From the NCBI RefSeq assembly GCF_022846255.1, contig NZ_AP025682.1: a stretch of DNA of 64,000 bases. The stretch is one strand, 5' to 3'. A program made the translations under genes and the position numbers. Source of the stretch: Escherichia coli (GTDB lineage Bacteria > Pseudomonadota > Gammaproteobacteria > Enterobacterales > Enterobacteriaceae). Within the stretch, counting starts at the first letter, position 1, and every line of letters starts with the position of its first letter. The notes under the pieces are model-generated. The model was not told the origin of the DNA, made no database searches, and was given only the letters and a program-made list of their open reading frames with translations. This document shows positions 1 through 64,000 of the stretch, piece by piece.

Positions 1-184
1 ACCTCGCACGTTTTGACTCATATTCTGACAACACAGCGACACCTGGGCTAATTCGAAAAACAACGTCCTGCCACCGGATGGTGATGTTAAGGCATCTGAT
101 TCGGCCTGCGCCCTCGCGTAGGCCGAATACAGGATCTGCGCAATCAACGGGTAACAAACAGTTGAGTCAATTCAGTGCGCACTT

Positions 185-1738
185 TTATTTGATATCCTTC
201 ACGCGCATACCGTTGAGCTGTTCATCCGTAATGGTGTTGCCCGCTTTGAAGTAATCAACCACCGCGTGATAAACGTAATAACCGCCCGTTGTGTTACGCG
301 CTTTCCCTTCGGTAAAGGCGGTAAAACCATCTCCACCATCAGCAAGGAAACTCTGAGTAGCAATGTGATAAACCGTCGCATCTTCAATGGGTTTGCCATT
401 CAGAGTCAGTGTGATTACCCGCTGACCAACCGGCTTGCTGCTGTCGTACTTCATTTCCAGGCCTTTCGATACCTGTAAAACGCCATTGCTTAAACTTGCG
501 CCGTGTTCCATCAGACTGCGTAATTGTTTACCCGTGAGTTCCATCGTCACCAGTTCGTTGGGGAACGGGAACGTACTGATAACGCCGCCCATCGTGATCG
601 CCCCTGCGGGGATCTCATTGCGGATACCACCAGAGTTTGTTAACGCCAGTTGGGTATTTTTACCCGCTGCTGCCAGTAAAGCGTCAGCCGCCAGGTTCCC
701 GAGGGAAGCCGATTCACCATAGGCACGTTTTAATTCAACCGGCGATTGCGCCACCGTTTGTTGCACCACTTCATCAAGCTTTTTATTCCAGCCGTCGATC
801 ACCTGTTTCGTTTGCGGATCGGGCTTCCACTCGTCAGCGTAAATGGTTTTAAGCTCGAAGTTTTTCACCGTAAAATTATGCGGCTTCTCTTTGTAGTCGA
901 GAACCAGTTTGCCCACATCAATCCCGCCGCTGTCAGTGGAGAGGATGAGCGTATTGCCGACTTTAATCGGTTCCGGCGTACCCACATGTGCATGTCCGGT
1001 GATCAAAATATCCAGCCCTTTCACCTGACTTGCCGTCTGAATATCTTTATCCAACGCGCGACGCACATCTGTGCCTCCCATACTGGACTGGCGGGCCGGA
1101 ACACCTTCATGGATCAGGGCGACGGTCAAATCAACCTTGCCTTTAAGTTCATCGATATAACGTTGTAGCCATTTAATTTCATCACGCGCCTCAATACCCA
1201 CTCGCGTGGCAGCAGATACTGTGTCATTAAAGGCAAATACACCGTGCAAACCTATAACGCCTATTTTCACACCGTCTTTTTCGATGATGGTATAGGGCTT
1301 ATCCCAGAATGATTTACTGCTGTTCTGATAAAAAACATTGCCCTGCACAATCGGGAATTTTGCCTGACTCAACTGTAATAATGTGTTGTCCCAGCCGTGG
1401 TCAAATTCATGGTTGCCTATCGTGACGGCATCAAACGGCATAGTATTCATAATATCGATAATAGCCTTACCTTTGGTCAGGCTGCTGATATATGGCCCGG
1501 TAAAATAGTCGCCCGCATCAAAAAACCATGTCGCTTTATTTTTTGCTTTTTCTTGCTTAACCAGCGTAGTGATATTTGCCCAGCCGCCAATATCCCGTTT
1601 ACCGTTCGCAATCCACGGCACTTTATAAGGCTCTACATGTGCATGGAGGTCGTTAGTATAAATAATGGTGACATCTTTGGCGCAAGCCCAGAACGGCAAT
1701 GTTAATGCGATACCCGCAGCAAGTATTTTAATTTTCAT
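185..1738 (-). CDS. secreted UshA-family metallophosphoesterase / 5'-nucleotidase, paralog 1 (ORF extends to TTG at 1744; first ATG at 1738)
   Basis: N-terminal signal peptide; calcineurin-like phosphoesterase motifs [35 protein letters not shown]; long C-terminal domain as in 5'-nucleotidases; SD-like AAGGGA upstream of ATG. Confidence 0.8.
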
Positions 1739-1797
1739 AAACAATCCCTTTCAGTGAGATAAAGGATTGCTACATTACGTTCTGAAAGACTTATTTA

Positions 1798-1813
1798 TGT
1801 GAGAGTAATCACA
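1798..1813. promoter_or_regulatory. candidate CRP binding site TGTGAgagtaaTCACA in divergent promoter region
   Basis: both half-sites match consensus TGTGA-N6-TCACA exactly; centred about 65 bp from each flanking start codon. Confidence 0.6.
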
Positions 1814-1870
1814 TCCGCAGGGGATAGTTGCCGGACAAAATCAACGACCTTGTGAAATCGTTGGTGATAT

Positions 1871-2995
1871 ATGTCGACTCTGTTTACGATTAATGCCTGT
1901 AAAACGTTCGGTTGCCGAAATTTGGGATTGGCCTCATCGGAAGATTACAGTTGGCCAGACTATAAACTGGGTTATCCGGCACTGCACTGTCGGGCATGTG
2001 GAAGTTACCCGCCGTTGTTTGACGAACAGCAATTTCGTGACTGGTTGTCAGTTCACTTATCTACTTTTGCAACTGAGAAAGGTCATTTCTGCCCGGTATG
2101 TTATGGCACAGACATGATTTGTTATGGTCACAATCCACAGGGTTCGCAACGCATTCAATGCCGTAACTGCAAAAAAGTCTGGACGCCTAAAAAATATCAG
2201 AAAGAAATTACGCATCCCCAGGCCATTGAAACCGTTCAACTGTTCATACCCTTTCAAGGGGCCAGTGCAGTACAAAAACTGTATGTTTTAGTCAGTCTTG
2301 ACGCCACTCGTGGCAACATTCTTCATCTCTCCACGAATTATACGCAACATCAGACAGGAGACAGTCTGCGGTACAGTTACAAGGGCAACACAGAACCAAC
2401 TATGCACCATCGCGATATCGTGCAGAAGGTAGATATGCGTGAAGCGCAATTCTTGCGCCGGAGCCAGTTCGATGAAATTCAGTATGGCAGTGCTGTACTC
2501 AAGCGCAACGGTAAGGGAGCCATACTACGCCCGGTTATCACGGCACACGGGCATTTCAGAATACTGAAAATCCGCTATCCAGATGTCAAAACGCATATTA
2601 TTTCACACGAATGTTTTCTAAGAGGCGCAATTATTACAGCCTGGGCAGATCAGTTCCGCCAACAACAAGGTGAACTTTGGTTCGTAGAAGAAGAAATCAG
2701 TGACAGTAACGCTGATACGCCCTGGCATTTTAAGGGAACGACATACCATGGTTGGTGGCAAAATCAGTGGCAGCGCTGGGAGCAGGGGAATAACTGCAAG
2801 ATGGTCTGCCTACTCACGGGAGCCTGCTTAGAAAGGGGCGCAAATGTTTCTCTGGCAACCAGTCGTTGTTTTATCACATGGCTGACAGACCAACACGACT
2901 TTACCCAAAGCGCGTTATTATCCGCAGGTCGCGTAACACAAATGCTGACCTCACTGGCGTTAAAATACAATGAATCGCTCACTCCATCTTGTTAG
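1871..2995 (+). CDS. zinc-ribbon protein of unknown function; second Cys cluster resembles IS1 InsA / transposase-type zinc ribbon; possibly transposase-derived
   Basis: 374-aa ORF; C-x4-C...C-x2-C and CPVC-x19-CRNC-x3-W motifs in first 100 aa; no terminal inverted repeats seen around it. Confidence 0.5.
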   Translation: MSTLFTINACKTFGCRNLGLASSEDYSWPDYKLGYPALHCRACGSYPPLFDEQQFRDWLSVHLSTFATEKGHFCPVCYGTDMICYGHNPQGSQRIQCRNCKKVWTPKKYQKEITHPQAIETVQLFIPFQGASAVQKLYVLVSLDATRGNILHLSTNYTQHQTGDSLRYSYKGNTEPTMHHRDIVQKVDMREAQFLRRSQFDEIQYGSAVLKRNGKGAILRPVITAHGHFRILKIRYPDVKTHIISHECFLRGAIITAWADQFRQQQGELWFVEEEISDSNADTPWHFKGTTYHGWWQNQWQRWEQGNNCKMVCLLTGACLERGANVSLATSRCFITWLTDQHDFTQSALLSAGRVTQMLTSLALKYNESLTPSC

Positions 2996-3114
2996 TCAAT
3001 ACACTCGACAAACGACCATAAATTAAGAGAGAGCACTACCTTTCATTTAATTAAATATATAAATGTATGACCGTGAAATATAATCATGGTCAATGTTTAA
3101 TTAATAACATTATT

Positions 3115-3130
3115 TGTTACTAAGATCACA
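3115..3130. promoter_or_regulatory. weak CRP-like site TGTTActaagaTCACA upstream of nucleotidase paralog 2
   Basis: one perfect half-site, one with a G-to-T change; about 100 bp upstream of start codon. Confidence 0.3.
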
Positions 3131-3162
3131 CAATACTTTTCTGAACTATGCTTACATAAAAT

Positions 3163-3179
3163 AAGACACGATGTGTCTT
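3163..3179 (+). terminator. hairpin aagacac-gat-gtgtctt followed by T-rich tract
   Basis: 7-bp stem, 3-nt loop, then tttatttaaa; lies between zinc-ribbon gene and paralog 2. Confidence 0.35.
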
Positions 3180-3224
3180 TTATTTAAATAATTCAACAAA
3201 TGTAACACACCCTATCCAGGAGGG

Positions 3225-4778
3225 ATGATGAAAACTGTATTTACAACATTATCAGTCATATTCGGCGTGATATTTTCTCACAGTGTTCTAGCTCAGGACG
3301 TTACTATTTATTATACGAATGACATTCACGCACATGTCAATCCGGCAAAAATCATCGCTGTTGATAAGAACAGACTTATAGGTGGTATGGCTAATATTGC
3401 AGGCATCGTTAATGAAGCGAAGAAAAAAAGCAAAGATGTGTTTTTCTTTGATGCAGGCGACTATTTTACCGGGCCGTATATCAGCACCCTGACCAAAGGT
3501 GAAGCTATTATTGATATCATGAACACTATGCCCTTTGATGCGGTGTCTGTTGGTAATCACGAGTTCGATCACGGTGTGCCCAATATGGTGTCTCAGTTAT
3601 CAAAAGCAAAATTTCCCATTCTGCTGGGAAATATCTACTACACCGATACGAATAAACCAGTTTGGGATCATCCGTGGACCATTATCGAAAAAGATGGTTT
3701 AAAGATTGGTGTGATTGGATTGCATGGCGCATTCGCTTTCTATGATACAGTCGCGGCAAAAGCACGTGAAGGCGTAGAAGCCAGAGACGAAATTAAATAT
3801 TTAAATAAAGCACTTGCAGAATTAAAAGGTAAAGTCGACATTACCGTTTTGCTAATTCACGAAGGTGTCCCGGCGCGTCAATCAAGCTTTGGTAGTAAAG
3901 ATGTGGAGCGGCTACTACAGGCAGATATTGAGACAGCTAAAAAAGTGAATGGTGTTGATGTCTTAATTACCGGTCACGCACATGTCGGAACACCGCAACC
4001 AATAAAAGTTAATAACACATTAATTGTATCTACCGATGCATACGGCACCAACATCGGAAAACTTGTGCTTGATTACAATCCGAAAACGAAGAAAATTGAT
4101 AGTTATAATGGTGAGTTAATCACCATCTTTGCAGATCAATTTAAACCTGACACCATCGTTCAAAATACTATTGATAAATGGAGTGCAAAGCTTAACAAAA
4201 TAACACAGGAAGTTGTCGGCCATTCTCCCGTAGTTTTAACACGTGAGTATGGTAGTTCCTCTTCTACCGGCAACCTTATTCTTGATGCAATGATGGAAAA
4301 AACACCTGATGCCGTTGCCGGATTTCAAAATAGCGGTGGGATGCGAGCTGATTTTCCTAAAGGCGATATCACACTGGGAGATGTTATTAGCACATTCCCC
4401 TTTAATAATGACCTCATCGAGATGGATTTGACGGGCCGCGATCTCAAATCATTGATGACGCATGCAACCAATCTAACTAACGGTGTGTTACAAGTTTCTA
4501 AAAGTGTTGCGGTTGTCTATGACAGCAAAAAACCACTCAACCAACGGTTAATCTCTTTCACCATTAACGGCAAACCCGTGGAAGATAATCAAACATATCG
4601 TATTGCCACGCACTCCTTTTGTGCCAGTGGTGGTGACGGTTTTGAAGCATTTTTGAATGGAAAAAATGTGAAAACGATACCGGGAACAACCTCGGCGGAA
4701 TCTATCATCGATTATTTCAAAAATCACAAGCCTATCACCCCAGACTTAACTAAACGAGTCATGGACGTCGCCAAATAA
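3225..4778 (+). CDS. secreted UshA-family metallophosphoesterase / 5'-nucleotidase, paralog 2 (start may be second ATG at 3228)
   Basis: signal peptide ending VLA-QDV; motifs [35 protein letters not shown]; AT-rich coding sequence. Confidence 0.8.
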   Translation: MMKTVFTTLSVIFGVIFSHSVLAQDVTIYYTNDIHAHVNPAKIIAVDKNRLIGGMANIAGIVNEAKKKSKDVFFFDAGDYFTGPYISTLTKGEAIIDIMNTMPFDAVSVGNHEFDHGVPNMVSQLSKAKFPILLGNIYYTDTNKPVWDHPWTIIEKDGLKIGVIGLHGAFAFYDTVAAKAREGVEARDEIKYLNKALAELKGKVDITVLLIHEGVPARQSSFGSKDVERLLQADIETAKKVNGVDVLITGHAHVGTPQPIKVNNTLIVSTDAYGTNIGKLVLDYNPKTKKIDSYNGELITIFADQFKPDTIVQNTIDKWSAKLNKITQEVVGHSPVVLTREYGSSSSTGNLILDAMMEKTPDAVAGFQNSGGMRADFPKGDITLGDVISTFPFNNDLIEMDLTGRDLKSLMTHATNLTNGVLQVSKSVAVVYDSKKPLNQRLISFTINGKPVEDNQTYRIATHSFCASGGDGFEAFLNGKNVKTIPGTTSAESIIDYFKNHKPITPDLTKRVMDVAK

Positions 4779-4818
4779 AATCTCATTTATCAGTCAATTT
4801 ATTTAACAAGGAATGTGA

Positions 4819-6438
4819 ATGAAAACAGCGCAGTGTACTTTACTTGCCGCAACATTGCTGACTATTTTTTCGACCTCAGTCATGGCGCAGGATGTCACGA
4901 TTATTTATACCAATGATCTTCACGCTCATGTGGATTCCTATAAAGTACCGTATGTCGCAGACGGAAAACGCGACATTGGTGGCTTTGCCAATATATCCAC
5001 GTTAGTAAAACAAGAGAAAGCCAAAAATAAAGCCACCTTTTATTTTGATGCTGGAGACTATTTCACCGGGCCATATATCAGTAGCCTGACAAAGGGCGAA
5101 GCAATAATTGATATTATGAATACCATGCCTTTTGACGCAGTATCAATCGGTAATCATGAGTTTGACCATGGCTGGGATAATGCCCTCCGACAATTAAGCA
5201 AAGCGAATTTCCCTGTTTTATTAGGCAATGTTTATCATAAAGAGAGTGAGAAACCCTTCTGGAACAAGCCCTACACCATCCTGGAAAAAGATGGCATCAA
5301 GATTGGTATTGTTGGGCTACACGGCGTATTTGCATTTAATGACACGGTCTCGGAGCTCTCTCTCCAGGGACTCGATAATGACAATAATAACCGATTTGAT
5401 AAATCTTCCGCGACCCTCAAGAATCAGGGGATTGAAGCACGTGATGAAGTGAAGTATTTGCAGCATTATATCGATGAGTTACGTGATAAGGTTGACCTCA
5501 CCGTGGCGCTGGTTCATGAAGGCGTACCGGCGCGTCAGTCCAGCATTGGCAATACAGATGTTAGACGTGCGCTGGATAAAGATATTCAAACCGCAAGCAA
5601 GGTGAAAGGATTGGATATTCTGATTACCGGGCATGCCCACGTCGGAACGCCAGAACCAATCAAAGTCGGCAACACCTTAATCCTTTCGACTGACAGTGGC
5701 GGTATCGATATTGGTAAATTAATCCTTGATGTCAACCCTACAGCTCGTACTCATAAAGTGAAGAGCTTTGAGCTGAAAACGGTTTATGCCGATGAATGGA
5801 TACCCGATCCAACCACACAAAAAGTTATCAATGGCTGGAATAAAAAACTGGCGGATCTTGTACGCCAACCAGTCGGTGAATCATCGATTGCATTAACTCG
5901 TGCCTACGGTGAGTCATCGCAACTTGGCAACCTGTTTACCGATGCAATGCTTGTCGCTGCACCGACTGCACAAATTGCGTTGATAAACTCCGGCAGTTTA
6001 CGTGCTGATATAAATGCAGGCACGATTACCTTTGGTGACATTACCAGTACATTCCCCTTCAAGAATGAACTTACTGAAATGGATCTCAGCGGTAAGGATC
6101 TGCGTAACCTACTGGAACACGGGGCATCGCTTACCAATGGCATCCTGCAAATGTCAAAAGGCGCAGAAATGCGCTATACCCTGCAGAAACCAGTAGGTCA
6201 GCGCATTGTATCTTTTAAAATTAATGGTGAAGAGATCGTTGATACGAATATTTACCATGTTGCGACTACGACTTTCCTTGCACTTGGGGGCGATGGTTTT
6301 CTGGCATTCAAAGAAGGGAAAAATGTCCAGGTCCGCGCCGGAAATAACATGTCCAATGTCGTAATCGATTATTTTAAGAAAGGCCACAAGATTACTCCTG
6401 CACAGGTAAATGAAATGCGGGTAGAAGTAAGCAAATAA
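4819..6438 (+). CDS. secreted UshA-family metallophosphoesterase / 5'-nucleotidase, paralog 3 (carries an 18-aa insertion relative to paralogs 1 and 2)
   Basis: signal peptide ending VMA-QDV; same five phosphoesterase motifs; SD AAGGAA upstream; starts 40 bp after paralog 2. Confidence 0.8.
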   Translation: MKTAQCTLLAATLLTIFSTSVMAQDVTIIYTNDLHAHVDSYKVPYVADGKRDIGGFANISTLVKQEKAKNKATFYFDAGDYFTGPYISSLTKGEAIIDIMNTMPFDAVSIGNHEFDHGWDNALRQLSKANFPVLLGNVYHKESEKPFWNKPYTILEKDGIKIGIVGLHGVFAFNDTVSELSLQGLDNDNNNRFDKSSATLKNQGIEARDEVKYLQHYIDELRDKVDLTVALVHEGVPARQSSIGNTDVRRALDKDIQTASKVKGLDILITGHAHVGTPEPIKVGNTLILSTDSGGIDIGKLILDVNPTARTHKVKSFELKTVYADEWIPDPTTQKVINGWNKKLADLVRQPVGESSIALTRAYGESSQLGNLFTDAMLVAAPTAQIALINSGSLRADINAGTITFGDITSTFPFKNELTEMDLSGKDLRNLLEHGASLTNGILQMSKGAEMRYTLQKPVGQRIVSFKINGEEIVDTNIYHVATTTFLALGGDGFLAFKEGKNVQVRAGNNMSNVVIDYFKKGHKITPAQVNEMRVEVSK

Positions 6439-6514
6439 CAAAAACTTATAATACCATTCATTCACTGGATGACATTATTTCTCTCTAAATCAACAATATA
6501 TAAGAGATATATTT

Positions 6515-7375
6515 ATGTATATAAAAAAGCACTGGATAGCTTTATCCATTCTATTAATACCTTGCATTGGAAACGCTCAGGAAATTAAAATTGATGAAAG
6601 CTCGTTACATCAAAGCTTGAATGTCATTGGTCGCACAGACTCTCGCTTTGGCCCAAGACTGACTAACGACCTCTACCCTGAATATACTGTAGCAGGAAGA
6701 AAAGACTGGTTTGATTTTTATGGTTATGTTGATCTACCGAAATTCTTTGGCGTCGGCAGTCACTATGATGTTGGGATCTGGGATGAAGGCTCACCACTAT
6801 TTACGGAAATAGAACCTCGGTTTTCCATTGACAAATTGACCGGATTAAATCTTGCGTTCGGCCCATTTAAAGAATGGTTCATTGCAAACAACTATGTCTA
6901 TGATATGGGTGACAACCAGTCATCCCGGCAAAGTACATGGTATATGGGGCTTGGTACAGATATCGACACGGGTCTACCAATTAAGCTTTCTGCCAATATA
7001 TACGCCAAGTATCAGTGGCAAAACTATGGTGCCGCTAATGAAAATGAATGGGACGGATATCGATTCAAAATAAAATATAGCATCCCTCTTACAAATTTAT
7101 TCGGAGGGCGATTGGTATACAATAGTTTTACTAACTTTGATTTTGGCTCCGATCTTGCGGACAAGTCACACAATAATAAACGAACCAGTAATGCTATTGC
7201 TTCAAGCCATATCCTTTCCCTTCTATATGAACACTGGAAATTTGCATTTACACTACGTTATTTTCACAACGGTGGACAATGGAATGCGGGAGAGAAGGTT
7301 AACTTCGGAGATGGTCCATTTGAATTAAAAAATACAGGATGGGGAACCTATACTACTATTGGTTATCAATTTTAA
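6515..7375 (+). CDS. Tsx-like nucleoside-specific outer-membrane channel (Tsx/OmpK family paralog)
   Basis: 286 aa, signal peptide, C-terminal Phe; blocks such as [37 protein letters not shown] and [26 protein letters not shown] recalled from Tsx. Confidence 0.7.
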
Positions 7376-7472
7376 ATTAGGTGACATTTTAGATATTGTT
7401 ACTTAATGTCATTTTGTAATTGTCATTAATAACTTCACCATTCACTCTGTTACTTCATCGCTCAACACAAAA

Positions 7473-7492
7473 GCCCCCTTATTACCGGGGGC
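7473..7492 (-). terminator. hairpin gccccc-N8-gggggc with T-rich tract on the minus strand
   Basis: inverted repeat followed on minus strand by ttttgtgtt. Confidence 0.35.
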
Positions 7493-7556
7493 ACTGACCA
7501 AAGGCAAAATGACAATCAATCACCACTTCCCCAGGAAGAGGTTTCGGGGTGACAAC

Positions 7557-7583
7557 AAAAGCTGGCAACTGCCAGCTTTTGTT
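7557..7583. terminator. bidirectional intrinsic terminator between Tsx-like gene and metL
   Basis: 8-bp stem agctggca/tgccagct flanked by an A-run and a T-run. Confidence 0.6.
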
Positions 7584-7592
7584 CAATAATCA

Positions 7593-20912: not shown

Positions 20913-22338
20913 TAATGCCAGTCAGTTAAGCAACTGACTGGCTCTTTTTCGGGGCTGTGGGGTATTTCCAGGGCCTCTCCTTTACCACTCTCGGGAAGGC
21001 CCTTTCCCTTCTTGTCGGTAATTTCACAAGTTGTCCCATACTTGCAAGATCGCGCATCAGCTCCGGTATACGTCCCGGTGAAGCGCCCTGCAATGTCATC
21101 AGCATTCTCATCACCATTCCACATGATTCTGAGAAACTCAGTTGATTCGGCCAGTAACCTTTCAGATGTTCCGCCATTTTAATCATCTGATATCTCACCA
21201 GATTATAAGCCAGTAAGACACCCCACAGCTCTTGCTCCACAAGCTCCGGTTTTTTACTTCTCAGCGTCAGCCTGCTCAGTTGCATCGTCTGTTTTATCTC
21301 CCTGTATCCCAGTTCGATTTCCCAGCGATGACTGTACAGATCCGCCATTTCTCCTCCGGGGAAGCGCATGGCGTCCGTCATCGACGTCAGCAGATGGCAG
21401 ACTTTTCCTTTGCGCGTCACGGTCAGCAGGCGGGCTGTCACTTCATTTCCCAGTCCCGGCCACTTTTTTCGTGCCTGCGGGCTGGTTTTCAGCTTCACCA
21501 GATGATCGCCTTTACCCAGTTTTCTGATCTCTTCATATTGCGCTCCCTTTCTGAGAGGTATCATCCAGTGGCGGTGTTCTCCCGCCAGGCTCCAGGCATT
21601 TAACAGTCCCAGTGAGTAATAACCTTTATCCATTAACGTCAGAGTGTTATCGCCGGTTTGTTCTATAAGTTGCTCAGCAAGCTCATTTTCGCTGTTCTTC
21701 ATCGTGCCGAAGGCTGCAGCCGTCAGCAGATGGCTGGTCAGTTCCATCTGGCAGACCATTTTGACCTGCGGGTAGAGCGCCGGGTTCCCGGCATGTGTCT
21801 GGCGGGGGAAGGCTGCATCGTTCTCTGGTGTATCCGGTGTGCGCCAGAACACACCATCGATGGCCAGCAGGGTCAGGCCGCACCAGTGCGGATGCGGCGT
21901 GGCGTTATGCCAGAGCTGCGCTGTTTTCGTGAACACGCGGCGGACAGCCTCACTTCCCAGGCGCTGGCGGGCCTGAATAACGGCACTGGGGGCAACGAAG
22001 GGGCGATTGCCCGGCAGCATGATGTCCAGGCGATTCACAATCTGGTGAAGAGGTTCTTTACGCTCAAGCGCCATGCCAACAATACACCAGACCATCATTT
22101 CGAGGGGAAGACGGCGCTTGCGTAGCGTTACAGTACCTGATTCGGCAAGGCAACGAGAGATGAGTTCGGGGTCGAGGTAATCCCCCAGAGAAGTCAGTGG
22201 GTTACGCAGAGAATCGTAACGGGATACCAGATCAAGAGCCTGTCCAATGTGCATAAAAAAATCCGGAAACAAGTGAGCGTTTCCGGATTCTTACACAGCC
22301 ACTGGATCGGTCAACTGATCCTTAACTGATCGGCATTA
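20913..22338 (-). mobile_element. insertion sequence IS4, 1426 bp, with about 18-bp imperfect terminal inverted repeats
   Basis: ends TAATGCCAGTCAGTTAAG and CTTAACTGATCGGCATTA; single 442-aa transposase ORF; flanked by 12-bp direct repeats. Confidence 0.9.
20926..22254 (-). CDS. insG: IS4 transposase
   Basis: 442 aa from [16 protein letters not shown]; ORF track extends 6 codons upstream. Confidence 0.9.
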
Positions 22339-22350
22339 CACCGCAAGGTG
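22339..22350. repeat. IS4 target-site duplication, right copy (caccgcaaggtg)
   Basis: direct repeat of 20901-20912. Confidence 0.85.
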
Positions 22351-22413
22351 CCTTTTTTCTGCGTTACCTGTTGGCCTACACAGTAAAGAAATTACGCGAA
22401 AGATGAAGTGTAA

Positions 22414-22707
<294 letters not shown>

Positions 22708-23083
22708 TTACCGGTGACGCCTTAATAAATACGAGCGCACTTTAGTTAGCTCCGATTGTATGAAGCCGCGCCATCGCTGTCCAGCGGCACGCCTTGCAGA
22801 TTACGGTTTGCCACACTTTTCATCCTTCTCCTGGTGACATAATCCACACCAATCGAAAATGTTAATAAATTTGTTGCGCGAATGATCTAACAAACATGCA
22901 TCATGTACAATCAGATGGAATAAATGGCGCGATAACGCTCATTTTATGACGAAGCACACACATTTTAAGTTCGATATTTCTCGTTTTTGCTCGTTAACGA
23001 TAAGTTTACAGCATGCCTACAAGCATCGTGGAGGTCCGTGACTTTCACGCATACAACAAACATTAACTCTTCAGGATCCGATT

Positions 23084-25460
<2,377 letters not shown>

Positions 25461-25467
25461 TGTAAAT

Positions 25468-25499
25468 GCCGGATGAAGCGTTTATGCCGCATCCGGTAG
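25468..25499. repeat. REP-like palindromic element between glpK and glpX
   Basis: gccggatg...catccggta palindrome. Confidence 0.5.
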
Positions 25500-25594
25500 T
25501 CCTGAATCGTGCGGGGGCAACCCCGCACACATCAATAATCCCGCCCTTCCCCTGTGCTACACTTCGCGCCATTCCTTACTGCTTAGAGTTTGCT

Positions 25595-26605
25595 ATGAGA
25601 CGAGAACTTGCCATCGAATTTTCCCGCGTCACCGAATCAGCGGCGCTGGCTGGCTACAAATGGTTAGGACGCGGCGATAAAAACACCGCGGACGGCGCGG
25701 CGGTAAACGCCATGCGTATTATGCTCAACCAGGTCAACATTGACGGCACCATCGTCATTGGTGAAGGTGAAATCGACGAAGCACCGATGCTCTACATTGG
25801 TGAAAAAGTCGGTACTGGTCGCGGCGACGCGGTAGATATTGCTGTTGATCCGATTGAAGGCACGCGCATGACGGCGATGGGCCAGGCTAACGCGCTGGCG
25901 GTGCTGGCAGTAGGCGATAAAGGCTGTTTCCTCAACGCGCCAGATATGTATATGGAGAAGCTGATCGTCGGACCGGGAGCCAAAGGCACCATTGATCTGA
26001 ACCTGCCGCTGGCGGATAACCTGCGCAATGTTGCGGCGGCGCTCGGCAAACCGTTGAGCGAACTGACGGTAACGATTCTGGCAAAACCGCGCCACGATGC
26101 CGTTATCGCAGAAATGCAGCAACTCGGCGTGCGCGTATTTACTATTCCGGACGGCGACGTTGCAGCCTCAATTCTCACCTGTATGCCAGACAGCGAAGTT
26201 GACGTGCTGTACGGTATTGGTGGCGCGCCGGAAGGCGTGGTTTCTGCGGCGGTGATCCGCGCATTAGATGGTGACATGAACGGTCGTCTGCTGGCGCGTC
26301 ATGACGTCAAAGGCGACAACGAAGAGAATCGTCGCATTGGCGAGCAGGAGCTGGCACGCTGCAAAGCGATGGGCATCGAAGCCGGTAAAGTATTGCGTTT
26401 GGGCGATATGGCGCGCAGCGACAACGTCATCTTTTCTGCCACCGGCATCACCAAAGGTGATCTGCTGGAAGGTATTAGCCGCAAAGGCAATATCGCCACC
26501 ACCGAAACGCTGCTGATCCGTGGTAAATCACGCACCATTCGTCGCATTCAGTCCATCCACTATCTGGATCGTAAAGACCCGGAAATGCAGGTGCACATCC
26601 TCTGA
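25595..26605 (+). CDS. glpX: fructose-1,6-bisphosphatase class II
   Basis: 336 aa from MRRELAIEFSRVTESAALAGYKWLGRGDKN. Confidence 0.95.
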   Translation: MRRELAIEFSRVTESAALAGYKWLGRGDKNTADGAAVNAMRIMLNQVNIDGTIVIGEGEIDEAPMLYIGEKVGTGRGDAVDIAVDPIEGTRMTAMGQANALAVLAVGDKGCFLNAPDMYMEKLIVGPGAKGTIDLNLPLADNLRNVAAALGKPLSELTVTILAKPRHDAVIAEMQQLGVRVFTIPDGDVAASILTCMPDSEVDVLYGIGGAPEGVVSAAVIRALDGDMNGRLLARHDVKGDNEENRRIGEQELARCKAMGIEAGKVLRLGDMARSDNVIFSATGITKGDLLEGISRKGNIATTETLLIRGKSRTIRRIQSIHYLDRKDPEMQVHIL

Positions 26606-26701
26606 TTGATTTGATCGATTGAGCCTTCCAGTCCTTCGGGACTGGAATTTTTTTGTTCGGAGAACGAAGATAAGGCAAGTCAATCAAAACAGGAGAAAAA
26701 C

Positions 26702-27448
26702 ATGGCTGATTGGGTAACAGGCAAAGTCACTAAAGTGCAGAACTGGACCGACGCCCTGTTTAGTCTCACCGTTCACGCTCCCGTGCTTCCGTTTACCGCC
26801 GGGCAATTCACCAAACTTGGCCTTGAAATTGAAGGCGAACGCGTTCAGCGCGCCTACTCCTATGTTAACTCGCCCGATAATCCGGATCTGGAGTTTTACC
26901 TGGTCACCGTCCCCGATGGCAAATTAAGTCCACGACTGGCGGCACTGAAACCGGGCGATGAAGTGCAGGTGGTTAGCGAAGCCGCTGGCTTCTTTGTGCT
27001 GGATGAAGTACCAGATTGCGAAACGCTATGGATGCTGGCAACCGGTACAGCGATTGGCCCTTATTTATCGATTCTGCAATTGGGCAAAGATTTAGAACGC
27101 TTCAAAAACATGGTGCTGGTTCACGCCGCACGATATGCCGCCGACTTAAGCTATCTACCTCTGATGCAGGAACTGGAAAAACGCTACGAGGGGAAACTGC
27201 GCATTCAGACGGTGGTCAGTCGGGAAACGGCTGTGGGTTCGCTCACTGGGCGATTACCGGCGTTAATTGAAAGTGGTGAACTGGAAAGCGCGGTTGGCCT
27301 GCCGATGAATAAAGAAACCAGCCATGTGATGCTGTGCGGCAATCCACAGATGGTGCGCGATACACAACAGTTGCTGAAGGAGACCCGGCAGATGACGAAA
27401 CATTTACGTCGCCGACCGGGCCATATGACAGCGGAGCATTACTGGTAA
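26702..27448 (+). CDS. fpr: ferredoxin/flavodoxin-NADP+ reductase
   Basis: 248 aa, MADWVTGKVTKVQNWTDALFSL. Confidence 0.95.
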   Translation: MADWVTGKVTKVQNWTDALFSLTVHAPVLPFTAGQFTKLGLEIEGERVQRAYSYVNSPDNPDLEFYLVTVPDGKLSPRLAALKPGDEVQVVSEAAGFFVLDEVPDCETLWMLATGTAIGPYLSILQLGKDLERFKNMVLVHAARYAADLSYLPLMQELEKRYEGKLRIQTVVSRETAVGSLTGRLPALIESGELESAVGLPMNKETSHVMLCGNPQMVRDTQQLLKETRQMTKHLRRRPGHMTAEHYW

Positions 27449-27452
27449 GCGG

Positions 27453-27881
27453 TTACTTGTCGATAAACGGCACGATCAAGAGATCCGCACTCAACTTATT
27501 GATCATCCCGCGATATGCCGGCATCAAACGGTTGATAAATGAGTGGTGATGACCACAGACAAGGAGGTCGCACTGCTCTTTTTGCATAATTTCCAGCAGT
27601 GTTTCCGGCATTTCTCCGCGTTCAATACGCAGTTTTGTCTTCGGCCATTGAATATTTTTCGTCAGTTTATACAGCTTGTTATCCGACTTATTCTTCAACA
27701 ATTGAAGAATATCTTCTGTTGCAGGGAAGTAGATACCCGGATACAACTCGCTTAAGCCATCATCAATATGAATTAACGTCAGGTGAGCGTCATTATGTCT
27801 GGCGAGCTCCAGGGCTTTATTCACCAGTAAGGCATCTTCTTCATTCCCGGAAATTGCCACGCCAATGTGTTTATAAGCCAT
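27453..27881 (-). CDS. uspD: universal stress protein D
   Basis: 142 aa, [27 protein letters not shown]. Confidence 0.9.
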
Positions 27882-27907
27882 GTTTAACTCCTTCTAAAGC
27901 AACTCCA

Positions 27908-28207
27908 TCAAGCTAACGAACGCAGTGATAACTCAAAAATAATCATCTCGGCCTGGCATGAGAAGGTGAAGGCCGCATCAAGCTCAACTTGCCCTTCCAG
28001 ATCCTTAATCTTATAGGCCACGCTGGCCCCTTCATCTGCAGAGGATGCAGCGGCGGCAAGCTCTTTCAGTTTGGTCATAAAGGACTCTGCTTCTTCGCGG
28101 GTGGCAAAAAAGCGCGAAAACTTACTGGTACAGTTGTCGTTATCAATCACCGTACCGATATCAATCGCACATCCTTTAGTACTGCATTTATCTACGACAT
28201 CTTTCAT
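27908..28207 (-). CDS. yiiS: DUF406 family protein YiiS
   Basis: 99 aa; position and length. Confidence 0.8.
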
Positions 28208-28418
28208 AGGGCACCTCTGTATATTCGCCTCTCTGTCGATTACGACTTAAGAATAATGCGCCGTTAAAGGAAGAACAAACAAGTAATGATCTTATGGATT
28301 ACCATTTTTTTTGATATTGCTTAAGGTGAAGAGTTCAGAAGGATTTTCCGGGCATTGTCACTTGCATCGTGGAAATAACAATCCCGGAAAAAAATAGCGA
28401 TAAGAGATATATTAAAGG

Positions 28419-28859
28419 TTAATTACTTGATTTATTGTCGGCTTTATACTTCACATCCTGGGTATCTTTACCATATTTATTTTCGCCTTGTGTGCCAACA
28501 AACGCACCAAGATCGATAAGCATCATCACCAGAATCAATGTCGGGACAAAACGCCCCACCGCCCATTGCCAGACACCCGGTAAAATTGCCCAGTTACCCG
28601 CCAGCAGCATCCACGCCACAATCATCAGAAATGCCCATGCGCCGGAACGCCCGCGATCATGCAAGCGCTTAACGGTTACTGCCGCTGTTGGCCAAAGCAA
28701 GCACACAAGGCAAAACGCCGCGGTCTGAATATCGAGTAAATTTTTACCCGCCAGTGAGAAAAGCACCAGCATGCCTGCGAACCACAGGCCTATCCAAATC
28801 CAGAAATCACGGCGTCCAATACGCCCTTTAAATGAGAATAACCATTGCTGTATGGTCAT
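28419..28859 (-). CDS. yiiR: DUF805 inner membrane protein YiiR
   Basis: 146 aa, multiple TM helices. Confidence 0.8.
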   Translation of the reverse strand: MTIQQWLFSFKGRIGRRDFWIWIGLWFAGMLVLFSLAGKNLLDIQTAAFCLVCLLWPTAAVTVKRLHDRGRSGAWAFLMIVAWMLLAGNWAILPGVWQWAVGRFVPTLILVMMLIDLGAFVGTQGENKYGKDTQDVKYKADNKSSN

Positions 28860-28959
28860 GTAAGTTCCTTGATGGTTGTCTTTTCCAGGATTCTACCCTT
28901 TTGACAAGGGCGACAGATATCGTTTTAATCGGAGCCAGTCATAACAAAAGGTACTGTCA

Positions 28960-29559
28960 ATGAAGCCAGGGTGTACGCTGTTTTTTCTCTTATGTTCTGC
29001 ATTAACCGTTACAACAACGGCGCATGCACAAACACCAGATACGGCAACGACCGCGCCTTATCTGCTGGCTGGAGCCCCTACTTTCGATCTCTCCATCAGC
29101 CAGTTTCGAGAAGACTTTAACAGCCAGAATCCCAGCCTGCCACTGAACGAATTTCGTGCCATCGACAGCAGTCCCGACAAAGCCAATCTCACTCGTGCAG
29201 CAAGTAAAATTAACGAGAACTTGTATGCTTCTACTGCACTGGAGCGCGGTACCTTAAAAATCAAAAGCATTCAAATAACCTGGCTACCCATCCAGGGGCC
29301 AGAGCAAAAAGCCGCGAAAGCGAAAGCTCAGGCATACATGGCAGCGGTGATCCGCACACTCACCCCATTAATGACCAAAACTCAAAGCCAGAAAAAACTG
29401 CAGTCGCTACTAACGGCGGGGAAAAACAAACGTTATTACACCGAGACAGAAGGTGCACTGCGTTATGTTGTCGCGGACAACGGCGAAAAGGGGCTGACCT
29501 TCGCTGTTGAACCGATTAAGCTGGCGCTATCTGAATCGCTTGAAGGTTTGAATAAATGA
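28960..29559 (+). CDS. yiiQ: DUF1454 periplasmic protein YiiQ
   Basis: 199 aa with signal peptide. Confidence 0.8.
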   Translation: MKPGCTLFFLLCSALTVTTTAHAQTPDTATTAPYLLAGAPTFDLSISQFREDFNSQNPSLPLNEFRAIDSSPDKANLTRAASKINENLYASTALERGTLKIKSIQITWLPIQGPEQKAAKAKAQAYMAAVIRTLTPLMTKTQSQKKLQSLLTAGKNKRYYTETEGALRYVVADNGEKGLTFAVEPIKLALSESLEGLNK

Positions 29560-29666
29560 CAAAAAGCAAAGCCTTTGTGCCGATGAATCTCTATACTGTT
29601 TCACAGACCTGCTGCCCTGCGGGGCGGCCATCTTCCTTTATTCGCTTATAAGCGTGGAGAATTAAA

Positions 29667-30434
29667 ATGCGACATCCTTTAGTGATGGGTAACTGGAAAC
29701 TGAACGGCAGCCGCCACATGGTTCACGAGCTGGTTTCTAACCTGCGTAAAGAGCTGGCAGGTGTTGCTGGCTGTGCGGTTGCAATCGCACCACCGGAAAT
29801 GTACATCGATATGGCGAAGCGTGAAGCTGAAGGCAGCCACATCATGCTGGGTGCGCAAAACGTGGACCTGAACCTGTCCGGCGCATTCACCGGTGAAACC
29901 TCTGCTGCTATGCTGAAAGACATCGGCGCACAGTACATCATCATCGGCCACTCTGAACGTCGTACTTACCACAAAGAATCTGACGAACTGATCGCGAAAA
30001 AATTCGCGGTGCTGAAAGAGCAGGGTCTGACTCCGGTTCTGTGCATCGGTGAAACCGAAGCGGAAAACGAAGCGGGCAAAACTGAAGAAGTTTGTGCACG
30101 TCAGATCGACGCGGTACTGAAAACTCAGGGTGCTGCGGCATTCGAAGGTGCGGTTATCGCTTACGAACCTGTATGGGCAATCGGTACTGGCAAATCTGCA
30201 ACTCCGGCTCAGGCACAGGCTGTTCACAAATTCATCCGTGACCACATTGCTAAAGTTGACGCTAACATCGCTGAACAAGTGATCATTCAGTACGGCGGCT
30301 CTGTAAACGCGTCTAACGCTGCAGAACTGTTTGCTCAGCCAGACATCGACGGCGCGCTGGTTGGCGGTGCTTCTCTGAAAGCTGACGCTTTCGCCGTGAT
30401 CGTTAAAGCTGCAGAAGCGGCTAAACAGGCTTAA
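29667..30434 (+). CDS. tpiA: triosephosphate isomerase
   Basis: 255 aa, [34 protein letters not shown]. Confidence 0.95.
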
Positions 30435-30488
30435 GTCTGACAGGTGCCGGATTTCATATCCGGCACTTACTTTCCTAAACTCCTCGCC

Positions 30489-31244
30489 TTAACGCAAAAT
30501 CTCACACTGATGATCCTGGATTTCCTCGGCTGAAGCACGGTTCAGCGTCAGTAGATTTCGTTGTGTCGCCAGCAATACAAATGAGTTATCACTCTGCCGT
30601 ACCATCGCCAGCCCGTAGCTTCCCATATGTTCCCGCGCCTCAGGCACTTCTTCCGCCAGCATCATAAATGGGCTGCGTTGTACCAGTTCGCTTTCCGTTA
30701 CCCGACGCACCAGGTACTCATGCCCACGCAAACCACCTGGCAGTGGCAACCAGCGGCTACTGATGTTCGCCAGATTGTTATCCAGCTGTTCGCGCACATC
30801 AGGACGAATACAAGAAATATGAATATGAAAATGGTTTTGCGTACGCCCGGTGCGGGAGTTGATCGCCAGAGATACCGCGCGATCGGGAACAGGCTGGCCG
30901 TATTTTTGGCTCATAAAATCACGCGCCTGCCAGGCTAACCAGAAAAAATTAGGCGTTGACGGATCGGTCAACAATGGGCTTTCAGTACCGTTAATACGGT
31001 ACGTTGGCATCAACAGATATTGCAGTGGGCCATGACGATCTTTTAAAACCACGTATCCGGCGTTGGGTTTGACTTCCGCACATGGCGACGGGTTTTGGTT
31101 TTCCTGCTGGTTGGGCAAACATTGCTCAAGAACAATCTTACGTAACGTGTCTGACTCTTCACCGGTTAATTTCCAGTAACCAATACCGGCAGCCACAACG
31201 GCGATAACTATCATCACCAAAAAAAGAAGACCCGCTTTTTTCAT
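30489..31244 (-). CDS. cdh: CDP-diacylglycerol pyrophosphatase
   Basis: 251 aa from [20 protein letters not shown]; ORF track extends 64 codons upstream. Confidence 0.9.
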
Positions 31245-31350
31245 CTTTTTTTCCCTGTACCTCAAAGAGATGCAAGGGTAACGCAAAATCGTGACAAATA
31301 AAAAACCCAGTCGCGAGAAACCACCGGGCTTGATAATTATCCTGGGGAAA

Positions 31351-32340
31351 TCAGCGTTTGCTGATCTGATCGAACGTACCGCCGTTAGCAAAATGCTCTT
31401 TTTGCGCTTTCGTCCAGCCGCCGAACTCTTCATCAATGGTGAATAACTTCAATTTTGGAAACGCATTTTCGTACTTTTTCGCTACCTCAGCGTCGCGCGG
31501 ACGGTAGTAGTTTTTCGCTGCAATTTCCTGACCTTCTGGCGAGTAGAGATATTTCAGGTAGGCTTCCGCCACCTCTTTGGTGTCTTTTTTCTCGACCACT
31601 TTATCGACCACCGACACGGTTGGCTCTGCGAGGATAGACTCACTCGGCGTGACGATTTCGAATTTATCTTTCCCCAGTTCATTCGCTGCCAGCAGAGCTT
31701 CATTTTCCCAGGCAATCAGTACATCGCCAATTCCGCGCTCGACAAAAGTGTTAGTGGATCCGCGCGCGCCAGAATCCAGAACTTCGACGTTTTTATACAG
31801 TGCCCGAACAAAATCCTGTGCTTTTGCCTGATCGTTGTTGTTGTGATGCAGCGCGTAGCCCCAGGCTGCCAGGTAATTCCAGCGCGCGCCACCAGAGCTT
31901 TTCGGATTAGGCGTGATCACCGAAACACCCGGTTTAATCAGATCGTTCCAGTCATGGATCTGCTTCGGATTACCCTTACGTACCAGGAAAACAATGGTGG
32001 AAGTGTACGGTGCGGAGTTATCCGGCAGACGTTTGATCCACTCTTTATCAATCCGCCCGCGTTCCGCAATCGCGTCCACGTCATAGGCCAGAGCCAGCGT
32101 GACAACATCAGCTTCAATACCGTTGATTACCGACGTCGCTTGTTTGCCTGAACCACCGTGTGACTGACGAATCACCACGTTATCGCCAGTTTGCTGTTTC
32201 CAGTGGGCGCTGAATGCCTTGTTGTACTGTTCGTACAATTCGCGCGTTGGATCATATGAAACGTTAAGAAGCTGAATATCCTTTGCCATAACGCTGGTTG
32301 CCGCCAGCAAAAATGTTAACCCTACGCCCCACTTTTTCAT
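31351..32340 (-). CDS. sbp: sulfate/thiosulfate-binding periplasmic protein
   Basis: 329 aa, [34 protein letters not shown]. Confidence 0.95.
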
Positions 32341-32505
32341 CGCCCGACTCTCTTATGTTGTGTTGTGATGAGCAAAGCGTGCCAGAAGGTTGACCAAACA
32401 TTAAAGAATAAAAAAAGATTGGCTATAACTTGCGAGTATATGTTGGGGGATTAAAAAGGCGGAAGAAATCCGCCTCATATTGCTGACAAAGTGCGCTTTG
32501 TCCAT

Positions 32506-32604
32506 GCCGGATGCGGCACAAACGCCTTATCCGGCCTACAAAAGTTTGCAAATTCAATAGATTACAGAATTCATGTAGGCCTGATAAGCGAAGCGCATCA
32601 GGCC
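32506..32604. repeat. pair of inverted REP elements (BIME) between sbp and pfkA
   Basis: gccggatgcggcacaaacgccttatccggcctac and gtaggcctgataagcgaagcgcatcaggcc. Confidence 0.8.
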
Positions 32605-32659
32605 TTTTTGCTTCTGTCATCGGTTTCAGGCTAAAGGAATCTGCCTTTTTCCGAAATCA

Positions 32660-33622
32660 TTAATACAGTTTTTTCGCGCAGTCCAGCCAGTCGCCTTTGA
32701 ACGGACGCTTCATGTTTTCGATAGCGTCGATGATGTCGTGGTGAACCAGCTGTTCGTTCTGGATACCTACGCAACGACCACCGTAACCTGCCAGCAGCAG
32801 CTCGATAGCGTAAGCGCCCATACGGGAAGCCAGAATACGGTCGTAAGGCACCGGAGAACCACCGCGCTGGATGTGGCCCAGCACAGTTGCGCGGGTTTCA
32901 CGGCCGGTTTCTTTCTCGATGAAATGCGCCAGTTCGTCAACATCACACATATGTTCGGTAATCGCCACGATCGCGTGTTTTTTACCTTTCGCGATACCCG
33001 CTTTGATTTCGTTTACCAGGTCTTCACGGCTGAATTCAACTTCCGGAACCACAACGAATTCACAGCCACCGGCAATGGCCGCAGCCAACGTCAGATCGCC
33101 ACAATAACGGCCCATCACTTCCACCACGGAAATACGCTGGTGAGAAGAAGAGGTGTCACGCAGACGGTCGATCGCTTCTACAACGGTGCTCAGCGCAGTG
33201 AAGAAACCGATCGTGTAGTCAGTGCCTTTGATGTCGTTGTCGATAGTGCCCGGCAGGCCGATGCACGGGAAGCCCATTTCGGTCAGACGCATTGCACCCA
33301 TGTAGGAACCGTCACCGCCGATAACCACCAGCGCGTCGATCCCACGTTTTTTCAGGTTTTCGATAGCCACGGCGCGGATGTTCTCGTCGCGGAATTCCGG
33401 GAAACGCGCAGAACCGAGGAACGTACCACCACGGTTGATCATGTCAGAAACGCTGTAACGGTCTAGCTGTACCATACGGTCTTCATACAGACCCAGATAG
33501 CCGTCATAAATGCCCATTACTTCCAGACCTTCTGTCAGCGCAGAACGAACAACCCCGCGAATTGCGGCGTTCATGCCTGGCGCATCACCGCCGCTTGTCA
33601 ACACACCGATTTTCTTAATCAT
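32660..33622 (-). CDS. pfkA: 6-phosphofructokinase I
   Basis: 320 aa from [23 protein letters not shown]. Confidence 0.95.
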
Positions 33623-33802
33623 GACTACCTCTGAACTTTGGAATGCAAAATGAAATCTGTTGCCGGAAGTCTTCTTGCACATCGAAGTGATCCAACGAAT
33701 GTGCAAATAGTATAACAATCACTTCCTGCTGAATTGATTCAGGTCAGGCCAAATGGCGGTATTTTATACACAAAATGCGGGTCTGGCTCTCTTTTATACT
33801 GA

Positions 33803-34705
33803 TTATGAAAGCATAGACCGTTTACCCTCCCTGGGTACGACGGAACAGGGGTCCTGATGGATAATCACATCCGATCCCGGAAAACGCCGTAAAATAGCCT
33901 GCTCTACCTGATCCGCCACCATATGTGCCTGAACCAAAGGCAGAGAGTCTTCCATTTCCAAATGAATCTGAATAAAGCGGGTCGGCCCTGACTGCCGCGT
34001 GCGAAGATCGTGAGCGCCGCTAACACCCGGCCAGGAAGTCACGATATCAATAATTTCTTGCCGTTCCTCATCAGGCAATGCGCGATCCAGTAATGACTGT
34101 ACCGCCTCATATCCCATGCGTAACGCGCTATATAAAATATAGATGCCGATCCCCAATGCAAACAGAGCATCGGCGCGATGCCAGCCGTACCAGGACAACC
34201 CCAGCGCCAGCAGAATTGCGCCGTTCATCATAACATCAGACTGGTAATGTAGCATATCAGCCCGCACCGCCTGGCTTTGCGTCCGGCGCACCACCCAACG
34301 CTGAAACGAGACAAGGATAATCGTACAAATTAGCGCCACAATTGTCACGATAACCCCGACGCCTGGATCTGTCATCGGTGTTGGAGATACCAGATGTTGA
34401 ATACCCGTCAAAAACAGGAATAGTGCCGAACCGGAGATAAACATACTTTGCGCCAGCGCCGCGAGGGACTCAGCTTTACCGTGACCAAACGAGTGATTAT
34501 CGTCGGCAGGTTGCAGGGAATATCGCACCACCAGTAAATTCGTCAACGACGCGCCGATATCCACCAGCGAATCCACCAGCGCGGCGAGAATACTCACCGA
34601 CCCGGTATACCACCATGCAAAAATTTTAATCAGCAATAGCAGCGAAGCCATCGCCGTCGCAGCAATCGCCGCCCGACTGACCAGCCGTCCATAAGATTGA
34701 TTCAT
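33803..34705 (-). CDS. fieF: cation diffusion facilitator Fe/Zn efflux protein
   Basis: 300 aa from [24 protein letters not shown]. Confidence 0.9.
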
Positions 34706-34786
34706 AAATACTCCCGCTATCAACTGACGGTAGTATAACGGAAGCAAATCATCTGCAATGCATTAAGCAGCAGGCAAATTGAGGAT

Positions 34787-34844
34787 AAAAAAAACCCCCA
34801 CATCATGTGGGGGAAGACAGGGATGGTGTCTATGGCAAGGAAAA
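34787..34844 (-). ncRNA. cpxQ: CpxQ-type sRNA region: cpxP 3' UTR with intrinsic terminator (boundaries approximate)
   Basis: directly downstream of cpxP stop; hairpin cccccacat/atgtggggg followed by eight U; 5' boundary not determined from sequence. Confidence 0.55.
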
Positions 34845-34853
34845 CAGGGTTTA

Positions 34854-35354
34854 CTACTGGGAACGTGAGTTGCTACTACTCAATAGCTTCAACGATGAAC
34901 TTTTTTGCCATTGCGTCACGTCGCGCAACTGCTCCATTCGTTGTTGATGTTTCTCGTTTAAAACCGCTTGCTGCTCCGGCGTTAACAGGCGATACATTTG
35001 GTTGCGGACTTTTGCCATCTCAACCTGACGAGCAATTTGCTCATTCGCCATTTTTTCTGCCTGTGCGCGCACAGCGTTTTCATCAAAATTTTCTGCGGTG
35101 ACAAGGCGATGCATTGTCTCCAGTTCGCTAACATTAACAGGAGGCTGTTCGTGCCGGGCCTGTTGCATAAGATCTCGCATCTGCTGACGCTGATGTTCGG
35201 TTAAACTTATGCCGTCGAACATATGGCTCTGCGTACTGCGCTGCGTAAGTTCTTCACCCGGATGCCAGTTATCGCCTGAACCGACTTCAGCAGCGTGGCT
35301 TAATGAACTGACTGCCAGCGTTGAGGCCATGACGGCAGCGGTAACTATGCGCAT
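34854..35354 (-). CDS. cpxP: periplasmic Cpx pathway regulator CpxP
   Basis: 166 aa from [23 protein letters not shown]; divergent from cpxRA. Confidence 0.9.
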
Positions 35355-35433
35355 CATTTGCTCCCAAAATCTTTCTGTCGCGATTCAACGATAGAGAGTT
35401 TACGATTCAGGCTGCAAACATGCGTCAGGGGGT

Positions 35434-35448
35434 GTAAAACAACGTAAA
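35434..35448. promoter_or_regulatory. CpxR box GTAAA-N5-GTAAA in cpxP-cpxR divergent promoter
   Basis: exact match to CpxR-P tandem pentamer consensus. Confidence 0.7.
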
Positions 35449-35503
35449 GTCATGGATTAGCGACGTCTGATGACGTAATTTCTGCCTCGGAGGTATTTAA
35501 ACA

Positions 35504-36202
35504 ATGAATAAAATCCTGTTAGTTGATGATGACCGAGAGCTGACTTCCCTATTAAAGGAGCTGCTCGAGATGGAAGGCTTCAACGTGATTGTTGCCCACG
35601 ATGGGGAACAGGCGCTTGATCTTCTGGACGACAGCATTGATTTACTTTTGCTTGATGTAATGATGCCGAAGAAAAATGGTATCGACACATTAAAAGCACT
35701 TCGCCAGACACACCAGACGCCTGTCATTATGTTGACGGCGCGCGGCAGTGAACTTGATCGCGTTCTCGGGCTTGAGCTGGGCGCAGATGACTATCTCCCA
35801 AAACCGTTTAATGATCGTGAGCTGGTGGCACGTATTCGCGCGATCCTGCGCCGTTCGCACTGGAGCGAACAACAGCAAAACAACGACAACGGTTCACCGA
35901 CACTGGAAGTTGATGCCTTAAGTCTCAATCCTGGTCGCCAGGAAGCCAGCTTCGACGGGCAAACACTGGAGTTAACCGGTACTGAGTTTACCCTGCTCTA
36001 TTTGCTGGCACAGCATCTGGGTCAGGTGGTTTCCCGTGAGCATTTAAGCCAGGAAGTGCTGGGCAAGCGCCTGACGCCTTTCGACCGCGCTATCGATATG
36101 CACATTTCCAACCTGCGTCGTAAACTGCCGGATCGTAAAGATGGTCACCCGTGGTTTAAAACCCTGCGTGGTCGCGGCTATCTGATGGTTTCTGCTTCAT
36201 GA
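35504..36202 (+). CDS. cpxR: two-component response regulator CpxR
   Basis: 232 aa, MNKILLVDDDRELTSLLKELLEMEGF. Confidence 0.95.
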   Translation: MNKILLVDDDRELTSLLKELLEMEGFNVIVAHDGEQALDLLDDSIDLLLLDVMMPKKNGIDTLKALRQTHQTPVIMLTARGSELDRVLGLELGADDYLPKPFNDRELVARIRAILRRSHWSEQQQNNDNGSPTLEVDALSLNPGRQEASFDGQTLELTGTEFTLLYLLAQHLGQVVSREHLSQEVLGKRLTPFDRAIDMHISNLRRKLPDRKDGHPWFKTLRGRGYLMVSAS

Positions 36203-37572
36203 TAGGCAGCTTAACCGCGCGCATCTTCGCCATCTTCTGGCTGACGCTGGCGCTGGTGTTGATGTTGGTTTTGATGTTACCCAAGCTCGATTCACGCCAG
36301 ATGACCGAGCTTCTGGATAGCGAACAGCGTCAGGGTCTGATGATTGAGCAGCATGTCGAAGCGGAGCTGGCGAACGATCCGCCCAACGATTTAATGTGGT
36401 GGCGGCGTCTGTTCCGGGCGATTGATAAGTGGGCACCGCCAGGACAACGTTTGTTATTGGTGACCACCGAAGGCCGCGTGATCGGCGCTGAACGCAGCGA
36501 AATGCAGATCATTCGTAACTTTATTGGTCAGGCCGATAACGCCGATCATCCGCAGAAGAAAAAGTATGGTCGCGTGGAACTGGTCGGTCCGTTCTCCGTG
36601 CGTGATGGCGAAGATAATTACCAACTTTATCTGATTCGTCCGGCCAGCAGTTCTCAATCCGATTTCATCAACTTACTGTTTGACCGCCCGCTATTACTGC
36701 TGATTGTCACCATGCTGGTCAGTACGCCGCTGCTGTTGTGGTTGGCCTGGAGTCTGGCAAAACCGGCGCGTAAGCTGAAAAACGCTGCCGATGAAGTTGC
36801 CCAGGGAAACTTACGCCAGCACCCGGAACTGGAAGCGGGGCCACAGGAATTCCTTGCCGCCGGTGCCAGTTTTAACCAGATGGTCACCGCGCTGGAGCGC
36901 ATGATGACCTCTCAGCAGCGTCTACTTTCTGATATCTCTCACGAACTGCGCACCCCGCTGACGCGTCTGCAACTGGGTACGGCGTTACTGCGCCGTCGTA
37001 GCGGTGAAAGCAAGGAACTGGAGCGTATTGAAACCGAAGCGCAACGTCTGGACAGCATGATCAACGATCTGTTGGTGATGTCACGTAATCAGCAGAAAAA
37101 TGCGCTGGTTAGCGAGACCATCAAAGCCAACCAGTTGTGGAGTGAAGTGCTGGATAACGCGGCGTTCGAAGCCGAGCAAATGGGCAAGTCGTTGACGGTT
37201 AACTTCCCACCTGGGCCGTGGCCGCTGTACGGCAACCCGAACGCCCTGGAAAGTGCGCTGGAAAACATTGTTCGTAATGCTCTGCGTTATTCCCATACGA
37301 AGATTGAAGTGGGCTTTGCGGTAGATAAAGACGGTATCACCATTACGGTGGACGACGATGGTCCTGGCGTTAGCCCGGAAGATCGCGAACAGATTTTCCG
37401 TCCATTCTATCGGACCGATGAAGCACGCGATCGTGAATCTGGCGGTACAGGTTTGGGGCTGGCGATTGTAGAAACCGCCATTCAGCAGCATCGTGGCTGG
37501 GTGAAGGCAGAAGACAGCCCGCTGGGCGGTTTACGGCTGGTGATTTGGTTGCCGCTGTATAAGCGGAGTTAA
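36199..37572 (+). CDS. cpxA: two-component sensor histidine kinase CpxA
   Basis: 457 aa, H-box SHELRTPLTRL; overlaps cpxR stop. Confidence 0.95.
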   Translation: MIGSLTARIFAIFWLTLALVLMLVLMLPKLDSRQMTELLDSEQRQGLMIEQHVEAELANDPPNDLMWWRRLFRAIDKWAPPGQRLLLVTTEGRVIGAERSEMQIIRNFIGQADNADHPQKKKYGRVELVGPFSVRDGEDNYQLYLIRPASSSQSDFINLLFDRPLLLLIVTMLVSTPLLLWLAWSLAKPARKLKNAADEVAQGNLRQHPELEAGPQEFLAAGASFNQMVTALERMMTSQQRLLSDISHELRTPLTRLQLGTALLRRRSGESKELERIETEAQRLDSMINDLLVMSRNQQKNALVSETIKANQLWSEVLDNAAFEAEQMGKSLTVNFPPGPWPLYGNPNALESALENIVRNALRYSHTKIEVGFAVDKDGITITVDDDGPGVSPEDREQIFRPFYRTDEARDRESGGTGLGLAIVETAIQQHRGWVKAEDSPLGGLRLVIWLPLYKRS

Positions 37573-37583
37573 ACTCCGCATTT

Positions 37584-37667
37584 GTAGGCAGGATAAGGCG
37601 TTTACGCCGCATCCGGCATTTGAGCAGGATGCCTGATGCGACGCTGATAGCGTCTTATCAGGCCTAC
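37584..37667. repeat. pair of inverted REP elements (BIME) between cpxA and yiiM
   Basis: gtaggcaggataaggcgtttacgccgcatccggca and gcctgatgcgacgctgatagcgtcttatcaggcctac. Confidence 0.8.
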
Positions 37668-37677
37668 ACTCCGGGGG

Positions 37678-38352
37678 TTATTTTCCCCACAAACGGCGGG
37701 AAAAATCTTCGATCTTGCCGCTAAGTCGGCGCTTTTGCATCGTTCGCGTCCAGCTTTTCGATAACCCTGCGGCGGAGAGTAAACGGTGATACTGATCGTC
37801 ATCAAACGGCATATGCCATGCGATGGCGGCAGCCTCCTGCACGGTCACATCGCTGACACGGGAAACCAACTCCAGCGGCGCATCAGCAGATACCAACCCT
37901 GGTGCAATTACGCTATACAACCACCCCACTTTACCCGTGTTTTGCATCAACTGCGCTATATCGCTGATATCAAAATGGTAATTGAGTTTATAGCAAGGTG
38001 AGCGTGGCTGGCTGACCTGAATTAATGCCTCTCCCCAGCGGAAAATATCACCAATATAAACATTACTTTCCGTCAGACCGTCGGTTGAGAGATTTTCGCC
38101 AAACGCAGGCGCAACAAACAGCTCCGCCTGTTCCGGAAATTCCCGCGCCCAGTAGAGATAATGCTCACGAGGATAATGACACAGCGCTCTGTCTGGCCCG
38201 CCGTGGATCTTTTTCTCCGCCTGTTCGTCACCTTCCAGCCCCAGGTCCGTCAGCATCAACTCACCATCAACCTGGATTTTGGCAATTGCGCTGGGTTTGC
38301 CTTCGGGATAAGCCTGAATCTTGCCTGTGTATACATCAACCGGATATCGCAT
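37678..38352 (-). CDS. yiiM: MOSC-domain protein YiiM
   Basis: 224 aa from MRYPVDVYTGKIQAYPEGKP. Confidence 0.85.
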   Translation of the reverse strand: MRYPVDVYTGKIQAYPEGKPSAIAKIQVDGELMLTDLGLEGDEQAEKKIHGGPDRALCHYPREHYLYWAREFPEQAELFVAPAFGENLSTDGLTESNVYIGDIFRWGEALIQVSQPRSPCYKLNYHFDISDIAQLMQNTGKVGWLYSVIAPGLVSADAPLELVSRVSDVTVQEAAAIAWHMPFDDDQYHRLLSAAGLSKSWTRTMQKRRLSGKIEDFSRRLWGK

Positions 38353-38500
38353 CTGTTCCCTCTCCACGAGAAATTTCCCCATTAGACCATATTTATTTTA
38401 TGTCAGGCGTGCTGTTTTCGCGGTAAGTATCCAGGCAGAAACGCAATTGAAAACCGGACGAACGTTAGTTCATCCGGCTGTGGGGATTAAGGAAGTTGGT

Positions 38501-39202
38501 TTATTTCACCGTACCTAAAATTTCGATTTTCGCCGCTCTGGCTTTGACTTTACGTGACCAGATAGAGGTAAGAATTGGCACCAGAATCGAAGTCACAATG
38601 ACCGCCGTCGCTACCAGCGAAGTTGCTGCCGGAGCCATAGGTTTAAACGCAGGCACCATTTCTGCAATCAGCACAGGTGTCGCTACCGCGGCCCCTGCGG
38701 AACTGGAAGCGGCAATTCCGGCAGTGCCCAGAATAATCATCGTCATGAGCGGCCCGGACTCCAACGACATCAACACAAATGCCCCAGCTTCTTCTTTTGT
38801 GCCGTACTGCTGCATGATGGAAGCGTAAAGTCCGCCGTTGGTCATATCCATCGCCGCCACCAGCGCCAGCGTTGAAAGTCCGGCAAAGAATCCAACTTCA
38901 ACACCATGTTCCGGAATAATGCGCGAGGCAATTGCCGCAACCACCCACGCGACGGCAATTTTAGTTACCACCAGCGTACCGGATTTACGCAGTACCGTTC
39001 CCGTCGCGCTTAATTTTATTGACGCCCCCATGCAAAAAAACCACACCGCCAGAATGGGCACCGTACCGGTAATCATCCCGTTGGTGAATGATCCAAAATA
39101 TTTCCCCGCCCCCGGCGAGAAGGTGTGGCACAGTGCGCCAAGGAATAGCGGGACGAGCATCATCCCCCCCGGGATTTTCTCAATCGAGCGTTTTATCTGC
39201 AT
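38501..39202 (-). CDS. kdgT: 2-keto-3-deoxygluconate permease KdgT, apparently shortened by an in-frame internal deletion (233 aa versus about 327 aa recalled for K-12)
   Basis: N- and C-terminal segments look KdgT-like but the ORF is about 94 codons short; possibly nonfunctional. Confidence 0.6.
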
Positions 39203-39461
39203 TTCCATCACCTGTCGGCATATTTTTAAGGGCTGATGCGTAATTCCTCAACGGAGCATCAATGTTGATGAAAACGAAGATAGACATTCATTTAATCAAT
39301 AAAAGTGATCAAAACCACATCAATTGAAACACTGTTTTATTTTTATCAGATTATTGTTTTTATTTTGAAATTAATCACAAAAAAACCACCGCCGTTGGCG
39401 ATGGTTCATTCTTTAAGCTGATATGCGGCGTAAACGCCTCATTGCAGCAGGCGGCAAATGA

Positions 39462-40082
39462 TTATTTTTTCGCCGCGAAACGTGCCGCTGCTTCGTCCCA
39501 GTTCACCACGTTCCAGAACTCTTTGATGTAGTCCGGACGGCGGTTCTGGAATTTCAGGTAGTAAGCATGTTCCCACACATCCAGGCCCACAATCGGGAAG
39601 CCGGAAGCGCCAGAAATAGCTTCACCCATCAGCGGGGAGTCCTGGTTAGCAGTAGAAACCACCGCCAGTTTATCGCCTTTCAGCACCAGCCATGCCCAGC
39701 CGGAACCAAAGCGGGAAGCTGCCGCTTTCTCAAATTCTGCTTTGAAGTTATCAACGGAACCGAAGTCACGTTCGATAGCCGCTTTCAGGTCACCCTGCAG
39801 GGTGGTGCCTTTTTTCAGACCTTTCCAGAACAGACTGTGGTTAGCGTGACCACCAGCGTTATTGCGCAGTACGGTTTTCTTGTCTGCTGGCAGCTGGTCC
39901 AGTTTGGTGATCAGCTCTTCAACCGGCAGGTTAGCGAATTCTGGCAGGTTTTCCAGCGCCGCGTTGGCGTTGTTGACGTAAGTCTGATGGTGTTTGGTGT
40001 GGTGGATTTCCATGGTCTGCTTATCGAAGTGCGGTTCCAGGGCATCGTAAGCATACGGCAGGGATGGCAGGGTATAACTCAT
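39462..40082 (-). CDS. sodA: manganese superoxide dismutase
   Basis: 206 aa from [32 protein letters not shown]. Confidence 0.95.
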
Positions 40083-40367
40083 ATTCATCTCCAGTGTTGT
40101 CGGGCGGCCGATTGTTAATGCCGCGTAAGCAGTTGGTTCATTATAGTTAATTAAATGATATTGAAAATGATTATCAATGCCGTACTTTTCATAAGGGTAT
40201 GGTTTTGCAGGAAAATGCCCAAGATGTGAAGCAAATCACCCACTTAATGCCGTGATTGCCAGTAAATCGGCAGCGGCGGCAACAGGCGAAAGGTTAATCG
40301 ACAGCTCAATTTTTACACTCATCTCGTCGGAGATGTGACGCGACGAAAAAATGATGAGGATAAGAAG

Positions 40368-41402
40368 ATGAGTAACGCGATTACGATGGGGATATTTTGG
40401 CATTTGATCGGCGCGGCCAGTGCAGCCTGTTTTTACGCTCCGTTCAAAAAAGTAAAAAAATGGTCATGGGAAACCATGTGGTCAGTCGGTGGGATTGTTT
40501 CGTGGATTATCCTGCCGTGGGCCATCAGCGCCCTGTTACTACCGAATTTCTGGGCGTATTACAGCTCGTTTAGTCTCTCTACGCTGCTGCCTGTTTTTCT
40601 GTTCGGCGCTATGTGGGGGATCGGTAATATCAACTACGGCCTGACCATGCGTTATCTCGGCATGTCGATGGGAATTGGCATCGCCATTGGCATTACGTTG
40701 ATTGTCGGTACGCTGATGACGCCAATTATCAACGGCAATTTCGATGTGCTGATTAATACCGAAGGCGGACGCATGACGTTGCTCGGTGTTCTGGTGGCGC
40801 TGATTGGCGTAGGGATTGTAACTCGCGCCGGGCAGTTGAAAGAGCGCAAGATGGGCATTAAAGCCGAAGAGTTCAATCTGAAAAAAGGGCTGGTGCTGGC
40901 GGTGATGTGCGGCATTTTCTCTGCCGGGATGTCCTTTGCGATGAACGCCGCAAAACCGATGCATGAAGCCGCTGCCGCGCTGGGCGTCGATCCCCTGTAT
41001 GTCGCTCTGCCAAGCTATGTTGTCATCATGGGCGGCGGCGCAATCATCAACCTCGGCTTCTGCTTCATTCGTCTGGCAAAAGTGAAAGATTTGTCGCTAA
41101 AAGCCGACTTCTCGCTGGCAAAACCGCTGATCATTCACAATGTGTTACTCTCAGCACTGGGCGGGTTGATGTGGTATCTGCAATTCTTTTTCTATGCCTG
41201 GGGCCACGCCCGCATTCCGGCGCAGTATGACTACATCAGCTGGATGCTGCATATGAGCTTCTATGTATTGTGCGGCGGTATCGTCGGGCTGGTGCTGAAA
41301 GAGTGGAACAATGCAGGACGCCGTCCGGTAACGGTGTTGAGCCTCGGTTGTGTGGTGATTATTGTCGCCGCTAACATCGTCGGCATCGGCATGGCGAATT
41401 AA
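40368..41402 (+). CDS. rhaT: L-rhamnose-proton symporter
   Basis: 344 aa from [26 protein letters not shown]. Confidence 0.9.
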
Positions 41403-42337
41403 TCTTTCTGCGAATTGAGATGACGCCACTGGCTGGGCGTCATCCCGGTTTCCCGGGTAAACACCACCGAAAAATAGTTACTATCTTCAAAGCCACATTC
41501 GGTCGAAATATCACTGATTAACAGGCGGCTATGCTGGAGGAGATATTGCGCATGACACACTCTGACCTGTCGCAGATACTGATTGATGGTCATTCCAGTC
41601 TGCTGACGAAATTGCTGACGCAAAACGCGCTCACTGCACGATGCCTCATCACAAAATTTATCCAGCGCAAAGGGACTTTTCAGGCTAGCCGCCAGCCGGG
41701 TAATCAGCTTATCCAGCAACGTTTCGCTGGATGTTGGCGGCAACGAATCACTGGTGTAACGATGGCGATTCAGCAACATCACCAACTGCCCGAACAGCAA
41801 CTCAGCCATTTCGTTAGCAAACGACACATGCTGACTACTTTCATGCTCAAGCTGACCGATAACCTGCCGCGCCTGCGCCATCCCCACGCTACCTAAGCGC
41901 CAGTGTGGTTGCCCTGCGCTGGCGCTAAATCCCGGAATCGCTCCCTGCCAGTCAAGATTCAGCTTCAGCCGCTCCGGGCAATAAATAATATTCTGCAAAA
42001 CCAGATCGTTAACGGAAGCGTAGGAGTGTTTATCGTCAGCATGAATATAAAAGAGATCGCCACGGGTAATGCGATAAGGACGATCGTTGAGTACATGCAG
42101 ACCATTACCGCGCCAGACAATCACCAGCTCACAAAAATCATGTGTATGTTCGGCAAAGACATCTTGCGGATAACGGTCAGCCACAGCGACTGCCTGCTGG
42201 TCGCTGGCAAAAAAATCATCTTTGAGAAGTTTTAACTGATGCGCCACCGTGGCTACCTCGGCCAGAGAACGAAGTTGATTATTCGCAATATGGCGTACAA
42301 ATACGTTGAGAAGATTCGCGTTATTGCAGAAAACCAT
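41399..42337 (-). CDS. rhaR: AraC-family activator RhaR (312 aa from ATG at 42337; a shorter 282-aa form would start at GTG 42247)
   Basis: cupin N-domain and C-terminal AraC HTH; follows rhaS. Confidence 0.85.
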
Positions 42338-43157
42338 CCCGTCCCTGACGAATATCACGCGGTGACCAGTTAAACTCTCGGCGAAAAAGCGTCGAAAAGT
42401 GGTTACTGTCGCTGAATCCGCAGCGATAGGCGATGTCAGTAACGCTGGCCTCGCTGTGGCGTAGCAGATGTCGAGCTTTCATCAGTCGCAGACGGTTCAG
42501 GTAACGCTGAGGCGTCAGCCCCGTTTGCTGCTTAAGCTGGCGATGCAGCGTACGCAATGAAAGAGAAAATTGATCCGCCACAGCGTCCCAATTCACCTCA
42601 TCGGCAAAATGGTCCTCCAGCCAGGCCAGAAGCAAGTTGAGACGTGATGCGCTGTTTTCCAGGTTCTCCTGCAAACTGCTTTTACGCAGCAAGAGCAATA
42701 ATTGCATAAATAAGATCTCGCGACTGGCGGTCGAGGGTAAATCATTTTCCCCTTCCTGCTGTTCCATCTGTGCAACCAGCTGTCGCACCTGCTGCAATAC
42801 GCTGTGGTTAACGCGCCAGTGAGACGGATACTGCCCATCCTGCTCTTGTGGCAGCAACTGATTCAGCCCGGCGAGAAACTGAAATCGATCCGGCGAGCGA
42901 TACAGCACATTGGTCAGACACAGATTATCGGTATGTTCATACAGATGCCGATCATGATCGCGTACGAAACAGACCGTCCCACCGGTGATGGTATAGGGCT
43001 GCCCATTAAATACATGAATACCCGTGCCATGTTCGACAATCACAATTTCATGAAAATCATGATGATGTTCAGGAAAATCCGCCTGCGGGAGCCGGGGTTC
43101 TATTGCCACGGACGCGTTACCAGACGGAAAAAAATCCACACTATGTAATACGGTCAT
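42321..43157 (-). CDS. rhaS: AraC-family activator RhaS
   Basis: 278 aa, [44 protein letters not shown]. Confidence 0.95.
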
Positions 43158-43320
43158 ACTGGCCTCCTGATGTCGTCAACACGGCGAAATAGTAATCACG
43201 AGGTCAGGTTCTTACCTTAAATTTTCGACGGAAAACCACGTAAAAAACGTCGATTTTTCAAGATACAGCGTGAATTTTCAGAAAATGCGGTGAGCATCAC
43301 ATCACCACAATGAAGCAAAT

Positions 43321-43336
43321 TGTGAACATCATCACG
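43321..43336. promoter_or_regulatory. CRP site TGTGAacatcaTCACG in rhaS-rhaB divergent control region
   Basis: 9 of 10 half-site positions match; about 116 bp upstream of rhaB ATG. Confidence 0.6.
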
Positions 43337-43411
43337 TTCATCTTTCCCTGGTTGCCAATGGCCCATTTTCCTGTCAGTAACGAGAAGGTCACGAATTCAG
43401 GCGCTTTTTAG

Positions 43412-46170
<2,759 letters not shown>

Positions 46171-46175
46171 ACACT

Positions 46176-46675
46176 GCCGGATGCGGCACAAGTGCCTTAT
46201 CCGGCCTACAGGTCAGCAACAGTTGTAGCCCTGATAAGACGCGACAGCGTCGCATCAGGCATTGATTGCCGGATGCGGCACGAGTGCCTTATCCGGCCTA
46301 CGGGTCGGCAATAGTTGTAGGCCTGATAAGACGCGACAGCGTCGCATCAGGCATTGATTGCCGGATGCGGCACGAGCGCCATATCCGGCCTACGGGTCGG
46401 CAATAGTTGTAGGCCTGATAAGACGCGACAGCGTCGCATCAGGCATTGATTGCCGGATGCGGCACGAGTGCCTTATCCGGCCTACGGGTCAGCAACAGTT
46501 GTAGGCCTGATAAGACGCGACAGCGTCGCATCAGGCATTGATTGCCGGATGCGGCACAAGTGCCTTATCCGGCCTACGGGTCGGCAATAGTTGTAGGCCT
46601 GATAAGACGCGACAGCGTCGCATCAGGCATTGATTGCCGGATGCGGCACGAGTGCCTTATCCGGCCTACGGGTCG
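46176..46675. repeat. tandem array of about 5.4 copies of a 92-bp BIME unit (two inverted REP elements per unit) between rhaA and rhaD
   Basis: unit starts at 46176, 46268, 46360, 46452, 46544 and 46636 with exact 92-bp period and a few point differences. Confidence 0.9.
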
Positions 46676-46712
46676 TGCATCCGACAACACCGAATTAACA
46701 GGAACACAGAAC

Positions 46713-47537
46713 ATGCAAAACATAACCCAGTCCTGGTTTGTCCAGGGAATGATCAAAGCCACCACCGATGCCTGGCTGAAAGGCTGGGACGAGCGCAACG
46801 GCGGCAACCTGACGCTGCGCCTGGATGACGCCGATATCGCACCATATCACGACATTTTTCACCAACAACCGCGCTATATCCCGCTCAGCCAGCCCATGCC
46901 TTTACTGGCAAATACACCGTTTATTGTCACCGGCTCGGGCAAATTCTTCCGTAACGTCCAGCTTGATCCTGCGGCTAACTTAGGCATCGTAAAAGTCGAC
47001 AGCGACGGCGCGGGCTACCACATTCTTTGGGGGTTAACCAACGAAGCCGTCCCCACTTCCGAACTTCCGGCTCACTTTCTCTCCCACTGCGAGCGCATTA
47101 AAGCCACCAACGGTAAAGATCGGGTGATCATGCACTGCCATGCCACCAACCTGATCGCCCTTACCTACGTACTGGAAAACGACACCGCGGTCTTCACTCG
47201 CCAGCTTTGGGAAGGCAGCACCGAGTGTCTGGTAGTGTTCCCGGATGGCGTTGGAATTCTGCCGTGGATGGTGCCCGGCACGGACGAAATCGGCCAGGCG
47301 ACCGCACAGGAAATGCAAAAACATTCGCTGGTGTTGTGGCCCTTCCACGGCGTCTTCGGCAGCGGTCCGACACTGGATGAAACATTCGGTTTAATCGACA
47401 CCGCAGAAAAATCAGCACAAATATTAGTGAAGGTTTATTCGATGGGCGGCATGAAACAGACCATCAGCCGTGAAGAGTTGATAGCACTCGGCCAGCGTTT
47501 CGGCGTTACACCACTCGCCAGTGCGCTGGCGCTGTAA
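46713..47537 (+). CDS. rhaD: rhamnulose-1-phosphate aldolase
   Basis: 274 aa from [25 protein letters not shown]; ORF track upstream extension lies in the REP array. Confidence 0.95.
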
Positions 47538-47546
47538 GGAGCAAAC

Positions 47547-47861
47547 ATGATCCGCAAAGCCTTTGTCATGCAGGTAAACCCCGACGCCCACGAAGAGTAT
47601 CAGCGTCGGCATAATCCCATCTGGCCGGAACTGGAAGCCGTGCTGAAATCTCACGGTGCGCATAACTACGCCATCTATCTCGACAAAGCGCGTAATCTGC
47701 TATTTGCCACGATAGAGATTGAATCTGAAGAGCGGTGGAATGCGGTTGCCAGTACAGATGTTTGCCAACGTTGGTGGAAGTATATGACCGACGTTATGCC
47801 AGCTAACCCGGATAACAGCCCAGTCAGTAGCGAGCTGCAAGAAGTGTTTTACCTACCTTAA
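47547..47861 (+). CDS. rhaM: L-rhamnose mutarotase
   Basis: 104 aa, [30 protein letters not shown]. Confidence 0.9.
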
Positions 47862-47901
47862 TGAGTTGCGGTGCCGGAAAATATCCAGCACCGCGCCTTC
47901 A

Positions 47902-49296
47902 TCAGAAGAAGTATTTAAAGCGAACGCGTGCGCCGTAACGGTCATCAGTATCATCACCGTGTTTTTTATCACCGTCGCTATCCAGAATGGAGTAATAAGT
48001 ACCAAGGTAAATATTAAAGTTCTCCATATCCATCACATTAGCGAACTGGTAAGACGCATGAATGGTGTGAATGGTGTACGTCCCTTCATCATCAATCCAG
48101 CAGTCGTTATCACAAACTACACCGCTGAATTCATCAATCTTATTGTGCGCGTAGATATAACCCAGCTCGAAACGTTTCCACAGCGCGTTAATCCCGGCAG
48201 TGAAATCTTTCTCATTATTAGCATCTAAATAGGCGGTATTAAGATTAACCACGACGCCATTTTCCGGATCCGTTTTCAGGCCATTCCAGGTCATGCTCAT
48301 ACCATAGCCGGTACGATCGGACTGATCGACAAAATTACCCTTGCTATCGGTATAACCATAAGCATTATTTACCATATTCGCTTCCATCGCTGCGGAAACG
48401 GTGAATTCTTCCGTCGGCGACCAGGCAATTACCGGACGCAGATAAGCAACATTTTTCTGCTGTTCCATATCGCGTCCATGATAATTACCGTCGTTATATA
48501 AAGATGTTCCATCTTCCAGTAACGTGTTTAATTCAAAATACCAGTTATCGAGTTGTTTGCTGACGAGGAAATTACCGCCAGCGTTAGAACGTCCGCGGCC
48601 CTCTTTCATCATATAGATATAACCGCTGCCATCGTCATAAAGATCGTTCGCAGTATTACCGGAATGTTCAACAAAGGTATCCTGACTCAGCGGGAACATA
48701 TCGTAGGCTTCAAAACGGCCTACTTTGACCTTCCAGTCGTTTTCTTTGCCAAAGAAGAAAACCGCATCATCGATATTTACTGAACCGTGCATATCCCCCA
48801 GCGGTTGTACGGAGAACCCAGCGAAATAGCCATTATCCAGTTTTCGCATACCATCAAAACCTAACAGAATACGACCATTGAGATTCCACTGTTCATTAGT
48901 GGGATCGCTATTCACATCAGCGTTGGTCATTGCCAGCAGGCCATGATTACTTTCCGCATCCATATTAAATTCTACGTCACCGTAGATTTTTAAATCGCCA
49001 TACCCTGAAAGCAGGAGATTAGGCGGGGTGGCGTTTTTCTTCTCTGACTCCGTCGTTGATTGACCGTTTACCGGCGTGTTGCCCTGTGCGATCTTAATTT
49101 CGCGGATCTCGGCGGCTTGTTGTGTCTGAAGCTGTTTAACCTGCCCCTCTGCTTTTGCTGCCCGCATTTCTGCCGCTTCCAGGCGTTCTTCCAGCAATGC
49201 CATGCGTTGTTCCAGCGTTAAATGCTGTGTTTTTGCCATACCGGTACTACATGCCAATAATAAACCGATGGCTAAAGATAATGTCGATTTTTTCAT
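47902..49296 (-). CDS. outer-membrane porin, probably substrate-specific (carbohydrate-porin-like), with N-terminal coiled-coil extension
   Basis: 464 aa; signal peptide; coiled-coil LEQRMALLEERLEAAEMRAAKAEGQVKQLQ; C-terminal FKYFF; 353-bp AT-rich upstream region. Confidence 0.5.
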   Translation of the reverse strand: MKKSTLSLAIGLLLACSTGMAKTQHLTLEQRMALLEERLEAAEMRAAKAEGQVKQLQTQQAAEIREIKIAQGNTPVNGQSTTESEKKNATPPNLLLSGYGDLKIYGDVEFNMDAESNHGLLAMTNADVNSDPTNEQWNLNGRILLGFDGMRKLDNGYFAGFSVQPLGDMHGSVNIDDAVFFFGKENDWKVKVGRFEAYDMFPLSQDTFVEHSGNTANDLYDDGSGYIYMMKEGRGRSNAGGNFLVSKQLDNWYFELNTLLEDGTSLYNDGNYHGRDMEQQKNVAYLRPVIAWSPTEEFTVSAAMEANMVNNAYGYTDSKGNFVDQSDRTGYGMSMTWNGLKTDPENGVVVNLNTAYLDANNEKDFTAGINALWKRFELGYIYAHNKIDEFSGVVCDNDCWIDDEGTYTIHTIHASYQFANVMDMENFNIYLGTYYSILDSDGDKKHGDDTDDRYGARVRFKYFF

Positions 49297-49649
49297 TATT
49301 TACGTTCCCTGAAATAAAGGAGACCCTACGCTTTCCAAAAGGAATACGTATATAGAGAAATATAAGGTGTGCACTTTCGAATTTTTAATCCAACTTCAGC
49401 AGGCCGATGGATAGTATCCCGCTGCATAATATGAGTAAATCCGCTGATTTCCTGGAACGTGAGGAATATAACAATAGTGCCGTTTTTAACTAAATATCGT
49501 AAAAAATATTAGATATAATTCACGCTGACTCATAAGCCACAAATATAAATAACGCTTAAACAAATTATCTGAGACATTTTAACATTCACAAAATCATTAA
49601 ATAATGATACTTTATTCACAAAATTTATCCTTCACTCTGCTTTATATTG

Positions 49650-50204
49650 TTACGACTTCGTGACATATCCGTGCTCATCACAAACCCGCCCCGCGATTAC
49701 AATTAACTGAAATATTTCATCGACCATTTCGTTGTAATCGCATAACGCTCGTGGAAATGAGTCTTCGGCCATCCAGCTTGAGTTTGCGTCCTGAAGTTGC
49801 TCTTTATCCCAGTCAGAGTACGGGACTTTATCTCTGATGCGGCGAACGTATTTTTTAGCCTCGAGTTGATACTGGCCTGCCGAATTAATAAACGAGAAAC
49901 TCATGCCGCTTTTATCCGCTTCTTTGGCTTGCGCCACCAGCGTTTCCAGTTCAGACACTTTCTTCATTGCCGCTTCTGCATCTAACTTATCTTGCGATAT
50001 CAGGTTATTAATTTGTTTCGCTGAAATCATGACTGCCAGAGAGTAGTAGTGGAATGTTTTCCCTTTCGCAAACGCATCGTCTTTATAATTTTCCTGGGTG
50101 TAATATTTATCCATTTCGTTAATGGTATTACCCAACGCTACGGCAGCATCAATATAACTCACCGCCACGCCATCAATAGGTTGCAGCGCAGGCGTTAACG
50201 CCAC
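49650..50204 (-). CDS. hypothetical protein, possibly a gene remnant (GTG start, no SD, no signal peptide)
   Basis: 184-aa ORF starting 88 bp downstream of fdhD; sits where K-12 has yiiG. Confidence 0.3.
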   Translation of the reverse strand: MALTPALQPIDGVAVSYIDAAVALGNTINEMDKYYTQENYKDDAFAKGKTFHYYSLAVMISAKQINNLISQDKLDAEAAMKKVSELETLVAQAKEADKSGMSFSFINSAGQYQLEAKKYVRRIRDKVPYSDWDKEQLQDANSSWMAEDSFPRALCDYNEMVDEIFQLIVIAGRVCDEHGYVTKS

Positions 50205-50291
50205 TACACGCGTTTTGTTTATGAGAAAATAACAAAATTCACGAAATGAATAAGTCCTGTAATTTAATATATATCGCAGGACTTATTTTAA

Positions 50292-51125
50292 TTAATTGCT
50301 CAAACGCTGCGGATGGGTATAAACCGTTGCCCGACCCGGTTTACAAAAGCCCACCAGCGTCAGATTACAGCGCTCAGCCACTTCTACAGCAAGTGTGGTC
50401 GCGGCAGACACCGCAAACAAAATCTCTACGCCGCACATCGCCGACTTTTGCACCATTTCATAACTGGCACGGCTGGAAACCAGCACCGCACCTTGCTGCC
50501 AGCTTTCCCCTTCTTGTGACCGGCGGCCTAACAGTTTGTCCAGCGCCACATGGCGACCCACGTCTTCATGCCCGCCGACCAGTTCGCCAGATGGCAACAT
50601 CCATGCAGCGGCGTGAGTACAACCAGTCAGTTGCCCCACTGGCTGGAAATCATTGAGATGACGTAATGCATCATCCAGTTTGTTGAGATCAAACATCTGG
50701 GTGAACGGCAGCGGCTGCACCGGTTTACCGATATCGTTAAGCTGTTCTACACCGCATACGCCACAGCCCGTACGTCCCGCCAGCGCCCGGCGGCGCTCCT
50801 TCAACCCCATAAAGCGGCGGCTGGAAAGCTCAATTTGTACTTCCAGGCCATTACAGGAAGGAACGACATCCATGCCGAAGATATCGCGCGGGCTTTCGAT
50901 AATTCCTTCGGAAAGCGAAAAACCGAGCGCAAAGTACTCAAGGTCTTTGGGCGACGCCATCATCACCACATGCGAAATACCGTTGTAGACCAGCGCAACG
51001 GGAACTTCTTCCGCCACCTCATCTAACCGTGGGTGTTGTAAATCATCACGCCGCCATAACTCAATTTGACGAACACCTGTGATATTTGTCACATTTTCGA
51101 TTTCTTTTTGCTGTGTTTTTTTCAC
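50292..51125 (-). CDS. fdhD: sulfurtransferase / formate dehydrogenase accessory protein FdhD
   Basis: 277 aa, [28 protein letters not shown]; divergent from fdoG. Confidence 0.95.
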
Positions 51126-51318
51126 TTTCTCTTAACCAGATAAGAACACACACACCAACATTATGGTATTCTGTTACAAACCCTTCCTGGATGGAGGGAA
51201 ATTGAGCCAATTCTGGACCTTTGCGGCCCCTTCCGCAAAGAAAAATAACTCCCACTCCCTGCACACTCAGCAAGCGAATGTAAATGGGACGTGACAATGT
51301 CGAAACAAGGAGCAATCC

Positions 51319-54300
51319 ATGCAGGTCAGCAGAAGGCAGTTCTTTAAGATCTGCGCTGGCGGTATGGCAGGCACCACGGCGGCGGCACTGGGTTTTGCAC
51401 CCAGCGTAGCACTCGCGGAAACCCGGCAGTATAAACTGCTGCGCACCCGCGAAACCCGTAATACCTGCACCTATTGTTCCGTAGGCTGTGGGCTGTTGAT
51501 GTACAGCCTCGGTGACGGAGCAAAAAACGCCAAAGCATCTATCTTCCATATCGAAGGTGACCCGGATCACCCGGTCAACCGCGGAGCACTTTGTCCGAAA
51601 GGCGCTGGCCTGGTGGATTTCATCCACTCCGAAAGCCGTCTGAAGTTTCCGGAATACCGTGCGCCAGGTTCTGATAAATGGCAGCAAATCAGTTGGGAAG
51701 AGGCGTTTGATCGCATCGCCAAACTGATGAAAGAAGACCGCGATGCAAACTACATTGCGCAAAACGCCGAAGGCGTGACTGTTAACCGCTGGCTCTCCAC
51801 CGGGATGCTGTGTGCTTCCGCGTCGAGTAACGAAACCGGCTATTTAACGCAAAAATTCTCCCGCGCGCTGGGTATGCTCGCGGTCGACAACCAGGCGCGT
51901 GTCTGACACGGACCAACGGTAGCAAGTCTTGCTCCAACATTTGGTCGCGGTGCGATGACCAACCACTGGGTCGACATCAAGAATGCCAACCTCGTCGTGG
52001 TGATGGGCGGTAACGCCGCTGAAGCTCACCCGGTCGGGTTCCGCTGGGCGATGGAAGCCAAAATTCACAACGGCGCGAAGCTGATTGTGATCGATCCTCG
52101 CTTTACGCGTACGGCGGCGGTGGCTGACTACTATGCCCCTATCCGTTCCGGTACTGACATTGCTTTCCTGTCAGGCGTATTGCTGTACCTGCTGAACAAT
52201 GAAAAATTCAACCGCGAATACACCGAAGCCTATACCAACGCCAGCCTGATCGTGCGTGAGGATTACGGCTTTGAAGATGGCCTGTTCACCGGCTACGACG
52301 CGGAAAAACGCAAGTACGATAAGTCCACCTGGACTTACGAACTGGACGAAAACGGCTTCGCCAAACGCGATACTACCCTGCAACATCCACGTTGCGTGTG
52401 GAACTTGCTGAAACAGCACGTTTCCCGCTACACGCCAGATGTGGTTGAAAACATCTGTGGTACGCCAAAAGACGCATTCCTGAAAGTCTGCGAATACATC
52501 GCCGAAACCAGTGCTCACGATAAAACAGCGTCGTTCCTCTACGCCCTCGGCTGGACGCAACACTCCATCGGTGCGCAGAACATCCGTACGATGGCGATGA
52601 TCCAGTTGCTGCTCGGCAATATGGGGATGGCTGGCGGCGGCGTTAACGCCCTGCGCGGTCACTCCAATATTCAGGGGCTGACCGACCTGGGGCTGCTGTC
52701 GCAGAGTCTGCCAGGTTACATGACGTTGCCAAGCGAGAAGCAGACCGATCTGCAAACTTACCTCGCTGCCAACACGCCAAAACCACTGCTGGAAGGCCAG
52801 GTCAACTACTGGGGCAACTACCCGAAATTCTTCGTCTCAATGATGAAGGCATTCTTTGGTGATAAAGCGACGGCGGAAAATAGCTGGGGCTTTGACTGGT
52901 TGCCGAAGTGGGATAAAGGCTACGACGTCCTGCAATACTTCGAGATGATGAAAGAGGGCAAGGTCAATGGCTATATCTGCCAGGGCTTTAACCCTGTTGC
53001 CTCATTCCCGAACAAAAACAAAGTGATCGGCTGTCTGTCGAAGCTGAAATTCCTCGTAACTATCGACCCGCTGAACACTGAAACCTCTAACTTCTGGCAG
53101 AACCACGGTGAGCTGAACGAAGTTGACTCGTCGAAGATCCAGACCGAAGTGTTCCGTCTGCCATCGACCTGCTTCGCGGAAGAGAACGGTTCAATCGTTA
53201 ACTCTGGTCGCTGGTTGCAATGGCACTGGAAAGGTGCGGACGCCCCGGGGATTGCGCTGACTGATGGCGAGATCCTCTCCGGTATCTTCCTGCGCTTGCG
53301 CAAGATGTATGCCGAACAGGGTGGTGCGAACCCGGACCAGGTGCTGAACATGACCTGGAACTACGCCATTCCGCATGAGCCATCTTCAGAAGAAGTGGCA
53401 ATGGAGAGCAACGGCAAAGCGCTGGCCGATATTACCGACCCGGCAACCGGTGCGGTTATCGTCAAGAAAGGCCAACAACTTAGCTCGTTCGCCCAACTGC
53501 GCGATGACGGTACAACCTCCTGTGGCTGCTGGATTTTCGCCGGTAGCTGGACGCCGGAAGGCAACCAGATGGCGCGTCGTGATAACGCCGATCCGTCTGG
53601 CCTCGGTAACACGCTGGGCTGGGCATGGGCATGGCCGCTTAACCGCCGCATTCTGTATAACCGCGCCTCCGCAGATCCGCAGGGTAACCCATGGGATCCG
53701 AAGCGTCAGTTGCTGAAATGGGACGGCACTAAGTGGACCGGCTGGGATATTCCGGATTACAGCGCAGCGCCTCCGGGCAGCGGCGTAGGGCCGTTTATCA
53801 TGCAGCAGGAAGGCATGGGACGTCTGTTTGCCCTCGATAAGATGGCGGAAGGTCCGTTCCCGGAACACTACGAGCCGTTTGAAACGCCGCTGGGAACTAA
53901 CCCGCTGCATCCAAACGTTATCTCGAACCCGGCGGCGCGTATCTTTAAAGACGACGCCGAAGCATTGGGTAAAGCCGATAAGTTCCCGTATGTCGGAACC
54001 ACCTATCGTCTGACCGAGCACTTCCACTACTGGACCAAACACGCGCTGTTGAATGCGATTTTGCAACCAGAGCAGTTTGTGGAAATCGGGGAGTCGCTGG
54101 CGAATAAACTTGGCATTGCCCAGGGCGATACTGTGAAAGTCTCCTCCAACCGTGGCTATATCAAAGCCAAAGCGGTAGTGACCAAACGTATTCGCACGCT
54201 GAAAGCAAACGGCAAAGATATCGATACCATCGGTATTCCGATTCACTGGGGCTATGAAGGTGTTGCGAAAAAAGGCTTTATTGCCAATACGTTGACGCCA

Positions 54301-54369
54301 TTCGTCGGTGATGCGAACACGCAGACGCCGGAGTTTAAGTCCTTCCTTGTGAATGTGGAAAAGGTGTAA
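51319..54369 (+). CDS. fdoG: formate dehydrogenase-O major subunit; selenoprotein with in-frame UGA (Sec) at 51904-51906; Tat signal
   Basis: the two ORF-track pieces are in the same frame and separated only by TGA; RRQFFK Tat motif; 1016 aa if the UGA is read through. Confidence 0.95.
51907..51950 (+). other. candidate bacterial SECIS stem-loop directing Sec insertion at the fdoG UGA
   Basis: hairpin-forming sequence immediately 3' of the UGA (gcaagtcttgct core). Confidence 0.6.
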
Positions 54370-54381
54370 CGGAGACGACAT

Positions 54382-55284
54382 ATGGCTTATCAATCGCAAG
54401 ATATCATTCGTCGTTCCGCGACTAACGGTCTGACCCCCGCGCCTCAGGCGCGGGACTTCCAGGAAGAAGTGGCGAAACTCATCGACGTTACCACCTGTAT
54501 CGGCTGTAAAGCCTGTCAGGTGGCGTGTTCAGAGTGGAACGACATTCGCGATACCGTCGGCAATAACATTGGGGTGTACGACAACCCCAATGATTTAAGT
54601 GCCAAATCGTGGACGGTGATGCGATTCTCGGAAGTGGAGCAGAACGACAAACTGGAATGGCTGATCCGCAAAGACGGCTGTATGCACTGTTCCGATCCAG
54701 GCTGCCTGAAAGCGTGCCCGGCGGAAGGGGCAATTATTCAGTATGCCAACGGTATCGTCGACTTCCAGTCCGAGCAGTGCATCGGCTGCGGTTATTGCAT
54801 TGCGGGCTGTCCGTTCGACATTCCGCGCCTCAACCCGGAAGACAACCGCGTCTACAAATGTACGTTGTGCGTTGACCGCGTGGTGGTTGGGCAAGAACCG
54901 GCCTGCGTGAAGACCTGCCCAACGGGCGCGATTCACTTCGGTACGAAAGAGTCGATGAAAACGCTGGCGAGCGAGCGCGTGGCGGAGCTGAAAACCCGTG
55001 GTTACGACAATGCGGGTTTGTACGACCCGGCAGGCGTCGGTGGTACACATGTTATGTACGTGCTGCACCATGCTGACAAGCCAAATCTGTATCATGGCTT
55101 GCCGGAGAACCCGGAAATCAGCGAAACCGTGAAATTCTGGAAAGGCATCTGGAAACCGCTCGCAGCTGTTGGCTTTGCGGCTACCTTCGCAGCCAGTATC
55201 TTCCACTACGTGGGTGTCGGTCCGAACCGTGCGGATGAGGAAGAGAATAATCTGCACGAAGAGAAAGACGAGGAGCGCAAATGA
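54382..55284 (+). CDS. fdoH: formate dehydrogenase-O iron-sulfur subunit
   Basis: 300 aa, four ferredoxin-type Cys clusters, C-terminal TM. Confidence 0.95.
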
Positions 55285-55916
55285 AACGACGTGACACCAT
55301 CGTGCGCTACACCGCGCCGGAACGTATCAACCACTGGATCACCGCCTTCTGCTTCATCCTGGCGGCGGTGAGCGGGCTGGGCTTTTTGTTCCCGTCCTTC
55401 AACTGGTTGATGCAAATCATGGGCACACCGCAGCTGGCGCGCATTCTGCACCCGTTTGTCGGCGTGGTTATGTTTGCCTCGTTCATCATCATGTTTTTCC
55501 GTTACTGGCATCACAACCTAATCAATCGGGATGATATCTTTTGGGCGAAGAATATTCGTAAGATCGTCGTCAACGAGGAAGTAGGTGACACCGGGCGTTA
55601 TAACTTCGGTCAGAAATGCGTTTTCTGGGCGGCGATTATTTTCCTGGTTCTGCTGCTGGTGAGCGGCGTGATTATCTGGCGTCCTTATTTTGCGCCTGCT
55701 TTCTCAATCCCGGTGATCCGATTCGCGTTAATGCTGCATTCATTTGCCGCAGTGGCGTTAATTGTGGTTATCATGGTGCATATCTACGCCGCCCTTTGGG
55801 TGAAAGGCACGATTACCGCCATGGTGGAAGGATGGGTGACCAGCGCCTGGGCGAAGAAACATCACCCGCGCTGGTACCGTGAGGTCCGCAAGACAACGGA
55901 AAAGAAAGCTGAATGA
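55281..55916 (+). CDS. fdoI: formate dehydrogenase-O cytochrome b556 subunit
   Basis: 211 aa, four TM helices. Confidence 0.95.
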
Positions 55917-56842
55917 GTATTCGCATAATCCCGCAAGATGAGCTGGGTTCGAGCGAGAAACGTACGGCGGATATGATTCCGCCGTTATTGTTCCCTCGGC
56001 TCAAGAATTTATACAACCGCCGCGCCGAGCGTCTGCGCGAGCTGGCAGAAAATAATCCGCTGGGTGATTACCTGCGCTTTGCTGCGCTTATCGCCCACGC
56101 CCAGGAAGTGGTGCTGTACGACCATCCGCTGGAAATGGATTTGACCGCACGCATTAAAGAAGCCAGCGCACAAGGCAAGCCCCCGCTGGATATTCACGTT
56201 CTGCCGCGTGATAAGCACTGGCAAAAGCTGCTGATGGCGCTGATTGCTGAGCTGAAACCTGAAATGAGCGGCCCGGCGCTGGCAGTGATTGAGAATCTGG
56301 AGAAGGCATCGACTCAGGAGCTGGAAGATATGGCCAGCGCACTGTTTGCCTCTGATTTCTCGTCCGTCAGCAGCGATAAAGCGCCGTTTATCTGGGCTGC
56401 GCTGTCGCTCTATTGGGCGCAGATGGCTAATCTGATCCCCGGCAAAGCCCGCGCTGAATACGGCGAACAACGTCAATATTGCCCGGTATGTGGCTCTATG
56501 CCGGTGTCCAGCATGGTGCAAATTGGCACCACTCAGGGTCTGCGTTACCTGCACTGCAACCTGTGTGAAACTGAATGGCACGTAGTGCGCGTAAAATGCA
56601 GCAACTGTGAACAGAGCGGCAAACTGCATTACTGGTCGCTGGATGACGAACAGGCCGCGATTAAAGCCGAAAGCTGCGATGACTGCGGCACTTACCTGAA
56701 GATTCTTTATCAGGAAAAAGAACCGAAAGTTGAAGCCGTGGCAGATGACCTCGCCTCTCTGGTACTGGACGCGCGAATGGAGCAAGAAGGCTATGCCCGT
56801 AGTTCCATTAACCCGTTCCTGTTTCCGGGTGAAGGGGAGTAA
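55913..56842 (+). CDS. fdhE: formate dehydrogenase formation protein FdhE
   Basis: 309 aa, paired CxxC motifs. Confidence 0.95.
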
Positions 56843-56934
56843 TCTCTGACGTTTTCCGGGTGGCGCTGGTCGCCCGGATTACAGCTCATAGGGTGTGACG
56901 ACACCTGCTATTCCCGCAAAATCTCTCGTATTTC

Positions 56935-56974
56935 GCGAGGCGTTTTCCAGATATGATGTAACAGTTGCAGTTAT
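56935..56974. repeat. repeat copy A: GCGAGGCGTTTTCCAGAT plus TGTAACAGTTGCAGTTAT
   Basis: first segment recurs at 59036-59053 (one mismatch); second segment recurs at 57397-57414 (one mismatch). Confidence 0.7.
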
Positions 56975-57057
56975 TATAAGTTCAAGTAAAACAGCCTTGT
57001 ATTAATACCAGAATAAGGGCATCTGGTTTTTTATATTCATGAATAAAAAAACTTTTG

Positions 57058-57276
57058 TCATTCCTTATGCTGCTTACATAGTTCTTCAACACCAACTGCC
57101 TCGTCCCTTTGCCTGCCGCCTTTTGCCTTACGCACCGGAAATTGCTGCCGCTCCAGATATTGCTCTACCGCTTCGCGTAAAATTGCAGAGCGCGAAACCT
57201 TACGCCATCCCCGAAGCTTGTTCAGCCGTTTAATTGCCTCTTCTGATAAATGAAGAAAAACCGTATTCATCGCCAT
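57058..57276 (-). CDS. ribbon-helix-helix (CopG-like) putative transcriptional regulator, YiiE/YiiF-like
   Basis: 72 aa from MAMNTVFLHLSEEAIKRLNKL; SD AAGGTGG upstream. Confidence 0.7.
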   Translation of the reverse strand: MAMNTVFLHLSEEAIKRLNKLRGWRKVSRSAILREAVEQYLERQQFPVRKAKGGRQRDEAVGVEELCKQHKE

Positions 57277-57374
57277 TACCACCACCTTACATATATTACT
57301 CATTAATGTATGTGCGAAAATTACGCCGGAAAGTTAATTAACGAAAGCGGATTTTTTCATATTGTTTTGTTTTT

Positions 57375-57414
57375 GCGAGACGGCATCCAAAGATAATGTA
57401 ACAGTTTCAGTTAT
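57375..57414. repeat. repeat copy B: GCGAGACGGCATCCAAAGAT plus TGTAACAGTTTCAGTTAT, upstream of the RHH gene
   Basis: contains tandem CAGTT pentamers; candidate operator. Confidence 0.6.
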
Positions 57415-57502
57415 TTCAATTGTTACTCAAAAATGGTTTATTACTTTTAATTAAGCGGGGGCACATCTACAGGAAAGAAACAACAAATAATAAGGATGAA
57501 TT

Positions 57503-57619
57503 ATGGATGCTATAAATATTTTATATTCAAGAATATTTTTTGATTGGGTCTTCATTTGCTTCATCAGGATGGTGTACCCGAAAAAGTCAGCAGCTTTACC
57601 GCACCAGGGTTTAAGGTGA
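57503..57619 (+). CDS. candidate small hydrophobic protein (38 aa), unannotated-type sORF
   Basis: SD TAAGGA 7 nt upstream of ATG; MDAINILYSRIFFDWVFICFIRMVYPKKSAALPHQGLR; stem-loop at 57637-57663 downstream. Confidence 0.3.
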   Translation: MDAINILYSRIFFDWVFICFIRMVYPKKSAALPHQGLR

Positions 57620-57671
57620 AATCTACCATTCATAACGACCGGTCAGTGCCGCACCAACCGGTCTTTAATTG

Positions 57672-57950
57672 TTAGTAGTAGTAAATTTGTGGATAACAGT
57701 CCGGGAACCAGACGATTCCTTCCGGATCATCCCCCTGCATTACCCGATGACATTGGCGTCGATCATCTGCGCGACGGCGAAGCGTAGTATAGAGCCGCTT
57801 CCATTCATGATCGCCCGGTGTACTGTAGTTTACCCAACAATCCATTGAAGGGTGACGCCATTTACCTGTAAGTGTTGGGATCCCTGAATGCTTATGCGGC
57901 TTCGCTTTACCATTACGATCCCTATCTTTACGCGTATTAAACGTGGACAT
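57672..57950 (-). CDS. hypothetical basic Cys/Trp-rich small protein (92 aa)
   Basis: strong SD AGGAGA 7 nt upstream of ATG. Confidence 0.45.
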   Translation of the reverse strand: MSTFNTRKDRDRNGKAKPHKHSGIPTLTGKWRHPSMDCWVNYSTPGDHEWKRLYTTLRRRADDRRQCHRVMQGDDPEGIVWFPDCYPQIYYY

Positions 57951-58011
57951 TTTTAGTCTCCTGTTAAGAGTTCTAAAAATGTGCTTCCTTAAAATAGTTC
58001 ATCATTTTCCC

Positions 58012-58224
58012 TTAATTCGCATAGCGTGCTTTTGCACGAATTTCCGATACGCGGGGACCATTATGATAGCGTCGATGCCCACACATCCAACAAGAACAAA
58101 TACAGGGAGTACGAAAGCAAATACCTGATGCTTTTTTGCTTCCATCGCCTGCAGTGCGATAACGACAGCGGATTTTTTTTAATCGCACCATATGATGGCG
58201 ACGTTCAGCACGATTACGGGTCAT
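58012..58224 (-). CDS. hypothetical Arg- and Cys-rich small protein (70 aa), possible zinc-binding
   Basis: strong SD AGGAG 7 nt upstream of ATG; cluster CFRTPCICSCWMCGH. Confidence 0.4.
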   Translation of the reverse strand: MTRNRAERRHHMVRLKKIRCRYRTAGDGSKKASGICFRTPCICSCWMCGHRRYHNGPRVSEIRAKARYAN

Positions 58225-58308
58225 AGCAAAACTCCTGAGCAGGCGGCACTATGCCGCTTTCATAGGAGTTCTGAATGCTGGTGCTTTCTGTATGGCATAA
58301 CCATGCCT

Positions 58309-58599
58309 CTAACGGTTAAGTGCTTGCAGCACATGTTGCGGATCATTGGCAATCGCTCGCAGCAAAGCCTTTGCAGGCCCGGTCGGTGAACGTCGCCCCT
58401 GCTCCCAGTTACGCAACGTGTCTACGCTTACGGAAATAAGATCGGCAAATTTAGATTGTGACAACCCTGAAGCGCGGCGTATTTCTTTGATTTTCATAGC
58501 ATCAACTTCAAAAGTCCGTGAAGGCTGTCGCGTTCCTTCAATAATTTCATTCATCTGGGCCATGCTGTGAGTCAACCGCTCAAAAAGTGCCTTATCCAT
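58309..58599 (-). CDS. XRE-family HTH antitoxin (HigA-like)
   Basis: 96 aa; HTH IRRASGLSQSKFADLISVSVDTLRNWEQGRR; start abuts toxin stop. Confidence 0.7.
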   Translation of the reverse strand: MDKALFERLTHSMAQMNEIIEGTRQPSRTFEVDAMKIKEIRRASGLSQSKFADLISVSVDTLRNWEQGRRSPTGPAKALLRAIANDPQHVLQALNR

Positions 58600-58911
58600 T
58601 TACCACCTCGTATTTAACAACCGGAGCATTGCTTTTTCCTGGGGAGACAGATCATCTTTAATACCCTTACGATAAATAAGCAGTAATCTGATCTCATAAT
58701 GTTTAACCTGATGAAAGTAAATAACCCTGACACCAGCACGTTTCCCCTTTCCTCCTGAGACCCATCGAACCTTTCTTAACCCACCAGTTTCAGGTATTAC
58801 CTCACCATAGTCAGGATTCAAGGCCAGGAAAAACTGAAAACGACTGAATTCATCGTCGTTCAGCAGTTTTTGAACATCTTCAGTAAAAATTTCCGTTTCG
58901 ATGAAGAGCAT
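58600..58911 (-). CDS. RelE/ParE-superfamily toxin (HigB-like, toxin-first operon)
   Basis: 103 aa; small basic protein immediately upstream of the HTH antitoxin. Confidence 0.6.
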   Translation of the reverse strand: MLFIETEIFTEDVQKLLNDDEFSRFQFFLALNPDYGEVIPETGGLRKVRWVSGGKGKRAGVRVIYFHQVKHYEIRLLLIYRKGIKDDLSPQEKAMLRLLNTRW

Positions 58912-58948
58912 AATTATACGCCATTGGCTTAGAGTAACAATCCTTTTT

Positions 58949-58965
58949 GTACGTCATTGACGTAC
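58949..58965. promoter_or_regulatory. perfect palindrome GTACGTCA-t-TGACGTAC upstream of toxin gene; candidate TA operator
   Basis: 8-bp arms; adjacent to TTGTTA-16-TATAAT promoter-like hexamers. Confidence 0.5.
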
Positions 58966-59035
58966 CATTGAAACCACTAGCTTACTGATAGTGCTCCAGC
59001 AAAACCACGTCTCTGCCGGGTTTGTCTTTACATTT

Positions 59036-59053
59036 GCGAGGCGCTTTCCAGAT
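59036..59053. repeat. repeat copy C: GCGAGGCGCTTTCCAGAT, 11 bp upstream of esterase start
   Basis: 17 of 18 identical to 56935-56952. Confidence 0.7.
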
Positions 59054-59064
59054 TTTTCACGCCC

Positions 59065-60048
59065 GTGAATTTCCCTGTATCCATCCAGCAAAAACGGGTG
59101 TATAAAACTGTACATTCATACAGCAAAATGAGTTCTACTATGGCACTGGAAAAAGGAATTGCAGAGTTAGTCGAAGAGTTTATCGCTGCGGGTCGCCCCT
59201 CATCGCGCCAACAAAGTATTACGCAGCGCAGAGAGGGCTATATCGCCAGCGCTGTCCTTGCGGGTGAGACAGAAACGCGGGTAGATATTCAGACTATCGA
59301 ACTTGAAGGGATGACCTTACGAATAGTGTCACCGCTGAATGCCCCGACATTACTCCCGACGATAATTTATTACTACGGTGGCTGTTTTGTTAGCGGCGGG
59401 TTCGCAACTCACGACAACCAGCTGCGCCAGTTAGCCTATTACGGGCAATGTCGGATTATTGCCGTCCAGTATCGGCTGGCACCGGAACATACTTTCCCCG
59501 CCGCCCATGATGATGCACAACGAGGTGCAGAATTAGTCCGGCAACACGCCGAACGACTCGGCGTTGATAAACAACGAATAACTCTTGCCGGTGACAGTGC
59601 GGGAGGGCATCTGGCGCTGGTAACTGCTTTGCGATTGAAGCGTGCTGGCGAGTGGCAACCAGCACAACTCATCTTAATTTATCCTATGCTTGATGCGACT
59701 GCGCATTTCGAAAGCTACATACGCAATGGTCACGATTACATCATCACACGCGACACTTTACTGAGCGGCTTTGAGATGTACCTGCCAGGCATTGAACGCA
59801 GGCATCCTGAAGCCAGCCCTATTTGGCGCAATGATTTCAATGGCTTGCCACCTGTACATATCATTACCGCTGAATACGACCCACTTTGCGATGAAGGTGA
59901 AGCGTTGTATCACCGCATGACAGGGCAAGGAGTGCAATGCACCTGCCAACGCTACCTTGGCGTTATCCACGGATTTTTTCAGTTAGGTGGTATCAGTGAG
60001 GCTGCGCGATCGGCGCTACGGGATGTTGCCTGGAGAGCGGGAAGGTAA
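59065..60048 (+). CDS. alpha/beta-hydrolase esterase/lipase (hormone-sensitive-lipase family); start uncertain (GTG 59065, ATG 59128 or 59140)
   Basis: GDSAGG nucleophile elbow, YYGGCF oxyanion motif, C-terminal HGF. Confidence 0.7.
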   Translation: MNFPVSIQQKRVYKTVHSYSKMSSTMALEKGIAELVEEFIAAGRPSSRQQSITQRREGYIASAVLAGETETRVDIQTIELEGMTLRIVSPLNAPTLLPTIIYYYGGCFVSGGFATHDNQLRQLAYYGQCRIIAVQYRLAPEHTFPAAHDDAQRGAELVRQHAERLGVDKQRITLAGDSAGGHLALVTALRLKRAGEWQPAQLILIYPMLDATAHFESYIRNGHDYIITRDTLLSGFEMYLPGIERRHPEASPIWRNDFNGLPPVHIITAEYDPLCDEGEALYHRMTGQGVQCTCQRYLGVIHGFFQLGGISEAARSALRDVAWRAGR

Positions 60049-60111
60049 CTCCGGACCAGGGCCCAGAAAAGGTTTTCAGATTGAAAACCTTTTCAGTCAA
60101 GTAAAACGCCC

Positions 60112-61101
60112 CTACTCTTCTTCGTTTCCGCCCTCTTCATACGGACCAAATGGCTTCGCGGGCAGAACGATATACGTGCCTTCAAACACTGCACCCGGCG
60201 TCTCGTCGCCAAAGATTTCGACCTGCATTTGTACCCGCGCTTTTCGTCCGCGCGCCAGACGGTCGAGATCGCCACTTAAGGCACCAAGGTCGGCTACCGC
60301 ATGGGGTTTACCACTAATCGGTTTGCTATAGCGGATATGCGCATCCGCCAGAATAATCGTTCCGCCGAGGTGGCGTTCGCGCAGCATCAGCCAGATAAGC
60401 CCCCAACCGGTGAGCGTAGCCAGCGAGAATAAACTCCCGGCAAACAGCGTGTGATGCGGATTCTGATTGCCGGTTTCCGGCATGGTGGTGATAAATTTTT
60501 GCCCGGTATATTGCTGAATGCGCACACCCATTTTTTCGCTTAACGGGATATGTTCATACCACGCTTGCTGGAGCTGGGCGCACCAGTCGCCGCGATGAAG
60601 AATATCATCCAGAGTGGCAACAGGTTTTATCATCAAAAAATGGCGAATCGGCGTGGTGGTTGGCGTGGTGATTTCACCCTGATTAACAAACCCCAGCTTG
60701 GCGAAAAACTCCACCGCGTCTTCACGGGCGCTACAGGTCACGCGCTTAACGCCTTCCTGACGTGCCACCGACTCCAGGGTCATCGCCATCAGCGTGCCTA
60801 ACCCTTTGTCCTGCACGTCGGGATGAACGGCCATAAAGCGAATGGACGCTTCATTGTCGGCATTAATATACAGTCGGCCTACCGCTACCAGATTACCCTG
60901 CTCGTCGACGACCATCTGGTGATGCGCCATCGCATCCCACGCGTCGCGTTCCGAACCTTTTGGTTGATGCAGGGGCTTACGCAACATTTCCCAGCGAAAC
61001 TGATAGTAACGCTCTAATTCTTCTTCTGTTTGTGGAACCCGAAGGTGATACATAGCGATACTCTCTCTTGTTTCCCGTGACAACCCTGGAAGCTGGCTCA
61101 T
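60112..61101 (-). CDS. yiiD: GNAT acetyltransferase / thioesterase fusion protein YiiD
   Basis: 329 aa, [33 protein letters not shown]. Confidence 0.85.
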
Positions 61102-61535
61102 ACCTGCAACCAGAATGTCACGGGGCCATCATTGACCAGCGATACCTGCATATCCGCAGCGAAGCGTCCTGTTTGCGTGTTCATCTCTTGCTGACGGCAG
61201 CGTTCGACGAAATAGTCATATAACGCCTCTGCGCGATCCGGTGATGCGCCTTTGGAGAAACTTGGGCGCATCCCCCGTTCGGTATCTGCGGCAAGGGTAA
61301 ACTGGGAAACCACCAGTACACTGCCGCCCGCCTGTTGCACGTTGAGATTCATCTTGCCTTCGGCATCGCTAAAGATGCGGTAGCCGAGCACACGCTCGCA
61401 CAGACGGTTTGCTTTCTGTTCGTCGTCATCCTTTTCGACACCCAATAACACCAAAAGTCCCGCGCCAATTTCACCCGTCACTTCTCCCTCCACGGTGACG
61501 CTGGCACGGGTTACGCGTTGAATTAATGCAATCAT
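61098..61535 (-). CDS. dtd: D-aminoacyl-tRNA deacylase
   Basis: 145 aa, [24 protein letters not shown]. Confidence 0.95.
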
Positions 61536-62404
61536 GGTTCGTCGTCTTCTTCTTGTTCAGCAGCTTGTTTTAATTTGCGGTATTCCCCGAGAGTGACAGT
61601 AATTTCCGCGCCAAGCAAGACGATACACCATGTCCAGTAGACCCAAACAAAGAGAATGGGGATCACCGCCAGCACACCGTAAATGAGCTGATATGATGGG
61701 AACATGGTGATATAAAGCGCGAAACCTTTCTTTCCTGCTTCGAACAGGAGCGCGGCGACAAACGCGCCGACAATCGCGTCGCGGTTAGGTACACGGATGG
61801 TAGGAACGATGCTGTACAGCAGCCAGAAAGAGATCCACGACAACAGCAGCGGAAAAATACGCAACACATTATCGATGACAGTATTGAGATCGCTCGCCCA
61901 GCGCAGAGAGAGCAGATAGGAGCTGATCGCCAGACTGGCCCCTGCCAACAGCGGCCCCAGCGTTAAAATCATCCAGTACACGGCAAACGAGTAAATTTTG
62001 GGTCGCGCTCGTTTACTGCGCCAGATGGTATTCAACGCGCTATCGATGGAGTACATCAACAATAACGCCGTGACGATCAGCCCGCACGCCCCGACGGCGG
62101 TCATTTTGTTGGAATTGGCGACAAACTGTTCGATATATCGCTGGATAACATCGCCAGTAGCAGGCAGAAAGTTGGCAAAAATAAAGTGACGCAACTGAAT
62201 GCTGACGTCGGAAAACATGGGAAAAGCGGCGAAAAGCGCAAAAACAACGGCAACCAGCGGCACTAATGAGAGCAACGACACATAGGCAAGGTTACCTGCC
62301 AAGGTTGTCATGTTGTCCTCATCAATGCGTTGCCAGAGTAGTTTTAGCCAGGCCCATAGTGGACGGGTACGATGCCTGGCTTTGTCCTGAATGGTTTTTA
62401 GCAT
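61532..62404 (-). CDS. yihY: YihY/BrkB-family inner membrane protein
   Basis: 290 aa polytopic membrane protein. Confidence 0.85.
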
Positions 62405-62997
62405 AACACCTTCGCGAAATAGTCCGGGATGGTGGTTTTATCTTTCACCAGAATACTAGTAATGCCTAGCCGATTAGCTCCTTCTATATTATCGGCGTTA
62501 TCGTCGAAAAAGACCGTATCGTCTGGTGAAAAACCTTCTGCCTGCAAAACATGCTGATAAATTCGTGCTTCAGGTTTGCGCATACCCAAGTCTTGCGACA
62601 GATAGATATGGTCAGCAGCATCACGGATTTCCGGGTATTCCTCCGGCCAGAAGGTAGTATGCAGGCGGTTAGTATTGGAAAGCACCACCACGCGATGCCC
62701 CTGCTCACGCAGTTTATGCATGATGGCGATCACTTCCGGTCGTAGCGCAACAAATACCGCCTGCCAACCGTGGGAGAACTGCTCATAGCTTAGCGGCAGG
62801 GCCATCTCATGACACAGTGCCTCTGCGAACGCTTCGTCGCTAATTTCCCCACGCTCATGCTGATGAAACGCCTCGCCCATGTGGAAACTCTTCTTAAGCG
62901 TAGCCAGTGGAACACGCGTTAAATCGCTCCAGGCCCCCAGCACACGGTTAAAGTCGATATCGACAATCACATTACCTAAATCAAAGATATAGAGCAT
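62398..62997 (-). CDS. yihX: HAD-family alpha-D-glucose-1-phosphate phosphatase
   Basis: 199 aa from [16 protein letters not shown] (HAD motif I). Confidence 0.9.
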
Positions 62998-63095
62998 TTT
63001 TGCCTCCTTTCGCGCCACAAGAAATTAACTGTAGCGGGAAAGGATGGGTTTGGCTATGTGGCCAAGTGTGAAGCCAGGTCAACGGTCACAAAATT

Positions 63096-63881
63096 CTACG
63101 CGTCTTCCTGGGGAAGGATGATTTCAATTTGGCTGTCTTGTAAGCGTGATTTTAGCGCAGCGGGCGGCAGCTCGTCGGTAAAGAGCGCAGTGACCTGTGC
63201 CACGTTACCAATTTCAACCGCCGCCGAAGCATGATACTTAGTGTGATCGGCGACCAGCAGGATATTTCTCGCGTGCGCCATCATCGTTTTCACCACGTTA
63301 GCTTCGTTAACATCAAACTCCATCAACGCGCCATCGCTCTCGATTGCGCCTACGCTTGTTACCAGATAATCTGCGCGAAAATCGGCCACAAAGGACGCCG
63401 CTGAAGGGCCAATGATCCCACTGTTATGGGAACGCAGCGTTCCGCCAGGCACCATCACTTCAAAGCGCGGGTTGTGGTAAAGAATATGCGCCACACGCAG
63501 GCTGTTGGTGATTATCCGCAAATGGTTATGGTTAAGTAACGCCCGGGCAACATGCTCAACGGTCGTACCAATGGTGATAAATATTGTTGAACCATCAGGA
63601 ATATAATCTGCCACCGCTTCGGCAATCGCTTTTTTTTCTTCGGTTTGCGAAACCTCACGCTGCTCGAACGCCGTATTAACGACGCTGGAAGCCCGACCCG
63701 CGCCACCGTGATGGCGCGTAATCAGTCCTTGCTCGCTTAATTTACGAATATCCCGGCGCACCGTCTGCGTGGAGACATCCAGCAGATTTGCCAGCTCATC
63801 AATATTCATATACCCACGCTCGGCGATCAGCATGAGGAGTTGGTCGTGCCGCGGGTTACCGGTTAGTTCGGTAAGGCTCAT
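63096..63881 (-). CDS. yihW: DeoR-family transcriptional regulator YihW (CsqR)
   Basis: 261 aa from MSLTELTGNPRHDQLLMLIAERGYMNIDELANLL. Confidence 0.85.
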   Translation of the reverse strand: MSLTELTGNPRHDQLLMLIAERGYMNIDELANLLDVSTQTVRRDIRKLSEQGLITRHHGGAGRASSVVNTAFEQREVSQTEEKKAIAEAVADYIPDGSTIFITIGTTVEHVARALLNHNHLRIITNSLRVAHILYHNPRFEVMVPGGTLRSHNSGIIGPSAASFVADFRADYLVTSVGAIESDGALMEFDVNEANVVKTMMAHARNILLVADHTKYHASAAVEIGNVAQVTALFTDELPPAALKSRLQDSQIEIILPQEDA

Positions 63882-64000
63882 GAAAATTCCTCGAAAAACC
63901 ATCACCCTGGCATTTTATACAAAAAGTGACAAAAAAGATCGGGTTTGATCACAGTCAGGGATCCCAGCTCGTCCACCGGGACGTGTGCATTTTAACGCCG

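Follow-up and report, generated by a model that had tools for sequence, protein, structure and literature searches.

The window analyzed here is a 64,000-nucleotide stretch of an Escherichia coli genome (contig NZ_AP025682.1), near the left end of which five genes are located between metF and metL (Table 1). Three of them encode nucleotidases (Nt1, Nt2, and Nt3), one an outer membrane channel (Tsx2), and one a zinc-ribbon protein (ZnR). The open reading frames, when re-derived, were the five that an earlier sequence-only reading had described on the metL side, at the same positions, and the spacers between Nt2 and Nt3 (40 bp) and between Nt3 and Tsx2 (76 bp) agreed exactly.

As that reading had also stated, metF directly follows metL in K-12, where the spacer is 348 bp and the locus is absent. 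Comparison of the metL-metF junction, which it had proposed as a check, defined both ends of the locus. The right junction is the metL stop codon, with K-12 homology restarting at 7594, while on the left K-12 homology stops at L001 position 5953 (window position -47), so that the locus meets the conserved metF promoter region roughly 47 bp before the window begins. In strain M1/5, metF is the next gene on the left. The locus showed no IS-like terminal repeats and neither a tRNA gene nor an integrase.

Table 1. Features of the metF-metL locus and their positions in the window
Feature	Position	Strand	Basis
Left noncoding flank of the locus	1..184	none	K-12 homology end, M1/5 gene order
Nt1, predicted secreted 5'-nucleotidase	ORF 185-1744, likely gene 185..1738	-	Pfam, orthologues
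Nt1/ZnR divergent control region	1739..1870	none	Column identity, motif conservation
ZnR, 374-aa Cys4 zinc-ribbon and RNase-H-like protein	1871..2995	+	
Approximate putative recombination breakpoint inside ZnR	1900..2300	none	DNA identity drop, dS
AT-rich spacer upstream of Nt2	2996..3224	none	Hairpin/palindrome, GC
Nt2, predicted secreted 5'-nucleotidase	3225..4778	+	Identity to Nt1, motifs, cluster domains
Nt3, predicted secreted 5'-nucleotidase	4819..6438	+	Pfam, alignments
Tsx2, predicted Tsx-family outer membrane channel	6515..7375	+	NCBIfam, Pfam, structure alignment
Right flank, terminator-like hairpins at 7473-7492 and 7554-7583	7376..7592	none	
metL	7593-10025	-	

Nucleotidases and outer membrane channel

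Nt1 likely starts at the ATG at 1738, which gives a protein of 517 aa and matches RefSeq and the orthologues. Metallophos (PF00149) and 5_nucleotid_C (PF02872) domains were detected in Nt1 and Nt3, and a cluster 99% identical to Nt2 (516-517 aa) carries both; together with the Tsx family, all three Pfam families that had been proposed for checking were confirmed. The metallophosphatase motifs ND.HAH, DAGD, GNHEFD, HEG, and GHAH are invariant in Nt1, Nt2, and Nt3, as are the metal ligands, the catalytic His-Asp pair, and the substrate motifs NSGG.R, FPF, and GGDGF, in agreement with the earlier claim that all motifs are complete. Likewise, Sec-like signal peptides with A-x-A sites were recognized by eye in the three enzymes (WACA|KD, VLA|QD, and VMA|QD) and in Tsx2 (GNA|QE). 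Judged from these features, the three proteins are secreted 5'-nucleotidases of the CD73/UshA superfamily, which probably act on nucleotides in the periplasm.

The metal ligands and substrate motifs align to human CD73 (4H2I) and to the Thermus thermophilus 5'-nucleotidase (2Z1A), with which the Nt enzymes share the His-Asp dyad and, in the case of CD73, the phosphate-binding Arg/Asn and two base-stacking Phe residues. However, identity to these enzymes is only about 25 to 30%, and CD73 is GPI anchored, whereas the Nt enzymes are predicted to be periplasmic. Nt1 is essentially the protein of PDB entries 3IVD/3IVE ("Nucleotidase"; about 99% identity), whose ligands we take to be uridine and cytidine and for which no publication or activity data were found in the literature searched. 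The earlier assignment to the UshA/CpdB family held at the level of the superfamily but not below it, as none of the three enzymes reached the curated cutoffs for UshA, CpdB, or NadN (84 to 167 bits against equivalog cutoffs of 436 to 600), and they were rejected as orthologues of these proteins.

Nt1 and Nt3 are 68% identical, close to the 70% estimated by eye, and Nt2 is the most divergent paralogue (56% identity to Nt1). Nt1 is the ancestral, highly conserved member; its amino acid identity between genera at the same metF-metL site is 87 to 98%, as high as for MetL and MetF, and its dN/dS is 0.014 to 0.09. The closest relatives of Nt2 outside E. coli are 72 to 76% identical. Nt3 (539 aa) carries an insertion of about 20 aa in the metallophosphatase domain (residues ~180-201, nucleotides 5356-5421), and all six Nt3-type orthologues compared have the corresponding length of 536 to 539 aa. 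As each of the three enzymes belongs to an old orthologue group conserved in its own right, and these groups are found together in other genera, the proposed subspecialization fits better than a recent triplication.

Tsx2 (286 aa) scored 487.9 bits against NCBIfam NF011686 (cutoff, 311) and matched Pfam Channel_Tsx with an E value of 2.6e-69, and it aligns across the whole barrel to 1TLW/1TLY. These matches bear out the earlier family assignment and identify Tsx2, by sequence, as a true Tsx-family channel and a second paralogue of the outer membrane nucleoside channel. The suggestion that it imports the products of the enzymes did not hold, since an outer membrane channel cannot import what is made in the periplasm; Tsx2 could serve only for the entry of external substrates or nucleosides.

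Distribution and history of the locus

Nt1 and ZnR occupy the metF-metL site in at least 10 enterobacterial genera, with carriers including Citrobacter, Klebsiella, Kosakonia, Phytobacter, Superficieibacter, Pseudocitrobacter, Kluyvera, E. whittamii, and S. arizonae. It is therefore most likely that K-12 lost both genes. Among 5,426 complete E. coli genomes, 658 contain the block comprising the 3' part of ZnR, Nt2, Nt3, and Tsx2, about 1,180 more have the two-gene form (Nt1 and ZnR), and about two-thirds, like K-12, lack the locus. DNA identity to the two-gene allele of ST131 is 95 to 100% up to position ~1900 and 82 to 94% up to ~2200, and then falls to 70 to 75%; dS between the two alleles is 1.09 for ZnR and 0.08 for Nt1. 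A recombination breakpoint within ZnR thus appears to mark the 3' part of ZnR, Nt2, Nt3, and Tsx2 as imported. Nt1 and ZnR would be old residents of the site, to which the remainder would have been added in some lineages, mostly B2 ExPEC. Of the horizontally acquired module previously proposed, only this part looks foreign; the locus is partly ancestral.

Whether the combination had been described before was left undecided by the sequence-only reading. The locus is already annotated in RefSeq, its Nt1 protein has a solved structure (3IVD/3IVE), and it corresponds to GR31 (metL..metF) of APEC strain BEN2908, for which an in silico study from 2026 reported three UshA-domain ORFs and a Tsx homologue and proposed nucleotide/nucleoside processing (PMC12928451), the same reading as ours. 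The retrieved passages of that study list four ORFs, ZnR not being among them, and discuss neither the ancestral Nt1-ZnR core nor the breakpoint within ZnR nor the control region (PMC12928451). No functional work on the locus was found in the literature searched.

ZnR and its control region

ZnR, recognized earlier as a zinc-ribbon protein, has two ribbons of the Cys4 type (C10/C15/C40/C43 and C74/C77/C97/C100), followed by a globular domain of about 250 aa that had been missed. In the AF2 model (pLDDT 93.6), this domain adopts an RNase-H-like transposase fold, and the zinc ribbon is homologous to that of InsA (96.7% probability). The domain order is that of IS1 InsAB', in which an InsA zinc ribbon also precedes an RNase-H-like DDE-type fold, and longer members of the ZnR family additionally retain the InsA helix-turn-helix. 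In contrast to InsAB', ZnR carries an additional zinc ribbon at its N terminus and a degenerate DDE triad, the second position of which lacks an acidic residue, and similarity to InsB was not detected. ZnR is a cytoplasmic, uncharacterized protein derived from an IS1-type transposase. Exapted transposon proteins can act as bacterial regulators, an example being the TnpB-derived TldR. Such regulators resemble ZnR in combining a mobile-element nuclease fold and a dead catalytic site with a host gene tied to its target operons, but their ancestor is a RuvC-type TnpB rather than an IS1 DDE transposase, and a regulatory role is only putative for ZnR. An Rfam search for a guide RNA at the ZnR locus gave no match.

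Nt1 and ZnR are divergently transcribed from a shared 132-bp intergenic region. This region contains a CRP-like palindrome exactly matching the consensus pattern (TGTGA-N6-TCACA, 1798-1813), with the two start codons 67 and 65 bp away from its center, together with a conserved 14-mer, TTACGTTCTGAAAG (1775-1788), and conserved CAAAATCA...AAATCGTTGGTG at ~1836-1866. Mean column identity over five genera is 85%, above that of the ZnR protein, and some 30 species retain the conserved blocks. Control of both genes by CRP is suggested by this arrangement. The spacer upstream of Nt2 (GC, 0.34 to 0.39) has a hairpin (3068-3092), a CRP-like site with one mismatch (3115-3130), and a palindrome, AAGACACGATGTGTCTT (3163-3179), that overlaps a promoter-like site; none of the conserved Nt1/ZnR motifs recurs upstream of Nt2.

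In every informative context, relatives of ZnR, close or distant, adjoin nucleotidase, phosphatase/phosphodiesterase, nupC, or deo genes. The gene order ZnR<->Nt1-Nt2-Tsx-Nt3 occurs in E. asburiae, a Citrobacter sp., and another E. coli strain, and ZnR<->Nt-Tsx-Nt in a Klebsiella sp. For distant homologues, eight of eight informative contexts contain nucleotide or nucleoside genes (5'-nucleotidase; nupC with a PNP-type phosphorylase; nupC-deoCABD; phosphatase with phosphodiesterase), and CRP-like sites are also present upstream. In Salmonella Give, the ZnR homologue lies beside a porin, an AphA-like phosphatase, and a class II cAMP phosphodiesterase (PDEase_II).

Interpretation of the locus

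Database relatives of ZnR are named "IS1 family transposase," and the IS1 and InsA zinc-ribbon matches are weak. The view that ZnR is such a transposase, or its decaying remnant, without host function is already largely refuted and has a negligible probability, as the ORF is intact at the syntenic site in about 35 species, the gene is usually single copy and under purifying selection (dN/dS, 0.10 to 0.19), neither terminal inverted repeats nor a multicopy distribution was found for znR, the DDE triad is not conserved, and similarity to InsB was not detectable. ZnR could instead be a coregulated cytoplasmic nuclease or a nucleoside- or nucleotide-binding salvage protein. Argonaute PIWI domains and endonuclease V are further matches to its fold, and R197, H228, H246, E247, W296, and W300, all invariant or nearly so, could form an active or ligand site. 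The helix-turn-helix is absent from the 374-aa enterobacterial subfamily, which weakens the DNA-binding argument for these proteins, and if CRP, plus CytR in vibrios, suffices for coexpression, ZnR might be coregulated rather than a regulator. However, InsA, its homologous module, is a repressor that binds DNA, local regulators typically form a divergent gene pair across strongly conserved intergenic DNA, and neighbors that are functionally coherent yet mutually nonhomologous suit a regulator better than an enzyme. We regard a salvage role as possible but rather unlikely and tentatively, with a confidence just short of even, consider ZnR a domesticated IS1-type regulator of the nucleotide-scavenging module.

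The function and origin of the whole block can also be read differently. CdnP and CpdB, members of the same superfamily, hydrolyze cyclic dinucleotides, and weak matches to CpdB and YfkN models, together with the phosphodiesterase in the related Salmonella Give module, would fit degradation of signaling nucleotides (2',3'- or 3',5'-cyclic nucleotides, c-di-AMP, c-di-GMP, cGAMP, or linear products), with triplication providing signal specificity. Yet the enzymes score only 58 to 101 bits against CpdB-type models (cutoffs, 486 to 1419), their best matches are the 5'-nucleotidase half of YfkN and true 5'-nucleotidases, their nearest solved relatives are not cyclic-nucleotide phosphodiesterases, the CD73-type phosphate and base-stacking residues are conserved, and neither PADLOC nor inspection of the neighborhood yielded defense or signaling genes. 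The earlier suggestion of cyclic or dinucleotide substrates is thus left without support, and we judge it highly unlikely. A single recent foreign island is also improbable, as the low GC from ZnR through Tsx2 (0.34 to 0.47, against 0.55 to 0.61 in metL) and the many genomes without the locus are countered by the synteny of Nt1 at core-gene identity, its GC of ~0.49 to 0.52 over most of its length (~0.43 at the 5' end), the two-gene genomes, and the sharp identity drop within ZnR. The imported block might serve ExPEC in the host, converting extracellular ATP/AMP to adenosine or stripping nucleotides in urine or blood. Carriers of the five-gene form cluster in what we recognize as B2 ExPEC/colibactin lineages (M1/5, NC101, MP1, and avian isolates), and the Nt enzymes resemble CD73. 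BEN2908 carries the locus, and the table of the GR31 study shows the region complete in each of its seven comparison-strain columns, which according to a footnote include RS218 and UTI89 (PMC12928451); in CFT073, c4894 (Tsx2) increased 3.3 log2-fold upon overproduction of the virulence regulator TosR (PMC5956150). As the enzymes appear to be soluble and periplasmic rather than surface exposed, environmental Enterobacter, Citrobacter, and Klebsiella have the same gene sets, and the literature searched yielded no infection phenotype, we consider this role unlikely.

Nucleotide-to-nucleoside scavenging, as originally proposed, is the most reasonable reading. After Sec export to the periplasm, Nt1, Nt2, and Nt3 would act as two-metal 5'-nucleotidases that convert 5'-nucleotides, and possibly NDP, NTP, and nucleotide sugars, to nucleosides and phosphate, with the three groups probably covering different substrates. 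Tsx2 would offer an additional outer membrane path for nucleosides and conceivably nucleotide substrates, and uptake and catabolism would be completed by the core NupC/NupG transporters and deo/udp/cdd enzymes. Such a module would parallel the UshA/CpdB/AphA and Tsx set of E. coli (under CRP/CytR/DeoR control) in its Sec-exported, nucleoside-producing phosphoesterases, its outer membrane nucleoside channel, its UshA and Tsx superfamilies, and its probable cAMP-CRP control. In contrast to the scattered K-12 genes, those of the locus are clustered, the nucleotidases form three conserved paralogue groups rather than UshA/CpdB/NadN equivalogs, and their partner is ZnR, not a repressor of the LacI or DeoR type. 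It counts against this reading that K-12 needs only UshA, CpdB, AphA, and Tsx for growth on nucleotides.

Overall, the locus fairly probably represents a nucleotide-scavenging module under catabolite control with a putative regulator domesticated from an IS1-type transposase, in which divergent transcription of Nt1 and ZnR would be centered on a CRP-type site and ZnR would most likely act as a dedicated regulator or sensor. ZnR, a protein of IS1-transposase descent encoded beside nucleotide or nucleoside scavenging genes in many Gammaproteobacteria, is the only surprising part of the locus and the subject of the new result.

Nucleotidases and the Tsx-like channel

All five genes that the sequence-only reading had placed beside metL were recovered in the ORF list, and the two short intergenic distances (40 and 76 bp) were reproduced. 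The ORF of the first nucleotidase (Nt1) was present as described, except that its start was corrected to the ATG at 1738. The cluster does adjoin metL, while its left junction lies ~47 bp beyond the window edge.

Features of the metF-metL locus and of the Nt1/ZnR control region
Feature	Coordinates	Strand	Source or remark
Nucleotidase ORF (Nt1)	185-1744	-	ORF list, 517-539 aa class
Perfect CRP-like palindrome, TGTGA-N6-TCACA	1798-1813		start codons lie 67 and 65 bp away
TTACGTTCTGAAAG	1775-1788		conserved block; overlaps inferred Nt1 core promoter
CAAAATCA...AAATCGTTGGTG			conserved block; immediately ahead of ZnR start
ZnR ORF, 374 aa	1871-2995	+	ORF list
Nucleotidase ORF (Nt2)	3225-4778	+	ORF list, 517-539 aa class
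Nucleotidase ORF (Nt3)	4819-6438	+	ORF list, 517-539 aa class
Tsx-like ORF (Tsx2), 286 aa	6515-7375	+	ORF list
metL	7593-10025	-	ORF list; metB and metJ come after

The family assigned to the three enzymes was borne out by Pfam. The N-terminal metallophosphatase domain (PF00149, Metallophos) and the C-terminal PF02872 domain (5_nucleotid_C; E values of 2.6e-39 and 2.4e-36 for Nt1 and Nt3) were found in Nt1, Nt3, and a cluster 99% identical to Nt2. Indeed, the five metallophosphatase motifs (ND.HAH, DAGD, GNHEFD, HEG, and GHAH) noticed earlier are invariant across the three enzymes and align with the metal ligands of CD73. Likewise, the catalytic His-Asp pair lines up with that of solved 5'-nucleotidases in the alignments. 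The motifs NSGG.R, FPF, and GGDGF are kept in the three paralogues and were matched to the phosphate-binding and base-stacking Phe positions of CD73, which we take to be N390/R395, F417, and F500. The estimate that Nt1 and Nt3 are about 70 percent alike and Nt2 more distant was close, with 68% identity for Nt1-Nt3 versus 56% for Nt1-Nt2.

In NCBIfam, Nt1 to Nt3 matched every model of the UshA/CpdB/NadN/YfkN/SoxB superfamily, all below the curated cut-offs. The three enzymes scored 153.5, 167.3, and 157.4 bits against a cut-off of 600 for UshA proper (NF007109), 84 to 101 bits against 486 for CpdB (NF006938), and 120 to 135 bits against 436 for NadN (TIGR01530). Because the scores are below the cut-offs, the enzymes are, as judged by these profiles, not UshA orthologues and form a separate subfamily. 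Only an uninformative family was matched by the nucleotidases in PHROGs. Nt1 is ~99% identical to PDB 3IVD/3IVE, deposited under the name 'Nucleotidase' and presumably derived from structural genomics of CFT073 c4898, with uridine or cytidine as ligand; a citing paper was not found in the literature searched. The next closest structures were the Thermus thermophilus and snake-venom 5'-nucleotidases and human CD73, followed by NadN and UshA. As the metal ligands, the His-Asp pair, NSGG.R, and both Phe residues are kept in all three, Nt1 to Nt3 are most likely active 5'-nucleotidases rather than cyclic phosphodiesterases. The cyclic or dinucleotide substrates proposed earlier are thus disfavored by the nearest solved relatives and the conserved motifs. 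The literature searched yielded no published 5'-nucleotide hydrolysis assay for these enzymes.

The N-termini of Nt1 to Nt3 and Tsx2 show a hydrophobic core followed by an A-x-A site, as judged by eye. A lipoprotein signal in Nt1 (WAC|A) was considered and ruled out, since Citrobacter and Superficieibacter have Ser in place of the Cys. When 53 nucleotidases from related loci were clustered, they fell into three groups: Nt1, which is tight (n = 35, within-group identity of 89%), Nt3, and Nt2. Every member of the Nt3 group is 536 to 539 aa long, so its ~20-aa insertion is conserved. Since the clustering resolves three groups, Nt1, Nt2, and Nt3 are old orthologue groups, each maintained separately, which fits a division of labor.

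The Tsx-family assignment of the channel also stood. Tsx2 matched PF03502 (Channel_Tsx) with an E value of 2.6e-69 and passed the curated Tsx model NF011686 (487.9 bits; cut-off, 311), and its residues 31 to 286 align to residues 13 to 272 of E. coli Tsx (1TLW), covering the whole barrel. Tsx2 is therefore a second Tsx paralogue, for which nucleoside permeation is predicted. Its counterpart c4894 rose 3.3 log2-fold upon TosR overproduction in CFT073 (PMC5956150), and the literature searched held no other expression data for the locus.

Taken together, the model with the most support is that of a module which scavenges nucleotides under cAMP-CRP control. Substrates would reach the periplasm via Tsx2 or porins and be dephosphorylated there by Nt1 to Nt3, and the nucleosides would then be taken up by core inner-membrane transporters. 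The earlier suggestion that Tsx imports the enzyme products is forbidden by topology, since these are already on the inner side of the outer membrane when formed. None of the five proteins was matched by PADLOC, and the locus is therefore not a known defense system. Compared with the classical periplasmic nucleotide-salvage system, the nucleotidase/Tsx genes are a clustered, lineage-variable extension and a modest addition. The island is already known though uncharacterized, given its annotation in RefSeq, the 3IVD/3IVE structure, and a 2026 paper, which gives the locus, as GR31, the same in-silico reading (PMC12928451).

Distribution and history at the metF-metL junction

The whole five-gene locus was found in 658 of 5,426 complete E. 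coli genomes. A further ~1,180 carry the first 2.8 kb only, and the remainder have nothing beyond trivial matching stretches. Five-gene carriers among the matches listed include M1/5, NC101, MP1, and avian isolates, which we recognize by name as presumed B2 or ExPEC lineages. The two-gene form, e.g., in ST131, consists of Nt1 and ZnR, with the 3' end of ZnR abutting metL. In K-12, metF does lie next to metL, as stated in the sequence-only reading; 348 bp separate them, and ~200 bp of unrelated sequence remain at the junction.

When one genome per species was scanned with a query built from 12 closer sequences, 37 related loci were returned, and these were classified by tblastn. Divergent Nt1 and ZnR occupy the metF-metL site in many Citrobacter species, Klebsiella pneumoniae ATCC 13883, K. 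oxytoca, K. spallanzanii, Kosakonia, Phytobacter, Superficieibacter, Pseudocitrobacter, Kluyvera, and E. whittamii, as well as in Salmonella enterica subsp. arizonae, where ZnR is truncated. Cross-genus identity at this site is 87 to 98% for Nt1, 90 to 95% for MetL, and 91 to 96% for MetF, and the GC content is ~0.49 to 0.52 across most of Nt1. Parsimony favors an Nt1 and ZnR core that is ancestral at metF-metL and was lost by K-12-type E. coli, in which case K-12 would represent the derived state of the junction.

The two E. coli forms share 95 to 100% DNA identity through Nt1 and the control region, and identity drops to 70 to 75% from ~2200, inside ZnR. Their dS is 1.09 for ZnR versus 0.08 for Nt1. 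The segment from ZnR to Tsx has a GC content of 0.34 to 0.47, and the closest Nt2 relative outside E. coli is 72 to 76% identical. Because identity and dS change so sharply inside ZnR, the 3' part of ZnR together with Nt2-Nt3-Tsx looks imported, apparently by recombination with donor DNA. As for the marks of a genomic island, the locus is variably present and has a low GC content between ZnR and Tsx. Nt1/ZnR is syntenic across genera, and no integrase, tRNA gene, flanking repeats, or other mobility genes were found at the locus. Of the module proposed as horizontally acquired, only the right-hand block looks imported.

Related modules also occur at other chromosomal sites. ZnR diverges from Nt1-Nt2-Tsx-Nt3 in E. 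asburiae, Citrobacter sp. wls619, and E. coli SCPM-O-B-8794, from Nt-Tsx-Nt in a Klebsiella sp., and from Nt-Nt-Tsx in E. hormaechei. E. coli SCPM-O-B-8794 holds two modules, a two-gene form at metF-metL (L009) and, on another contig, ZnR divergent from Nt1-Nt2-Nt2'-Tsx-Nt3 with four nucleotidases (L017). In a Citrobacter locus (L004, 5897-7272), genes for a LysR-family regulator and a carboxymuconolactone-decarboxylase-family protein lie between metF and Nt1, so the interval holds more lineage-specific cargo; metF-Nt1 spacing is similar in K. pneumoniae (L029).

Elsewhere in the window, an IS4-family element (20912-22339) lies between rraA and zapB; it is missing from M1/5, while ~600 complete E. 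coli genomes have it at this site. In M1/5, fieF is immediately followed by a P2-like prophage (L055, 22342-50000). At this point in the window (~34830) there is no such prophage, and core genes (cpxA, rhaBA, an fdnG-annotated formate dehydrogenase, and others) continue as in most E. coli. For the stretch 34800-59700, the annotation of matching genomes includes a 'carbohydrate porin' amid these core genes (cpxA, rha, fdn). The top match to complete RefSeq E. coli was 99.0 to 99.3% for island and core DNA (34800-59700) alike, so the source strain is not closely represented in the 5,426 complete genomes.

The Nt1/ZnR control region

The intergenic DNA between Nt1 and ZnR has 85% column identity across five genera, exceeding the conservation of ZnR itself, and its conserved blocks persist in ~30 species. 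The central CRP-like palindrome suits a candidate class II CRP site for both promoters, and CRP-like palindromes also occur upstream of most distant ZnR homologues. The sole other exact match in the 64 kb is a second perfect CRP-type palindrome, TGTGATATTTGTCACA, at 51078-51093. The spacer upstream of Nt2 contains a promoter-like site, a palindrome, and a CRP-like site with one mismatch; none of the control-region motifs was found there above chance.

Words of the AAACGTTTG type were present in three regions from distant ZnR relatives, including V. taketomensis, Agarivorans, and CP016307.1, and presumably resemble CytR operators. A k-mer search for an operator common to the distant contexts returned only CRP-like and promoter-like words. 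The cytR gene itself is found at ~15280-16305, past metJ-yiiX-rpmE-priA and only ~8 kb away from the locus (coordinates from the offset to the M1/5 locus L055); its product represses the regulon for nucleoside catabolism (tsx, deo, udp, cdd, nupC/G). This nearness is probably a coincidence of core gene order.

Two candidate RNA hairpins were rejected. CTTTCAG-N27-CTGAAAG in the Nt1 leader loses its left arm but retains its right one in two loci (L015 and L039), which points to a conserved DNA motif and not to maintained pairing. In CAACGA...TCGTTG upstream of ZnR, only the right arm is invariant. An Rfam scan of window positions 1 to 8000 (E ≤ 1) gave no match, and hence no known riboswitch or sRNA lies there.

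Ancestry and possible role of ZnR

ZnR had been described as a zinc-ribbon protein. The zinc ribbons are present, but the protein is far more than that, with a transposase-like domain in addition. Pfam, NCBIfam, and PDB gave no informative match except for a weak InsA/IS1 zinc ribbon at residues 74 to 105; PDB sequence matches were at chance level, and those in PHROGs were weak zinc-ribbon matches only. An exhaustive search of 1.84 billion representatives recovered only 123 ZnR-family clusters. A 50-sequence family alignment showed two Cys4 ribbons, with R197, H228, H246, E247, W296, and W300 invariant or nearly so. The family profile matched InsA over the zinc ribbon (HHalign; 96.7% probability, E = 3.8e-10), extending to the helix-turn-helix in longer members, and PF03811 was detected at E ≤ 1e-3 in 7 of the 50. 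The two modules by which an IS1 transposase is recognized, an InsA-type N-terminal zinc-ribbon module and an RNase-H-like catalytic domain, were both found in ZnR. Given the InsA-like zinc ribbon/helix-turn-helix match, its domain order mirrors that of the IS1 InsAB' transposase. No signal was obtained between the family profile and IS1 InsB in HHalign.

A conserved DDE triad is not kept among the 50 sequences. With positions equated by secondary structure and not by superposition, D144 is matched by D or E in only 37 of the 50, no acidic residue follows beta-4 (A225 in 41 of 50), and only E247 of the triad is conserved. The ORF is intact in ~35 species and syntenic. A mobile IS1 element was rejected on the basis of synteny in at least 10 genera, a dN/dS of 0.10 to 0.19, the lack of InsB similarity, and the failure to find terminal inverted repeats at ZnR. 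By these sequence features, ZnR is classed as a putative domesticated transposase, not an IS element. An AFDB search returned only uncharacterized family members. Their entries bear the names 'cytoplasmic protein', 'InsA N-terminal domain protein', or 'IS1 family transposase', and the sources are Salmonella, Klebsiella, Serratia, Proteus, Vibrio, and Photobacterium.

Close homologues are each paired with an Nt gene of opposite orientation, transcribed divergently at a distance of ~133 bp. Among distant homologues (20 to 39% identity), nucleotide or nucleoside genes adjoin ZnR in 8 of 8 informative contexts, a count that omits P0182 (no contig record) and P0197 (short contig). An outer-membrane channel with periplasmic phosphoesterases recurs in related modules, and in Salmonella Give a general porin takes the place of Tsx. 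In the latter and related contigs (L045 to L047), the ZnR homologue has 462 aa and IS3-family (rve) transposase genes flank the module, which may therefore be mobile.

Neighbors of ZnR-family homologues
Homologue or locus	Source	Adjoining genes	Orientation
P0143	Salmonella Give	porin, class-B acid phosphatase, class-II cAMP phosphodiesterase	divergent
P0140		nupC, purine/uridine phosphorylase	divergent
P0144	Vibrio taketomensis	5'-nucleotidase	divergent
P0147	Agarivorans	nupC-deoC-deoA-deoB-deoD	divergent
P0265	Proteus terrae	5'-nucleotidase	divergent
P0132	Photobacterium	5'-nucleotidase	divergent
P0169	CP016307.1	5'-nucleotidase directly upstream	same strand
L040, L042, L043	Citrobacter, Atlantibacter	5'-nucleotidase	divergent

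The divergent arrangement, the conserved intergenic region, and the InsA ancestry are proposed as indirect support for ZnR being a local regulator or sensor of the module, a reading to which we give slightly less than an even chance. The main caveat is that the helix-turn-helix is deleted in the short, 374-aa enterobacterial subfamily, a point in favor of the chief alternative, that ZnR is a co-regulated nucleic-acid- or nucleoside-binding protein, which we consider rather unlikely. The regulator reading can be extended, more tentatively, to the whole family, which comprises ~120 clusters when grouped at 50% identity, occurs in Enterobacterales, Vibrionales, and Alteromonadales, and whose neighboring operons encode 5'-nucleotidases, AphA/CpdP-type enzymes, nupC, and deoCABD. 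ZnR might then found a so far unrecognized, exapted IS1-type transposase family that has lost transposition chemistry and now provides transcription factors or nucleoside sensors for scavenging operons.

In the literature searched, no earlier account was found of the two-gene core as ancestral, of the breakpoint within ZnR, of the conserved Nt1/ZnR control region, or of ZnR as an IS1-derived, catalytically degenerate family tied to nucleotide/nucleoside scavenging in three orders. Searches on the locus, the PDB entries, and transposase domestication returned nothing beyond PMC12928451 and PMC5956150. Overall, what the sequence-only reading saw at the locus is confirmed, whereas its interpretation is supported in part.

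The nucleotidase/Tsx locus shows enrichment among ExPEC-type E. coli, and it may aid fitness in settings rich in nucleic-acid debris, such as the gut, urine, and biofilms. Databases give the ZnR family the label 'cytoplasmic protein' or the erroneous one 'IS1 family transposase'; its features look like those of a domesticated transposase bound to one metabolic theme in three gammaproteobacterial orders. Should ZnR regulate these operons, bacteria would offer a clear case of DDE-transposase exaptation that is accessible to experiment. ZnR would then be a missing nucleoside-catabolism regulator in organisms such as Klebsiella, Citrobacter, Proteus, and vibrios, and the family would call for correction of genome annotations.

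Follow-up and report, generated by a model that had tools for sequence, protein, structure and literature searches.

The nt1–znr locus between metF and metL

The window, that is, the whole 64-kb stretch of Escherichia coli DNA analyzed here, begins with 7.6 kb that match CFT073, Nissle 1917, LF82 and other B2-type E. coli at 99.3% identity. This stretch, which lies between metF and metL, carries the divergent genes nt1 and znr, followed by nt2, nt3 and a paralogue of tsx (Table 1). A descriptive genome paper from 2026 named this region GR31 and suggested a role in nucleoside processing, leaving regulation unmentioned (PMC12928451). It is the only paper on the region that we found, and the literature searched contained no description of control of nt1 or znr by CRP and no report of CRP binding, expression or transcription starts at the divergent pair.

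Table 1. Features of the nt1–znr locus and the adjoining nt2 unit, in window coordinates.
Feature	Position	Strand	Remarks
nt1, periplasmic metallophosphatase/5'-nucleotidase (UshA/YfkN-like, signal peptide)	185-1738	-	left target of the divergent promoter region
Candidate nt1 -10 hexamer, TAATGT	1772-1777	-	first base 28.5 bp from CRP centre; putative
Conserved block, TTACGTTCTGAAAG	1775-1788		between CRP site 1 and nt1 start; overlaps candidate -10
CRP site 1, core TGTGAGAGTAATCACA	1798-1813 (22-bp site 1795-1816), centre 1805.5		perfect core
Candidate znr -10 hexamer, CAAAAT	1836-1841	+	first base 30.5 bp from CRP centre; putative
Invariant block, AAATCGTTGGT	1855-1865	+	directly upstream of znr start
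znr, 374-aa zinc-ribbon protein	1871-2995	+	right target of the divergent promoter region
Terminator-like hairpin, TGACCGTG...CATGGTCA	3068-3092	+	73 nt after znr stop codon
CRP site 2, core TGTTACTAAGATCACA	3115-3130 (22-bp site 3112-3133), centre 3122.5		9/10 core positions
nt2	3228-4778	+	add-on unit downstream of site 2
nt3	4819-6438	+	add-on unit downstream of site 2
tsx paralogue	6515-7375	+	Tsx subfamily model 487.9 bits, cut-off 311

About a third of sequenced E. coli carry the locus, including CFT073, Nissle 1917, LF82, ST131 and E2348/69: the nt1–znr intergenic region is present in 1841 of 5426 complete genomes. The five-gene form with nt2-nt3-tsx accounts for 658 of these carriers, and the rest have a short form consisting of nt1 and znr alone. 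At about 4266-4302 of two short-form loci (L004 and L005), znr and the convergent metL overlap at their 3' ends by about 37 bp.

The locus also occurs in Klebsiella, Citrobacter and Enterobacter. For comparison, we recovered 30 loci encoding relatives of znr from species-representative genomes of Citrobacter, Klebsiella, Enterobacter, Kluyvera, Pluralibacter, Silvania, Superficieibacter, Pseudocitrobacter, Escherichia species including E. albertii, and Salmonella enterica subsp. arizonae. The divergent nt1/znr pair is kept in nearly all 30, and between genera the nt1 proteins are 88-99% identical in amino acids. The pair is flanked by metF and metL in Citrobacter, Klebsiella, Kluyvera, Pseudocitrobacter and S. 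arizonae as well, and this shared metF-nt1-znr-metL synteny indicates that it is ancestral and was lost from K-12-type E. coli. A first-pass annotation of the window had described a nutrient-scavenging island wired into catabolite control. The catabolite-control part of that proposal is consistent with the sequence comparisons below, but the notion of a newly wired island does not hold for nt1 and znr, which belong to an ancestral metF-metL segment; the add-on is nt2-nt3-tsx only. The attribution of a nutrient-scavenging function to the locus rests on annotation and gene context.

A predicted CRP site with two exact half-sites

Read directly from the window, site 1 matches TGTGA-N6-TCACA at all ten core positions with the 6-bp spacer, confirming the perfect core that had been proposed from the sequence at first pass. 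Its distance to each divergent start codon, put there at about 65 bp, measures 67.5 bp to the nt1 ATG (1738, minus strand; the start annotated in CFT073) and 65.5 bp to the znr ATG (1871).

Such a sequence is rare. Perfect cores occur twice in the 64-kb window against 0.09 expected, a count that none of 100 shuffled windows reached, and when up to one core mismatch is allowed there are six matches against 1.89 expected. These consensus-core counts are independent of the weight matrix, a symmetric, 22-bp matrix that we built from 19 classic CRP sites and that is approximate. A scan of the whole window with this matrix, the check suggested at first pass, places site 1 sixth among 63,979 positions (13.46 bits) and site 2 second. 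Six positions score at least 13.46 bits, compared with 0.78 expected per 64 kb in Markov simulations, and for the two AT-rich intergenic regions, together 364 bp long, their own base composition leads one to expect about 0.015 such matches. The 19 classic sites behind the matrix themselves span 4.7-21.7 bits with a median of about 14, a range that includes both sites.

The other high-scoring positions allow these values to be calibrated. With gene context assigned by mapping the window onto the CFT073 annotation, the remaining top matches lie between rhaBAD and rhaSR (15.7 and 13.0 bits), upstream of kdgT (15.2 bits), between fdoG and fdhD (15.1 bits), upstream of cytR (14.5 bits) and between rhaT and sodA (13.3 bits), with glpFK at 9.8 bits. 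All of these are known, newly found or predicted CRP targets (Shimada et al. 2011, PMC3105977), and every match above about 13 bits in the K-12 backbone of the window lies in a recorded CRP-target locus. The second perfect core of the window, TGTGATATTTGTCACA (51078-51093; 15.1 bits), sits within the first codons of fdhD, some 220 bp upstream of the divergent fdoG; the fdoG/fdhD pair is a CRP target predicted by SELEX (PMC3105977).

Conservation of site 1 across genera

A CRP-like site is found at the homologous place in 30/30 loci, from more than ten genera, scoring 11.5-17.8 bits. In an alignment of 20 intergenic regions, the half-sites have a mean column identity of 0.96, compared with 0.61 for the spacer and 0.81 for the remaining columns. 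Parsimony on a tree of the nt1 coding sequences gives the same picture, with 0.4 changes per column in the half-sites, 3.5 in the spacer and 2.5 in other columns; in total, four changes fall on the ten half-site columns and 21 on the six spacer columns. Among E. coli variants down to 91% identity, changes are confined to the spacer and the flanks. The left half-site is degenerate in some genera, reading TGCGA in Enterobacter, TGTGC in Pluralibacter and CGTGC in Silvania. A G at position 6 of the 16-mer is invariant, for which known CRP preferences give no reason.

The spacing is rigid. The block TTACGTTCTGAAAG, whose columns show 0-2 changes each, is always 23 bp away from the 16-mer, and the block AAATCGTTGGT always follows it by 42 bp; both distances (-23 and +42) are constant in all loci in which both genes are intact. 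Between TCACA and CAAAAT, 21 bp vary freely in sequence at a fixed length. Two loci with damaged genes also keep the site. In S. arizonae (L036), the 5' half of znr and the znr promoter are deleted, and nt1, its promoter and the CRP site are intact. In Kluyvera genomosp. 3 (L033), both nt1 and znr are frameshifted, and the site there has the lowest score of all, 11.5 bits.

Could the CRP-like sequence be non-functional or transcriptionally inert, and conserved merely as part of a constrained promoter or 5'-UTR? The whole nt1–znr intergenic region is indeed well conserved, with a mean column identity of 78%, and other windows with a conserved/variable/conserved pattern are present, so that the contrast at site 1, which ranks second of 116 windows, is not unique; strong CRP-like cores also occur inside genes, as in fdhD. 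Yet matches of this strength are hardly expected by chance in the two intergenic regions, and the combination of half-site/spacer contrast, rigid spacing and recurrence in barely alignable paralogues (below) is hard to obtain without selection on the motif itself. We consider an inert sequence very improbable indeed. The comparative evidence strongly supports the central idea of the first-pass annotation, namely a functional CRP site that would bring the nucleotidase locus under catabolite control.

Putative promoter geometry on both sides of the site

A consensus scan of 1739-1870 detected no -35/-10 promoter pair. The lack of a sigma-70 -35 box between nt1 and znr fits the expectation for activator dependence. 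At a class II promoter with the activator site at -41.5, the -10 hexamer is expected 29.5 bp from the site centre, and candidate hexamers lie near this distance on both sides (Table 1). In the intergenic alignment, five positions of the nt1 candidate (T1, A2, A3, G5 and T6 of TAAnGT) are invariant, as are A2 and T6 of the znr candidate. Taken singly, the E. coli hexamers are weak (3-4 of 6 matches) and were picked with the CRP site in mind. A TATAT-like -10 element nearer the nt1 start was rejected, since it would leave too short a leader and place CRP near -55.

The same layout recurs in distant paralogous or orthologous pairs whose intergenic sequences are barely alignable to the E. coli nt1–znr region. 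A paralogous pair in Citrobacter (L035), whose znr homologue is about 41% identical, has an intergenic region of 134 bp with a CRP-like centre 66.5 and 68.5 bp from the two starts. The corresponding values are 130 bp with 64.5 and 66.5 bp for L040, and 127 bp with 62.5 and 65.5 bp for L043, whose protein belongs to a cluster from Vibrio taketomensis. Equivalents of the -10 hexamer are found in all three at 28.5-29.5 bp on the nt1 side and again at 28.5-29.5 bp on the znr side (CAATAT, CAATAT and TAGAAT, respectively). With E. coli included, a -10-like hexamer (defined as A2, T6 and at least three of six matches) thus lies 28.5-30.5 bp from the centre on 8/8 promoter sides in four lineages, against a chance of 0.20 per side; the naive probability of 2.7e-6 for all eight sides overstates their independence, because the four lineages are homologous. 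This spacing on both sides would put the site at about -40.5 to -42.5 relative to both putative transcription starts. The recurrent two-sided -10 spacing, together with the lack of a -35 element, leads us to propose class II activation of both promoters by one CRP dimer.

CRP-like sites are often found within the shared regulatory region of distant loci of the znr family, and the site remains TGTGA-N6-TCAC(A/G) in family members that are only 20-43% identical to znr. These loci bear on another arrangement, in which CRP binds site 1 but activates one promoter only, most likely that of nt1, with znr being driven independently or even repressed by that very CRP dimer. Such an arrangement would suit S. 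arizonae, where the site is kept with nt1 alone, and the locus L047, where a catabolic operon has a CRP-like site 69.5 bp upstream and the znr homologue is about 200 bp away from that site; the znr candidate CAAAAT, at 30.5 bp, is also one bp past the optimum. Other loci show the reverse: in L041/L042 and in the Salmonella locus L046, a strong CRP-like site pairs with the znr homologue, 70.5 and 79.5 bp upstream of it, while the start of the neighbouring gene is 360-900 bp off. The symmetric placement at 62-68 bp with -10-like hexamers on both sides, recurring in four lineages, also argues against a one-sided function. Activation of a single promoter is in our view unlikely, though it deserves to be kept in mind, and we regard it as probable that site 1 is a genuine cAMP-CRP site serving two back-to-back, activator-dependent promoters, those of nt1 and znr.

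No other element between nt1 and znr is conserved as well as AAATCGTTGGT, directly before the znr start, whose 11 columns show no change in 30 sequences. It holds a GGTGA Shine-Dalgarno-like sequence as well as the right arm of an inverted repeat, CAACGA (1842-1847)/TCGTTG (1858-1863), and distant members of the znr family likewise have a GTTGG motif just ahead of the start codon. The block could be a ribosome-binding region or an autoregulatory operator. Reading the repeat as an RNA element found no favour with the data: there is no Rfam match, the region folds like shuffled sequences (z = -0.16), and natural variants of the left arm break the pairing as often as they keep it.

A second site upstream of nt2

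Site 2 is centred 105.5 bp upstream of the nt2 ATG (3228). The first-pass annotation called it the weaker site, which is correct by core mismatches, of which it has one, but not by the matrix, which takes the flanks into account and gives it 15.49 bits (rank 2 of 63,979) against 13.46 for site 1. In divergent E. coli islands its half-sites are kept and the scores rise to 16.4-18.0 bits, with one spacer and one flank base differing. The region upstream of nt2 is AT-rich and contains many -10-like hexamers, which leaves several possible places for the promoter belonging to site 2.

Downstream of znr lies a terminator-like hairpin, whose stem is kept in divergent E. coli through one compensatory change from C-G to T-A. 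The position of this hairpin after znr and its conserved stem suggest that znr and nt2 are transcribed separately. Enterobacter and some Citrobacter have nt2 and tsx on the nt1 strand, downstream of nt1, and no strong CRP site occurs within this series of genes. Judging from these arrangements, every transcription unit appears to have exactly one strong predicted CRP input.

Two further motifs were considered in this region. A 'TTCTGAA' motif shared by nt1 and nt2, or a homologous promoter, was dropped: relative to the CRP site, the motif is displaced by 3-4 bp between the two genes, and divergent nt2 regions do not preserve it. At 3190-3206, two direct matches to the CytR octamer at 7 of 8 positions, AATTCAAC and AATGTAAC, lie one base apart. 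Both are conserved in divergent E. coli islands; the octamer test has low power, finding no match in the 211-bp region upstream of cytR that served as control.

The znr protein

Structure prediction points to znr as a protein with two Cys4 zinc ribbons and an RNase H-fold domain resembling those of DDE transposases and integrases. The AlphaFold model, based on a deep alignment, has a pLDDT of 91.9 and a pTM of 0.92, and it supersedes an earlier model from 24 close sequences (pLDDT 61) for which fold searches were uninformative. In the model, znr appears to combine an RNase H-like core with an N-terminal zinc ribbon, a combination found in DDE transposases. When the catalytic triad is assigned from the secondary structure of the model, rather than by residue-level superposition, only E247 (after beta4) is acidic in 34/34 sequences, accounting for one of the three canonical positions; none of the 34 sequences offers a conserved acidic residue on beta1 or the C-terminal helices. 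Sequence-based searches gave little: Pfam returned a weak InsA-type ribbon and no family for the C-terminal domain, PADLOC had no match, PHROGs had weak zinc-ribbon matches only, and searches of PDB sequences gave spurious zinc-finger matches only.

In its genomic behaviour znr differs from IS1 InsA/InsAB' and from DDE transposases: it occupies one place per genome in the 1841 carriers, keeps its synteny with nt1, metL and metF across genera, has an extra N-terminal ribbon, and is not flanked by terminal inverted repeats, none of which were found. The family extends beyond the Enterobacteriaceae and comprises 176 clusters at 50% identity. In the distant loci examined (L041/L042, L043, L044, L046, L047 and L048), the neighbours of znr homologues include a 5'-nucleotidase; a NupC-type transporter with a nucleoside phosphorylase; a deoB-like gene with a phosphorylase and a NupG-like symporter; a porin with a class B acid phosphatase and a cyclic-nucleotide phosphodiesterase; and Tsx with a sulfatase and the radical-SAM maturase of the sulfatase. 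The predicted fold, the incomplete triad, the synteny and these neighbours together suggest that znr is a domesticated transposase-like protein linked to nucleoside scavenging. Such a neighbour pattern is typical of a dedicated local regulator or accessory factor. We tentatively suggest, as a possibility that we would not yet favour, that znr founds a hitherto undescribed protein family, derived from DDE transposases by domestication (tandem zinc ribbons, inactivated integrase-like core), whose members act in Enterobacteriaceae and Vibrionaceae as local regulators or sensors for operons that scavenge nucleosides and nucleotides. The znr protein might bind AAATCGTTGGT or the CAACGA..TCGTTG repeat at its own promoter.

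The palindrome at site 1 could alternatively be the operator of another protein, for example of znr or of a LacI-type repressor, and its likeness to a CRP site coincidental. InsA-type zinc ribbons are a DNA-binding module in IS1 and transposases bind inverted repeats; znr is paired divergently with its neighbour in the manner of a local regulator; TGTGAG..CTCACA resembles the half-sites of the lac operator; and CRP gives no reason for the invariant G at position 6 of the 16-mer. Against this, all ten CRP core positions match, and by its score site 1 is on a par with the sites in recorded CRP-target loci. One would expect a private operator to drift along with its protein, but the motif is retained in family members with as little as 20-43% identity to znr, and it persists where znr is truncated (S. 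arizonae) or frameshifted (Kluyvera). As for a lac-type operator, the spacer of site 1 is 2 bp longer than that of the symmetric lac operator. We consider an operator for another protein very improbable and retain CRP as the likely ligand of site 1.

Discussion

The arrangement that we propose is compact. One CRP dimer centred at 1805.5 would face two divergent transcription starts, that of nt1 near 1765 and that of znr near 1848, each about 41 (±1.5) bp downstream of the site centre, and would take the place of the missing -35 elements in both directions, in class II geometry. At high cAMP, when the carbon supply is poor, CRP would activate nt1 and znr together, and site 2 would provide the add-on unit nt2-nt3-tsx, which is specific to E. 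coli, with a separate CRP input. CRP binding at the site, the direction of its effect, both transcription starts and the class II mechanism are what we infer from the sequences compared here. The predicted site makes the locus a new, well-supported and deeply conserved candidate for the CRP regulon, in which CRP probably acts in class II fashion at two promoters.

How does this compare with known systems? Each side of the nt1–znr region resembles class II promoters such as galP1 and melAB, having a single CRP site, no recognisable -35 element and a weak -10 candidate at 28.5-30.5 bp. Unlike promoters of the galP1/melAB type, in which CRP sits at -41.5 of one promoter, a single site at about -41 would here serve two opposite promoters. 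Natural precedents for sharing exist: 11 divergent pairs with one CRP site have been listed (Shimada et al. 2011, PMC3105977), and the model system of El-Robh & Busby 2002, as cited there, has one CRP site activating in both directions. Like rhaT-sodA, araBAD-araC, xylAB-xylFGHR and glpEGR-glpD, nt1 and znr have one CRP site between divergent units, but the 132 bp between them are unusually short and symmetric, and this symmetry is conserved from Escherichia to Vibrio. The region would be a natural case, compact and symmetric, in which two class II promoters apparently share one CRP dimer.

The first-pass annotation drew an analogy to the CRP-activated genes of nucleoside uptake and catabolism, tsx, cdd, udp and deo among them. 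The functional theme stands: like the K-12 CytR/CRP regulon (tsx-p2, cdd, udp, nupC, nupG, deoP2), the locus concerns uptake and breakdown of nucleosides and nucleotides and includes a tsx paralogue, and tsx, cdd, udp, nupC, nupG and cpdB are listed CRP targets (PMC3105977). The tandem CRP/CytR architecture, however, is absent at site 1. The nt1–znr region has one site only at 11 bits or more, with no tandem CRP sites, and contains no TGCAA/TTGCA and no match to the GTTGCATT octamer at 7 of 8 or better; we rejected CytR co-regulation at site 1 for want of a CytR motif or a second CRP site. Two further differences concern the proteins. The nt1-type enzymes are periplasmic, UshA/YfkN-like nucleotidases, not cytoplasmic catabolic enzymes, and the candidate local partner is transposase-derived, not a LacI-family repressor.

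CRP regulon maps rest on E. coli K-12, which has no nt1/znr locus, and this is why the pair is missing from curated regulon lists. The conserved CRP input leads to the prediction that cells make the nucleotidases and the additional Tsx when carbon is limiting, for example in urine or the gut lumen. The site also draws attention to the znr family, which accompanies genes of nucleoside scavenging across families and may represent a new type of regulator. Should the tentative role of znr prove true, the locus would be a two-input switch, combining carbon status via CRP with a local signal via an exapted transposase.

Other features of the window

Two further differences or irregularities were noted outside the locus. 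A 1.4-kb insertion relative to CFT073 (20912-22339) adjoins rraA and encodes a 448-aa transposase at 20926-22272, which we take to be IS4-type with an InsG-like sequence. At 46175-46679, in the gap between rhaD and rhaA, BLAST alignments staggered by about 92 bp indicate a tandem repeat array, whose copy number may differ from that in CFT073.

Follow-up and report, generated by a model that had tools for sequence, protein, structure and literature searches.

InsA, the zinc-ribbon and helix-turn-helix (HTH) protein of the insertion sequence IS1, acts itself as a repressor, binding to the ends of IS1, and a regulatory DNA-binding role was therefore already present in the ancestor of any host protein derived from it. 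Eukaryotes offer well-documented cases of DDE transposases domesticated as regulators, with many DDE-derived transcription factors. Such cases are hardly documented in bacteria, where the transposase-derived regulator TldR comes from the RuvC-type RNA-guided TnpB and not from a DDE transposase. Nucleoside uptake and catabolism in E. coli involve the CytR/CRP promoters of tsx, deo, nupC, udp and cdd, CytR being a member of the LacI family whose recognition sequences are GTTGCATT-type repeats, and the two CRP sites of deoP2 are spaced ~52 bp apart. We analysed a 64,000-nucleotide stretch of E. coli DNA (the window) containing a gene for a 374 amino acid (aa) protein, which we consider reasonably likely, on comparative sequence analysis, to be an IS1-derived protein domesticated as local transcription factor for a periplasmic nucleotide and nucleoside scavenging unit, acting together with CRP.

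The protein shares with IS1 InsA and InsAB' the zinc ribbon pattern CPxC...QR..C..C[RK]K.W; the HTH of its family relatives aligns with InsA (zinc ribbon and HTH, residues 4-87) and in structure its C-terminal domain comes nearest to IS1 transposases. Unlike IS1, however, its gene is a single open reading frame (ORF) without a frameshift or terminal repeats and is present as a single fixed copy. In the protein both catalytic Asp positions appear to be lost, its clade has deleted the HTH, and the following parts are additional: a Cys4 module at the N-terminus, a beta insertion rich in Trp and a helical bundle at the C-terminus. The route would be that of other transposase-derived regulators, with catalysis lost and sequence-specific DNA recognition kept for host control. 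The locus resembles the CytR/CRP promoters in its target class (a Tsx-type channel, nucleotide breakdown enzymes and, in a relative, deo/nupC), in a CRP site near -41, which is predicted here, and in a second protein site ~52 bp upstream. CytR itself is unrelated in fold and the candidate site is ACCAAC-based; membership of the CytR/LacI family was rejected, there being no such Pfam or NCBIfam match and the fold being RNase-H-like. A functional analogy only can be drawn with LysR-type divergent regulators, in which the regulator gene likewise diverges from its target and the candidate site lies 5′ of the target promoter and over the regulator's own promoter, an arrangement that predicts activation and autorepression. 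There is no sequence or fold relationship to that family, the 374-aa protein having a zinc ribbon in place of a winged HTH and, as presumed sensor, a dead transposase domain in place of a periplasmic-binding-protein-like fold.

The island and its divergent promoter region

The window shares 99.3 % DNA identity with E. coli O127:H6 E2348/69, in which the gene is annotated as hypothetical, and is phylogroup-B2-like in character; RefSeq lists the product as WP_000105533.1, 'hypothetical protein'. The ORF list returned the 374-aa frame given by the initial annotation, and the divergent pairing with a nucleotidase gene described there was likewise borne out (Table 1). The gene is carried by an island of ~7 kb inserted between metF and metL in the order nuc5_a (minus strand), 374-aa gene, nuc5_b, nuc5_c, tsx paralogue and then metL. 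Nuc5_b, nuc5_c and the tsx paralogue (3225..7375) probably form one functional unit with the 374-aa gene. The island appears as 'GR31 metL..metF' in a genome paper of 2026, which discusses its nucleotidases and Tsx but not the 374-aa ORF.

Table 1 Coordinates of features within the window
Feature	Position	Strand	Details
CDS of the 374-aa protein	1871..2995	+	stop codon included; ATG start; from ORF list
Zinc-binding module 1	1892..2008	+	residues 8-46 (C10, C15, C40, C43); invariant columns, AlphaFold2
InsA-type zinc ribbon	2090..2182	+	residues 74-104 (C74, C77, C97, C100, W104), followed by basic linker
RNase-H-like (DDE transposase) domain, predicted catalytically dead	2222..2992	+	residues 118-374
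nuc5_a, 5′-nucleotidase/metallophosphatase	185..1744	-	RefSeq start 1738; signal peptide; divergent from 374-aa gene
nuc5_b, nucleotidase paralogue	3225-4778	+	3′ of 374-aa gene
nuc5_c, nucleotidase paralogue	4819-6438	+	3′ of nuc5_b
tsx paralogue	6515-7375	+	3′ of nuc5_c
cytR	15274-16302		separately encoded in the same window
CRP site	1798..1813	.	TGTGAGAGTAATCACA; middle of divergent promoter region; 0 mismatches to TGTGA-N6-TCACA; kept in 34 loci
Candidate operator	1840..1865	-	ACCAAC at 1865->1860; starts 52 nt from TGTGA of the CRP site
Predicted -10 box of nuc5_a	1772..1777	-	TAATGT; TAAnnT kept within conserved block TTACGTTCTGAAAG
Predicted -10 box of 374-aa gene	1836..1841	+	CAAAAT; kept in at least 90 % of 34 loci
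Second CRP-like site	3115..3130	.	TGTTACTAAGATCACA; 5′ of nuc5_b; 1 mismatch

Conservation within the divergent promoter region was read from an alignment of 34 enterobacterial intergenic regions. The candidate operator is an imperfect palindrome, ATCAACGA-N10-TCGTTGGT, and each position of AAATCGTTGGT (1855-1865) is at least 90 % conserved among the 34 loci. It overlaps the predicted transcription start, 5′UTR and Shine-Dalgarno sequence of the 374-aa gene; at the enterobacterial loci the Shine-Dalgarno overlap could by itself constrain part of the ACCAAC element. Counting from the predicted -10 boxes, the CRP site would lie near -41 for nuc5_a and about -42 for the 374-aa gene. Relative to nuc5_a the ACCAAC element would then lie at about -90 to -100, and relative to the 374-aa gene at -8 to +18. 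No ACCAAC element accompanies the CRP-like site of nuc5_b. A hairpin spanning 1842-1863 varies on one arm without compensation, and the region thus behaves as a DNA element and not as an RNA stem; Rfam gave no match within 1-12000 at E ≤ 1.

The composite of ACCAAC, 52/53 nt and CRP site occurs once in the window against 0.025 expected in shuffled sequence, with one stray match in about 1 Mb of flanking loci, and none of the enterobacterial loci that could be examined lacks it. The Vibrionaceae operons are organised likewise (ACCAACnCAAAnGGTAAC, then 52 nt, the CRP site and a -10 box), the composite being present in 18 of 22 loci when up to one core mismatch is allowed, and Photobacterium has ACCCAC or CCACTC at the place of ACCAAC. 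Locus L005 carries the composite as well, and so do two of the three Agarivorans loci, 5′ of the family gene, the third having ATCAAC for ACCAAC. The Salmonella Give locus contains three composites, before a porin operon, beside the start of the family gene and before an MFS gene. The paralogous dnaJ-nhaA clade has no such element. Because the composite follows the family to non-orthologous target genes we take it as the probable operator of the family, although the ACCAAC element could be read by a factor other than the family protein.

Several other identities of the element were considered and set aside. Its right half is unconserved and its left half unlike TGTGA, so that inspection did not support a second CRP site, and the form found in Vibrio differs in its invariant bases from an OmpR box. 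Derivation from an IS1 inverted repeat was dropped: the ACCAAC matrix has no convincing match to the IS1 ends, which score 7.8 and 5.0 bits in a different register, while true sites score at least 18 bits with the exception of one from Agarivorans (9.5). The string CCAAC is common to the ACCAAC element and the IS1 ends.

In the mechanism that we propose, the controlled unit would comprise the three 5′-nucleotidases and the Tsx-type channel. Comparative genomics suggests that the protein binds the ACCAAC element (1840-1865), where it would be placed on the same face of the helix as CRP bound at about -41 of nuc5_a, the distance at which synergistic upstream activators, and in deoP2 the second CRP site, are known to lie. 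Binding would also block the protein's own promoter, since the element covers its own transcription start. With the element 5′ of the nuc5_a promoter and over its own start, the bound protein would therefore be expected to co-activate nuc5_a with CRP and to repress itself. The dead catalytic domain would serve in oligomerisation and possibly in the detection of a signal derived from nucleotides. Both the effector and the direction of the regulatory effect are guesses.

Gene neighbourhoods across the family

Nucleotide or nucleoside scavenging genes almost always adjoin the relatives of the 374-aa gene in Enterobacterales, Vibrionales and marine genera such as Agarivorans, and the common theme of these neighbours is the breakdown of external nucleotides together with nucleoside uptake or catabolism. 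Each of the 22 loci examined in Vibrionaceae and Psychromonas has the family gene 3′ of a 5′-nucleotidase gene on the same strand, with a gap of 20-64 bp where the start could be placed. Agarivorans carries it divergent from nupC-deoC-deoA-deoB-deoD and beside a Bmp/ABC nucleoside transporter, with no adjacent nucleotidase, while in Salmonella Give it diverges from an operon encoding a porin, a class-B acid phosphatase and a class-II cyclic-nucleotide phosphodiesterase and is followed 3′ by an MFS transporter gene. In a further clade the neighbours encode a Tsx-like channel, a nucleotidase and a sulfatase/phosphodiesterase. The genes nuc5_a-nuc5_b-tsx-nuc5_c form one operon divergent from the family gene in Enterobacter and Citrobacter and also at a second locus of E. 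coli (L020, L021 and L042).

These neighbourhoods bear on a different role, in which the protein would be a cytoplasmic partner of the nucleotidases, either inhibiting or holding their precursors before export or acting as a sensor on CRP or another protein. E. coli has a classical inhibitor of UshA in its cytoplasm, the family gene is linked strictly one-to-one with a 5′-nucleotidase gene in two bacterial orders, its position shortly after the nucleotidase gene in Vibrionaceae is that of an operon partner, and the HTH has been lost in the E. coli clade. We nevertheless regard such a partner as unlikely, since some members stand beside nupC-deoCABD with no adjacent nucleotidase, or beside porin, phosphatase, phosphodiesterase and MFS genes, and since the family as a whole keeps the InsA-type DNA-binding module, the domains are basic and the cis-element accompanies the family to non-orthologous targets.

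Zinc modules, dead transposase fold and descent

A total of 248 homologues of the 374-aa protein were found, and an exhaustive search gave 123 representative relatives, among them full-length proteins of 400-530 aa with 22-35 % identity. The two four-cysteine clusters reported in the initial annotation are both present (C10/C15/C40/C43 and C74/C77/C97/C100), the string it quoted, CPVCYGTDMICYGHNPQGSQRIQCRNCKKVW, was found, and a further Cys lies at residue 84. Zinc-binding module 1 is the best conserved part of the family (NxCKxxGCxNxG...LGYxAxHCxxCGxYPP), with columns N8, C10, K11, C15, C40 and C43 invariant or nearly so in the family alignment and an AlphaFold2 pLDDT of ~95. The InsA-like finger, also part of that annotation, is weak in the single sequence, which matches Pfam PF03811 at E 0.007 (residues 74-105) and scores 23.2 bits against NCBIfam IS1_IS1595_Zn, below the cut-off of 28. 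It is significant at the level of the family: PF03811 matches 9 of 56 homologues at E ≤ 0.001, and hhalign of the 56-member family profile with residues 4-87 of IS1 InsAB' gave a probability of 96.4 % and an E-value of 1.1e-9. In full-length relatives the IS1 transposase model matches positions 1-81/87, comprising the zinc ribbon and the HTH. Across Pfam, NCBIfam, PHROGs and PADLOC the zinc ribbon alone was recognised, with no match to a defence system, and a sequence search of the PDB returned chance matches only, for example to papillomavirus E6.

The InsA-type HTH has been deleted from the enterobacterial 374-aa clade, where a gap of ~40 residues relative to P0123 follows the zinc ribbon. 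The AlphaFold2 model has no helix at residues 97-118, whereas the relative P0143, which like others keeps the HTH, has three helices there (pLDDT 90). The candidate DNA-binding features left to the 374-aa protein are its two zinc modules and its basic regions; the linker of the zinc ribbon has a pI of 9.2 and the fold core one of 9.8, values compatible with binding to nucleic acid. The classical DNA-reading element is therefore missing from this clade, though the ACCAAC element stays invariant. Two possibilities may account for this: either module 1 reads the invariant ACCAAC core, the HTH having read the variable flank, or the element is read by another factor and the 374-aa protein works differently. 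Given the missing HTH and the persisting element we hold our confidence in the regulator model at a moderate level.

AlphaFold2 run with the 56-member family alignment gave a highly confident model (pLDDT 93.7, pTM 0.93) in which two zinc modules bridged by a long helix are followed by a core of the order beta1-beta2-beta3-alpha-beta4-alpha-beta5-alpha, a four-stranded Trp-rich beta insertion (residues 268-314) and a helical bundle (residues 320-370). The structure prediction proposed in the initial annotation thus returned a confident DDE/RNase-H-like fold, and the weak DDE resemblance noted there proved correct as to fold, the nearest relative being however IS1 and not IS1595: the best matches of a fold search outside the protein's own family were IS1 transposases. 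By sequence, no Pfam or family profile matched the C-terminal 260 residues as DDE, the 56 homologues included. The Trp-rich character of this part and the want of an intact catalytic triad also held on the family alignment and model, with 11 Trp in the protein, 6 of them within residues 266-316. There is no conserved acidic residue on beta1 (residues 118-127) or after beta4 (R220-P221-V222), and invariant E247, at the third catalytic position, is the only triad residue kept, these positions being mapped by secondary structure and not by residue-level superposition. The model suggests that both catalytic Asp positions have been lost, leaving a catalytically dead protein that retains the fold. 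The former active-site region holds a conserved polar cluster (R197, D201, Y205, R220, H228, H246, E247, R251), which we guess to form a ligand pocket.

The same residues raise the question of a retained nucleic-acid enzyme with a non-canonical active site (H228, H246, E247, R197, D201), for example one that cleaves DNA or RNA or carries out a site-specific reaction at ACCAAC. The RNase-H-like fold, the invariance of E247 with (nearly) invariant His and Arg neighbours and the nucleotide-catabolism context are consistent with an enzyme. However two of the three metal-binding carboxylates are absent in every member, and the locus has a stable gene order with no repeats or rearrangement scars, so that we consider an enzyme less probable still than a partner of the nucleotidases.

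From the InsA-homologous N-terminus and the IS1-like fold of the C-terminal domain it follows that the whole protein descends from an IS1-type transposase, and a domesticated, transposase-derived host protein of IS1-type (InsAB'-like) ancestry is the most likely reading of the alignments and the model. Ancestry from IS1595, which the initial annotation had also considered, was ruled out. Of the Pfam models that it named, PF03811 is represented as given above, PF12762 (DDE_Tnp_IS1595) has no match in the query or any of the 56 homologues, and PF12760 (Zn_ribbon_IS1595) gave weak matches only, in 5 members at E ≤ 0.1 and none at E ≤ 0.001 (best 3.6e-3), IS1 being closest by both profile and fold. 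Its broader suggestion of a domesticated transposase-derived regulator is otherwise supported by the InsA homology, the dead DDE fold, the single copy, purifying selection and the cis-element; the IS1595-type part of it was not.

Immobility, distribution and selection

The 374-aa gene was detected in 1841 of 5426 complete E. coli genomes and nuc5_a in 1843, each as one copy per genome, and the 374-aa gene is virtually never separated from nuc5_a. A scan of one genome per species, using a 21-sequence family alignment, recovered 59 family loci. Nuc5_a (87-99 % identical) is immediately divergent at 31 of 35 enterobacterial loci with an intergenic distance of 125-132 bp; of the other four, three are truncated by contig ends and one has a partial nucleotidase match. 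The metF-metL position is identical in 21 species of the scan. Apparent 'plasmid' matches are misassigned pieces of chromosome with the same metF-metL context. At this locus the reading frame is intact in more than 30 enterobacterial species and gene order nearby is stable, the conserved motifs span the family and are invariant across orders, and dN/dS values of 0.07-0.16 against other alleles indicate purifying selection.

The initial annotation had offered an inactivated IS remnant as an alternative, and a decaying IS1-like sequence without present function, carried passively with the nucleotidase island, would accord with the loss of the catalytic residues and the HTH and with public records that say only hypothetical or 'cytoplasmic' protein. 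The conserved position, the intact frame at the same locus in so many species and the dN/dS values led us to reject it; the motifs invariant across orders, the very confident fold prediction and the presence of the gene in 1841 genomes, virtually always with nuc5_a, likewise speak against decay, which we consider highly improbable.

An ordinary active insertion sequence of the IS1/IS1595 type, to which the zinc ribbon and the automatic naming of some relatives as 'IS1 family transposase' might point, is already refuted by the single copy per genome, the chromosomal position fixed across genera, the absent DDE triad, the failure of the sequence to match either the IS1595 models or the DDE portion of IS1, and the absence, as first annotated, of terminal inverted repeats around the gene (1600-3400 searched), the sole long inverted repeat there (1635-1675 / 3297-3337) being formed by the homologous sequences that code for the N-termini of two nucleotidase paralogues.

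A candidate family of IS1-derived regulators

The databases name members of the family 'cytoplasmic protein', 'hypothetical' or, wrongly, 'IS1 family transposase'. Our literature search by context, concept, locus tags and accessions found no study of the 374-aa protein or its family, nor any bacterial regulator family for which an origin in an IS1-type DDE transposase has been described. Transposase-derived regulators are already known; a bacterial family derived from an IS1-type DDE transposase and tied to CRP and nucleotide scavenging would be new. We put forward tentatively, as a nearly even call, that the 374-aa protein is the founding member of such a transcription-factor family, in which zinc modules, with or without an HTH, would read ACCAAC five helical turns from CRP and the dead domain would sense or oligomerise, controlling nucleotide and nucleoside scavenging in Enterobacterales and Vibrionales in parallel to CytR. 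The targets named for the proposed family are nucleotidases, Tsx/porin channels, NupC-Deo and phosphodiesterases.

Domestication appears to have taken place in a whole family, with members in more than 50 species from Enterobacterales, Vibrionales and allied marine genera, and with it come a testable regulon, a candidate operator and a partnership with CRP. If true, the scavenging of nucleotides and nucleosides would have, alongside CytR/DeoR, a second layer of control that has gone unrecognised. The clade that lost the HTH offers a natural experiment in DNA reading by such proteins. The regulator model, if true, would also explain a variable island found in about one third of E. coli genomes, whose carriers include the B2-type E2348/69 and the avian pathogenic strain BEN2908.

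Allelic divergence and base composition of the island

Comparison of window positions 1-3000 (the B2-type allele) with locus L013, which carries the commoner E. coli allele, revealed 92-97% DNA identity across the 5′-nucleotidase gene nuc5_a and the intergenic region, as well as over most of the stretch of the 374-aa gene that encodes the zinc modules. Identity drops to 78% in a 100-nt stretch (1900-1999) and to 72-80% from ~2200 onward, the latter position being the junction with the predicted dead transposase domain. This second drop points to a recombination breakpoint within the 374-aa gene. The dS between the two alleles is ~1.0. Within window positions 1-7400, nuc5_a has a G+C content of ~50%, the 374-aa gene one of 44-48%, and the nucleotidase genes nuc5_b and nuc5_c and the tsx paralogue one of 38-46%, as compared with 58-61% for metL; the island thus appears to be foreign in its right-hand part.

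Candidate control elements

We identified an inverted repeat at the predicted nuc5_a promoter which also overlaps the ribosome-binding site of the gene and whose arms are each >90% conserved among 34 enterobacterial loci, making it possibly a further operator. Upstream of nuc5_b, the region that separates it from the 374-aa gene contains a CRP-like site, a palindrome and a terminator-like hairpin (see table). Since no ACCAAC element, the candidate operator of the family, was found in this region (2996-3224), nuc5_b, nuc5_c and the tsx paralogue may be under different control or may be expressed via read-through.

In several Vibrionaceae promoters the ACCAAC element and the CRP site are separated by a stretch that includes a LacI-family-type palindrome, GCAAACG(A/T)TTGC. 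The palindrome, which resembles a PurR/CytR-type box, hints at an extra repressor acting on these nucleotidase promoters. The cytR gene, encoding the classical repressor of the nucleoside regulon, lies only ~12 kb from the nucleotidase island in the window.

Features of the window and of related loci
Feature	Location	Context
Inverted repeat CTTTCAG / CTGAAAG (7 nt)	window 1748-1754 and 1782-1788	flanks the nuc5_a -10 box and transcription start (both predicted)
Palindrome TGACCGTGAAATATAATCATGGTCA (25 nt)	window 3068-3092	between 374-aa gene and nuc5_b
CRP-like site (1 mismatch)	window 3115-3130	between 374-aa gene and nuc5_b
Terminator-like hairpin (two-way)	window 3163-3179	directly 5′ of nuc5_b
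cytR	window 15274-16302	
naRNA4/REP-type array and further copy, SECIS element, L31 leader (listed jointly)	window 46228-46666, 37587-37664, 51901-51959, 12730-12782	
GCAAACG(A/T)TTGC	L055, L058, L061, L063, L064, L068	upstream of nucleotidase gene
Paralogues of the 374-aa protein gene	L072 6001-7245; L010 6764-8023	between dnaJ and nhaA
First zinc module (VRVNINVCKNFSCKNLG...)	L011 7836-8000	in frame, upstream of P0132 call

Second copies, paralogues and other features

In some genomes, namely E. coli SCPM-O-B-8794 (L013 and L021) and Citrobacter wls619 (L031 and L042), the family gene is present twice. One copy belongs to the metF-metL pair; the other resides at a separate locus that has a nuc5_a-nuc5_b-tsx-nuc5_c operon, to which L021 adds a further nuc5_b-like paralogue. 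In some E. coli a paralogous clade (~25% identity) is located in the dnaJ-nhaA interval, behind genes for a Tsx-like channel and a sulfatase/phosphodiesterase; the ACCAAC-CRP composite was not found at these loci (L072 and L010). The public gene call of the Photobacterium homologue P0132 lacks the N-terminal part: the first zinc module is encoded in frame, ahead of the annotated start.

The window further includes five naRNA4/REP-type elements arranged in tandem, one additional copy of this type, a SECIS element and the L31 leader, all of which are ordinary E. coli features.

Follow-up and report, generated by a model that had tools for sequence, protein, structure and literature searches.

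Two probable evolutionary layers at the variable metF-metL locus of Escherichia coli

How did a short run of genes between metF and metL come to carry two base compositions? The window, a 64,000-nt stretch of DNA analyzed here as a whole, derives from a CFT073-like E. coli genome of phylogroup B2 (99.2% identity between CFT073 and the window). Its variable region is flanked by metF and metL; homology between K-12 and CFT073 ends 150 nt upstream of the metF start and picks up again at the metL stop. The metL..metF region has been described (PMC12928451) as 'GR 31' of the B2 ExPEC/APEC strains BEN2908, CFT073, UTI89 and LF82. A first-pass annotation of the window had noted that the right part of this island is AT-rich and proposed a mosaic assembled by at least two acquisitions or by a duplication followed by amelioration. 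The explanation that we favor, at a probability of about 0.75, is that two evolutionary layers meet at a variable metF-metL spot, with an old AT-rich accessory block lying beside a conserved nt1-zn pair. Layer 1 (1-2965) would consist of the divergently transcribed nt1 and zn genes, a pair placed at metF-metL in many Enterobacteriaceae. Layer 2 (~2966-7598), running from the end of zn to the metL stop, would be accessory and would contribute nt2, nt3 and a Tsx-like channel together with an AT-rich promoter region and terminators of its own. The locus is, in short, an ordinary mosaic islet, with the following parts.

1-184: left end of the variable region, which starts ~46 nt ahead of window position 1, 150 nt upstream of metF
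185-1738, minus strand: nt1, periplasmic metallophosphatase/5'-nucleotidase (Pfam Metallophos and 5_nucleotid_C)
1739-1870: nt1/zn divergent control region, with a CRP-type site and an inverted repeat
1871-2995, plus strand: zn, 374-aa 'cytoplasmic protein' whose N terminus has two four-cysteine zinc ribbons and whose core is RNase H-like (DDE-transposase-type)
2966-2970, plus strand: left TACAA copy, zn codons Tyr366-Asn367, left edge of a 4,628-bp indel
2971-3224: zn tail (ESLTPSC, stop at 2995) and then an intergenic region, very AT-rich, with a CRP-like site and a hairpin
3225-4778, plus strand: nt2, second 5'-nucleotidase paralog (GC 0.408, GC3 0.378)
4819-6438, plus strand: nt3, third 5'-nucleotidase paralog (GC 0.442)
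6515-7375, plus strand: Tsx-like outer-membrane nucleoside channel (Pfam Channel_Tsx, NCBIfam PRK15106)
7376-7593: right-hand spacer, with a hairpin (7473-7492) and a terminator-like palindrome (7554-7583)
7594-7598, plus strand: right TACAA copy and right edge of the indel, overlapping the region of the metL stop codon
7593-10025, minus strand: metL, core gene and right flank (GC 0.578)

The compositional break, first seen by eye, was borne out by computation. GC is 47.1% over positions 185-2995 versus 41.3% over 3225-7375 (chi-square p=2.2e-6), and pooled GC3 is 0.494 for the left block versus 0.395 for the right (p=4.5e-6). Among the remaining genes, GC is 0.478 for nt1, 0.469 for zn and 0.393 for the tsx-like gene; the rest of the window stands at 0.518. 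The intergenic region at 2996-3224, singled out earlier as AT-rich, is indeed so (0.288), and that at 6439-6514 has a GC of 0.237. Maximum-likelihood GC segmentation of positions 1-14000 placed breaks at 2960 and 7601 and returned segments 1-2959 (0.475), 2960-3205 (0.268), 3206-7601 (0.414) and 7602-9766 (0.589); shuffled sequence at no time reached the split threshold. The most AT-rich 4.6-kb stretch within the 64 kb starts at ~2851. The AT-rich span was thus rightly recognized, with limits slightly wider than the 3000-7400 originally given: ~2966-7598, or 4.6 kb at 40.6% GC (core 0.52-0.53).

The two sides are not two flat blocks, as GC follows a gradient, nt1 > zn > nt3 > nt2 > tsx. Right-block genes fall -3 to -4.8 sd from the core; nt1 and zn fall at -1.7 and -2.1 sd. 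The left block had been credited with roughly core-genome composition. It is only mildly below core but not truly of core composition, its GC3 of 0.494 being lower than the value pooled over 46 core ORFs, 0.586 (p=7.6e-8). The codon usage of nt1 is very core-like. Codon-usage distance (B) to the window's core is 0.208 for nt1, 0.346 for nt3, 0.381 for zn, 0.415 for nt2 and 0.541 for tsx, the most atypical gene of the five in composition. CAI does not separate the halves. At codons where the three paralogs agree in amino acid, GC3 is 0.50 in nt1, 0.44 in nt3 and 0.36 in nt2, a difference that is significant for nt1 versus nt2 only and not for nt3 versus nt1.

The break coincides with a presence/absence block. 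Of 5426 complete E. coli genomes, 1838 contain the left genes (nt1 and zn) and 658 the right genes (nt2, nt3 and tsx-like); all five occur together in those 658 genomes, ~1180 carry nt1 and zn only, and ~3580 carry neither. The part of the mosaic claim that stands is that at least two strata exist and are physically separable, the right block being missing from the ~1180 genomes that keep the left. Junctions were compared with those of ST131, E. whittamii and Pseudocitrobacter, which gave the TACAA edges listed above. ST131 is identical to the window over 1-184 (100%) and corresponds to the window minus the 4,628 bp between the TACAA copies at 2966 and 7594, its alignment covering window positions 1-2958 and then 7594-12000. 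This indel accounts for the difference at the locus between ST131 and CFT073, both of phylogroup B2. The right-hand spacer, whose perfect bidirectional palindrome lies directly downstream of metL, has no counterpart in ST131, K-12 or C. enshiensis.

The direction of the change is suggested by the zn tail. In the window the tail follows the family pattern YNxxLT and is homologous at the DNA level to Citrobacter tails, and the ST131-type tail is antisense metL. The block-less form of Escherichia and Pseudocitrobacter would carry a deletion scar, in which the TACAA of zn's Tyr-Asn codons has been joined to the matching TACAA of the metL stop, a fusion that makes zn read into antisense metL. The polarity could also be the opposite, with a single insertion of the block into a short zn-metL spacer and the overlap form arising by a separate small deletion. 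The zn allele of the window is itself recombinant. States with and without the block were probably swapped within E. coli by homologous recombination, and the crossover in the window's lineage would have fallen inside zn. The flanking repeat is a 5-nt TACAA microhomology only, not att-type direct repeats, and the zn codons together with the metL stop account for it. Among the classical hallmarks of a genomic island, atypical composition and strain polymorphism are present; a tRNA gene (none in 1-13000), an integrase (none among the five genes), att repeats and recent arrival are not, and no terminal inverted repeats were found at the window locus.

Comparison with other genera bears on whether either block entered E. 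coli recently. The order metF-nt1-zn-metL is conserved in >15 species, among them members of Citrobacter, Klebsiella, Kosakonia and Kluyvera and Salmonella arizonae, so the left part was not acquired recently. nt1 shares 87-98% amino-acid identity with its counterparts between metF and metL in many genera, and the cross-genus identity levels of nt1 and zn resemble those of MetL and MetF. In Citrobacter, Klebsiella, Salmonella and Kluyvera, GC3 of the pair is host-like (0.54-0.64). The pair has been lost by most E. coli, K-12 included. The Escherichia genes have a lower GC3 (nt1 0.51, zn 0.41-0.47) than their Citrobacter and Klebsiella orthologs. In addition, Escherichia nt1 groups (163/200) with copies of Enterobacter and Citrobacter from outside the metL locus, not with those that Citrobacter and Klebsiella carry at that locus, and both nt1 (1.14) and zn (1.16) of E. 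coli exceed core genes in fourfold-site divergence (K4) from C. enshiensis. The grouping and the K4 values suggest that a lower-GC variant may have taken the place of the original Layer 1 in Escherichia, in which case inheritance was not strictly vertical.

The AT-rich block is likewise old, and it is AT-rich in every host examined. C. enshiensis carries the five genes in the same order at the same site, with host-like GC in nt1 (0.516) and zn (0.536) versus 0.386 in nt2, 0.457 in nt3 and 0.389 in tsx; the step in GC3 is abrupt (0.57-0.60 versus 0.31-0.46). Amino-acid identity to the E. coli proteins is 92% for nt2, 87% for nt3 and 85% for the Tsx-like protein, whose gene has its sole close relative outside E. 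coli in this species (next best <=69%). At the same site, C. farmeri retains zn, an AT-rich spacer, nt2 and an nt3 stub, a partly eroded version of the block. For the block, E. coli and C. enshiensis differ by a K4 of 0.68-0.99, versus 0.58-0.87 for katG, metF, metL and metB. Two independent horizontal acquisitions into E. coli, with nt1 and zn from a donor of ~47% GC and nt2-nt3-tsx later from one of ~40% GC, would match the two compositional classes and the two presence/absence classes. Such a history would also agree with the GC3 of both blocks, which is below core, and with the low GC3 of Escherichia nt1 and zn and their clustering with non-metL copies. It is nonetheless quite improbable, as nt1 and zn occupy the same slot in many genera, two Citrobacter species have the AT-rich block in that slot at a synonymous divergence like that of core genes, and neither a tRNA gene nor an integrase nor terminal inverted repeats were found. 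Given the shared slots and core-like divergence, neither block appears to have entered E. coli recently, and the first-pass suggestion of two acquisitions gives way, for nt1 and zn, to a gene pair in conserved synteny.

A second alternative holds that the break has no historical signal, GC being set in a single co-travelling unit by gene-specific constraints such as beta-barrel amino acids, low expression or selection for H-NS-dependent silencing. The five families do recur together at >=3 chromosomal sites, of which the second locus in cryptic Escherichia is chaA-kdsA, and nt3 is 88% identical to its second-locus orthologs. Rearranged five-gene clusters of Enterobacter asburiae, Citrobacter sp. 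wls619 and cryptic Escherichia repeat the same GC ranking, orthologs in Enterobacter, Citrobacter and cryptic Escherichia following nt1 >= nt3 > nt2 ~ tsx, and AT-richness has persisted over a K4 of ~0.7-1.0. However, GC3 and fourfold-site GC at conserved residues differ too, which excludes amino-acid content as the cause; natural genomes show that the blocks can be physically separated, and the C. enshiensis step is abrupt. We consider this alternative unlikely. Under the two-layer explanation, an AT-rich add-on that has not drifted to host composition cautions against reading the age or origin of DNA from its GC content.

The third possibility, a duplication within the island after which the older copy, nt1, ameliorated toward host composition, can be judged from the paralogs themselves. 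As proposed in the first-pass annotation, similarity is highest between nt1 and nt3 (67% amino-acid identity; nt1/nt2 and nt3/nt2 are 56% each), nt3 being distinguished by a 21-aa Asn-rich insertion, and nt1 is the most GC-rich and has core-like codons. In trees built by neighbour-joining only, nt1, nt2 and nt3 nevertheless fall into separate clades with 200/200 bootstrap support each, every clade containing several genera, which rules out a recent duplication followed by amelioration. K4 among the window's paralogs is saturated (>=1.75), high-identity tracts were found only at the catalytic-motif region, and nt2 and tsx are AT-rich in every host with no upward drift. Duplication then amelioration is contradicted by these old clades and saturated K4 values, and we regard it as extremely improbable.

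Family models define what the paralogs are. All three score 127-137 bits for Pfam 5_nucleotid_C (cut-off 23.6) and 43-49 bits for Metallophos (cut-off 21.5), carry signal peptides, and keep the motifs NDxHAH, DAGD, GNHEFD and GHAH in alignment, motifs that we take from established family knowledge to be metal-binding and catalytic. These features are shared with UshA, NadN and CpdB, but scores lie far under all three equivalog cut-offs. For the UshA equivalog NF007109 they reach 153-167 bits against a cut-off of 600, so the paralogs are not UshA orthologs. On sequence grounds, nt1-nt3 appear to be a separate subfamily within the UshA superfamily.

Each of the two control regions holds a CRP-type or CRP-like site. 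Between nt1 and zn lie a perfect CRP-type site, TGTGAgagtaaTCACA (1798-1813), assigned presumptively from the known consensus, and an inverted repeat, CAACGA-N10-TCGTTG (1842-1863). This divergent region retains 70-82% DNA identity across genera over ~130 nt, and the CRP half-sites are invariant in 13/13 sequences. The zn-nt2 intergenic region contains a CRP-like site, TGTTActaagaTCACA (3115-3130), within a 44-nt element (3090-3133) that is 91% identical in C. enshiensis, and a hairpin (3163-3179) lies upstream of nt2. AT-rich accessory DNA of Enterobacteriaceae is silenced by H-NS (Navarre 2006; Oshima 2006; both as cited in PMC9765446), and in CFT073 ~33% of lineage-specific genes bound H-NS by ChIP-seq (PMC9765446). 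The AT-rich parts, taken in the first-pass annotation for likely H-NS targets, are candidates for such binding: the lineage-variable block is of the composition class that H-NS prefers, with a tract of >1 kb (GC 0.406 over 4.6 kb; intergenic regions 0.24-0.29) in a genome of 51%; its core-like E. coli/Citrobacter divergence sets it apart from recent foreign arrivals. H-NS-type motifs occur at 2.3x the expected density (p=0.0045), an excess explained by base composition.

The zn product has an RNase H-like catalytic core fold. No Pfam or NCBIfam transposase model passes threshold, and its profile matches are to zinc ribbons only, below cut-offs (16.5 versus 26.1 bits; 23.2 versus 28). The first acidic position, 144, is acidic in 40/53 sequences (75%) and E/D247 in 53/53; strand 4 is not followed by the canonical second Asp, and the D-D-E triad is not intact. 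N-terminal zinc ribbons also occur in the DDE transposases of IS1, IS1595 and IS256/Mutator (such as ISCth4), from which zn differs in its fixed syntenic position across genera and in lacking terminal inverted repeats; neither these nor a target-site duplication was found around zn at the window locus or at chaA-kdsA of cryptic Escherichia. zn looks like a domesticated or non-mobile relative of these enzymes. More speculatively, and in our estimate doubtfully, a domesticated zn, with IS1-like zinc ribbons and an altered active site in its RNase H/DDE-type core, and tied across Enterobacteriaceae through a conserved CRP-site-bearing 132-nt divergent promoter to the nucleotidases and the Tsx-like channel, might act as their DNA-binding regulator or might move or rearrange nucleotidase cassettes among metF-metL, chaA-kdsA and other sites, with silencing and counter-silencing, as elements of its regulation, keeping the block AT-rich.

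The gene content points to a function. The tsx-like product scores 234 bits for Channel_Tsx (cut-off 27.2) and 488 bits for PRK15106 (cut-off 311), and its gene is a paralog, as the genome has its canonical tsx at another place (c0521 in CFT073). The five genes would most likely form a CRP-controlled nucleotide-scavenging system, in which the nucleotidases would strip phosphate in the periplasm and the channel would pass nucleosides. A Tsx-family partner and upstream CRP-type sites recall the CytR/CRP nucleoside regulon, and comparable control would be predicted here. The GR 31 report (PMC12928451) describes, in the passages considered, the same locus and genes, three UshA-domain nucleotidases plus a Tsx homolog, and likewise proposes coordinated nucleoside processing and uptake, but it treats them as one block common to B2 model strains. 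New relative to those passages are the two-layer structure, the ST131-type short form, the cross-genus synteny and the transposase fold of zn. These findings do not overturn current understanding; they recast a 'strain-specific island' of uropathogenic E. coli as, in all likelihood, an ancient enterobacterial gene pair lost by K-12 plus an old AT-rich add-on. Three nucleotidases, a second Tsx and a transposase-fold partner make up a compact candidate nucleotide-scavenging system that is enriched in extraintestinal pathogenic lineages.

The region between metF and metL holds three 5'-nucleotidase paralogs (nt1, nt2 and nt3), the zinc-ribbon gene zn and a nucleoside channel gene (tsx-like).

Genes and spacers of the region, with GC fractions
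185-1738, minus strand: nt1, 5'-nucleotidase paralog 1, GC 0.478
1871-2995, plus strand: zn, zinc-ribbon gene, GC 0.469
2996-3224: spacer, GC 0.288
3225-4778, plus strand: nt2, 5'-nucleotidase paralog 2, GC 0.408
4819-6438, plus strand: nt3, 5'-nucleotidase paralog 3, GC 0.442
6439-6514: spacer, GC 0.237
6515-7375, plus strand: tsx-like, nucleoside channel gene, GC 0.393
7593-10025, minus strand: metL, GC 0.578
Remaining window: GC 0.518

Pfam and NCBIfam identify the three nucleotidases as Metallophos plus 5_nucleotid_C proteins, with scores far under the NCBIfam equivalog cut-offs for UshA, NadN and CpdB. All three retain the dimetal and catalytic motifs and carry signal peptides. The same databases confirm the tsx-like product, which also has a signal peptide, as a Tsx-family channel; for zn they return weak IS1/IS1595-type zinc-ribbon matches and nothing more. 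The closest relatives of the window's first 12 kb are E. coli of phylogroup B2 (CFT073, Nissle 1917, LF82 and UTI89; 99.2-99.3% identity), and the CFT073 annotation reads, in order, katG, metF, nucleotidase, hypothetical protein, nucleotidase, nucleotidase, Tsx, metL, metB. The corresponding CFT073 genes are C_RS23130 to C_RS23150 (NC_004431.1, 4,652,055-4,659,245).

The first-pass annotation had described a compositional break between nt1 and zn, thought to be roughly core-like, and the AT-rich genes to their right. Computation bears out the break. GC is 0.471 across 185-2995 versus 0.413 across 3225-7375 (p = 2.2e-6), and pooled GC3 is 0.494 versus 0.395 (p = 4.5e-6), both differences being significant. 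Likelihood segmentation places breaks at 2960, 3205 and 7601, with a split threshold that shuffles never approached, and the lowest-GC 4.6-kb stretch of the entire 64 kb begins at ~2851. However, the left block is not truly core-like in composition. A set of 46 core ORFs from the window has a GC of 0.527 ± 0.028 and a GC3 of 0.577 ± 0.050; in GC, nt1 falls 1.7 sd and zn 2.1 sd below this set, and the pooled GC3 of the two genes is under that of the core (p = 7.6e-8). In codon usage, the distance of nt1 to the window core (0.208) is very core-like, versus 0.346 for nt3, 0.381 for zn, 0.415 for nt2, 0.541 for tsx-like and 0.321 ± 0.086 for the core genes themselves. Codon bias against the window's own core genes was given more weight than CAI, for which the weights of Sharp and Li (1987) were used. 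GC declines as a gradient, nt1 > zn > nt3 > nt2 > tsx-like; at codons for residues identical in all three paralogs, GC3 is 0.50 in nt1, 0.44 in nt3 and 0.36 in nt2, a difference that is significant for nt1 versus nt2 only. After this region, the most AT-rich part of the window is 47902-50114, which contains two ORFs with GC of 0.437-0.449, comparable to nt3.

The composition break coincides with a block that is present in some E. coli and absent from others. Among 5426 complete genomes, 185-2995 is found in 1838 and 3225-7375 in 658; thus, ~1180 genomes, ST131 included, hold nt1 and zn without the right block. This two-layered pattern agrees with the earlier description of the region as a mosaic. 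In ST131 strain JJ2434, zn continues directly into the 3' end of metL. Blastn aligns JJ2434 to window positions 1-2958 and then 7594-12000, and inspection of the junction reveals that homology truly extends to a 5-nt repeat, TACAA, at 2966-2970. With its second copy at 7594-7598, this repeat defines an indel of 4,628 bp, each end of which is 6-8 nt away from a compositional break point. A 5-bp target-site duplication was rejected as the origin of TACAA, since the left copy forms the zn codons Tyr366-Asn367, which are invariant in the family, and the right copy overlaps the metL stop. No inverted repeats resembling transposon ends were found at the edges of the AT-rich block or of a second locus in cryptic Escherichia, and no tRNA gene, integrase or terminal inverted repeat was found at the window locus.

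The zn tails point to the direction of the change. The window tail (YN-ESLTPSC) matches the family pattern YNxxLT and has DNA homology to the tails of Citrobacter farmeri and C. enshiensis; the short Escherichia/Pseudocitrobacter tail (YN-NCASRLISD) is antisense metL. A native-type tail in the window and an antisense-metL tail in the short form indicate that the short form bears a deletion scar at the TACAA microhomology. The deletion may have spanned either the full 4.6 kb of the block or, in a block-naive lineage, no more than a short spacer. K-12 lacks the entire region: homology ends 150 nt upstream of metF and restarts at precisely the metL stop, and the intervening 199 bp contain a REP-like element. 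A fourth state occurs in E. coli 2018-05-2CC (locus L004, 2498-5705), in which a PTS EIIC gene and a malI-like regulator lie beside metF, followed by remnants of nt1 (495 nt) and then zn (201 nt). A perfect 14+14-nt palindrome (AACAAAAGCTGGCA-ac-TGCCAGCTTTTGTT) lies at 7554-7583, 11 nt beyond the stop codon of metL. This palindrome is part of the AT-rich block, is missing from ST131 and K-12, and looks like a candidate bidirectional intrinsic terminator for metL and tsx-like.

Paralogs 1 and 3 are, as had been noted, the closest pair at the protein level (67% versus 56%), and a duplication followed by amelioration had been offered as one origin of the region. In neighbour-joining trees with 200 bootstraps, the paralogs and their homologs separate into three clades, nt1, nt2 and nt3, each supported at 200/200 and each covering several genera. 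Between the paralogs of the window, fourfold-site divergence (K4) has reached saturation, with values from 1.75 to undefined. Gene conversion was rejected, the maximum 90-nt identity of 0.83-0.90 being confined to a catalytic-motif stretch common to all three. The multi-genus clades, saturated K4 and lack of recent gene conversion therefore exclude duplication and subsequent amelioration within E. coli. Paralog nt3 has a 21-residue Asn/Asp-rich insertion (LSLQGLDNDNNNRFDKSSATLKN; window 5351-5413, codons ~179-199) that nt1 and nt2 lack. A near-identical insertion (LSIQGLDNDNNNRFDKSAASLKN) is found in the nt3 ortholog of the second locus of cryptic Escherichia, and the C. enshiensis ortholog is of equal length (539 aa).

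Homologs of zn, annotated 'cytoplasmic protein', occur throughout Enterobacteriaceae. A survey of one genome per species, with genes mapped by tblastn, recovered the order metF-nt1(-)-zn(+)-metL in several Citrobacter species, Klebsiella pneumoniae, K. oxytoca and K. spallanzanii, as well as in Kosakonia, Phytobacter, Superficieibacter, Kluyvera, Salmonella enterica subsp. arizonae, Pseudocitrobacter and Escherichia whittamii. Across syntenic genomes, nt1 identity is 87-98%, comparable with that of MetL (90-95%), and GC3 of nt1 and zn is host-like (0.54-0.64) in Citrobacter, Klebsiella, Salmonella and Kluyvera. These data suggest that the left layer is ancestral rather than acquired. GC3 is lower in Escherichia and Pseudocitrobacter (nt1 0.51, zn 0.40-0.47), where nt1 and zn cluster (163/200) with copies that Enterobacter, Citrobacter sp. 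wls619 and cryptic Escherichia carry elsewhere in the chromosome. Relative to C. enshiensis, E. coli nt1 and zn have K4 values of 1.14 and 1.16, above those of core genes. The Escherichia pair may represent a replacement by a lower-GC variant.

Outside E. coli, the sole close relative of the tsx-like protein is in C. enshiensis (85%), with all others at ≤69%. This species has, at the same site and in the same order, katG, metF, nt1, zn, nt2, nt3, tsx, one extra membrane ORF and metL. Its nt1 and zn are host-like in GC (0.516 and 0.536) versus 0.386 for nt2, 0.457 for nt3 and 0.389 for tsx, a sharper step than in the window. When E. coli is compared with C. enshiensis, K4 values are 0.68 for nt2, 0.78 for nt3 and 0.99 for tsx, as compared to 0.58-0.87 for metB, metL, metF and katG, which puts the divergence of the AT-rich block roughly level with that of the core genes beside it, without amelioration. 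The AT-rich layer appears to be old and to remain AT-rich. The synteny of nt1 and zn across genera, and the occurrence of the AT-rich block at the same site in C. enshiensis with core-like K4, argue against the other proposed origin, at least two acquisitions. Neither two recent acquisitions nor duplication followed by amelioration is likely to explain the region.

C. farmeri has, next to zn, a spacer of low GC (0.295), nt2 (0.400) and the initial 225 nt of nt3, and a GC-rich lysR-CMD pair takes the place of the remaining block. Clusters at other sites, ordered nt1-nt2-tsx-nt3 and divergent from zn, occur in Enterobacter asburiae, Citrobacter sp. wls619 and cryptic Escherichia; in all cases, their GC ranking is the same as at the window locus. 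The second cluster of cryptic Escherichia sits between chaA and kdsA, in place of the ldr toxin repeat region. In cryptic-clade strain SCPM-O-B-8794 (locus L015, 1100-11242), it comprises a radical-SAM-like ORF, nt3, tsx, two nt2 copies and nt1, divergent from zn, and it is also present at the compared loci L014, L034 and L037. Certain genomes hold the second cluster plus the metL-locus pair; the complete E. coli genomes of the collection lack it.

CFT073 and ST131 are 97-100% identical in nt1. Inside zn, their identity drops per 250 nt (93%, 88%, 73%, 78% and 70%) up to the indel, and the window itself shows an equal ramp. At the protein level, window zn residues 1-125 are nearest to the ST131 type (88%), residues 126-310 to strain N96 (94%) and Pseudocitrobacter cyperus (91%), and residues 311-362 to N96 only (94%, others ≤62%). 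This changing closest relative indicates that the B2 five-gene haplotype is a recombinant, with its left crossover in zn, ~700-900 nt left of the composition break. The N96 five-gene haplotype is 95% identical overall. Overall, the phenomenon is of an ordinary kind: an accessory region that had already been annotated, situated at a recombination hot spot and offering some details of modest interest. The window and CFT073 differ at 91 positions in 12 kb, clustered at 1001-2500 and 8001-8500 (32 in nt1/zn, 19 in a 500-nt metL patch), which suggests small recombination patches. The best complete RefSeq genome match to the window strain is 99.3%, and none is identical.

The zn family is small; in a set of 1.8 billion proteins it accounts for 123 clusters at the 50% identity level. 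R197, H228, H246 and E/D247 are near-invariant, conservation is only 75% at the first acidic position, and no canonical second Asp is present. An AlphaFold model from an alignment of 53 diverse sequences has a pLDDT of 93.4; 15 close homologs alone gave 37. The zn profile had no meaningful match among PDB sequences, and Foldseek against the PDB returned weak RNase H-like matches (Argonaute PIWI and EndoV, E of 1e-3 or worse). The zn product looks like a domesticated transposase relative.

The AT-rich block has a composition of the kind H-NS prefers, and the proU-type H-NS motif is enriched 2.3-fold in it (14 observed versus 6.2 expected, p = 0.0045) as a result of its AT content. Published H-NS ChIP-seq of CFT073 found ~33% of lineage-specific genes bound (PMC9765446). 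The earlier suggestion that the AT-rich parts are H-NS targets is plausible from their sequence.

The nt1/zn intergenic region (1739-1870; 132 nt, fixed length) is 70-82% identical in DNA across genera, better conserved than the zn coding sequence. It contains a perfect CRP-type site (TGTGAgagtaaTCACA, 1798-1813) that is invariant across the genera compared, an inverted repeat CTTTCAG...CTGAAAG at 1748 and 1782, and a conserved inverted repeat CAACGA-N10-TCGTTG at 1842-1863, just before the zn start. Positions 1-8000 have no Rfam match at E ≤ 1, so this intergenic region is not a known RNA family. Upstream of nt2, a 44-nt element conserved with C. enshiensis includes TGTTActaagaTCACA at 3115-3130. 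We infer that the genes and sites fit a system under catabolite control that would dephosphorylate nucleotides in the periplasm and take up nucleosides. A 2026 paper makes the same functional proposal for the region, there named 'GR 31' (PMC12928451).

Follow-up and report, generated by a model that had tools for sequence, protein, structure and literature searches.

A derived 20-residue loop insertion in one group of enterobacterial 5'-nucleotidase paralogs from the metF-metL island of Escherichia coli

Introduction

The closest described relative of the enzyme analyzed here, which we call paralog 3, is the putative 5'-nucleotidase c4898 of E. coli CFT073, known from the structural-genomics entries 3IVD and 3IVE. 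Both proteins belong to the same subfamily and genomic island and agree in their domains and catalytic motifs (66% identity; sequence E-value of 4e-230), c4898 being essentially paralog 1 of this island, but c4898 has a short AATRV turn where paralog 3 contains 25 residues. We found neither a publication nor activity data on c4898 in the literature. Human ecto-5'-nucleotidase CD73 (PDB 4H2I, 6S7F) has the same two-domain fold as paralog 3, and in alignment the two proteins agree in their metal ligands and in the Arg residues of the C-domain. It differs in being a GPI-anchored eukaryotic dimer of ~24% identity with a short loop at the insertion site, and it has no counterpart of the family-specific GVPARQSS loop after the His ligand. 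UshA (PDB 1USH, 1HP1), the UDP-sugar hydrolase/5'-nucleotidase of E. coli and a periplasmic enzyme with an open/closed domain rotation, shares superfamily and fold with paralog 3, but is only ~20% identical and shows ~3 extra residues at the insertion site in a profile alignment.

The island itself has been described in a 2026 comparative paper as genomic region GR 31 (metL..metF) of strain BEN2908 and other ExPEC strains, containing a Tsx homolog and three UshA-domain ORFs of 1620, 1551 and 1554 bp (PMC12928451). Its authors propose coordinated nucleoside processing and transport in a paper without experiments on these genes (PMC12928451), and a transcriptome table lists the island tsx gene c4894 as induced on tosR overexpression in CFT073 (PMC5956150). 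The former study is the only paper on the island that we found, and it calls the paralogs hypothetical enzymes (PMC12928451); our literature search found no functional studies of these nucleotidases. A 60-nt insertion in the 1620-bp ORF is neither mentioned nor analyzed there (PMC12928451). We analyzed this insertion in a stretch of 64,000 nucleotides of E. coli DNA (the window). From the comparisons, it is a natural, derived and selectively kept insertion of 20 amino acids, and by analogy to CD73 it most likely represents a specificity or cleft-lid loop, a functional assignment that we hold with middling confidence.

Gene content of the island and properties of paralog 3

Positions 1-12,500 of the window comprise an accessory island of the metF-metL site and, after it, metL, metB, metJ and yiiX. 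The island contains three paralogous genes of the 5'-nucleotidase family, a gene for a Tsx-like porin and a gene for a hypothetical protein with a Zn-ribbon (Table 1). Paralogs 2 and 3 probably belong to one operon. The RefSeq entry of paralog 3 is named "bifunctional metallophosphatase/5'-nucleotidase", and by inferred numbering the gene would be c4895 of CFT073.

Table 1. Features of the metF-metL island and of the insertion, in window coordinates.
Feature	Position	Strand	Characteristics
Paralog 1, insert-less, c4898 type	185..1744	-	RefSeq start gives 517 aa; structures 3IVD/3IVE with uridine, cytidine
374-aa hypothetical protein, weak IS1/IS1595-type Zn-ribbon N-terminus, divergent neighbor of paralog 1	1871..2995	+	possible regulator
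Paralog 2, 517 aa, insert-less	3225..4778	+	40-nt gap upstream of paralog 3
Paralog 3, 539 aa, predicted periplasmic 5'-nucleotidase/metallophosphatase family, insert-bearing	4819..6438	+	Pfam PF00149 and PF02872; RefSeq WP_001374863.1
Non-alignable segment, codons 179-203 of paralog 3 (ELSLQGLDNDNNNRFDKSSATLKNQ)	5353..5427	+	contains the net 60-nt (20-codon) insertion; 5353-5406 are its first 54 nt
Tsx-like nucleoside-specific outer-membrane channel	6515..7375	+	Pfam PF03502, 2e-69; NCBIfam PRK15106, 488 bits vs. 311-bit cut-off

Pfam searches detected Metallophos and 5_nucleotid_C domains in all three paralogs. In paralog 3, Metallophos (6e-11) covers residues 27-275 with the insertion inside, followed by 5_nucleotid_C (1e-36), so that the protein has the two-domain architecture of the UshA-CD73 superfamily, PF00149 plus PF02872. 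With the UshA equivalog model NCBIfam NF007109 it scored 157.4 bits against a cut-off of 600, which none of the three paralogs reached. Judging from these profiles, paralog 3 is a member of the UshA/CD73 superfamily but no UshA ortholog. The preliminary description of this DNA had proposed a UshA model as structural reference, which needs to be replaced by the paralog-1-like c4898 structures 3IVD/3IVE.

All dimetal and catalytic motifs of the superfamily (DxH, GD, GNHE, H and GHxH) are present in paralog 3, and the respective metal-binding or catalytic residues D33, H35, D80, N112, H113, H233, H272 and H274 were invariant in alignments of 59 and 14 sequences, indicating that the catalytic machinery is intact. 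In a profile alignment, their counterparts are D36, H38, D85, N117, H118, H220, H243 and N245 of CD73, a numbering that agrees with the CD73 papers cited below. The N-terminus of paralog 3 consists of a hydrophobic segment ending in VMA, followed by QD, and residues 3-19 form a lone helix in the AF2 model described below.

In several genera, the Zn-ribbon hypothetical protein is a conserved divergent neighbor of nucleotidases of the paralog-1 type and of the sister clade (1871-2995 in the window; L007:7583-8851; L008:7597-8865). It is 374-422 aa long with a weak InsA-like N-terminus and matched no Pfam family above threshold; it may act as a regulator or be the fragment of a transposase that has been domesticated.

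Position and size of the insertion

The preliminary description had reported an in-frame segment at positions 5353-5406 that starts with GAGCTC, and reading frame and translation bear this out: the segment is in frame with the ORF of paralog 3, begins with GAGCTC at its 5' end and encodes ELSLQGLDNDNNNRFDKS. Protein alignments confirmed that paralogs 1 and 2 have no such insert. The size was in need of correction, since the net difference amounts to 20 codons (60 nt) instead of 18 codons (54 nt). This is evident from the lengths of the proteins (539 aa vs. 519 and 517 aa for paralogs 1 and 2) as well as from the DNA homology arms of paralogs 1 and 3, which break at 5351/5427 in paralog 3 and at 1199/1215 in paralog 1 and enclose 75 unaligned nucleotides in paralog 3 (5352-5426) vs. 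15 in paralog 1 (1200-1214). The blocks FNDTVS and IEARDE had also been described as contiguous in paralogs 1 and 2, but these proteins actually contain AATRV and AKARE, respectively, between FNDTVS and (G)IEARDE. Because of these intervening residues, the exact indel boundaries are ambiguous in the local protein alignment, in which TVS-ELSLQGLDNDNNNRFDKSSATLK-NQG of paralog 3 is opposed to TVS-AAT-RVG. Searching the whole window with the insert by tblastn and blastn-short yielded no second copy or donor beyond chance.

Structural placement of the loop

An AF2 model of paralog 3 calculated from the 59-sequence alignment reached a mean pLDDT of 85 and a pTM of 0.84, with values below 50 pLDDT for the insert residues 178-202. 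Its best Foldseek match was 3IVD (E=3e-85, TM 0.88/0.94), and it was closer to the closed conformation of CD73 (TM ~0.75) than to the open one (~0.55); model and matches thus show the fold of the superfamily. In a profile alignment with CD73 (~24% identity), whose posterior confidence is moderate near the site, S178 of paralog 3 coincides with Leu184, and the insertion takes the place of Ser185-Asn186-Pro187. In closed CD73, the carbonyl group of Leu184 lies 3.9 Å from adenine N6 and has been proposed to affect base discrimination (PMC8677862), and high-affinity inhibitors occupy a pocket that is formed by Ser185 and Asn186 (PMC8403083).

In paralog 3, the insertion enlarges a normally tight turn of 4-5 residues in the N-terminal metallophosphatase domain, which leads from the FAFNDTVS helix to the GIEARDE strand. 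By alignment, this turn corresponds to the Leu184-Asn186 loop, which in CD73 points to the nucleobase across the inter-domain cleft on closure over the substrate.

A second loop was observed at residues 235-244 (window ~5521-5550), right after the metal ligand His233. It is specific to the subfamily, invariant across the homolog alignment, and corresponds to a 16-residue gap in CD73 in the profile alignment. Apart from the insert and this loop, no internal stretch of at least three residues falls under a pLDDT of 50 in the model. To judge from its conservation, the second loop may serve a separate function.

Proposed function of the loop and genomic context

The preliminary description had suggested that the loop "could alter substrate access", which is plausible by analogy to CD73. 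The loop would change either the nucleotide-type substrates accepted by paralog 3 or the closure of its two domains. In this way, a nucleotide-scavenging module with several paralogs would cover a more diverse set of substrates; the module, which also encodes a Tsx-like outer-membrane channel, would yield nucleosides. A more far-reaching version, to which we assign a rather low probability, regards the loop as a new recognition or lid element and paralog 3 together with the Tsx-like channel as a dedicated outer-membrane-to-periplasm scavenging unit acquired horizontally by ExPEC-type E. coli. As part of this reading, the enzyme might act outside the range of 5'-NMPs that is typical of the family, e.g., on bulkier derivatives such as dinucleotides, NAD-type or cyclic nucleotides, and in a further variant the DNDNNNRFD core of the loop might bind Ca2+, rendering the enzyme metal-gated.

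The insert-bearing gene adjoins a tsx-like gene in all five genomic contexts examined. Both genes occupy the metF-metL site in E. coli and Citrobacter enshiensis, and they lie together at a different locus in Enterobacter chuandaensis. In E. albertii (L006:3004-10611), the module comprises four nucleotidase paralogs (518, 522, 520 and 536 aa), tsx and the Zn-ribbon gene, again with the insert-bearing gene next to tsx, whereas the most divergent ortholog (L002) and its tsx-like gene occur alone as a two-gene pair by folD. The E. albertii module lies elsewhere on the chromosome, close to genes of the kdsA/chaA type. Four paralogs at another site show that the module is mobile and still expanding.

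This consistent neighborhood would also fit a protein-protein contact surface, by which the loop might dock to the Tsx-like channel or to another paralog. We regard such a function as unlikely. The hydrophilic character, conservation and predicted flexibility of the loop would be in line with it, as would the arrangement in the insert-less sister clade (L007, L008), where a single nucleotidase gene is divergently oriented to the gene for a 422-aa Zn-ribbon hypothetical protein and no tsx gene is found within 9 kb. However, paralog 2 is linked to tsx equally tightly and does not carry the insertion, gene adjacency is evidence at the operon level only, and the alignment with CD73 puts the site at the cleft and not on the outer face.

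A further alternative, which we consider less likely still, is that the Asp/Asn-rich core D186-N-D-N-N-N-R-F-D194 forms an EF-hand-like Ca2+ loop stabilizing or regulating the N-domain. The PROSITE pattern PS00018 describes a loop of 12-13 residues with ligands at positions 1, 3, 5 and 9, a bidentate D/E at position 12, one of LIVMC at position 8 and a hydrophobic residue at position 13. By inspection, D186-N-D-N-N-N-R-F-D-K-S-S-A fits this pattern at positions 1, 3, 4, 5, 6, 7 and 9 and fails at 8, 12 and 13. Conservation among the orthologs agrees with the ligand positions, as position 1 is an invariant D, position 3 is D/N, position 5 is N/S and position 9 is D/S, with an invariant F at position 8 and a variable position 4. 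On the other hand, the F at position 8 is outside of LIVMC, position 12 (S/A/G) offers no bidentate D/E and position 13 (A/S/E) is not hydrophobic; Pfam reported no EF-hand match in paralog 3, and AF2, which models no ions, shows no ordered structure for the loop. A specificity or cleft-lid loop is the reading that we prefer.

Selection on the insertion

We aligned the codons of five orthologs, namely those of the window, C. enshiensis (L005), Enterobacter chuandaensis (L003), E. albertii (L006) and the divergent ortholog L002. Among the first four, which represent three genera, the 25 codons of the segment showed dN values of 0.02-0.07 at dS values of at least 1, corresponding to omega values of 0.01-0.06, compared to 0.03-0.10 for the rest of the gene. 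Relative to L002, dN of the insert was about twice the gene average, yet it stayed far under the divergence at synonymous sites, which is saturated. An alignment of 14 sequences showed 14 of the 25 positions to be invariant (L180, S181, G184, L185, D186, N187, R192, F193, K195, S196, L200, K201, N202 and Q203), and the length of the insert was 20 residues in all 15 carriers. From these substitution patterns, the insert is under purifying selection like the remainder of the gene.

The constraint on omega, length and residues therefore speaks both against a role at the DNA level and against a tolerated, functionally neutral surface insertion. The latter may seem compatible with a hydrophilic loop in a low-confidence region of the AF2 model and with the linkers of 7-19 residues which are tolerated at the same site in other lineages of the superfamily survey (see below). 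We nevertheless judge it to be very improbable, because omega values as low as those of the remainder of the enzyme were obtained at saturated synonymous sites and a neutral loop would drift in length and sequence, whereas the observed one is fixed in length and invariant in 14 of its 25 positions. Conservation proves constraint and not a specific role, and a partner- or metal-binding loop would be kept equally well as a specificity or cleft-lid loop.

The insert DNA also contains a Fur-box-like sequence (GATAATGACAATAATAACC, 5374-5392), which matches the consensus in 15 of 19 positions. We rejected a DNA-level element at this site and regard the likeness as probably coincidental, since it is produced by the Asp/Asn codons and the synonymous sites vary freely among the orthologs.

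Distribution and origin of the insertion

Of 5,426 complete E. coli genomes, 658 contained paralog 3 at full length and aligned in one piece (95.9-99.9% identity), always with the insertion; the island occurs in ~12% of the complete genomes. The metF-metL locus of complete E. coli genomes exists in three states: empty, short (paralog 1 and the Zn-ribbon hypothetical gene) or long (with paralog 2, paralog 3 and tsx in addition). Paralog 1 is present in 1,843 genomes and the long state in 658. Judging from these three states, paralog 2, paralog 3 and tsx act as one block, a module that is added to the locus separately.

Alignment with database homologs, which the preliminary description had recommended for seeing whether the insertion is shared, showed that exactly the 15 closest of the best 120 homologs (74-99% identity) carry an insert, equal in length and similar in sequence, and that the other 105 have none. 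The carriers belong to E. coli, E. albertii, Citrobacter and Enterobacter; the insert-less homologs comprise the paralog-1-like and paralog-2-like groups and proteins from Cronobacter, Atlantibacter, Providencia and Vibrio. The insertion had been called unique to paralog 3, which holds true within the window, but outside of it the same 20-aa insert occurs in every paralog 3 ortholog found in other strains and genera. The orthologs from Citrobacter, Enterobacter and E. albertii are 80-87% identical at saturated synonymous divergence.

In neighbor-joining trees for which the columns of the insert had been left out, its carriers were monophyletic (100 of 100 bootstraps) and formed the sister group of an insert-less clade (P0016-P0035; also 100 of 100), with paralog-1-like, paralog-2-like and more distant sequences branching outside of both. 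Together with its distribution, this indicates that the insert is a fixed, length-invariant indel of a bootstrap-supported clade and not a chance feature. We also surveyed the linker at this site in 202 domains from 150 representatives of the superfamily by counting the residues between two anchor residues. The linker consisted of 3-6 residues in 190 of the 202 domains, and the 25 residues of paralog 3 represent the longest one. The insertion is derived, given that its clade branches within insert-less relatives and that a linker of 3-6 residues is normal. Monophyly, insert-less relatives and the short superfamily linker thus substantiate the earlier proposal of a lineage-specific loop insertion in the catalytic N-domain. 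It arose a single time, in the common ancestor of the paralog 3 type, one ortholog group within the Enterobacteriaceae, and has been kept since by purifying selection.

The reverse case, in which the segment is ancestral and paralogs 1 and 2 have lost it, had been named by the preliminary description as the outcome that would overturn its view; it found no support and is of negligible probability, as phylogeny and linker survey reject it: it needs many independent and identical losses of 20 codons, given an insert clade nested among insert-less clades and outgroups, and the short linker is the superfamily norm. An engineered (cloned) insertion, for which the SacI site GAGCTC at the start of the segment might speak and which had not been excluded before, is equally close to impossible, being refuted by the 658 natural genomes and the orthologs of other genera with their saturated synonymous sites, by the lack of a second flanking restriction site and by the hexamer itself, which merely represents Glu-Leu codons and is not kept in the orthologs (GAACTC in C. 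enshiensis, GTTCTC in L002).

As to the source of the inserted codons, we compared the insert, taken as LDNDNNNRFDKSSATLKNQG, with the preceding 20 codons. Both end in QG, and 22-25 of 60 nucleotides were identical in register, compared to a null expectation of 16.7 +/- 3.5; by BLOSUM score, the pair ranked among the top 0.4-3% of windows. This hints weakly at a tandem duplication of the preceding 20 codons.

One apparent exception to the distribution of the insert is P0015, a protein with a paralog-1 backbone and the insertion, which is encoded in an E. coli draft genome (L011:3398-5011, GCA_001520995.1) at the position of paralog 1 by metF. Its residues ~100-250 are paralog-3-like including the 20-aa insert, and the remainder is 97-100% paralog-1-like. 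The sequence is most simply explained as a gene-conversion mosaic between the inverted paralogs; a misassembly is possible as well, as the contig stops where paralog 3 should lie.

Significance

If the loop changes substrate choice, this would explain why three or four near-identical, predicted periplasmic nucleotidases are kept in an island that is carried, among others, by the ExPEC strains BEN2908 (PMC12928451) and, as inferred, CFT073. The loop would then represent a case of natural specificity engineering at the very loop exploited by drug designers in human CD73. Natural controls are at hand in the insert-less sister enzymes, the solved paralog-1 structure 3IVD and P0015 as an apparent loop transplant. 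Should it have no such role, the loop is simply an ordinary, lineage-specific feature of an enzyme family that is already annotated. We regard the insertion as a modest lineage-specific variant of a known enzyme family, for which a role in specificity is plausible by analogy.

Additional observations in the window

Among the 5,426 complete E. coli genomes, the best match to paralog 1 of the window reaches 99.0% identity, compared to 99.9% for paralog 3. The history of the island may differ between its two ends, e.g., by recombination. At positions 46286-46609, chance-level tblastn matches revealed three close DNA stretches encoding the near-identical peptide ALSGLRV[G/S]NSCRPDKT, which probably represent a short dispersed or tandem DNA repeat of the REP-like type.

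Follow-up and report, generated by a model that had tools for sequence, protein, structure and literature searches.

A second, divergent Tsx-family channel gene encoded beside 5'-nucleotidase genes in Escherichia coli

Tsx, a textbook substrate-specific channel, also serves T6-like phages and colicin K as their receptor. In Escherichia coli K-12, an outer-membrane channel of this type belongs to the UshA/CytR/CRP nucleoside pathway, in which nucleotides are dephosphorylated in the periplasm and the resulting nucleosides are taken up (UshA salvage). OmpF/OmpC/PhoE serve as an entry route for nucleotides themselves, and albicidin enters the cell via Tsx.

Among the closest known systems is the genomic island GR 31 (metL..metF), reported from the avian pathogenic strain APEC BEN2908 and other ExPEC/AIEC model strains in a 2026 comparative genomics study, which noted a product with 67% identity to Tsx together with three UshA-like ORFs and suggested a coordinated nucleoside processing/transport system (PMC12928451). 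That paper covers the same island and genes as those analyzed here and is a purely comparative description, without phylogeny, loop or residue mapping, regulation, cross-genus linkage or topology (PMC12928451). It was the one descriptive genomics paper returned by our literature search, in which experimental work on the cassette genes was not found. A second group of relatives, embedded in nucleotidase operons of Enterobacter hormaechei, Citrobacter freundii, E. albertii and others, is annotated merely as 'Tsx' (clusters P0076 and P0087).

Here, we analyzed a 64-kb stretch of E. coli DNA (contig NZ_AP025682.1; hereafter, the window) containing a Tsx-like gene that we call tsxL. The Tsx annotation and the island were already known. 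Our analysis adds proof of paralogy, a clade structure and a view of the cassette across genera; it also locates conserved CRP-type sites, maps residues and loops, and corrects the topology. We read tsxL as the last gene of an NT2-NT3-tsxL operon within a five-gene, catabolite-controlled cassette that scavenges external nucleotides and nucleosides, and assign this reading a probability of about 0.6.

The channel gene and its neighbors

The tsxL gene (6515..7375, + strand) is a 286-aa ORF with an ATG start, taken from the ORF list, that passes the same family models as K-12 Tsx. It matched Pfam Channel_Tsx (PF03502) with E = 2.2e-69 and 234 bits against a cut-off of 27.2. For the Tsx-subfamily model NCBIfam PRK15106, the score was 488 bits (cut-off, 311), and the match spanned model positions 6-289 of 289. 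Using BLASTP, 168/260 residues (65%) were identical to K-12 Tsx. A phmmer search of the PDB returned 1TLW, 1TLY and 1TLZ (E = 1.9e-113), these Tsx structures being the only solved relatives. An AF2 model built from a 78-sequence alignment had a mean pLDDT of 91.3, a pTM of 0.86 and 12 strands, and aligned to 1TLW in Foldseek with E = 5.9e-34, a target-normalised TM of 0.94 and an rmsd of 0.9 Å; tsxL is thereby predicted to share the 12-stranded outer-membrane beta-barrel of Tsx.

As the first-pass annotation had claimed for this ORF, a signal peptide and a C-terminal Phe can both be read in the sequence. The predicted Sec signal peptide (6515..6577, + strand) comprises 21 aa, with cleavage placed by eye after GNA and before QE, and residues 5-18 of this N-terminus form a helix of low confidence in the AF2 model; the protein ends in ...GYQF. 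A signal-peptide-like N-terminus and a C-terminal aromatic residue are features of outer-membrane targeting, for which tsxL accordingly appears equipped, as is K-12 Tsx. RefSeq gives its product the name 'nucleoside-specific channel-forming protein Tsx', the same as for Tsx. The gene is intact, and tsxL is most likely a functional Tsx-family paralog with the predicted function of the family.

The neighboring nucleotidases described at first pass were confirmed as three 5'-nucleotidase-family ORFs. NT1 (185..1738 within an ORF at 185..1744, - strand) encodes a 517-aa 5'-nucleotidase with a signal peptide, presumably periplasmic and ~99% identical to PDB 3IVD/3IVE; NT2 (3225..4778, + strand) encodes a 517-aa metallophosphatase/5'-nucleotidase with a signal peptide and would be the first gene of the putative operon; and NT3 (4819..6438, + strand), directly upstream of tsxL, encodes a 539-aa metallophosphatase/5'-nucleotidase, also with a signal peptide. 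The Pfam domains Metallophos and 5_nucleotid_C are present in all three products, and the nucleotidase alignment shows no variation at the DxH, GDxxxG, GNHE and GHxH residues. Unlike in UshA salvage, channel and enzymes are encoded together, and the cassette enzymes form a separate subfamily: none of NT1, NT2 and NT3 reached the threshold of an NCBIfam equivalog, UshA included. NT1 was crystallized as a soluble protein from residue ~19 onward (PDB 3IVD/3IVE, 'Nucleotidase'), reportedly in complex with uridine and with cytidine. We considered whether NT1 is anchored as a lipoprotein by Cys19 and rejected this, as this Cys is not conserved in the nucleotidase alignment.

The remaining cassette member, hyp374 (1871..2995, + strand), lies in divergent orientation to NT1 and encodes a conserved 374-aa protein with two four-Cys motifs, all eight Cys being invariant. 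It had no Pfam match above cut-off, and we take it for a Zn-ribbon protein. Its AF2 model reached a pLDDT of 90.7; searching the PDB with this model yielded no significant fold match (best E = 5e-3, TM ~0.2), with weak RNase H-like hints.

Linkage across genera, regulation and direction of flow

NT2, NT3 and tsxL all lie on the + strand, with gaps of 40 bp (NT2-NT3) and 76 bp (NT3-tsxL), and this spacing suggests that they are co-transcribed. A terminator scan found no terminator-like site between the three genes, and a weak promoter-like match was located in the NT3-tsxL spacer; in both scans, matches were fewer than in shuffled sequence, and we use them descriptively.

A nucleotidase profile scan of one genome per species (GTDB), with 61 loci re-annotated by tblastn, revealed that a hyp374 homolog adjoins a nucleotidase gene in most loci examined, mostly in divergent orientation. 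The divergent hyp374+NT1 pair lies beside metL without a Tsx gene in Klebsiella, many Citrobacter, Kosakonia, Phytobacter and Kluyvera, and also in S. enterica arizonae and E. whittamii. Nucleotidase genes of Proteus, Serratia, Vibrio and Photobacterium likewise have a hyp374 homolog, though a more distant one, as neighbor. By this comparison, the island in the window is an older hyp374+NT1 module into which NT2-NT3-tsxL has been inserted, between hyp374 and metL. Within E. coli, the hyp374+NT1 pair was detected in 1844 genomes, and 660 of those carry the full island. The pair thus occurs without any Tsx paralog in ~1180 E. coli genomes, and likewise in many other genera, indicating that the channel is not required for persistence of the nucleotidase module.

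The genes of a third Tsx clade are embedded in operons of nucleotidase genes, either between these or right behind them (gene order hyp, NT, NT, Tsx, (NT)), and were seen in Citrobacter spp., Enterobacter asburiae, E. vonholyi, E. hormaechei, C. freundii, E. albertii and Escherichia sp. The loci occupy chromosomal sites unrelated to metL, and a hyp374 homolog is always present. The embedded paralogs are 57-60% identical to tsxL and have in common with it L37P, V232T, A233L, loss of the conserved Glu40 and membership in a cassette with a hyp374 homolog, which in their case contains 2-3 paralogous 5'-nucleotidases; they differ from tsxL in that the gene lies between nucleotidase genes and not last, and in their chromosomal sites. 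Because two Tsx lineages recur with the same enzyme family and hyp374 in three genomic contexts, the genes probably form a functional module. The tie between tsxL and the nucleotidases drawn at first pass is seen both in the window, where the two lie on the same strand, and as a linkage that recurs in other genera and at other sites, which is good evidence that the channel is functionally coupled to the enzymes.

The sole close relative of tsxL outside E. coli was found in Citrobacter enshiensis (85% identity, with other matches at ≤69%), in which the five cassette genes, plus one extra gene, form an island at the same place. In a neighbor-joining (NJ) tree with 200 bootstraps, tsxL and its C. 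enshiensis ortholog formed a clade with 100% support, sister (94.5%) to a clade of paralogs located between sprT/endA and galP. These two and the nucleotidase-embedded clade grouped apart from canonical Tsx with 81.5% support. Complete E. coli genomes in RefSeq contained neither the sprT-linked nor the nucleotidase-embedded paralogs.

Comparison of the E. coli and C. enshiensis genes gave a dN/dS of 0.062 and a dS of 1.3, and tsxL is under purifying selection. As this dS is comparable to that of the flanking metL (0.97, of the same order), we regard the gene as old and maintained. Its G+C content is low (~0.40 versus 0.57 in metL). Recent horizontal acquisition from a distant donor was nonetheless rejected, based on the metL-like dS and on the hyp374+NT1 core being syntenic across Enterobacteriaceae; old residence with repeated loss fits better than recent import.

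The divergent promoter region of NT1 and hyp374 contains a perfect CRP-type palindrome, TGTGAGAGTAATCACA (TGTGA-N6-TCACA; 1798..1813), identified by pattern search and one of just two zero-mismatch CRP-type matches in the window. Its half-sites, with ≤1 mismatch and similar spacing, are present in 39/46 hyp374-NT intergenic regions examined from many genera, while the six-base spacer varies; conserved half-sites flanking a variable spacer are the signature of a protein-binding site. Pattern searching upstream of NT2 identified a second conserved block (3090..3130), which contains a CRP-like TGTTACTAAGATCACA (3115..3130, one mismatch) and a near-palindrome, AATGTTTAATTAATAACATT, at ~3092..3111. 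This block of ~40 bp is kept between E. coli and C. enshiensis, whereas its flanks have diverged. Inspection of 1745..1870 and 2996..3224 gave no clear GTTGCATT-type CytR repeats or DeoR palindrome. CRP-type sites therefore stand conserved ahead of both promoters, in likeness to UshA salvage, and are candidates for CRP binding, although the palindrome at 1798..1813 could instead be an operator for a local regulator such as hyp374.

In the scavenging cassette that we favor, transcription would occur when cAMP-CRP is active, and the channel would then insert into the outer membrane and admit nucleosides, possibly along with phosphorylated forms, to the periplasm. There, the three Sec-exported 5'-nucleotidases would strip phosphate, and the housekeeping inner-membrane transporters NupC/NupG, encoded elsewhere, would finish uptake. 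This sequence of dephosphorylation and nucleoside uptake would parallel UshA salvage in K-12, with a Tsx-type outer-membrane channel in the same physiological route. In this scheme, co-transcription, residence of the enzymes in the periplasm, the direction of flow and the nature of the permeant are inferred.

The first-pass annotation had suggested that the channel may take up the island's reaction products, a direction of flow that is doubtful and most likely inverts the topology. All three nucleotidases carry Sec-type signal peptides, and NT1 was soluble when crystallized, so their products would arise in the periplasm and would no longer need a channel through the outer membrane. Its role would consequently lie upstream of the enzymes, on external nucleosides and/or enzyme substrates, and admission of substrate is more plausible than uptake of the products. 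Tsx, UshA and porins are already present in E. coli, which leaves the added benefit of such a cassette less than obvious; this counts against the model, as does the persistence of hyp374+NT1 in genomes without a Tsx paralog.

Pore and surface loops compared with K-12 Tsx

We aligned tsxL to K-12 Tsx and mapped differences onto loops, with strand and loop boundaries for identity counts taken from the tsxL AF2 model. This mapping, proposed at first pass, left the family match firm and showed L5 and L6 to be heavily changed. Strands were 69% identical and periplasmic turns 72%, against 54% for the extracellular loops, among them L5 (43% identical, 5 residues missing) and L6 (48% identical). The earlier statement that the protein differs from Tsx in many loop regions is thus correct for the extracellular loops but incomplete, since divergence is also found outside them: strand S11 is just 36% identical. 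Where 63 canonical Tsx sequences show conservation of 90% or more, the changes in tsxL include S22R, L37P, E40T, H228K, V232T and A233L as well as loss of the SDWW motif at the N-terminus.

Nucleoside transport by Tsx is impaired by F27L, G28R/E, S217R, G239D and G240D, and residues 198-207 together with N249/N254 form part of the phage T6 receptor area (PMC6499177). All five transport positions (F27, G28, S217, G239 and G240) are identical in tsxL and its C. enshiensis ortholog. The determinants of nucleoside transport are therefore conserved in tsxL, for which permeation itself is predicted.

One alternative is that nucleotidase-linked Tsx paralogs, unlike canonical Tsx, admit nucleotides or phosphate esters as enzyme substrates through an anion-adapted pore, which we consider unlikely. 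It is in keeping with the topology described above, in which the substrates of the enzymes, and not their products, need passage across the outer membrane. The changes from S22 to R, E40 to T and H228 to K all run in the positive direction, at positions at least 95% conserved in canonical Tsx that share strand register with invariant charged residues, and these residues lend support to the alternation register used below. The near-invariant Glu40 is missing from each of the three paralog clades, with Arg in its place in the embedded clade, which would suit a pore tolerant of phosphate groups. The predicted net lumen charge, with lumen-facing strand positions assigned by hydrophobic alternation rather than from coordinates and with a weak signal in the three strands S5, S10 and S11, was +2 for tsxL, +0.9 for the nucleotidase-embedded clade and +0.5 for the sprT-linked clade, compared to -1 for K-12 Tsx and a mean of -2.0 (range -4 to +1) for the 63 canonical sequences. 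The predicted lumen is thus more positive in the paralog clades than the canonical mean, and in tsxL than in K-12 Tsx. That the lumen-facing positions come from alternation, with a weak signal in three strands, tells against the proposal, as do the five unchanged nucleoside-specificity residues, the narrowness of the Tsx pore and the known entry of nucleotides via OmpF/OmpC/PhoE. A tentative extension, to be held with the same reserve, is that tsxL and the embedded clade, perhaps joined by the sprT-linked clade, make up an unrecognized subfamily of nucleotidase-linked paralogs with a pore re-tuned to phosphorylated nucleosides through loss of Glu40 and gain of Arg22 and Lys228. If true, Enterobacteriaceae would have a dedicated outer-membrane entry for nucleotides, feeding co-encoded periplasmic nucleotidases.

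The segments of tsxL that correspond to the receptor area differ markedly from K-12 Tsx. Of mature residues 198-207, tsxL keeps 1, lacks 5 and has substitutions at the other 4; between 239 and 254, 7/16 differ, including Asn254 to Pro, while N249 is retained. The first-pass suggestion of altered phage sensitivity is plausible on these grounds, with both receptor-area segments heavily changed. The same changes lend themselves to a quite doubtful alternative, in which tsxL is a redundant backup channel whose loops go unseen by Tsx phages, colicin K and Tsx-dependent antibiotics, such that tsx could be lost or varied without losing nucleoside uptake and the linkage to nucleotidases would be incidental. 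The phage-receptor segments are indeed the most changed, and extracellular loops are less conserved than strands. However, the nucleotidase linkage recurs in an independent Tsx clade at several loci, and every carrier listed also has a canonical tsx match. Two E. coli tsxL alleles differ at 7 aa, 0 of which fall in extracellular loops, so this pair bears no arms-race signature. Moreover, L5 length is hypervariable across the whole Tsx family and Pro is the commonest residue at position 254 in canonical Tsx of other genera, making a shorter L5 and Pro254 common outside the paralogs as well.

A second Tsx locus in E. coli

We found tsxL in 660/5426 complete E. coli genomes (12%, or ~1 in 8) using megablast, always on the chromosome and, in 658/660 carriers, with ≥80% of the gene covered by one place. 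In E. coli carriers, the gene lies between metL and metF (in strain RM14723, within a five-gene insert between metF and metL), whereas K-12 tsx is flanked by yajI and yajD. A distant blastn search located Tsx-like DNA at 6084 places in 5423 genomes (5423 + 661), with two places per genome in every carrier listed, and the presence of canonical tsx in carriers was judged from these per-genome place counts. Searching the whole window with K-12 Tsx by tblastn gave no match other than the tsxL ORF, in agreement with the first-pass view that canonical tsx lies elsewhere.

The accessory gene tsxL is therefore a paralog at a separate locus, in a separate clade and encoded after two nucleotidase genes, and not the ortholog of E. 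coli tsx. Its description at first pass as a second, divergent Tsx-family channel is upheld by the 65% identity, its own locus and the additional canonical match in listed carriers. The possibility raised there, that this is simply the strain's only tsx allele, was checked and does not agree with two Tsx-like places per carrier and the metL-metF locus. It is thus highly improbable that tsxL is a decaying duplicate or an unusually divergent allele of the strain's tsx, as its shared RefSeq product name might suggest, given its position away from yajI and yajD, the place counts, the strong bootstrap for a separate clade, and an intact frame with low dN/dS and ≥80% coverage of the gene in 658/660 carriers; the place counts, the metL-metF locus and the dN/dS of 0.062 refute both the only-allele and the pseudogene readings.

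In kind, there is nothing surprising here: the gene carries a Tsx annotation, the island was described earlier, and tsxL is an uncharacterised family member in a conserved module. If its pore accepts nucleotides, it would illustrate how a small number of substitutions in the lumen can re-tune a nucleoside channel. The presence of a second, maintained Tsx in ~1/8 of E. coli genomes could alter predictions of phage host range, and could likewise alter the resistance predicted from tsx loss in clinical strains. For the organism, the cassette may add nucleotide-harvesting capacity in the gut, urine and host tissue.

Occupancy and variation of the metL–metF island

We surveyed the metL–metF interval (window 1..7592) among 5,426 complete E. 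coli genomes, revealing three states. The empty, K-12-type interval accounted for ~66% of genomes. The pair formed by hyp374, a gene for a 374-aa protein, and the divergent 5'-nucleotidase-family gene NT1 was matched in 1,844 of the 5,426, with the Tsx-family channel gene tsxL also matched in 660 of these 1,844 and ~1,180 lacking it.

The nucleotidase genes themselves also vary. In strain RM14723, the ortholog of the second nucleotidase gene, NT2, is annotated as frameshifted (L001 10725..12264) while the rest of the island is near-identical, and single nucleotidase copies are therefore dispensable in some strains. The product of the third gene, NT3 (4819..6438), carries an Asn-rich insertion of ~21 aa, ELSLQGLDNDNNNRFDKSSATLKNQ, at residues ~180–204, which is absent from NT1 and NT2. 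The Citrobacter enshiensis island includes an additional 327-aa gene between tsxL and metL (L003 11292..12275), for which a Pfam search returned no match.

We also observed cytR at window 15274..16305 (+), ~8 kb away from the island. CytR represses the nucleoside-catabolism regulon, to which tsx belongs. Because the gene order around cytR matches that of the annotated E. coli chromosome, its closeness to the island is probably coincidental.

tsxL alleles and a third Tsx paralog

Two E. coli alleles of tsxL, from the window and from a second locus (L066 9001..9861), were 97.7% identical at the DNA level and differed at seven amino acids, six of which fell in the signal peptide or at the start of the mature protein (window 6515..6604, residues 2–30). 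One difference, S30W, brings back one Trp of the SDWW motif of canonical Tsx. The closest sister of tsxL, at 67% identity, is a third Tsx paralog clade located between sprT/endA and galP (L004 8001..8849, in an enterobacterium), where endA encodes the periplasmic endonuclease I. No member of this clade was found in complete E. coli genomes.

Conserved intergenic sequences and the hyp374 protein

A palindrome, TGTGA-N6-TCACA, lies between hyp374 and NT1 (window 1798..1813) and recurs at the equivalent intergenic position, with similar spacing, in 38 other loci from many genera, with a spacer that differs among loci. This is most likely a CRP site or, failing that, the operator of hyp374. Upstream of NT2, a block at 3090..3130 is kept between E. 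coli and C. enshiensis despite diverged flanks, and contains the near-palindrome AATGTTTAATTAATAACATT immediately 5' of a CRP-like site.

The conserved hyp374 gene (window 1871..2995, +) has homologs at L003, L007–L009, L013–L046 and other loci. From Escherichia to Vibrio and Photobacterium, a homolog adjoins a 5'-nucleotidase gene, usually divergently. Eight Cys are invariant, four in each of two motifs: C10/C15/C40/C43 and C74/C77/C97/C100. Among the homologs, no Asp or Glu is invariant. A Pfam search assigned no family, and the AF2 model, which was confident (pLDDT 90.7), had no significant fold match in the PDB. Weak RNase H-like hints (NurA, EndoV, PIWI and transposases) were accompanied by IS1-type Zn-ribbon matches, and hyp374 may be a domesticated transposase serving as a regulator of the cassette.

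Follow-up and report, generated by a model that had tools for sequence, protein, structure and literature searches.

The spacer between a tsx paralog and metL of Escherichia coli is probably a patchwork that includes an IS200-group left-end remnant

The window, i.e. the whole 64,000-nucleotide stretch of Escherichia coli DNA (contig NZ_AP025682.1) that was analysed, starts about 200 bp to the right of metF and opens with a five-gene cluster that reaches almost to metL (Table 1). Three 5'-nucleotidase genes (NT1, NT2 and NT3), a gene for a "cytoplasmic protein" (cyt) and a tsx paralog make up the cluster, and the gap between the tsx paralog and metL is 217 bp (7376-7592), the same length between the annotated genes as a first-pass annotation, made from the letters alone, had given. 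Window coordinates are converted to those of locus L001 by adding 12701. The G+C content is 37-46% in NT2-NT3-tsx (L001 15500-20000, about 2800-7300 in the window), about 41-52% in NT1 and cyt, and 54-59% in the flanking met genes and katG. The cyt product, which is conserved across the Enterobacteriaceae, has a weak IS1 InsA-like zinc ribbon at residues 74-105, and its gene is divergent from NT1 in nearly all the loci retrieved; it may be a regulator of the nucleotidase genes. A second locus type was seen in Enterobacter and Citrobacter (L017, L018, L036), with NT3, tsx, NT2 and NT1 on the other side of cyt.

Table 1. Features around the tsx-metL gap and E. coli alleles of the metF-metL slot; positions are those of the window unless a retrieved locus (L) is named.
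Feature	Position	Strand	Remarks
NT1, 5'-nucleotidase	185-1744	minus	
cyt, 374-aa "cytoplasmic protein"	1871-2995	plus	
NT2, 5'-nucleotidase	3225-4778		downstream of cyt
NT3, 5'-nucleotidase	4819-6438		after NT2
tsx paralog	6515-7375	plus	last cluster gene; NCBIfam PRK15106 Tsx, E 9e-147
TGTCATTTTG arm	7407-7416		partner CAAAATGACA at 7505-7514
Old tsx-paralog 3' flank	7434-7519		homologous to C. enshiensis L039 10917-11007
Hairpin 2, terminator-like	7473-7492	minus	6 G:C pairs, 8-nt loop; T-run 7472-7463
Best-conserved block CTGACCAAAGGCAAAATGACAATCAA	7494-7519		21/26 identical to C. enshiensis
Putative deletion junction ATCAA	7515-7519		5-nt overlap of tsx-flank homology (to 7519) and IS homology (to 7515)
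Solo IS200-group left-end remnant, IS bases 1-39	7515-7553	minus	
Hairpin 3, CCACTTCC-CCA-GGAAGAGG	7523-7541		decayed IS left-end inverted repeat, IS nt 13-31
IS insertion target TTTTGTT	7554-7560	minus	immediately 5' of IS left end
Predicted bidirectional intrinsic terminator	7554-7583	both	perfect 14-bp inverted repeat and T-runs
Spacer CAATAATCA	7584-7592		9 bp, terminator to metL stop codon; only in this allele
metL stop codon	7595-7593	minus	TAG; TAA in K-12
metL	7593-10025	minus	convergent with tsx paralog; then metB, metJ
Allele A	L002 5268-5616		K-12-like 348-bp spacer; 3576/5426 complete E. coli genomes
Allele B	L003 6220-9036		NT1 and cyt only; 1182 of 5426 complete genomes
Allele C	1-7592		window arrangement, five-gene cluster; 660/5426, including CFT073 and Nissle 1917
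Allele D	L048 2636-9038		GntR/aminotransferase, alanine racemase, SHMT, 335-aa membrane protein gene adjoining metL; rare

The homology with K-12 covers metF, runs to 150 bp upstream of the metF start codon (47 bp left of the window) and is not seen again until 7594, the middle base of the metL stop codon. The intervening 199 bp of K-12 are unrelated and include a weak hairpin and a REP element. The first-pass annotation had proposed that one of two terminators in the gap is ancestral to metL and that the other came in with an island, so that the integration junction lies between them, and had named an alignment with K-12 as the way to find the breakpoint. The alignment places the end of the homology at the stop codon and not between the hairpins. 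The idea of an ancestral metL terminator finds no support in the loci compared either, because neither hairpin is present in K-12, the short-island allele also joins at 7594, and Citrobacter, Klebsiella, Salmonella and allele D have a REP-like sequence or an overlapping gene at this place. None of 7376-7592 is present in strains lacking the island, where the annotation had allowed that all 217 bp might turn out to be ancestral sequence downstream of metL.

At least four alleles occupy the metF-metL slot in E. coli (Table 1), with allele D coming from draft-genome and metagenome contigs, and the DNA right after the metL stop is different in every allele and every other genus that we examined. 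The stop codon, as we read these comparisons, is simply the limit of selection on metL. The cyt ORF of allele B overlaps the 3' end of metL in antisense by 37 nt (L003 9000-9036; also L010-L013), and this overlap is 26 nt in Klebsiella (L025, L028, L031), so that a metL terminator could not fit in ahead of the adjoining gene.

In the window, our analysis predicts a bidirectional intrinsic terminator next to metL. AACAAAAGCTGGCA and TGCCAGCTTTTGTT form a perfect 14-nt inverted repeat (7554-7567 and 7570-7583), giving a G+C-rich stem of 13-14 bp with no mismatch, and UUUUGUU stands right after the stem on each strand, the plus-strand U-tract being TTTTGTTCAAT and the minus-strand one TTTTGTTGTCA. 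The RNA folds at -21.1 kcal/mol (z -5.7) on the minus strand and at -20.6 kcal/mol (z -5.4) on the plus strand, and none of 200 shuffles was equally stable. A simple terminator scan missed this site because the stem takes up the A and T runs. The first-pass annotation had already put a bidirectional terminator right after metL, and the strong palindrome bears this out, with the difference that it starts at 7554 and not at 7557 as given there (7557-7583). Its geometry and stability suggest termination activity, and it would end transcripts from both sides, that of metBL on the minus strand and that of the tsx cluster on the plus strand.

As in the bidirectional Rho-independent terminators of convergent genes, the perfect stem of the palindrome is rich in G+C, with an A-run before it and a T-run after it, and the palindrome sits 9 nt past the metL stop. 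Unlike the typical ones it lies 178 nt past the stop of the tsx paralog, so the tsx-paralog transcript would carry a long 3' UTR. The REP/BIME elements of K-12, Citrobacter and allele D likewise form hairpins directly after the metL stop, but they have no sequence similarity to the palindrome, which has T-runs and a stem extended by A and T and not the GCCGGATG-type REP consensus. Allele D, the one that bears the 335-aa membrane protein gene (ORF335), has a REP-like spacer without the palindrome, and we found the palindrome in no other allele or species among those compared.

The sequence immediately beyond the palindrome matches the left end of an IS200-group element. The minus strand from 7553 to 7515, GTCACCCCGAAACCTCTTCCTGGGGAAGTGGTGATTGAT, aligns with bases 1-39 of a 629-bp element (L042 1233-1861), GTTATCCCTAAACCACCTCCTAGGGAGGTGGTGATTGAT, with 32 of the 39 positions identical in the window and 34 of 39 in the EC42405 allele (82-87%). 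The alignment begins at IS base 1 and scores 25, compared with 10.5 +/- 1.3 for shuffles (z about 11). The ORF of the element encodes a Y1 transposase (Pfam Y1_Tnp PF01797, E 7e-41). The IS terminus was set by a comparison of ompX with the element in place (CUPF09) and without it (J53), together with three other contexts, i.e. a complete copy carried by an IncX1 plasmid and, on other plasmids, solo left ends 67 and 106 nt long. The IS starts with the same G at every site, always after TTTT[G/A]TT, the target being TTTTGTT at the ompX terminator and on the IncX1 plasmid and TTTTATT on the other plasmids. The TTTTGTT in the window is hence identical to the target at two of the three other independent sites. 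At ompX, the empty site indicates insertion without target duplication. As to the surroundings of these copies, the 629-bp element in CUPF09, a strain with nine copies of it, lies directly after the ompX terminator, the IncX1 plasmid copy (L041 about 1955-2539) also follows a terminator, and the solo left ends (L045-L047 about 907-1013) lie between a permease gene and a ProQ/FinO-family gene.

The IS sequence in the window begins exactly after the TTTTGTT of the palindrome, and therefore the palindrome should be target DNA that predates the IS and not its cargo; this supports a palindrome contiguous with metL and older than the insertion. No tnpA and no second CCACCTCC hairpin were found in 7376-7592, and the homology ends at IS base 39. 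Since tnpA and the right end are missing, we take the sequence to be a remnant and not an intact member of the group. It matches a tnpA-only element of 629 bp that occurs on E. coli chromosomes and on IncX1 and other plasmids. Elements of the IS200/IS605 family in general insert 3' of a short target and do not duplicate it, and the short specific target and the empty ompX site fit this habit. The 629-bp element can be set beside the 707-bp IS200 of Salmonella by size only, and what the window keeps differs from IS200 in being 39 nt long at 82-87% identity, without tnpA or right end. The left end of IS200 has a subterminal inverted repeat at about nt 12-34, which in Salmonella was reported to act as a bidirectional terminator (PMC4513863); the counterpart here is at IS nt 13-31.

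This counterpart, hairpin 3, was absent from the first-pass annotation. Its 8-bp stem is perfect in the IS as well as in the EC42405 allele (-16.1 kcal/mol, z -3.3), while seven of the eight pairs are left in the window allele, where the hairpin is not the minimum-energy fold (z -0.8). One mismatch has appeared there and one pair is altered on both sides. We considered this compensatory change as a mark of a selected RNA structure and downgraded the idea, since it is a single event, a mismatch was gained as well and the fold is no better than shuffles. Palindromes can also mutate on both arms by template switching. All the allele-C variants, which are up to 7% divergent, carry the remnant and thus the scar, so the event that left it should be old. 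The IS left end was not found in viral contigs scanned for its exact pattern.

Toward the tsx paralog, the gap has homology of another kind. The closest Tsx paralog outside E. coli is that of C. enshiensis (85% identity), where the gene has the same position. The local alignment of 7434-7519 with the flank of this gene scores 24, whereas shuffles give 11.3 +/- 1.3 with a maximum of 16 (z about 10); the two flanks were also aligned by MAFFT, and the alignment takes in the block CTGACCAAAGG[C/A]AAAA. Within the aligned part lies hairpin 2, GCCCCC-8 nt-GGGGGC with the tail TTTTGTGTTG on the minus strand only. The second terminator-like hairpin of the first-pass annotation was found exactly where it had been placed, T-run included, and both hairpins named there do combine a stem-loop with a T-run. 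The stability of hairpin 2 is modest, with -14.6 kcal/mol on the minus strand (z -1.85, 7 of 200 shuffles as good) and z -3.4 for the plus-strand fold.

C. enshiensis has a hairpin at the homologous site, with another stem sequence and a T-rich tail on the minus strand. It is the minimum-energy fold on the plus strand (z -2.5) but not on the minus strand (z -1.1), and the orientation in which this homologue functions is uncertain. The counterpart agrees with the earlier proposal that one of the terminators belongs to the gene cluster. Allele D, which has no tsx, lacks the 7434-7519 sequence. Since the flank is kept in C. enshiensis and is absent from the allele without tsx, hairpin 2 appears to travel with tsx. 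Its T-run would stop leftward transcription before this enters tsx in antisense, and in the past the hairpin probably protected tsx against leftward transcription that began in the spacer between tsx and the next gene, ORF327. At present it may be only a back-up terminator, and hairpins 3 and 2, which are downstream of the palindrome for metL read-through, could both play this part.

Hairpin 2 with the next base, GCCCCCTTATTACCGGGGGCA (7473-7493), also resembles the inner hairpin of the IS right end, GCCCCCTTATAGGGGGCA (L042 1806-1823). We rejected an IS right end on the plus strand, as suggested by the likeness to GCCCCCTTATAGGGGGC, because the flanks of hairpin 3 match the left end (8/8 and 9/12 by eye) and not the right one and because the orthologue of hairpin 2 occurs in C. 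enshiensis, where there is no IS sequence. The orientation and this orthologue argue for a coincidence, one that they do not fully explain.

The cluster or parts of it are found in the same place in other genera. Between metF and metL, Citrobacter spp., Klebsiella spp., Superficieibacter, Pseudocitrobacter, Salmonella arizonae and E. whittamii all carry NT1 and cyt, and the pair of a 5'-nucleotidase and the "cytoplasmic protein" occupies the metF-metL slot in six or more genera. The order in C. enshiensis is katG, metF, NT1, cyt, NT2, NT3, Tsx, ORF327 and metL, i.e. that of allele C with one extra gene, ORF327, for a weakly MFS-like membrane protein. This is the only genome outside E. coli with the long cluster, and given this single case there may have been horizontal exchange between the E. 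coli and C. enshiensis lineages. In S. arizonae (L038 10525-11680), cyt is a pseudogene with a stop after 174 codons and two fragments of ORF327 lie beside metL, with an ERIC-type-looking repeat (by eye) between them and the pseudogene. This locus appears to be a further independent state of decay of the cluster. Judged by sequence comparison, then, the "island" is an old cross-genus cluster that has decayed differently in different lineages, and not a recent insertion with an att junction.

We consider it quite likely that the 217-bp spacer is a three-part patchwork from gene loss and not the attachment site of an island. Part 1 (7376-7519) would be the native 3' flank of the tsx paralog with the old hairpin 2, part 2 (7553-7515) the IS left end, and part 3 (7554-7592) the metL-proximal DNA with the two-way terminator. 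From the observed homologies, boundaries, hairpins and population distribution we infer the following order of events. The ancestor would have had tsx, a spacer, a gene for an ORF327-like membrane protein, the terminator and metL, an order that is still that of C. enshiensis save for the terminator. An IS would then have landed just 3' of the TTTTGTT of the terminator, its usual target, in the orientation of metL. One deletion would have taken the IS from base 40 to its end together with ORF327 and most of the tsx-ORF327 spacer, with the ends joined at ATCAA, and the remnant would have been decaying since, as the perfect stem in EC42405 and the degenerate one in the window suggest. No intermediate allele with ORF327, an intact IS and the palindrome was found in the complete E. 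coli genomes, and the ORF327 region of C. enshiensis has no match in them.

The history by gene loss has to be weighed against the earlier reading, a horizontally acquired island beside metL with one terminator ancestral, the other one cargo and the breakpoint between them. The part of that reading according to which the two hairpins have different histories with a junction between them stands, as the separate homologies to the tsx flank and to the IS indicate. An island would also suit the low G+C content of NT2-NT3-tsx relative to metL, metB and katG and the presence of the cluster in only 660 of the 5426 complete E. coli genomes, and the region is listed among genomic regions as GR31, metL..metF (PMC12928451). 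The comparison with K-12 largely refutes it, because K-12 and the short-allele strains have no part of 7376-7592, their homology ending with the stop codon. Between the hairpins, where the integration junction was expected, IS bases 1-39 adjoin the tsx flank. In several genera the same slot is filled by the cluster or by parts of it, and the annotation and ORF lists and the repeat search showed no integrase or recombinase, no tRNA and no flanking direct repeats. We therefore regard acquisition of an island at this junction as improbable. It is hardly credible that the whole of 7515-7583, hairpin 3 and the palindrome included, is the left end of another IS200 family member with the terminator borne by the IS. 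In its favour, a bidirectional terminator is reported inside the Salmonella IS200 left end (PMC4513863), and a terminator hairpin also adjoins the left end in the ompX and plasmid copies. The empty ompX site in J53 nevertheless keeps the terminator and TTTTTGTT, which makes these target DNA and not part of the IS; the adjoining hairpins differ at every site while the start base of the IS is constant, and the left-end inverted repeat of the IS itself is hairpin 3.

The minus strand of the gap could also be read as a small regulatory RNA (7553-7465) composed of hairpin 3, an A/U-rich linker and hairpin 2 with its U-tail, either as a read-through or processed product of the metL 3' end or as an independent gene, with the block CCUUUGGUCAG as its core. 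The layout is like the 3' module of an Hfq-type sRNA, the block adjoining the terminator is the best conserved one between E. coli and C. enshiensis, and E. coli alleles differ at both positions of one stem pair in hairpin 3. A promoter-like TTGACT-18-TATTTT stands some 60-80 nt farther upstream on this strand in C. enshiensis, but promoter-like matches occur there at chance frequency, and in the window neither inspection by eye nor a scan found a convincing promoter for a minus-strand start at 7556-7660. Other observations also speak against such an RNA, i.e. the strong metL terminator upstream, a 5' half that is IS remnant and not conserved sequence, the degenerate hairpin 3 of the window allele, and a fold of 7465-7553 that is no better than shuffles (z -0.9). 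In a permissive Rfam search, neither 7200-7800 nor the C. enshiensis spacer had any match above chance level (Thr_leader reached 20 bits, compared with a gathering threshold of 55). Altogether we judge a small RNA here to be very doubtful.

The patchwork reading changes how the metL-metF "island" of ExPEC, APEC and Nissle is to be described, i.e. as a decayed cluster in a slot with at least four E. coli alleles. GR31 is given as a genomic region of ExPEC and APEC strains with the same locus and genes, including three UshA-like 5'-nucleotidases and a Tsx paralog, and as common to CFT073, Nissle 1917, BEN2908 and others; the part of that report that deals with GR31 covers gene content and a guess at function, and the junction is not treated in that part (PMC12928451). 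What our analysis adds is the division of the junction into three parts, the IS scar and the synteny across genera. Since the border on the metL side would be a deletion scar marked by an IS200-type remnant, a search for an attachment site there seems needless. The exact coordinates of the terminators should be kept in mind when the cluster is engineered or deleted in CFT073 or Nissle 1917, as keeping them would leave the termination of metBL undisturbed.

The insertion data suggest, over the four sites examined only, that the IS prefers terminator T-tracts, and the window adds a small data point of an IS200-group element landing in such a tract. We speculate, with little expectation that it is so, that B2-type strains make a metL read-through sRNA ending at 7473-7492 or that IS200-group elements home to terminator U-tracts of the form TTTT[G/A]TT. 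In the former case the CCUUUGGUCAG block would have been given a new head by the IS left-end hairpin, i.e. a regulatory RNA would have arisen from a deletion scar. In the latter the U-tract would be a safe landing site for IS200-group elements.

The short motifs of the spacer are probably chance repeats. The first-pass annotation had noted motifs in inverted orientation around 7414 and 7524, and the motifs exist, with the second arm at 7505-7514 and not near 7524: TGTCATTTT makes a perfect 10-nt inverted repeat (7407-7416 and 7505-7514). A separated perfect inverted repeat of at least 10 nt occurred in 14 of 1000 dinucleotide shuffles, which is nominally unusual. A divergent E. coli allele has substitutions in three of the four copies of the motif and a longest such repeat of 8 nt, and the motifs are not in the C. 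enshiensis spacer. A long-range RNA helix between the arms (7398-7416 and 7505-7523, 79% complementary) was rejected, because in the divergent allele the pairs at 7398 and 7409 are lost with no compensating change and three of the four copies carry mutations.

The 11-mer CTGACCAAAGG recurs in the spacer (7494-7504, plus strand), in NT1 (1470-1480, minus strand) and in NT2 (3489-3499, plus strand), in frame in both genes and coding for LTKG, and the window has four matches at no more than one mismatch compared with 0.8 expected. We rejected a nucleotidase pseudogene fragment, for which blastn gave E 0.53 and blastx no match. The similarity ends at 11-14 nt, and since it goes no further the recurrence is judged to be chance. 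Sigma-70-like matches on the plus strand lie at 7325-7354, inside the end of the tsx paralog, and at 7562-7590, where the match overlaps the terminator and points into metL in antisense; matches of this kind are about as numerous in the region as chance would give. Farther along two of the retrieved loci (L004 14002-18107 and L006 14167-18216), yiiX has a copy of IS1 or ISAs1 and an RHS element after it, in the place where other strains carry rpmE and priA.

Follow-up and report, generated by a model that had tools for sequence, protein, structure and literature searches.

The 58 nt at positions 34787-34844 of the stretch of Escherichia coli chromosomal DNA analysed here (64,000 nt, hereafter the window), read on the minus strand, are almost certainly cpxQ, whose product is a small RNA made from the cpxP 3' UTR in the Cpx envelope-stress response; we put the probability of this reading at roughly 0.97. 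CpxQ is an already known and well-studied E. coli sRNA, and the copy described here is not a new kind of thing. The main value of the locus lies in its annotation; for the biology of the window it is minor, since this copy is a common allele of a textbook sRNA.

The 3' UTR of cpxP carries cpxQ

Alignment of the locus with the K-12 reference showed that 57 of the 58 bases are those of the MG1655 ncRNA cpxQ (b4716, NC_000913.3 4106330-4106387), with both ends coinciding, and a wider alignment between MG1655 and the window was identical at 100 of 101 bases. The sole mismatch falls on the third base of the terminator loop (CpxQ nt 42, window position 34804, T on the plus strand), where the window has A and K-12 MG1655 has C, giving the loops UGA and UGC, respectively; the seed, the terminator stem and the U8 tail are the same in the window and in K-12 cpxQ. 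The order cpxA-cpxR <> cpxP-cpxQ-fieF also matches K-12, with cpxR and cpxA on the plus strand (35504-37572) and fieF following cpxP on the minus strand, and a 901-nt query around the locus returned at least 99% identity over cpxP and fieF in 5421 of 5426 E. coli records. In locus, strand relation to cpxP, 58-nt length and ends, the segment is the same as CpxQ of E. coli K-12 (b4716) and of Salmonella Typhimurium.

An initial annotation, made from the letters alone, had already named this region as CpxQ, and the sequence agreement, shared ends and K-12 synteny bear that identification out. The span it gave, 34787-34844, proved to be exactly that of annotated cpxQ, including the 5' boundary at 34844 that it had called approximate. 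The feature is present where it was placed; the strand, which had been left unstated, is minus.

The cpxP stop codon, TAG, occupies 34854-34856 on the minus strand, and the cpxP 3' UTR runs from 34853 to 34787 on the same strand, a length of 67 nt. Its minus-strand sequence is UAAACCCUG|UUUUCCUUGCCAUAGACACCAUCCCUGUCUUCCCCCACAUGAUGUGGGGGUUUUUUUU, where the bar marks the 5' end of CpxQ, or, divided into its parts (spacer, 5' region, the two terminator arms around their loop, and tail), UAAACCCUG UUUUCCUUGCCAUAGACACCAUCCCUGUCUU CCCCCACA-UGA-UGUGGGGG UUUUUUUU. It had previously been described as about 60 nt lying directly past the cpxP stop, which was right as to place and somewhat short as to length. 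The MG1655 annotation makes cpxQ 58 nt long and starts it at the tenth base past the cpxP stop codon. We also observed that cpxP ends in tandem in-frame stops, the TAG being followed by a TAA at 34851-34853 (minus strand), within the 9 nt that separate it from the predicted RNase E site. The coordinates of all features are collected in Table 1.

Table 1. Features of the cpxQ locus, with the basis on which each was placed; positions are those of the window unless another sequence is named.
Feature	Position	Strand	Basis or remark
CpxQ sRNA, 58 nt	34844 (5' end) to 34787 (3' end)	minus	Co-terminal with MG1655 cpxQ (b4716)
cpxP CDS (parental mRNA)	34854-35354	minus	Listed ORF reaches 35357 through an extra upstream ATG
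9-nt spacer UAAACCCUG	34845-34853	minus	Between cpxP stop codon and CpxQ 5' end; from K-12 annotation
Seed / target-pairing region, CpxQ nt 1-31	34814-34844	minus	Conservation and cfa pairing
Predicted 5-bp hairpin AGACA/UGUCU, nt 14-18 with nt 26-30, loop CCAUCCC	34815-34831	minus	RNAfold MFE
Intrinsic-terminator hairpin, 8 bp (6 G-C), loop UGA	34795-34813	minus	Fold, scan and covariation
U8 tail: transcription stop, presumed Hfq-binding 3' end	34787-34794	minus	Sequence; Hfq role from literature
Perfect CpxR box GTAAAACAACGTAAA	35434-35448	plus	cpxP-cpxR intergenic; sequence evidence
45-nt core common with P2-family attP, CpxQ nt 17-58 plus AUC	34784-34828	minus	Unoccupied attB
Integrase-cpxQ junction in an Erwinia genome	10670-10720 of L089		99%-identical integrase after cpxQ

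A strong terminator that varies in sequence

The 3' end of CpxQ folds into a hairpin with a predicted free energy of about -14 kcal/mol, directly followed by exactly eight U. We scanned both strands of the window under strict terminator criteria (a perfect stem of at least 8 bp with at least six G-C pairs, a loop of 3-8 nt and at least seven T directly after), and found this to be the sole hairpin of such strength in the 64 kb; 200 shuffled versions of the window with preserved dinucleotide composition yielded none. A low-stringency scan had no discriminating power, finding 2 terminators vs 2.9 expected. Each arm formally offers nine complementary positions, but pairing all of them would leave a loop of a single nucleotide, and the physical stem comprises 8 bp closed by a 3-nt loop. 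The earlier description of a 9-bp G/C-rich hairpin and eight U was accordingly exact for the U run and one pair too long for the stem.

We then compared the terminators of the 46 distinct CpxQ sequences among the matches listed in the motif scan described below. Every one forms an uninterrupted helix of 6-9 bp, and 22 different stems are represented. The third tier from the loop is A-U in 8 of these distinct sequences, C-G in 17, G-C in 11 and U-A in 10, with no mismatch. Exchanging arms between species lowered pairing from the 100% seen with a sequence's own arm to 73%; the observed value was not reached in any of 2000 permutations. In these counts the stems were defined by RNAfold and the pairs were anchored on each sequence's own hairpin; a MAFFT alignment of 47 CpxQ sequences placed the terminator arms out of structural register and was not used for pair counts. 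The pattern indicates that the sequence of the terminator varies and its structure is kept, through compensatory changes. The U run measures 6-9 nt in all 105 CpxQ-like loci listed, the extraction itself having required at least six T.

The seed region is nearly invariant among CpxQ-like loci

To place the window copy among its relatives, species-representative genomes were scanned, as plain DNA, with the pattern TGTTTNCCTTGCCAN{6,11}TCCCTG, which places no constraint on the terminator. The scan returned at least 120 loci; the pattern specifies 19 bases exactly, so that lineages lacking the seed are invisible to it and the conservation of the bases it fixes follows from the selection itself. 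A CpxQ-like sequence ending in a hairpin and U run was present in 105 of the 120 matches listed, and a CpxP homologue (47-98% amino-acid identity) lies directly upstream in 102 of the 120. The taxa among the matches listed span Enterobacteriaceae, Erwiniaceae (Pantoea, Erwinia, Mixta), Yersinia, Dickeya, Brenneria and Lonsdalea. Fourteen of the listed matches come from unrelated phyla (Lachnospiraceae, Bacteroidales, archaeal MAGs and others); they lack both cpxP and a terminator and were discarded as chance hits. By our own estimate, a pattern with 19 fixed bases should match by chance about 13 times in 298 Gb. One further locus, from Buttiauxella (L115), has a CpxP homologue upstream and was set aside, its sequence stopping before the terminator.

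At the 14 positions of the first 31 nt that the pattern leaves free, mean identity to the window across the 105 loci listed is 99.3%, with a minimum of 92.9%. Over the same loci, identity is 82% in the hairpin, 63% in the last 90 nt of cpxP and 52% in the 60 nt past the terminator. These figures suggest that conservation is higher in the CpxQ seed than in the cpxP coding sequence, among loci that were ascertained by the seed motif itself, and the CpxQ region has been described as the most conserved part of the cpxP gene (PMC9438474).

The same figures bear on whether the segment could be a mere intrinsic terminator of cpxP, preceded by a stretch of 3' UTR with no function of its own. Every gene needs a terminator, and the hairpin with its U8 is a textbook example of one, but among the loci listed it is the 31 nt before the hairpin, 99% conserved, that surpass both the hairpin and the cpxP CDS. 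Termination as such would not require conservation of this kind. Published genetics, moreover, show target regulation by CpxQ (PMC6755755, PMC4817254), and we consider a terminator without a regulatory RNA extremely unlikely.

Within the seed region of CpxQ, the paired positions of the predicted AGACA/UGUCU hairpin are all invariant, so that covariation speaks neither for nor against it. Two departures from the window sequence were seen here: in several Pantoea species (L010, L045, L075, L105, L116, L119) a 1-nt deletion leaves UAGACACAUCCC for UAGACACCAUCCC and makes the loop of this predicted hairpin shorter, and the Lonsdalea seed carries a U31->A change.

Of 5426 complete E. coli genomes, all but one (5425) contain the 67-nt UTR, with an exact match in 4189 records. 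Beyond this species, the 58-mer of the window recurs without change in 26 of the 105 loci listed, including E. albertii, Enterobacter cloacae and Citrobacter, and it is the commonest of the 46 enterobacterial CpxQ alleles among the matches listed. The UGA loop is the majority allele both in E. coli and in other genera, and it is K-12 that has the minority form.

Promoter, processing and target pairing

The cpxP-cpxR intergenic region holds the only perfect GTAAA-N5-GTAAA in the window, a CpxR box whose consensus is reportedly due to De Wulf et al. (2002, cited in PMC4817254). Judged by its position and its match to the consensus, this box probably directs synthesis of the mRNA that is processed to CpxQ.

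A predicted RNase E site lies between G34845 and U34844 (CUG|UUUU), the same as in K-12, and places U at +1, +2 and +3. Set against the RNase E motif RN|WUU, in which U+2 is critical (PMC5222698), the site has the critical U+2, but its -2 position is U and not the purine of the motif.

Some 3'-UTR sRNAs, such as MicL and DapZ, have internal promoters. These precedents lend some plausibility to a separately transcribed sRNA gene, with its own promoter within the 3' end of cpxP and no processing; against it, a search for sigma-70-like sites on the minus strand at 34845-34950 found none. In the published work CpxQ depends on Hfq, measures 58 nt and is released from the cpxP 3' UTR by RNase E (PMC9438474, PMC6755755, PMC4817254, PMC5222698), its 5' end is a 5'-monophosphate left by RNase E processing (PMC6755755; PMC9438474), and constructs with an upstream start are processed to the same 58-nt CpxQ (PMC6755755), all of which tells against an unprocessed product of an internal promoter and makes such a gene very unlikely.

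Release from the cpxP mRNA, the reading we prefer, has parallels in other sRNAs. SdhX, SroC, NarS and processed MicL, like CpxQ, are released by RNase E near a stop codon, with the parental terminator serving as Hfq module and with a 5'-P seed (PMC9438474, PMC5222698); their parents, seeds and regulons are unlike those of CpxQ. Peculiar to CpxQ are a parent that is a monocistronic stress-induced mRNA and an action within the pathway of the protein that this mRNA encodes.

The primary CpxQ paper is reportedly that of Chao and Vogel (2016; Mol Cell 61:352). Its findings are given here as conveyed by PMC9438474, PMC6755755 and PMC5222698. In the literature CpxR~P induces cpxP, the targets of CpxQ include nhaB, skp, agp, ydjN, fimA and cfa, and its 5' region acts as the seed (PMC9438474, PMC6755755, PMC4817254, PMC5222698); a text search of PMC4817254 found no details of processing and pairing.

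For cfa, the published pairing could be recovered in silico. CpxQ nt 1-31 and the MG1655 cfa 5' UTR form a predicted duplex of -25.7 kcal/mol (z = -3.9), and 1 of 500 shuffles was as low. In this duplex CpxQ nt 4-11 pair with cfa -142 to -135, setting C11 opposite G-135. C11:G-135 is the compensatory CpxQ-cfa pair that was tested by Bianco et al. and validated experimentally (PMC6755755). With RNAduplex, a crude test here, the translation-initiation regions of nhaB and skp gave z = -0.7 and 0.0, respectively, relative to shuffled seeds; these energies are uninformative and constitute no evidence against the published regulation.

By analogy with K-12 and Salmonella, processing, Hfq dependence and target regulation would be expected in this strain as well. 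Phosphorylated CpxR would switch on the cpxP promoter, and the transcript would pass through cpxP and halt at the hairpin-U8 terminator (34813-34787). An Hfq-guided RNase E cut nine bases past the stop codon (CUG|UUUU) would yield a 58-nt RNA with a 5' monophosphate, which Hfq would stabilise through the terminator and the U tail. The unstructured, invariant 5' part of CpxQ (nt 1-31) could then pair with mRNAs that include nhaB, skp, cfa, agp, ydjN and fimA, such that translation of the targets would be blocked or their decay by RNase E promoted, and the expected outcome would be a reduced inner-membrane protein load and a protected membrane potential.

The Rfam Hrs1 model is probably reversed

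A search of the whole window with Rfam 15 at gathering thresholds gave nothing at the cpxQ locus, and a permissive search (E<=10, 351-nt query) found no family named CpxQ; Rfam 15 seems to hold no CpxQ model. NsiR1, RyhB and OmrA-B, which appeared in the permissive search, match the hairpin and U tail only and were rejected as generic terminator look-alikes. The best match was RF02628 (Hrs1), on the plus strand at 34787-34859, antisense to cpxP, with 44.5 bits vs a gathering score of 56.4. As a family assignment it was likewise rejected, lying on the wrong strand and under the gathering score.

This match, the only sizeable one in Rfam (E = 1.4e-7), is the argument for a functional RNA on the plus strand, in the orientation of the RF02628 model. 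Such an RNA would begin with A8 and a hairpin and end without a terminator, which counts against it, as does the source paper on hrs1, which gives that gene a rho-independent terminator and the same direction as cpxP and fieF (PMC4070566 Table 1). In seven Erwiniaceae loci (L060, L064, L089, L026, L083, L010, L099) RF02628 scores above threshold, at 59.5-69 bits, and in 7/7 of them the strand it matches is opposite to cpxP and to the CpxQ core. The RF02628 consensus opens with A7 and then a hairpin, as a terminator does when read backwards. We regard a plus-strand RNA as next to impossible, and infer that the RF02628 model is reverse-complemented and too narrow.

With CpxQ on the minus strand, these two defects of the model, and not a want of homology, account for the score of RF02628 falling below threshold in E. 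coli. A missing match to a CpxQ model, proposed as a refutation in the initial annotation, therefore cannot refute the identity of the locus, as Rfam seems to have no such model and its Hrs1 model is probably reversed.

Hrs1 was described as an Hfq-dependent sRNA of Erwinia amylovora, encoded at 130070-130143 (plus strand) between cpxP and fieF in the same orientation and ending in a rho-independent terminator; it was seen by RNA-seq and Northern blot, was reduced in an hfq mutant and was classed as Erwinia-specific in the 2014 paper (PMC4070566). Its siting between cpxP and fieF, its co-orientation and its terminator identify Hrs1 as the Erwiniaceae orthologue of CpxQ, and the conservation seen here argues against its Erwinia-specific status. 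Hrs1 shares the CCUUGCCA...UCCCUGUCU core with CpxQ in the same gene interval; its Rfam model differs in being 74 nt long, in starting upstream of the CpxQ 5' end and in lying on the opposite strand.

The initial annotation had warned that the feature is easily missed, and indeed none of 27 sampled RefSeq E. coli records marks anything at the cpxQ position, which the curated K-12 record does annotate. We attribute the missing RefSeq annotation to the apparent lack of a CpxQ family in Rfam and to a Hrs1 model that is probably reversed and narrow. With RF02628 mended, automated annotation could mark cpxQ throughout Enterobacterales.

The 3' part of cpxQ is a prophage attachment site

The 67-nt UTR query matched 6099 places in 5425 E. 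coli genomes, 674 more than the number of genomes, with up to four in a single genome. One circular 32-kb element annotated as a plasmid (L125) carries a 45-nt core, CpxQ nt 17-58 plus ATC, at 2501-2545, with phage DNA on both sides. The core lies about 110 nt from an integrase gene, and the element also encodes tail sheath, gpD and ogr; to judge by these genes, it is a P2-family phage and not a plasmid. In a lysogen (L126) the core stands at both ends of a 31-kb prophage (at about 1812 and about 32951), each time with phage DNA on one side and host DNA on the other.

The order in E. coli KMi029 is fieF, the core only, a 31-kb P2-family prophage, its integrase, the full cpxQ and cpxP, which is the standard attR/attL layout, and integration regenerates an intact cpxQ. 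The window, by comparison, has a single copy of the core with host DNA on both sides and fieF directly after, and therefore carries an empty attB. The same junction is found in Erwinia sp. OLFS4, where the tyrosine integrase is identical at 323 of 326 positions (99%) to that of the E. coli phage; the CpxP of this genome is only about 48% identical to that of E. coli.

The cpxP-fieF interval is a known site of P2-type prophages, occupied by Wphi1 in E. coli W (PMC3032704) and, in an O157:H7 strain, by a prophage of 31 kb (PMC7609406). An insertion of about 31.7 kb lies in this interval in a Salmonella Infantis strain (bioRxiv 10.64898/2026.03.17.712176). The sRNA is unnamed in these three sources, and when the literature was searched for CpxQ in combination with attB, the results concerned attB in other contexts and held no statement equating the cpxP-fieF site with cpxQ. 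Equating the site with the 3' part of cpxQ refines known facts modestly, and it makes prophage entry at cpxP-fieF an insertion into an sRNA gene.

Comparable arrangements exist at other RNA genes. At cyaR, the site of the P2-type Wphi2, and at the ssrA att sites, as at cpxQ, attP copies the 3' part of the RNA gene and integration restores the gene; in the genome paper on E. coli W, the sites at cyaR RNA and cpxP-fieF appear next to each other (PMC3032704). The use of cpxQ as an att site, unlike its function as an sRNA, is a property of the DNA site, which in the window is empty. In the phage-borne 3' fragment of CpxQ, the presumed Hfq-binding terminator and the second half of the seed are retained. 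It is conceivable, if unlikely, that a near-invariant sRNA gene serves as a phage landing site across genera, with the phage-borne fragment, made from attP or attR, acting as a truncated regulator or decoy.

Other structured RNAs in the window

The Rfam search of the window returned several further matches. Five tandem naRNA4 (REP/BIME-type) matches, with 67-77 bits and a regular spacing of 92 nt, lie at 46228-46666 (minus strand), and a sixth, single naRNA4 copy is found just past cpxA at 37587-37664 (plus strand). The SECIS_3 selenocysteine insertion element was matched over its full length with 84 bits at 51901-51959 (plus strand); it presumably belongs to a formate dehydrogenase gene and follows closely on an in-frame TGA. 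Three other matches passed their gathering scores, namely the ClpQY (hslVU) promoter element at 17394-17451 (plus strand), the L31 ribosomal-protein leader at 12730-12782 (minus strand) and, as a borderline case (37.9 vs 37.6 bits), ES036/CssrF at 32541-32582 (plus strand), in the intergenic region downstream of pfkA.
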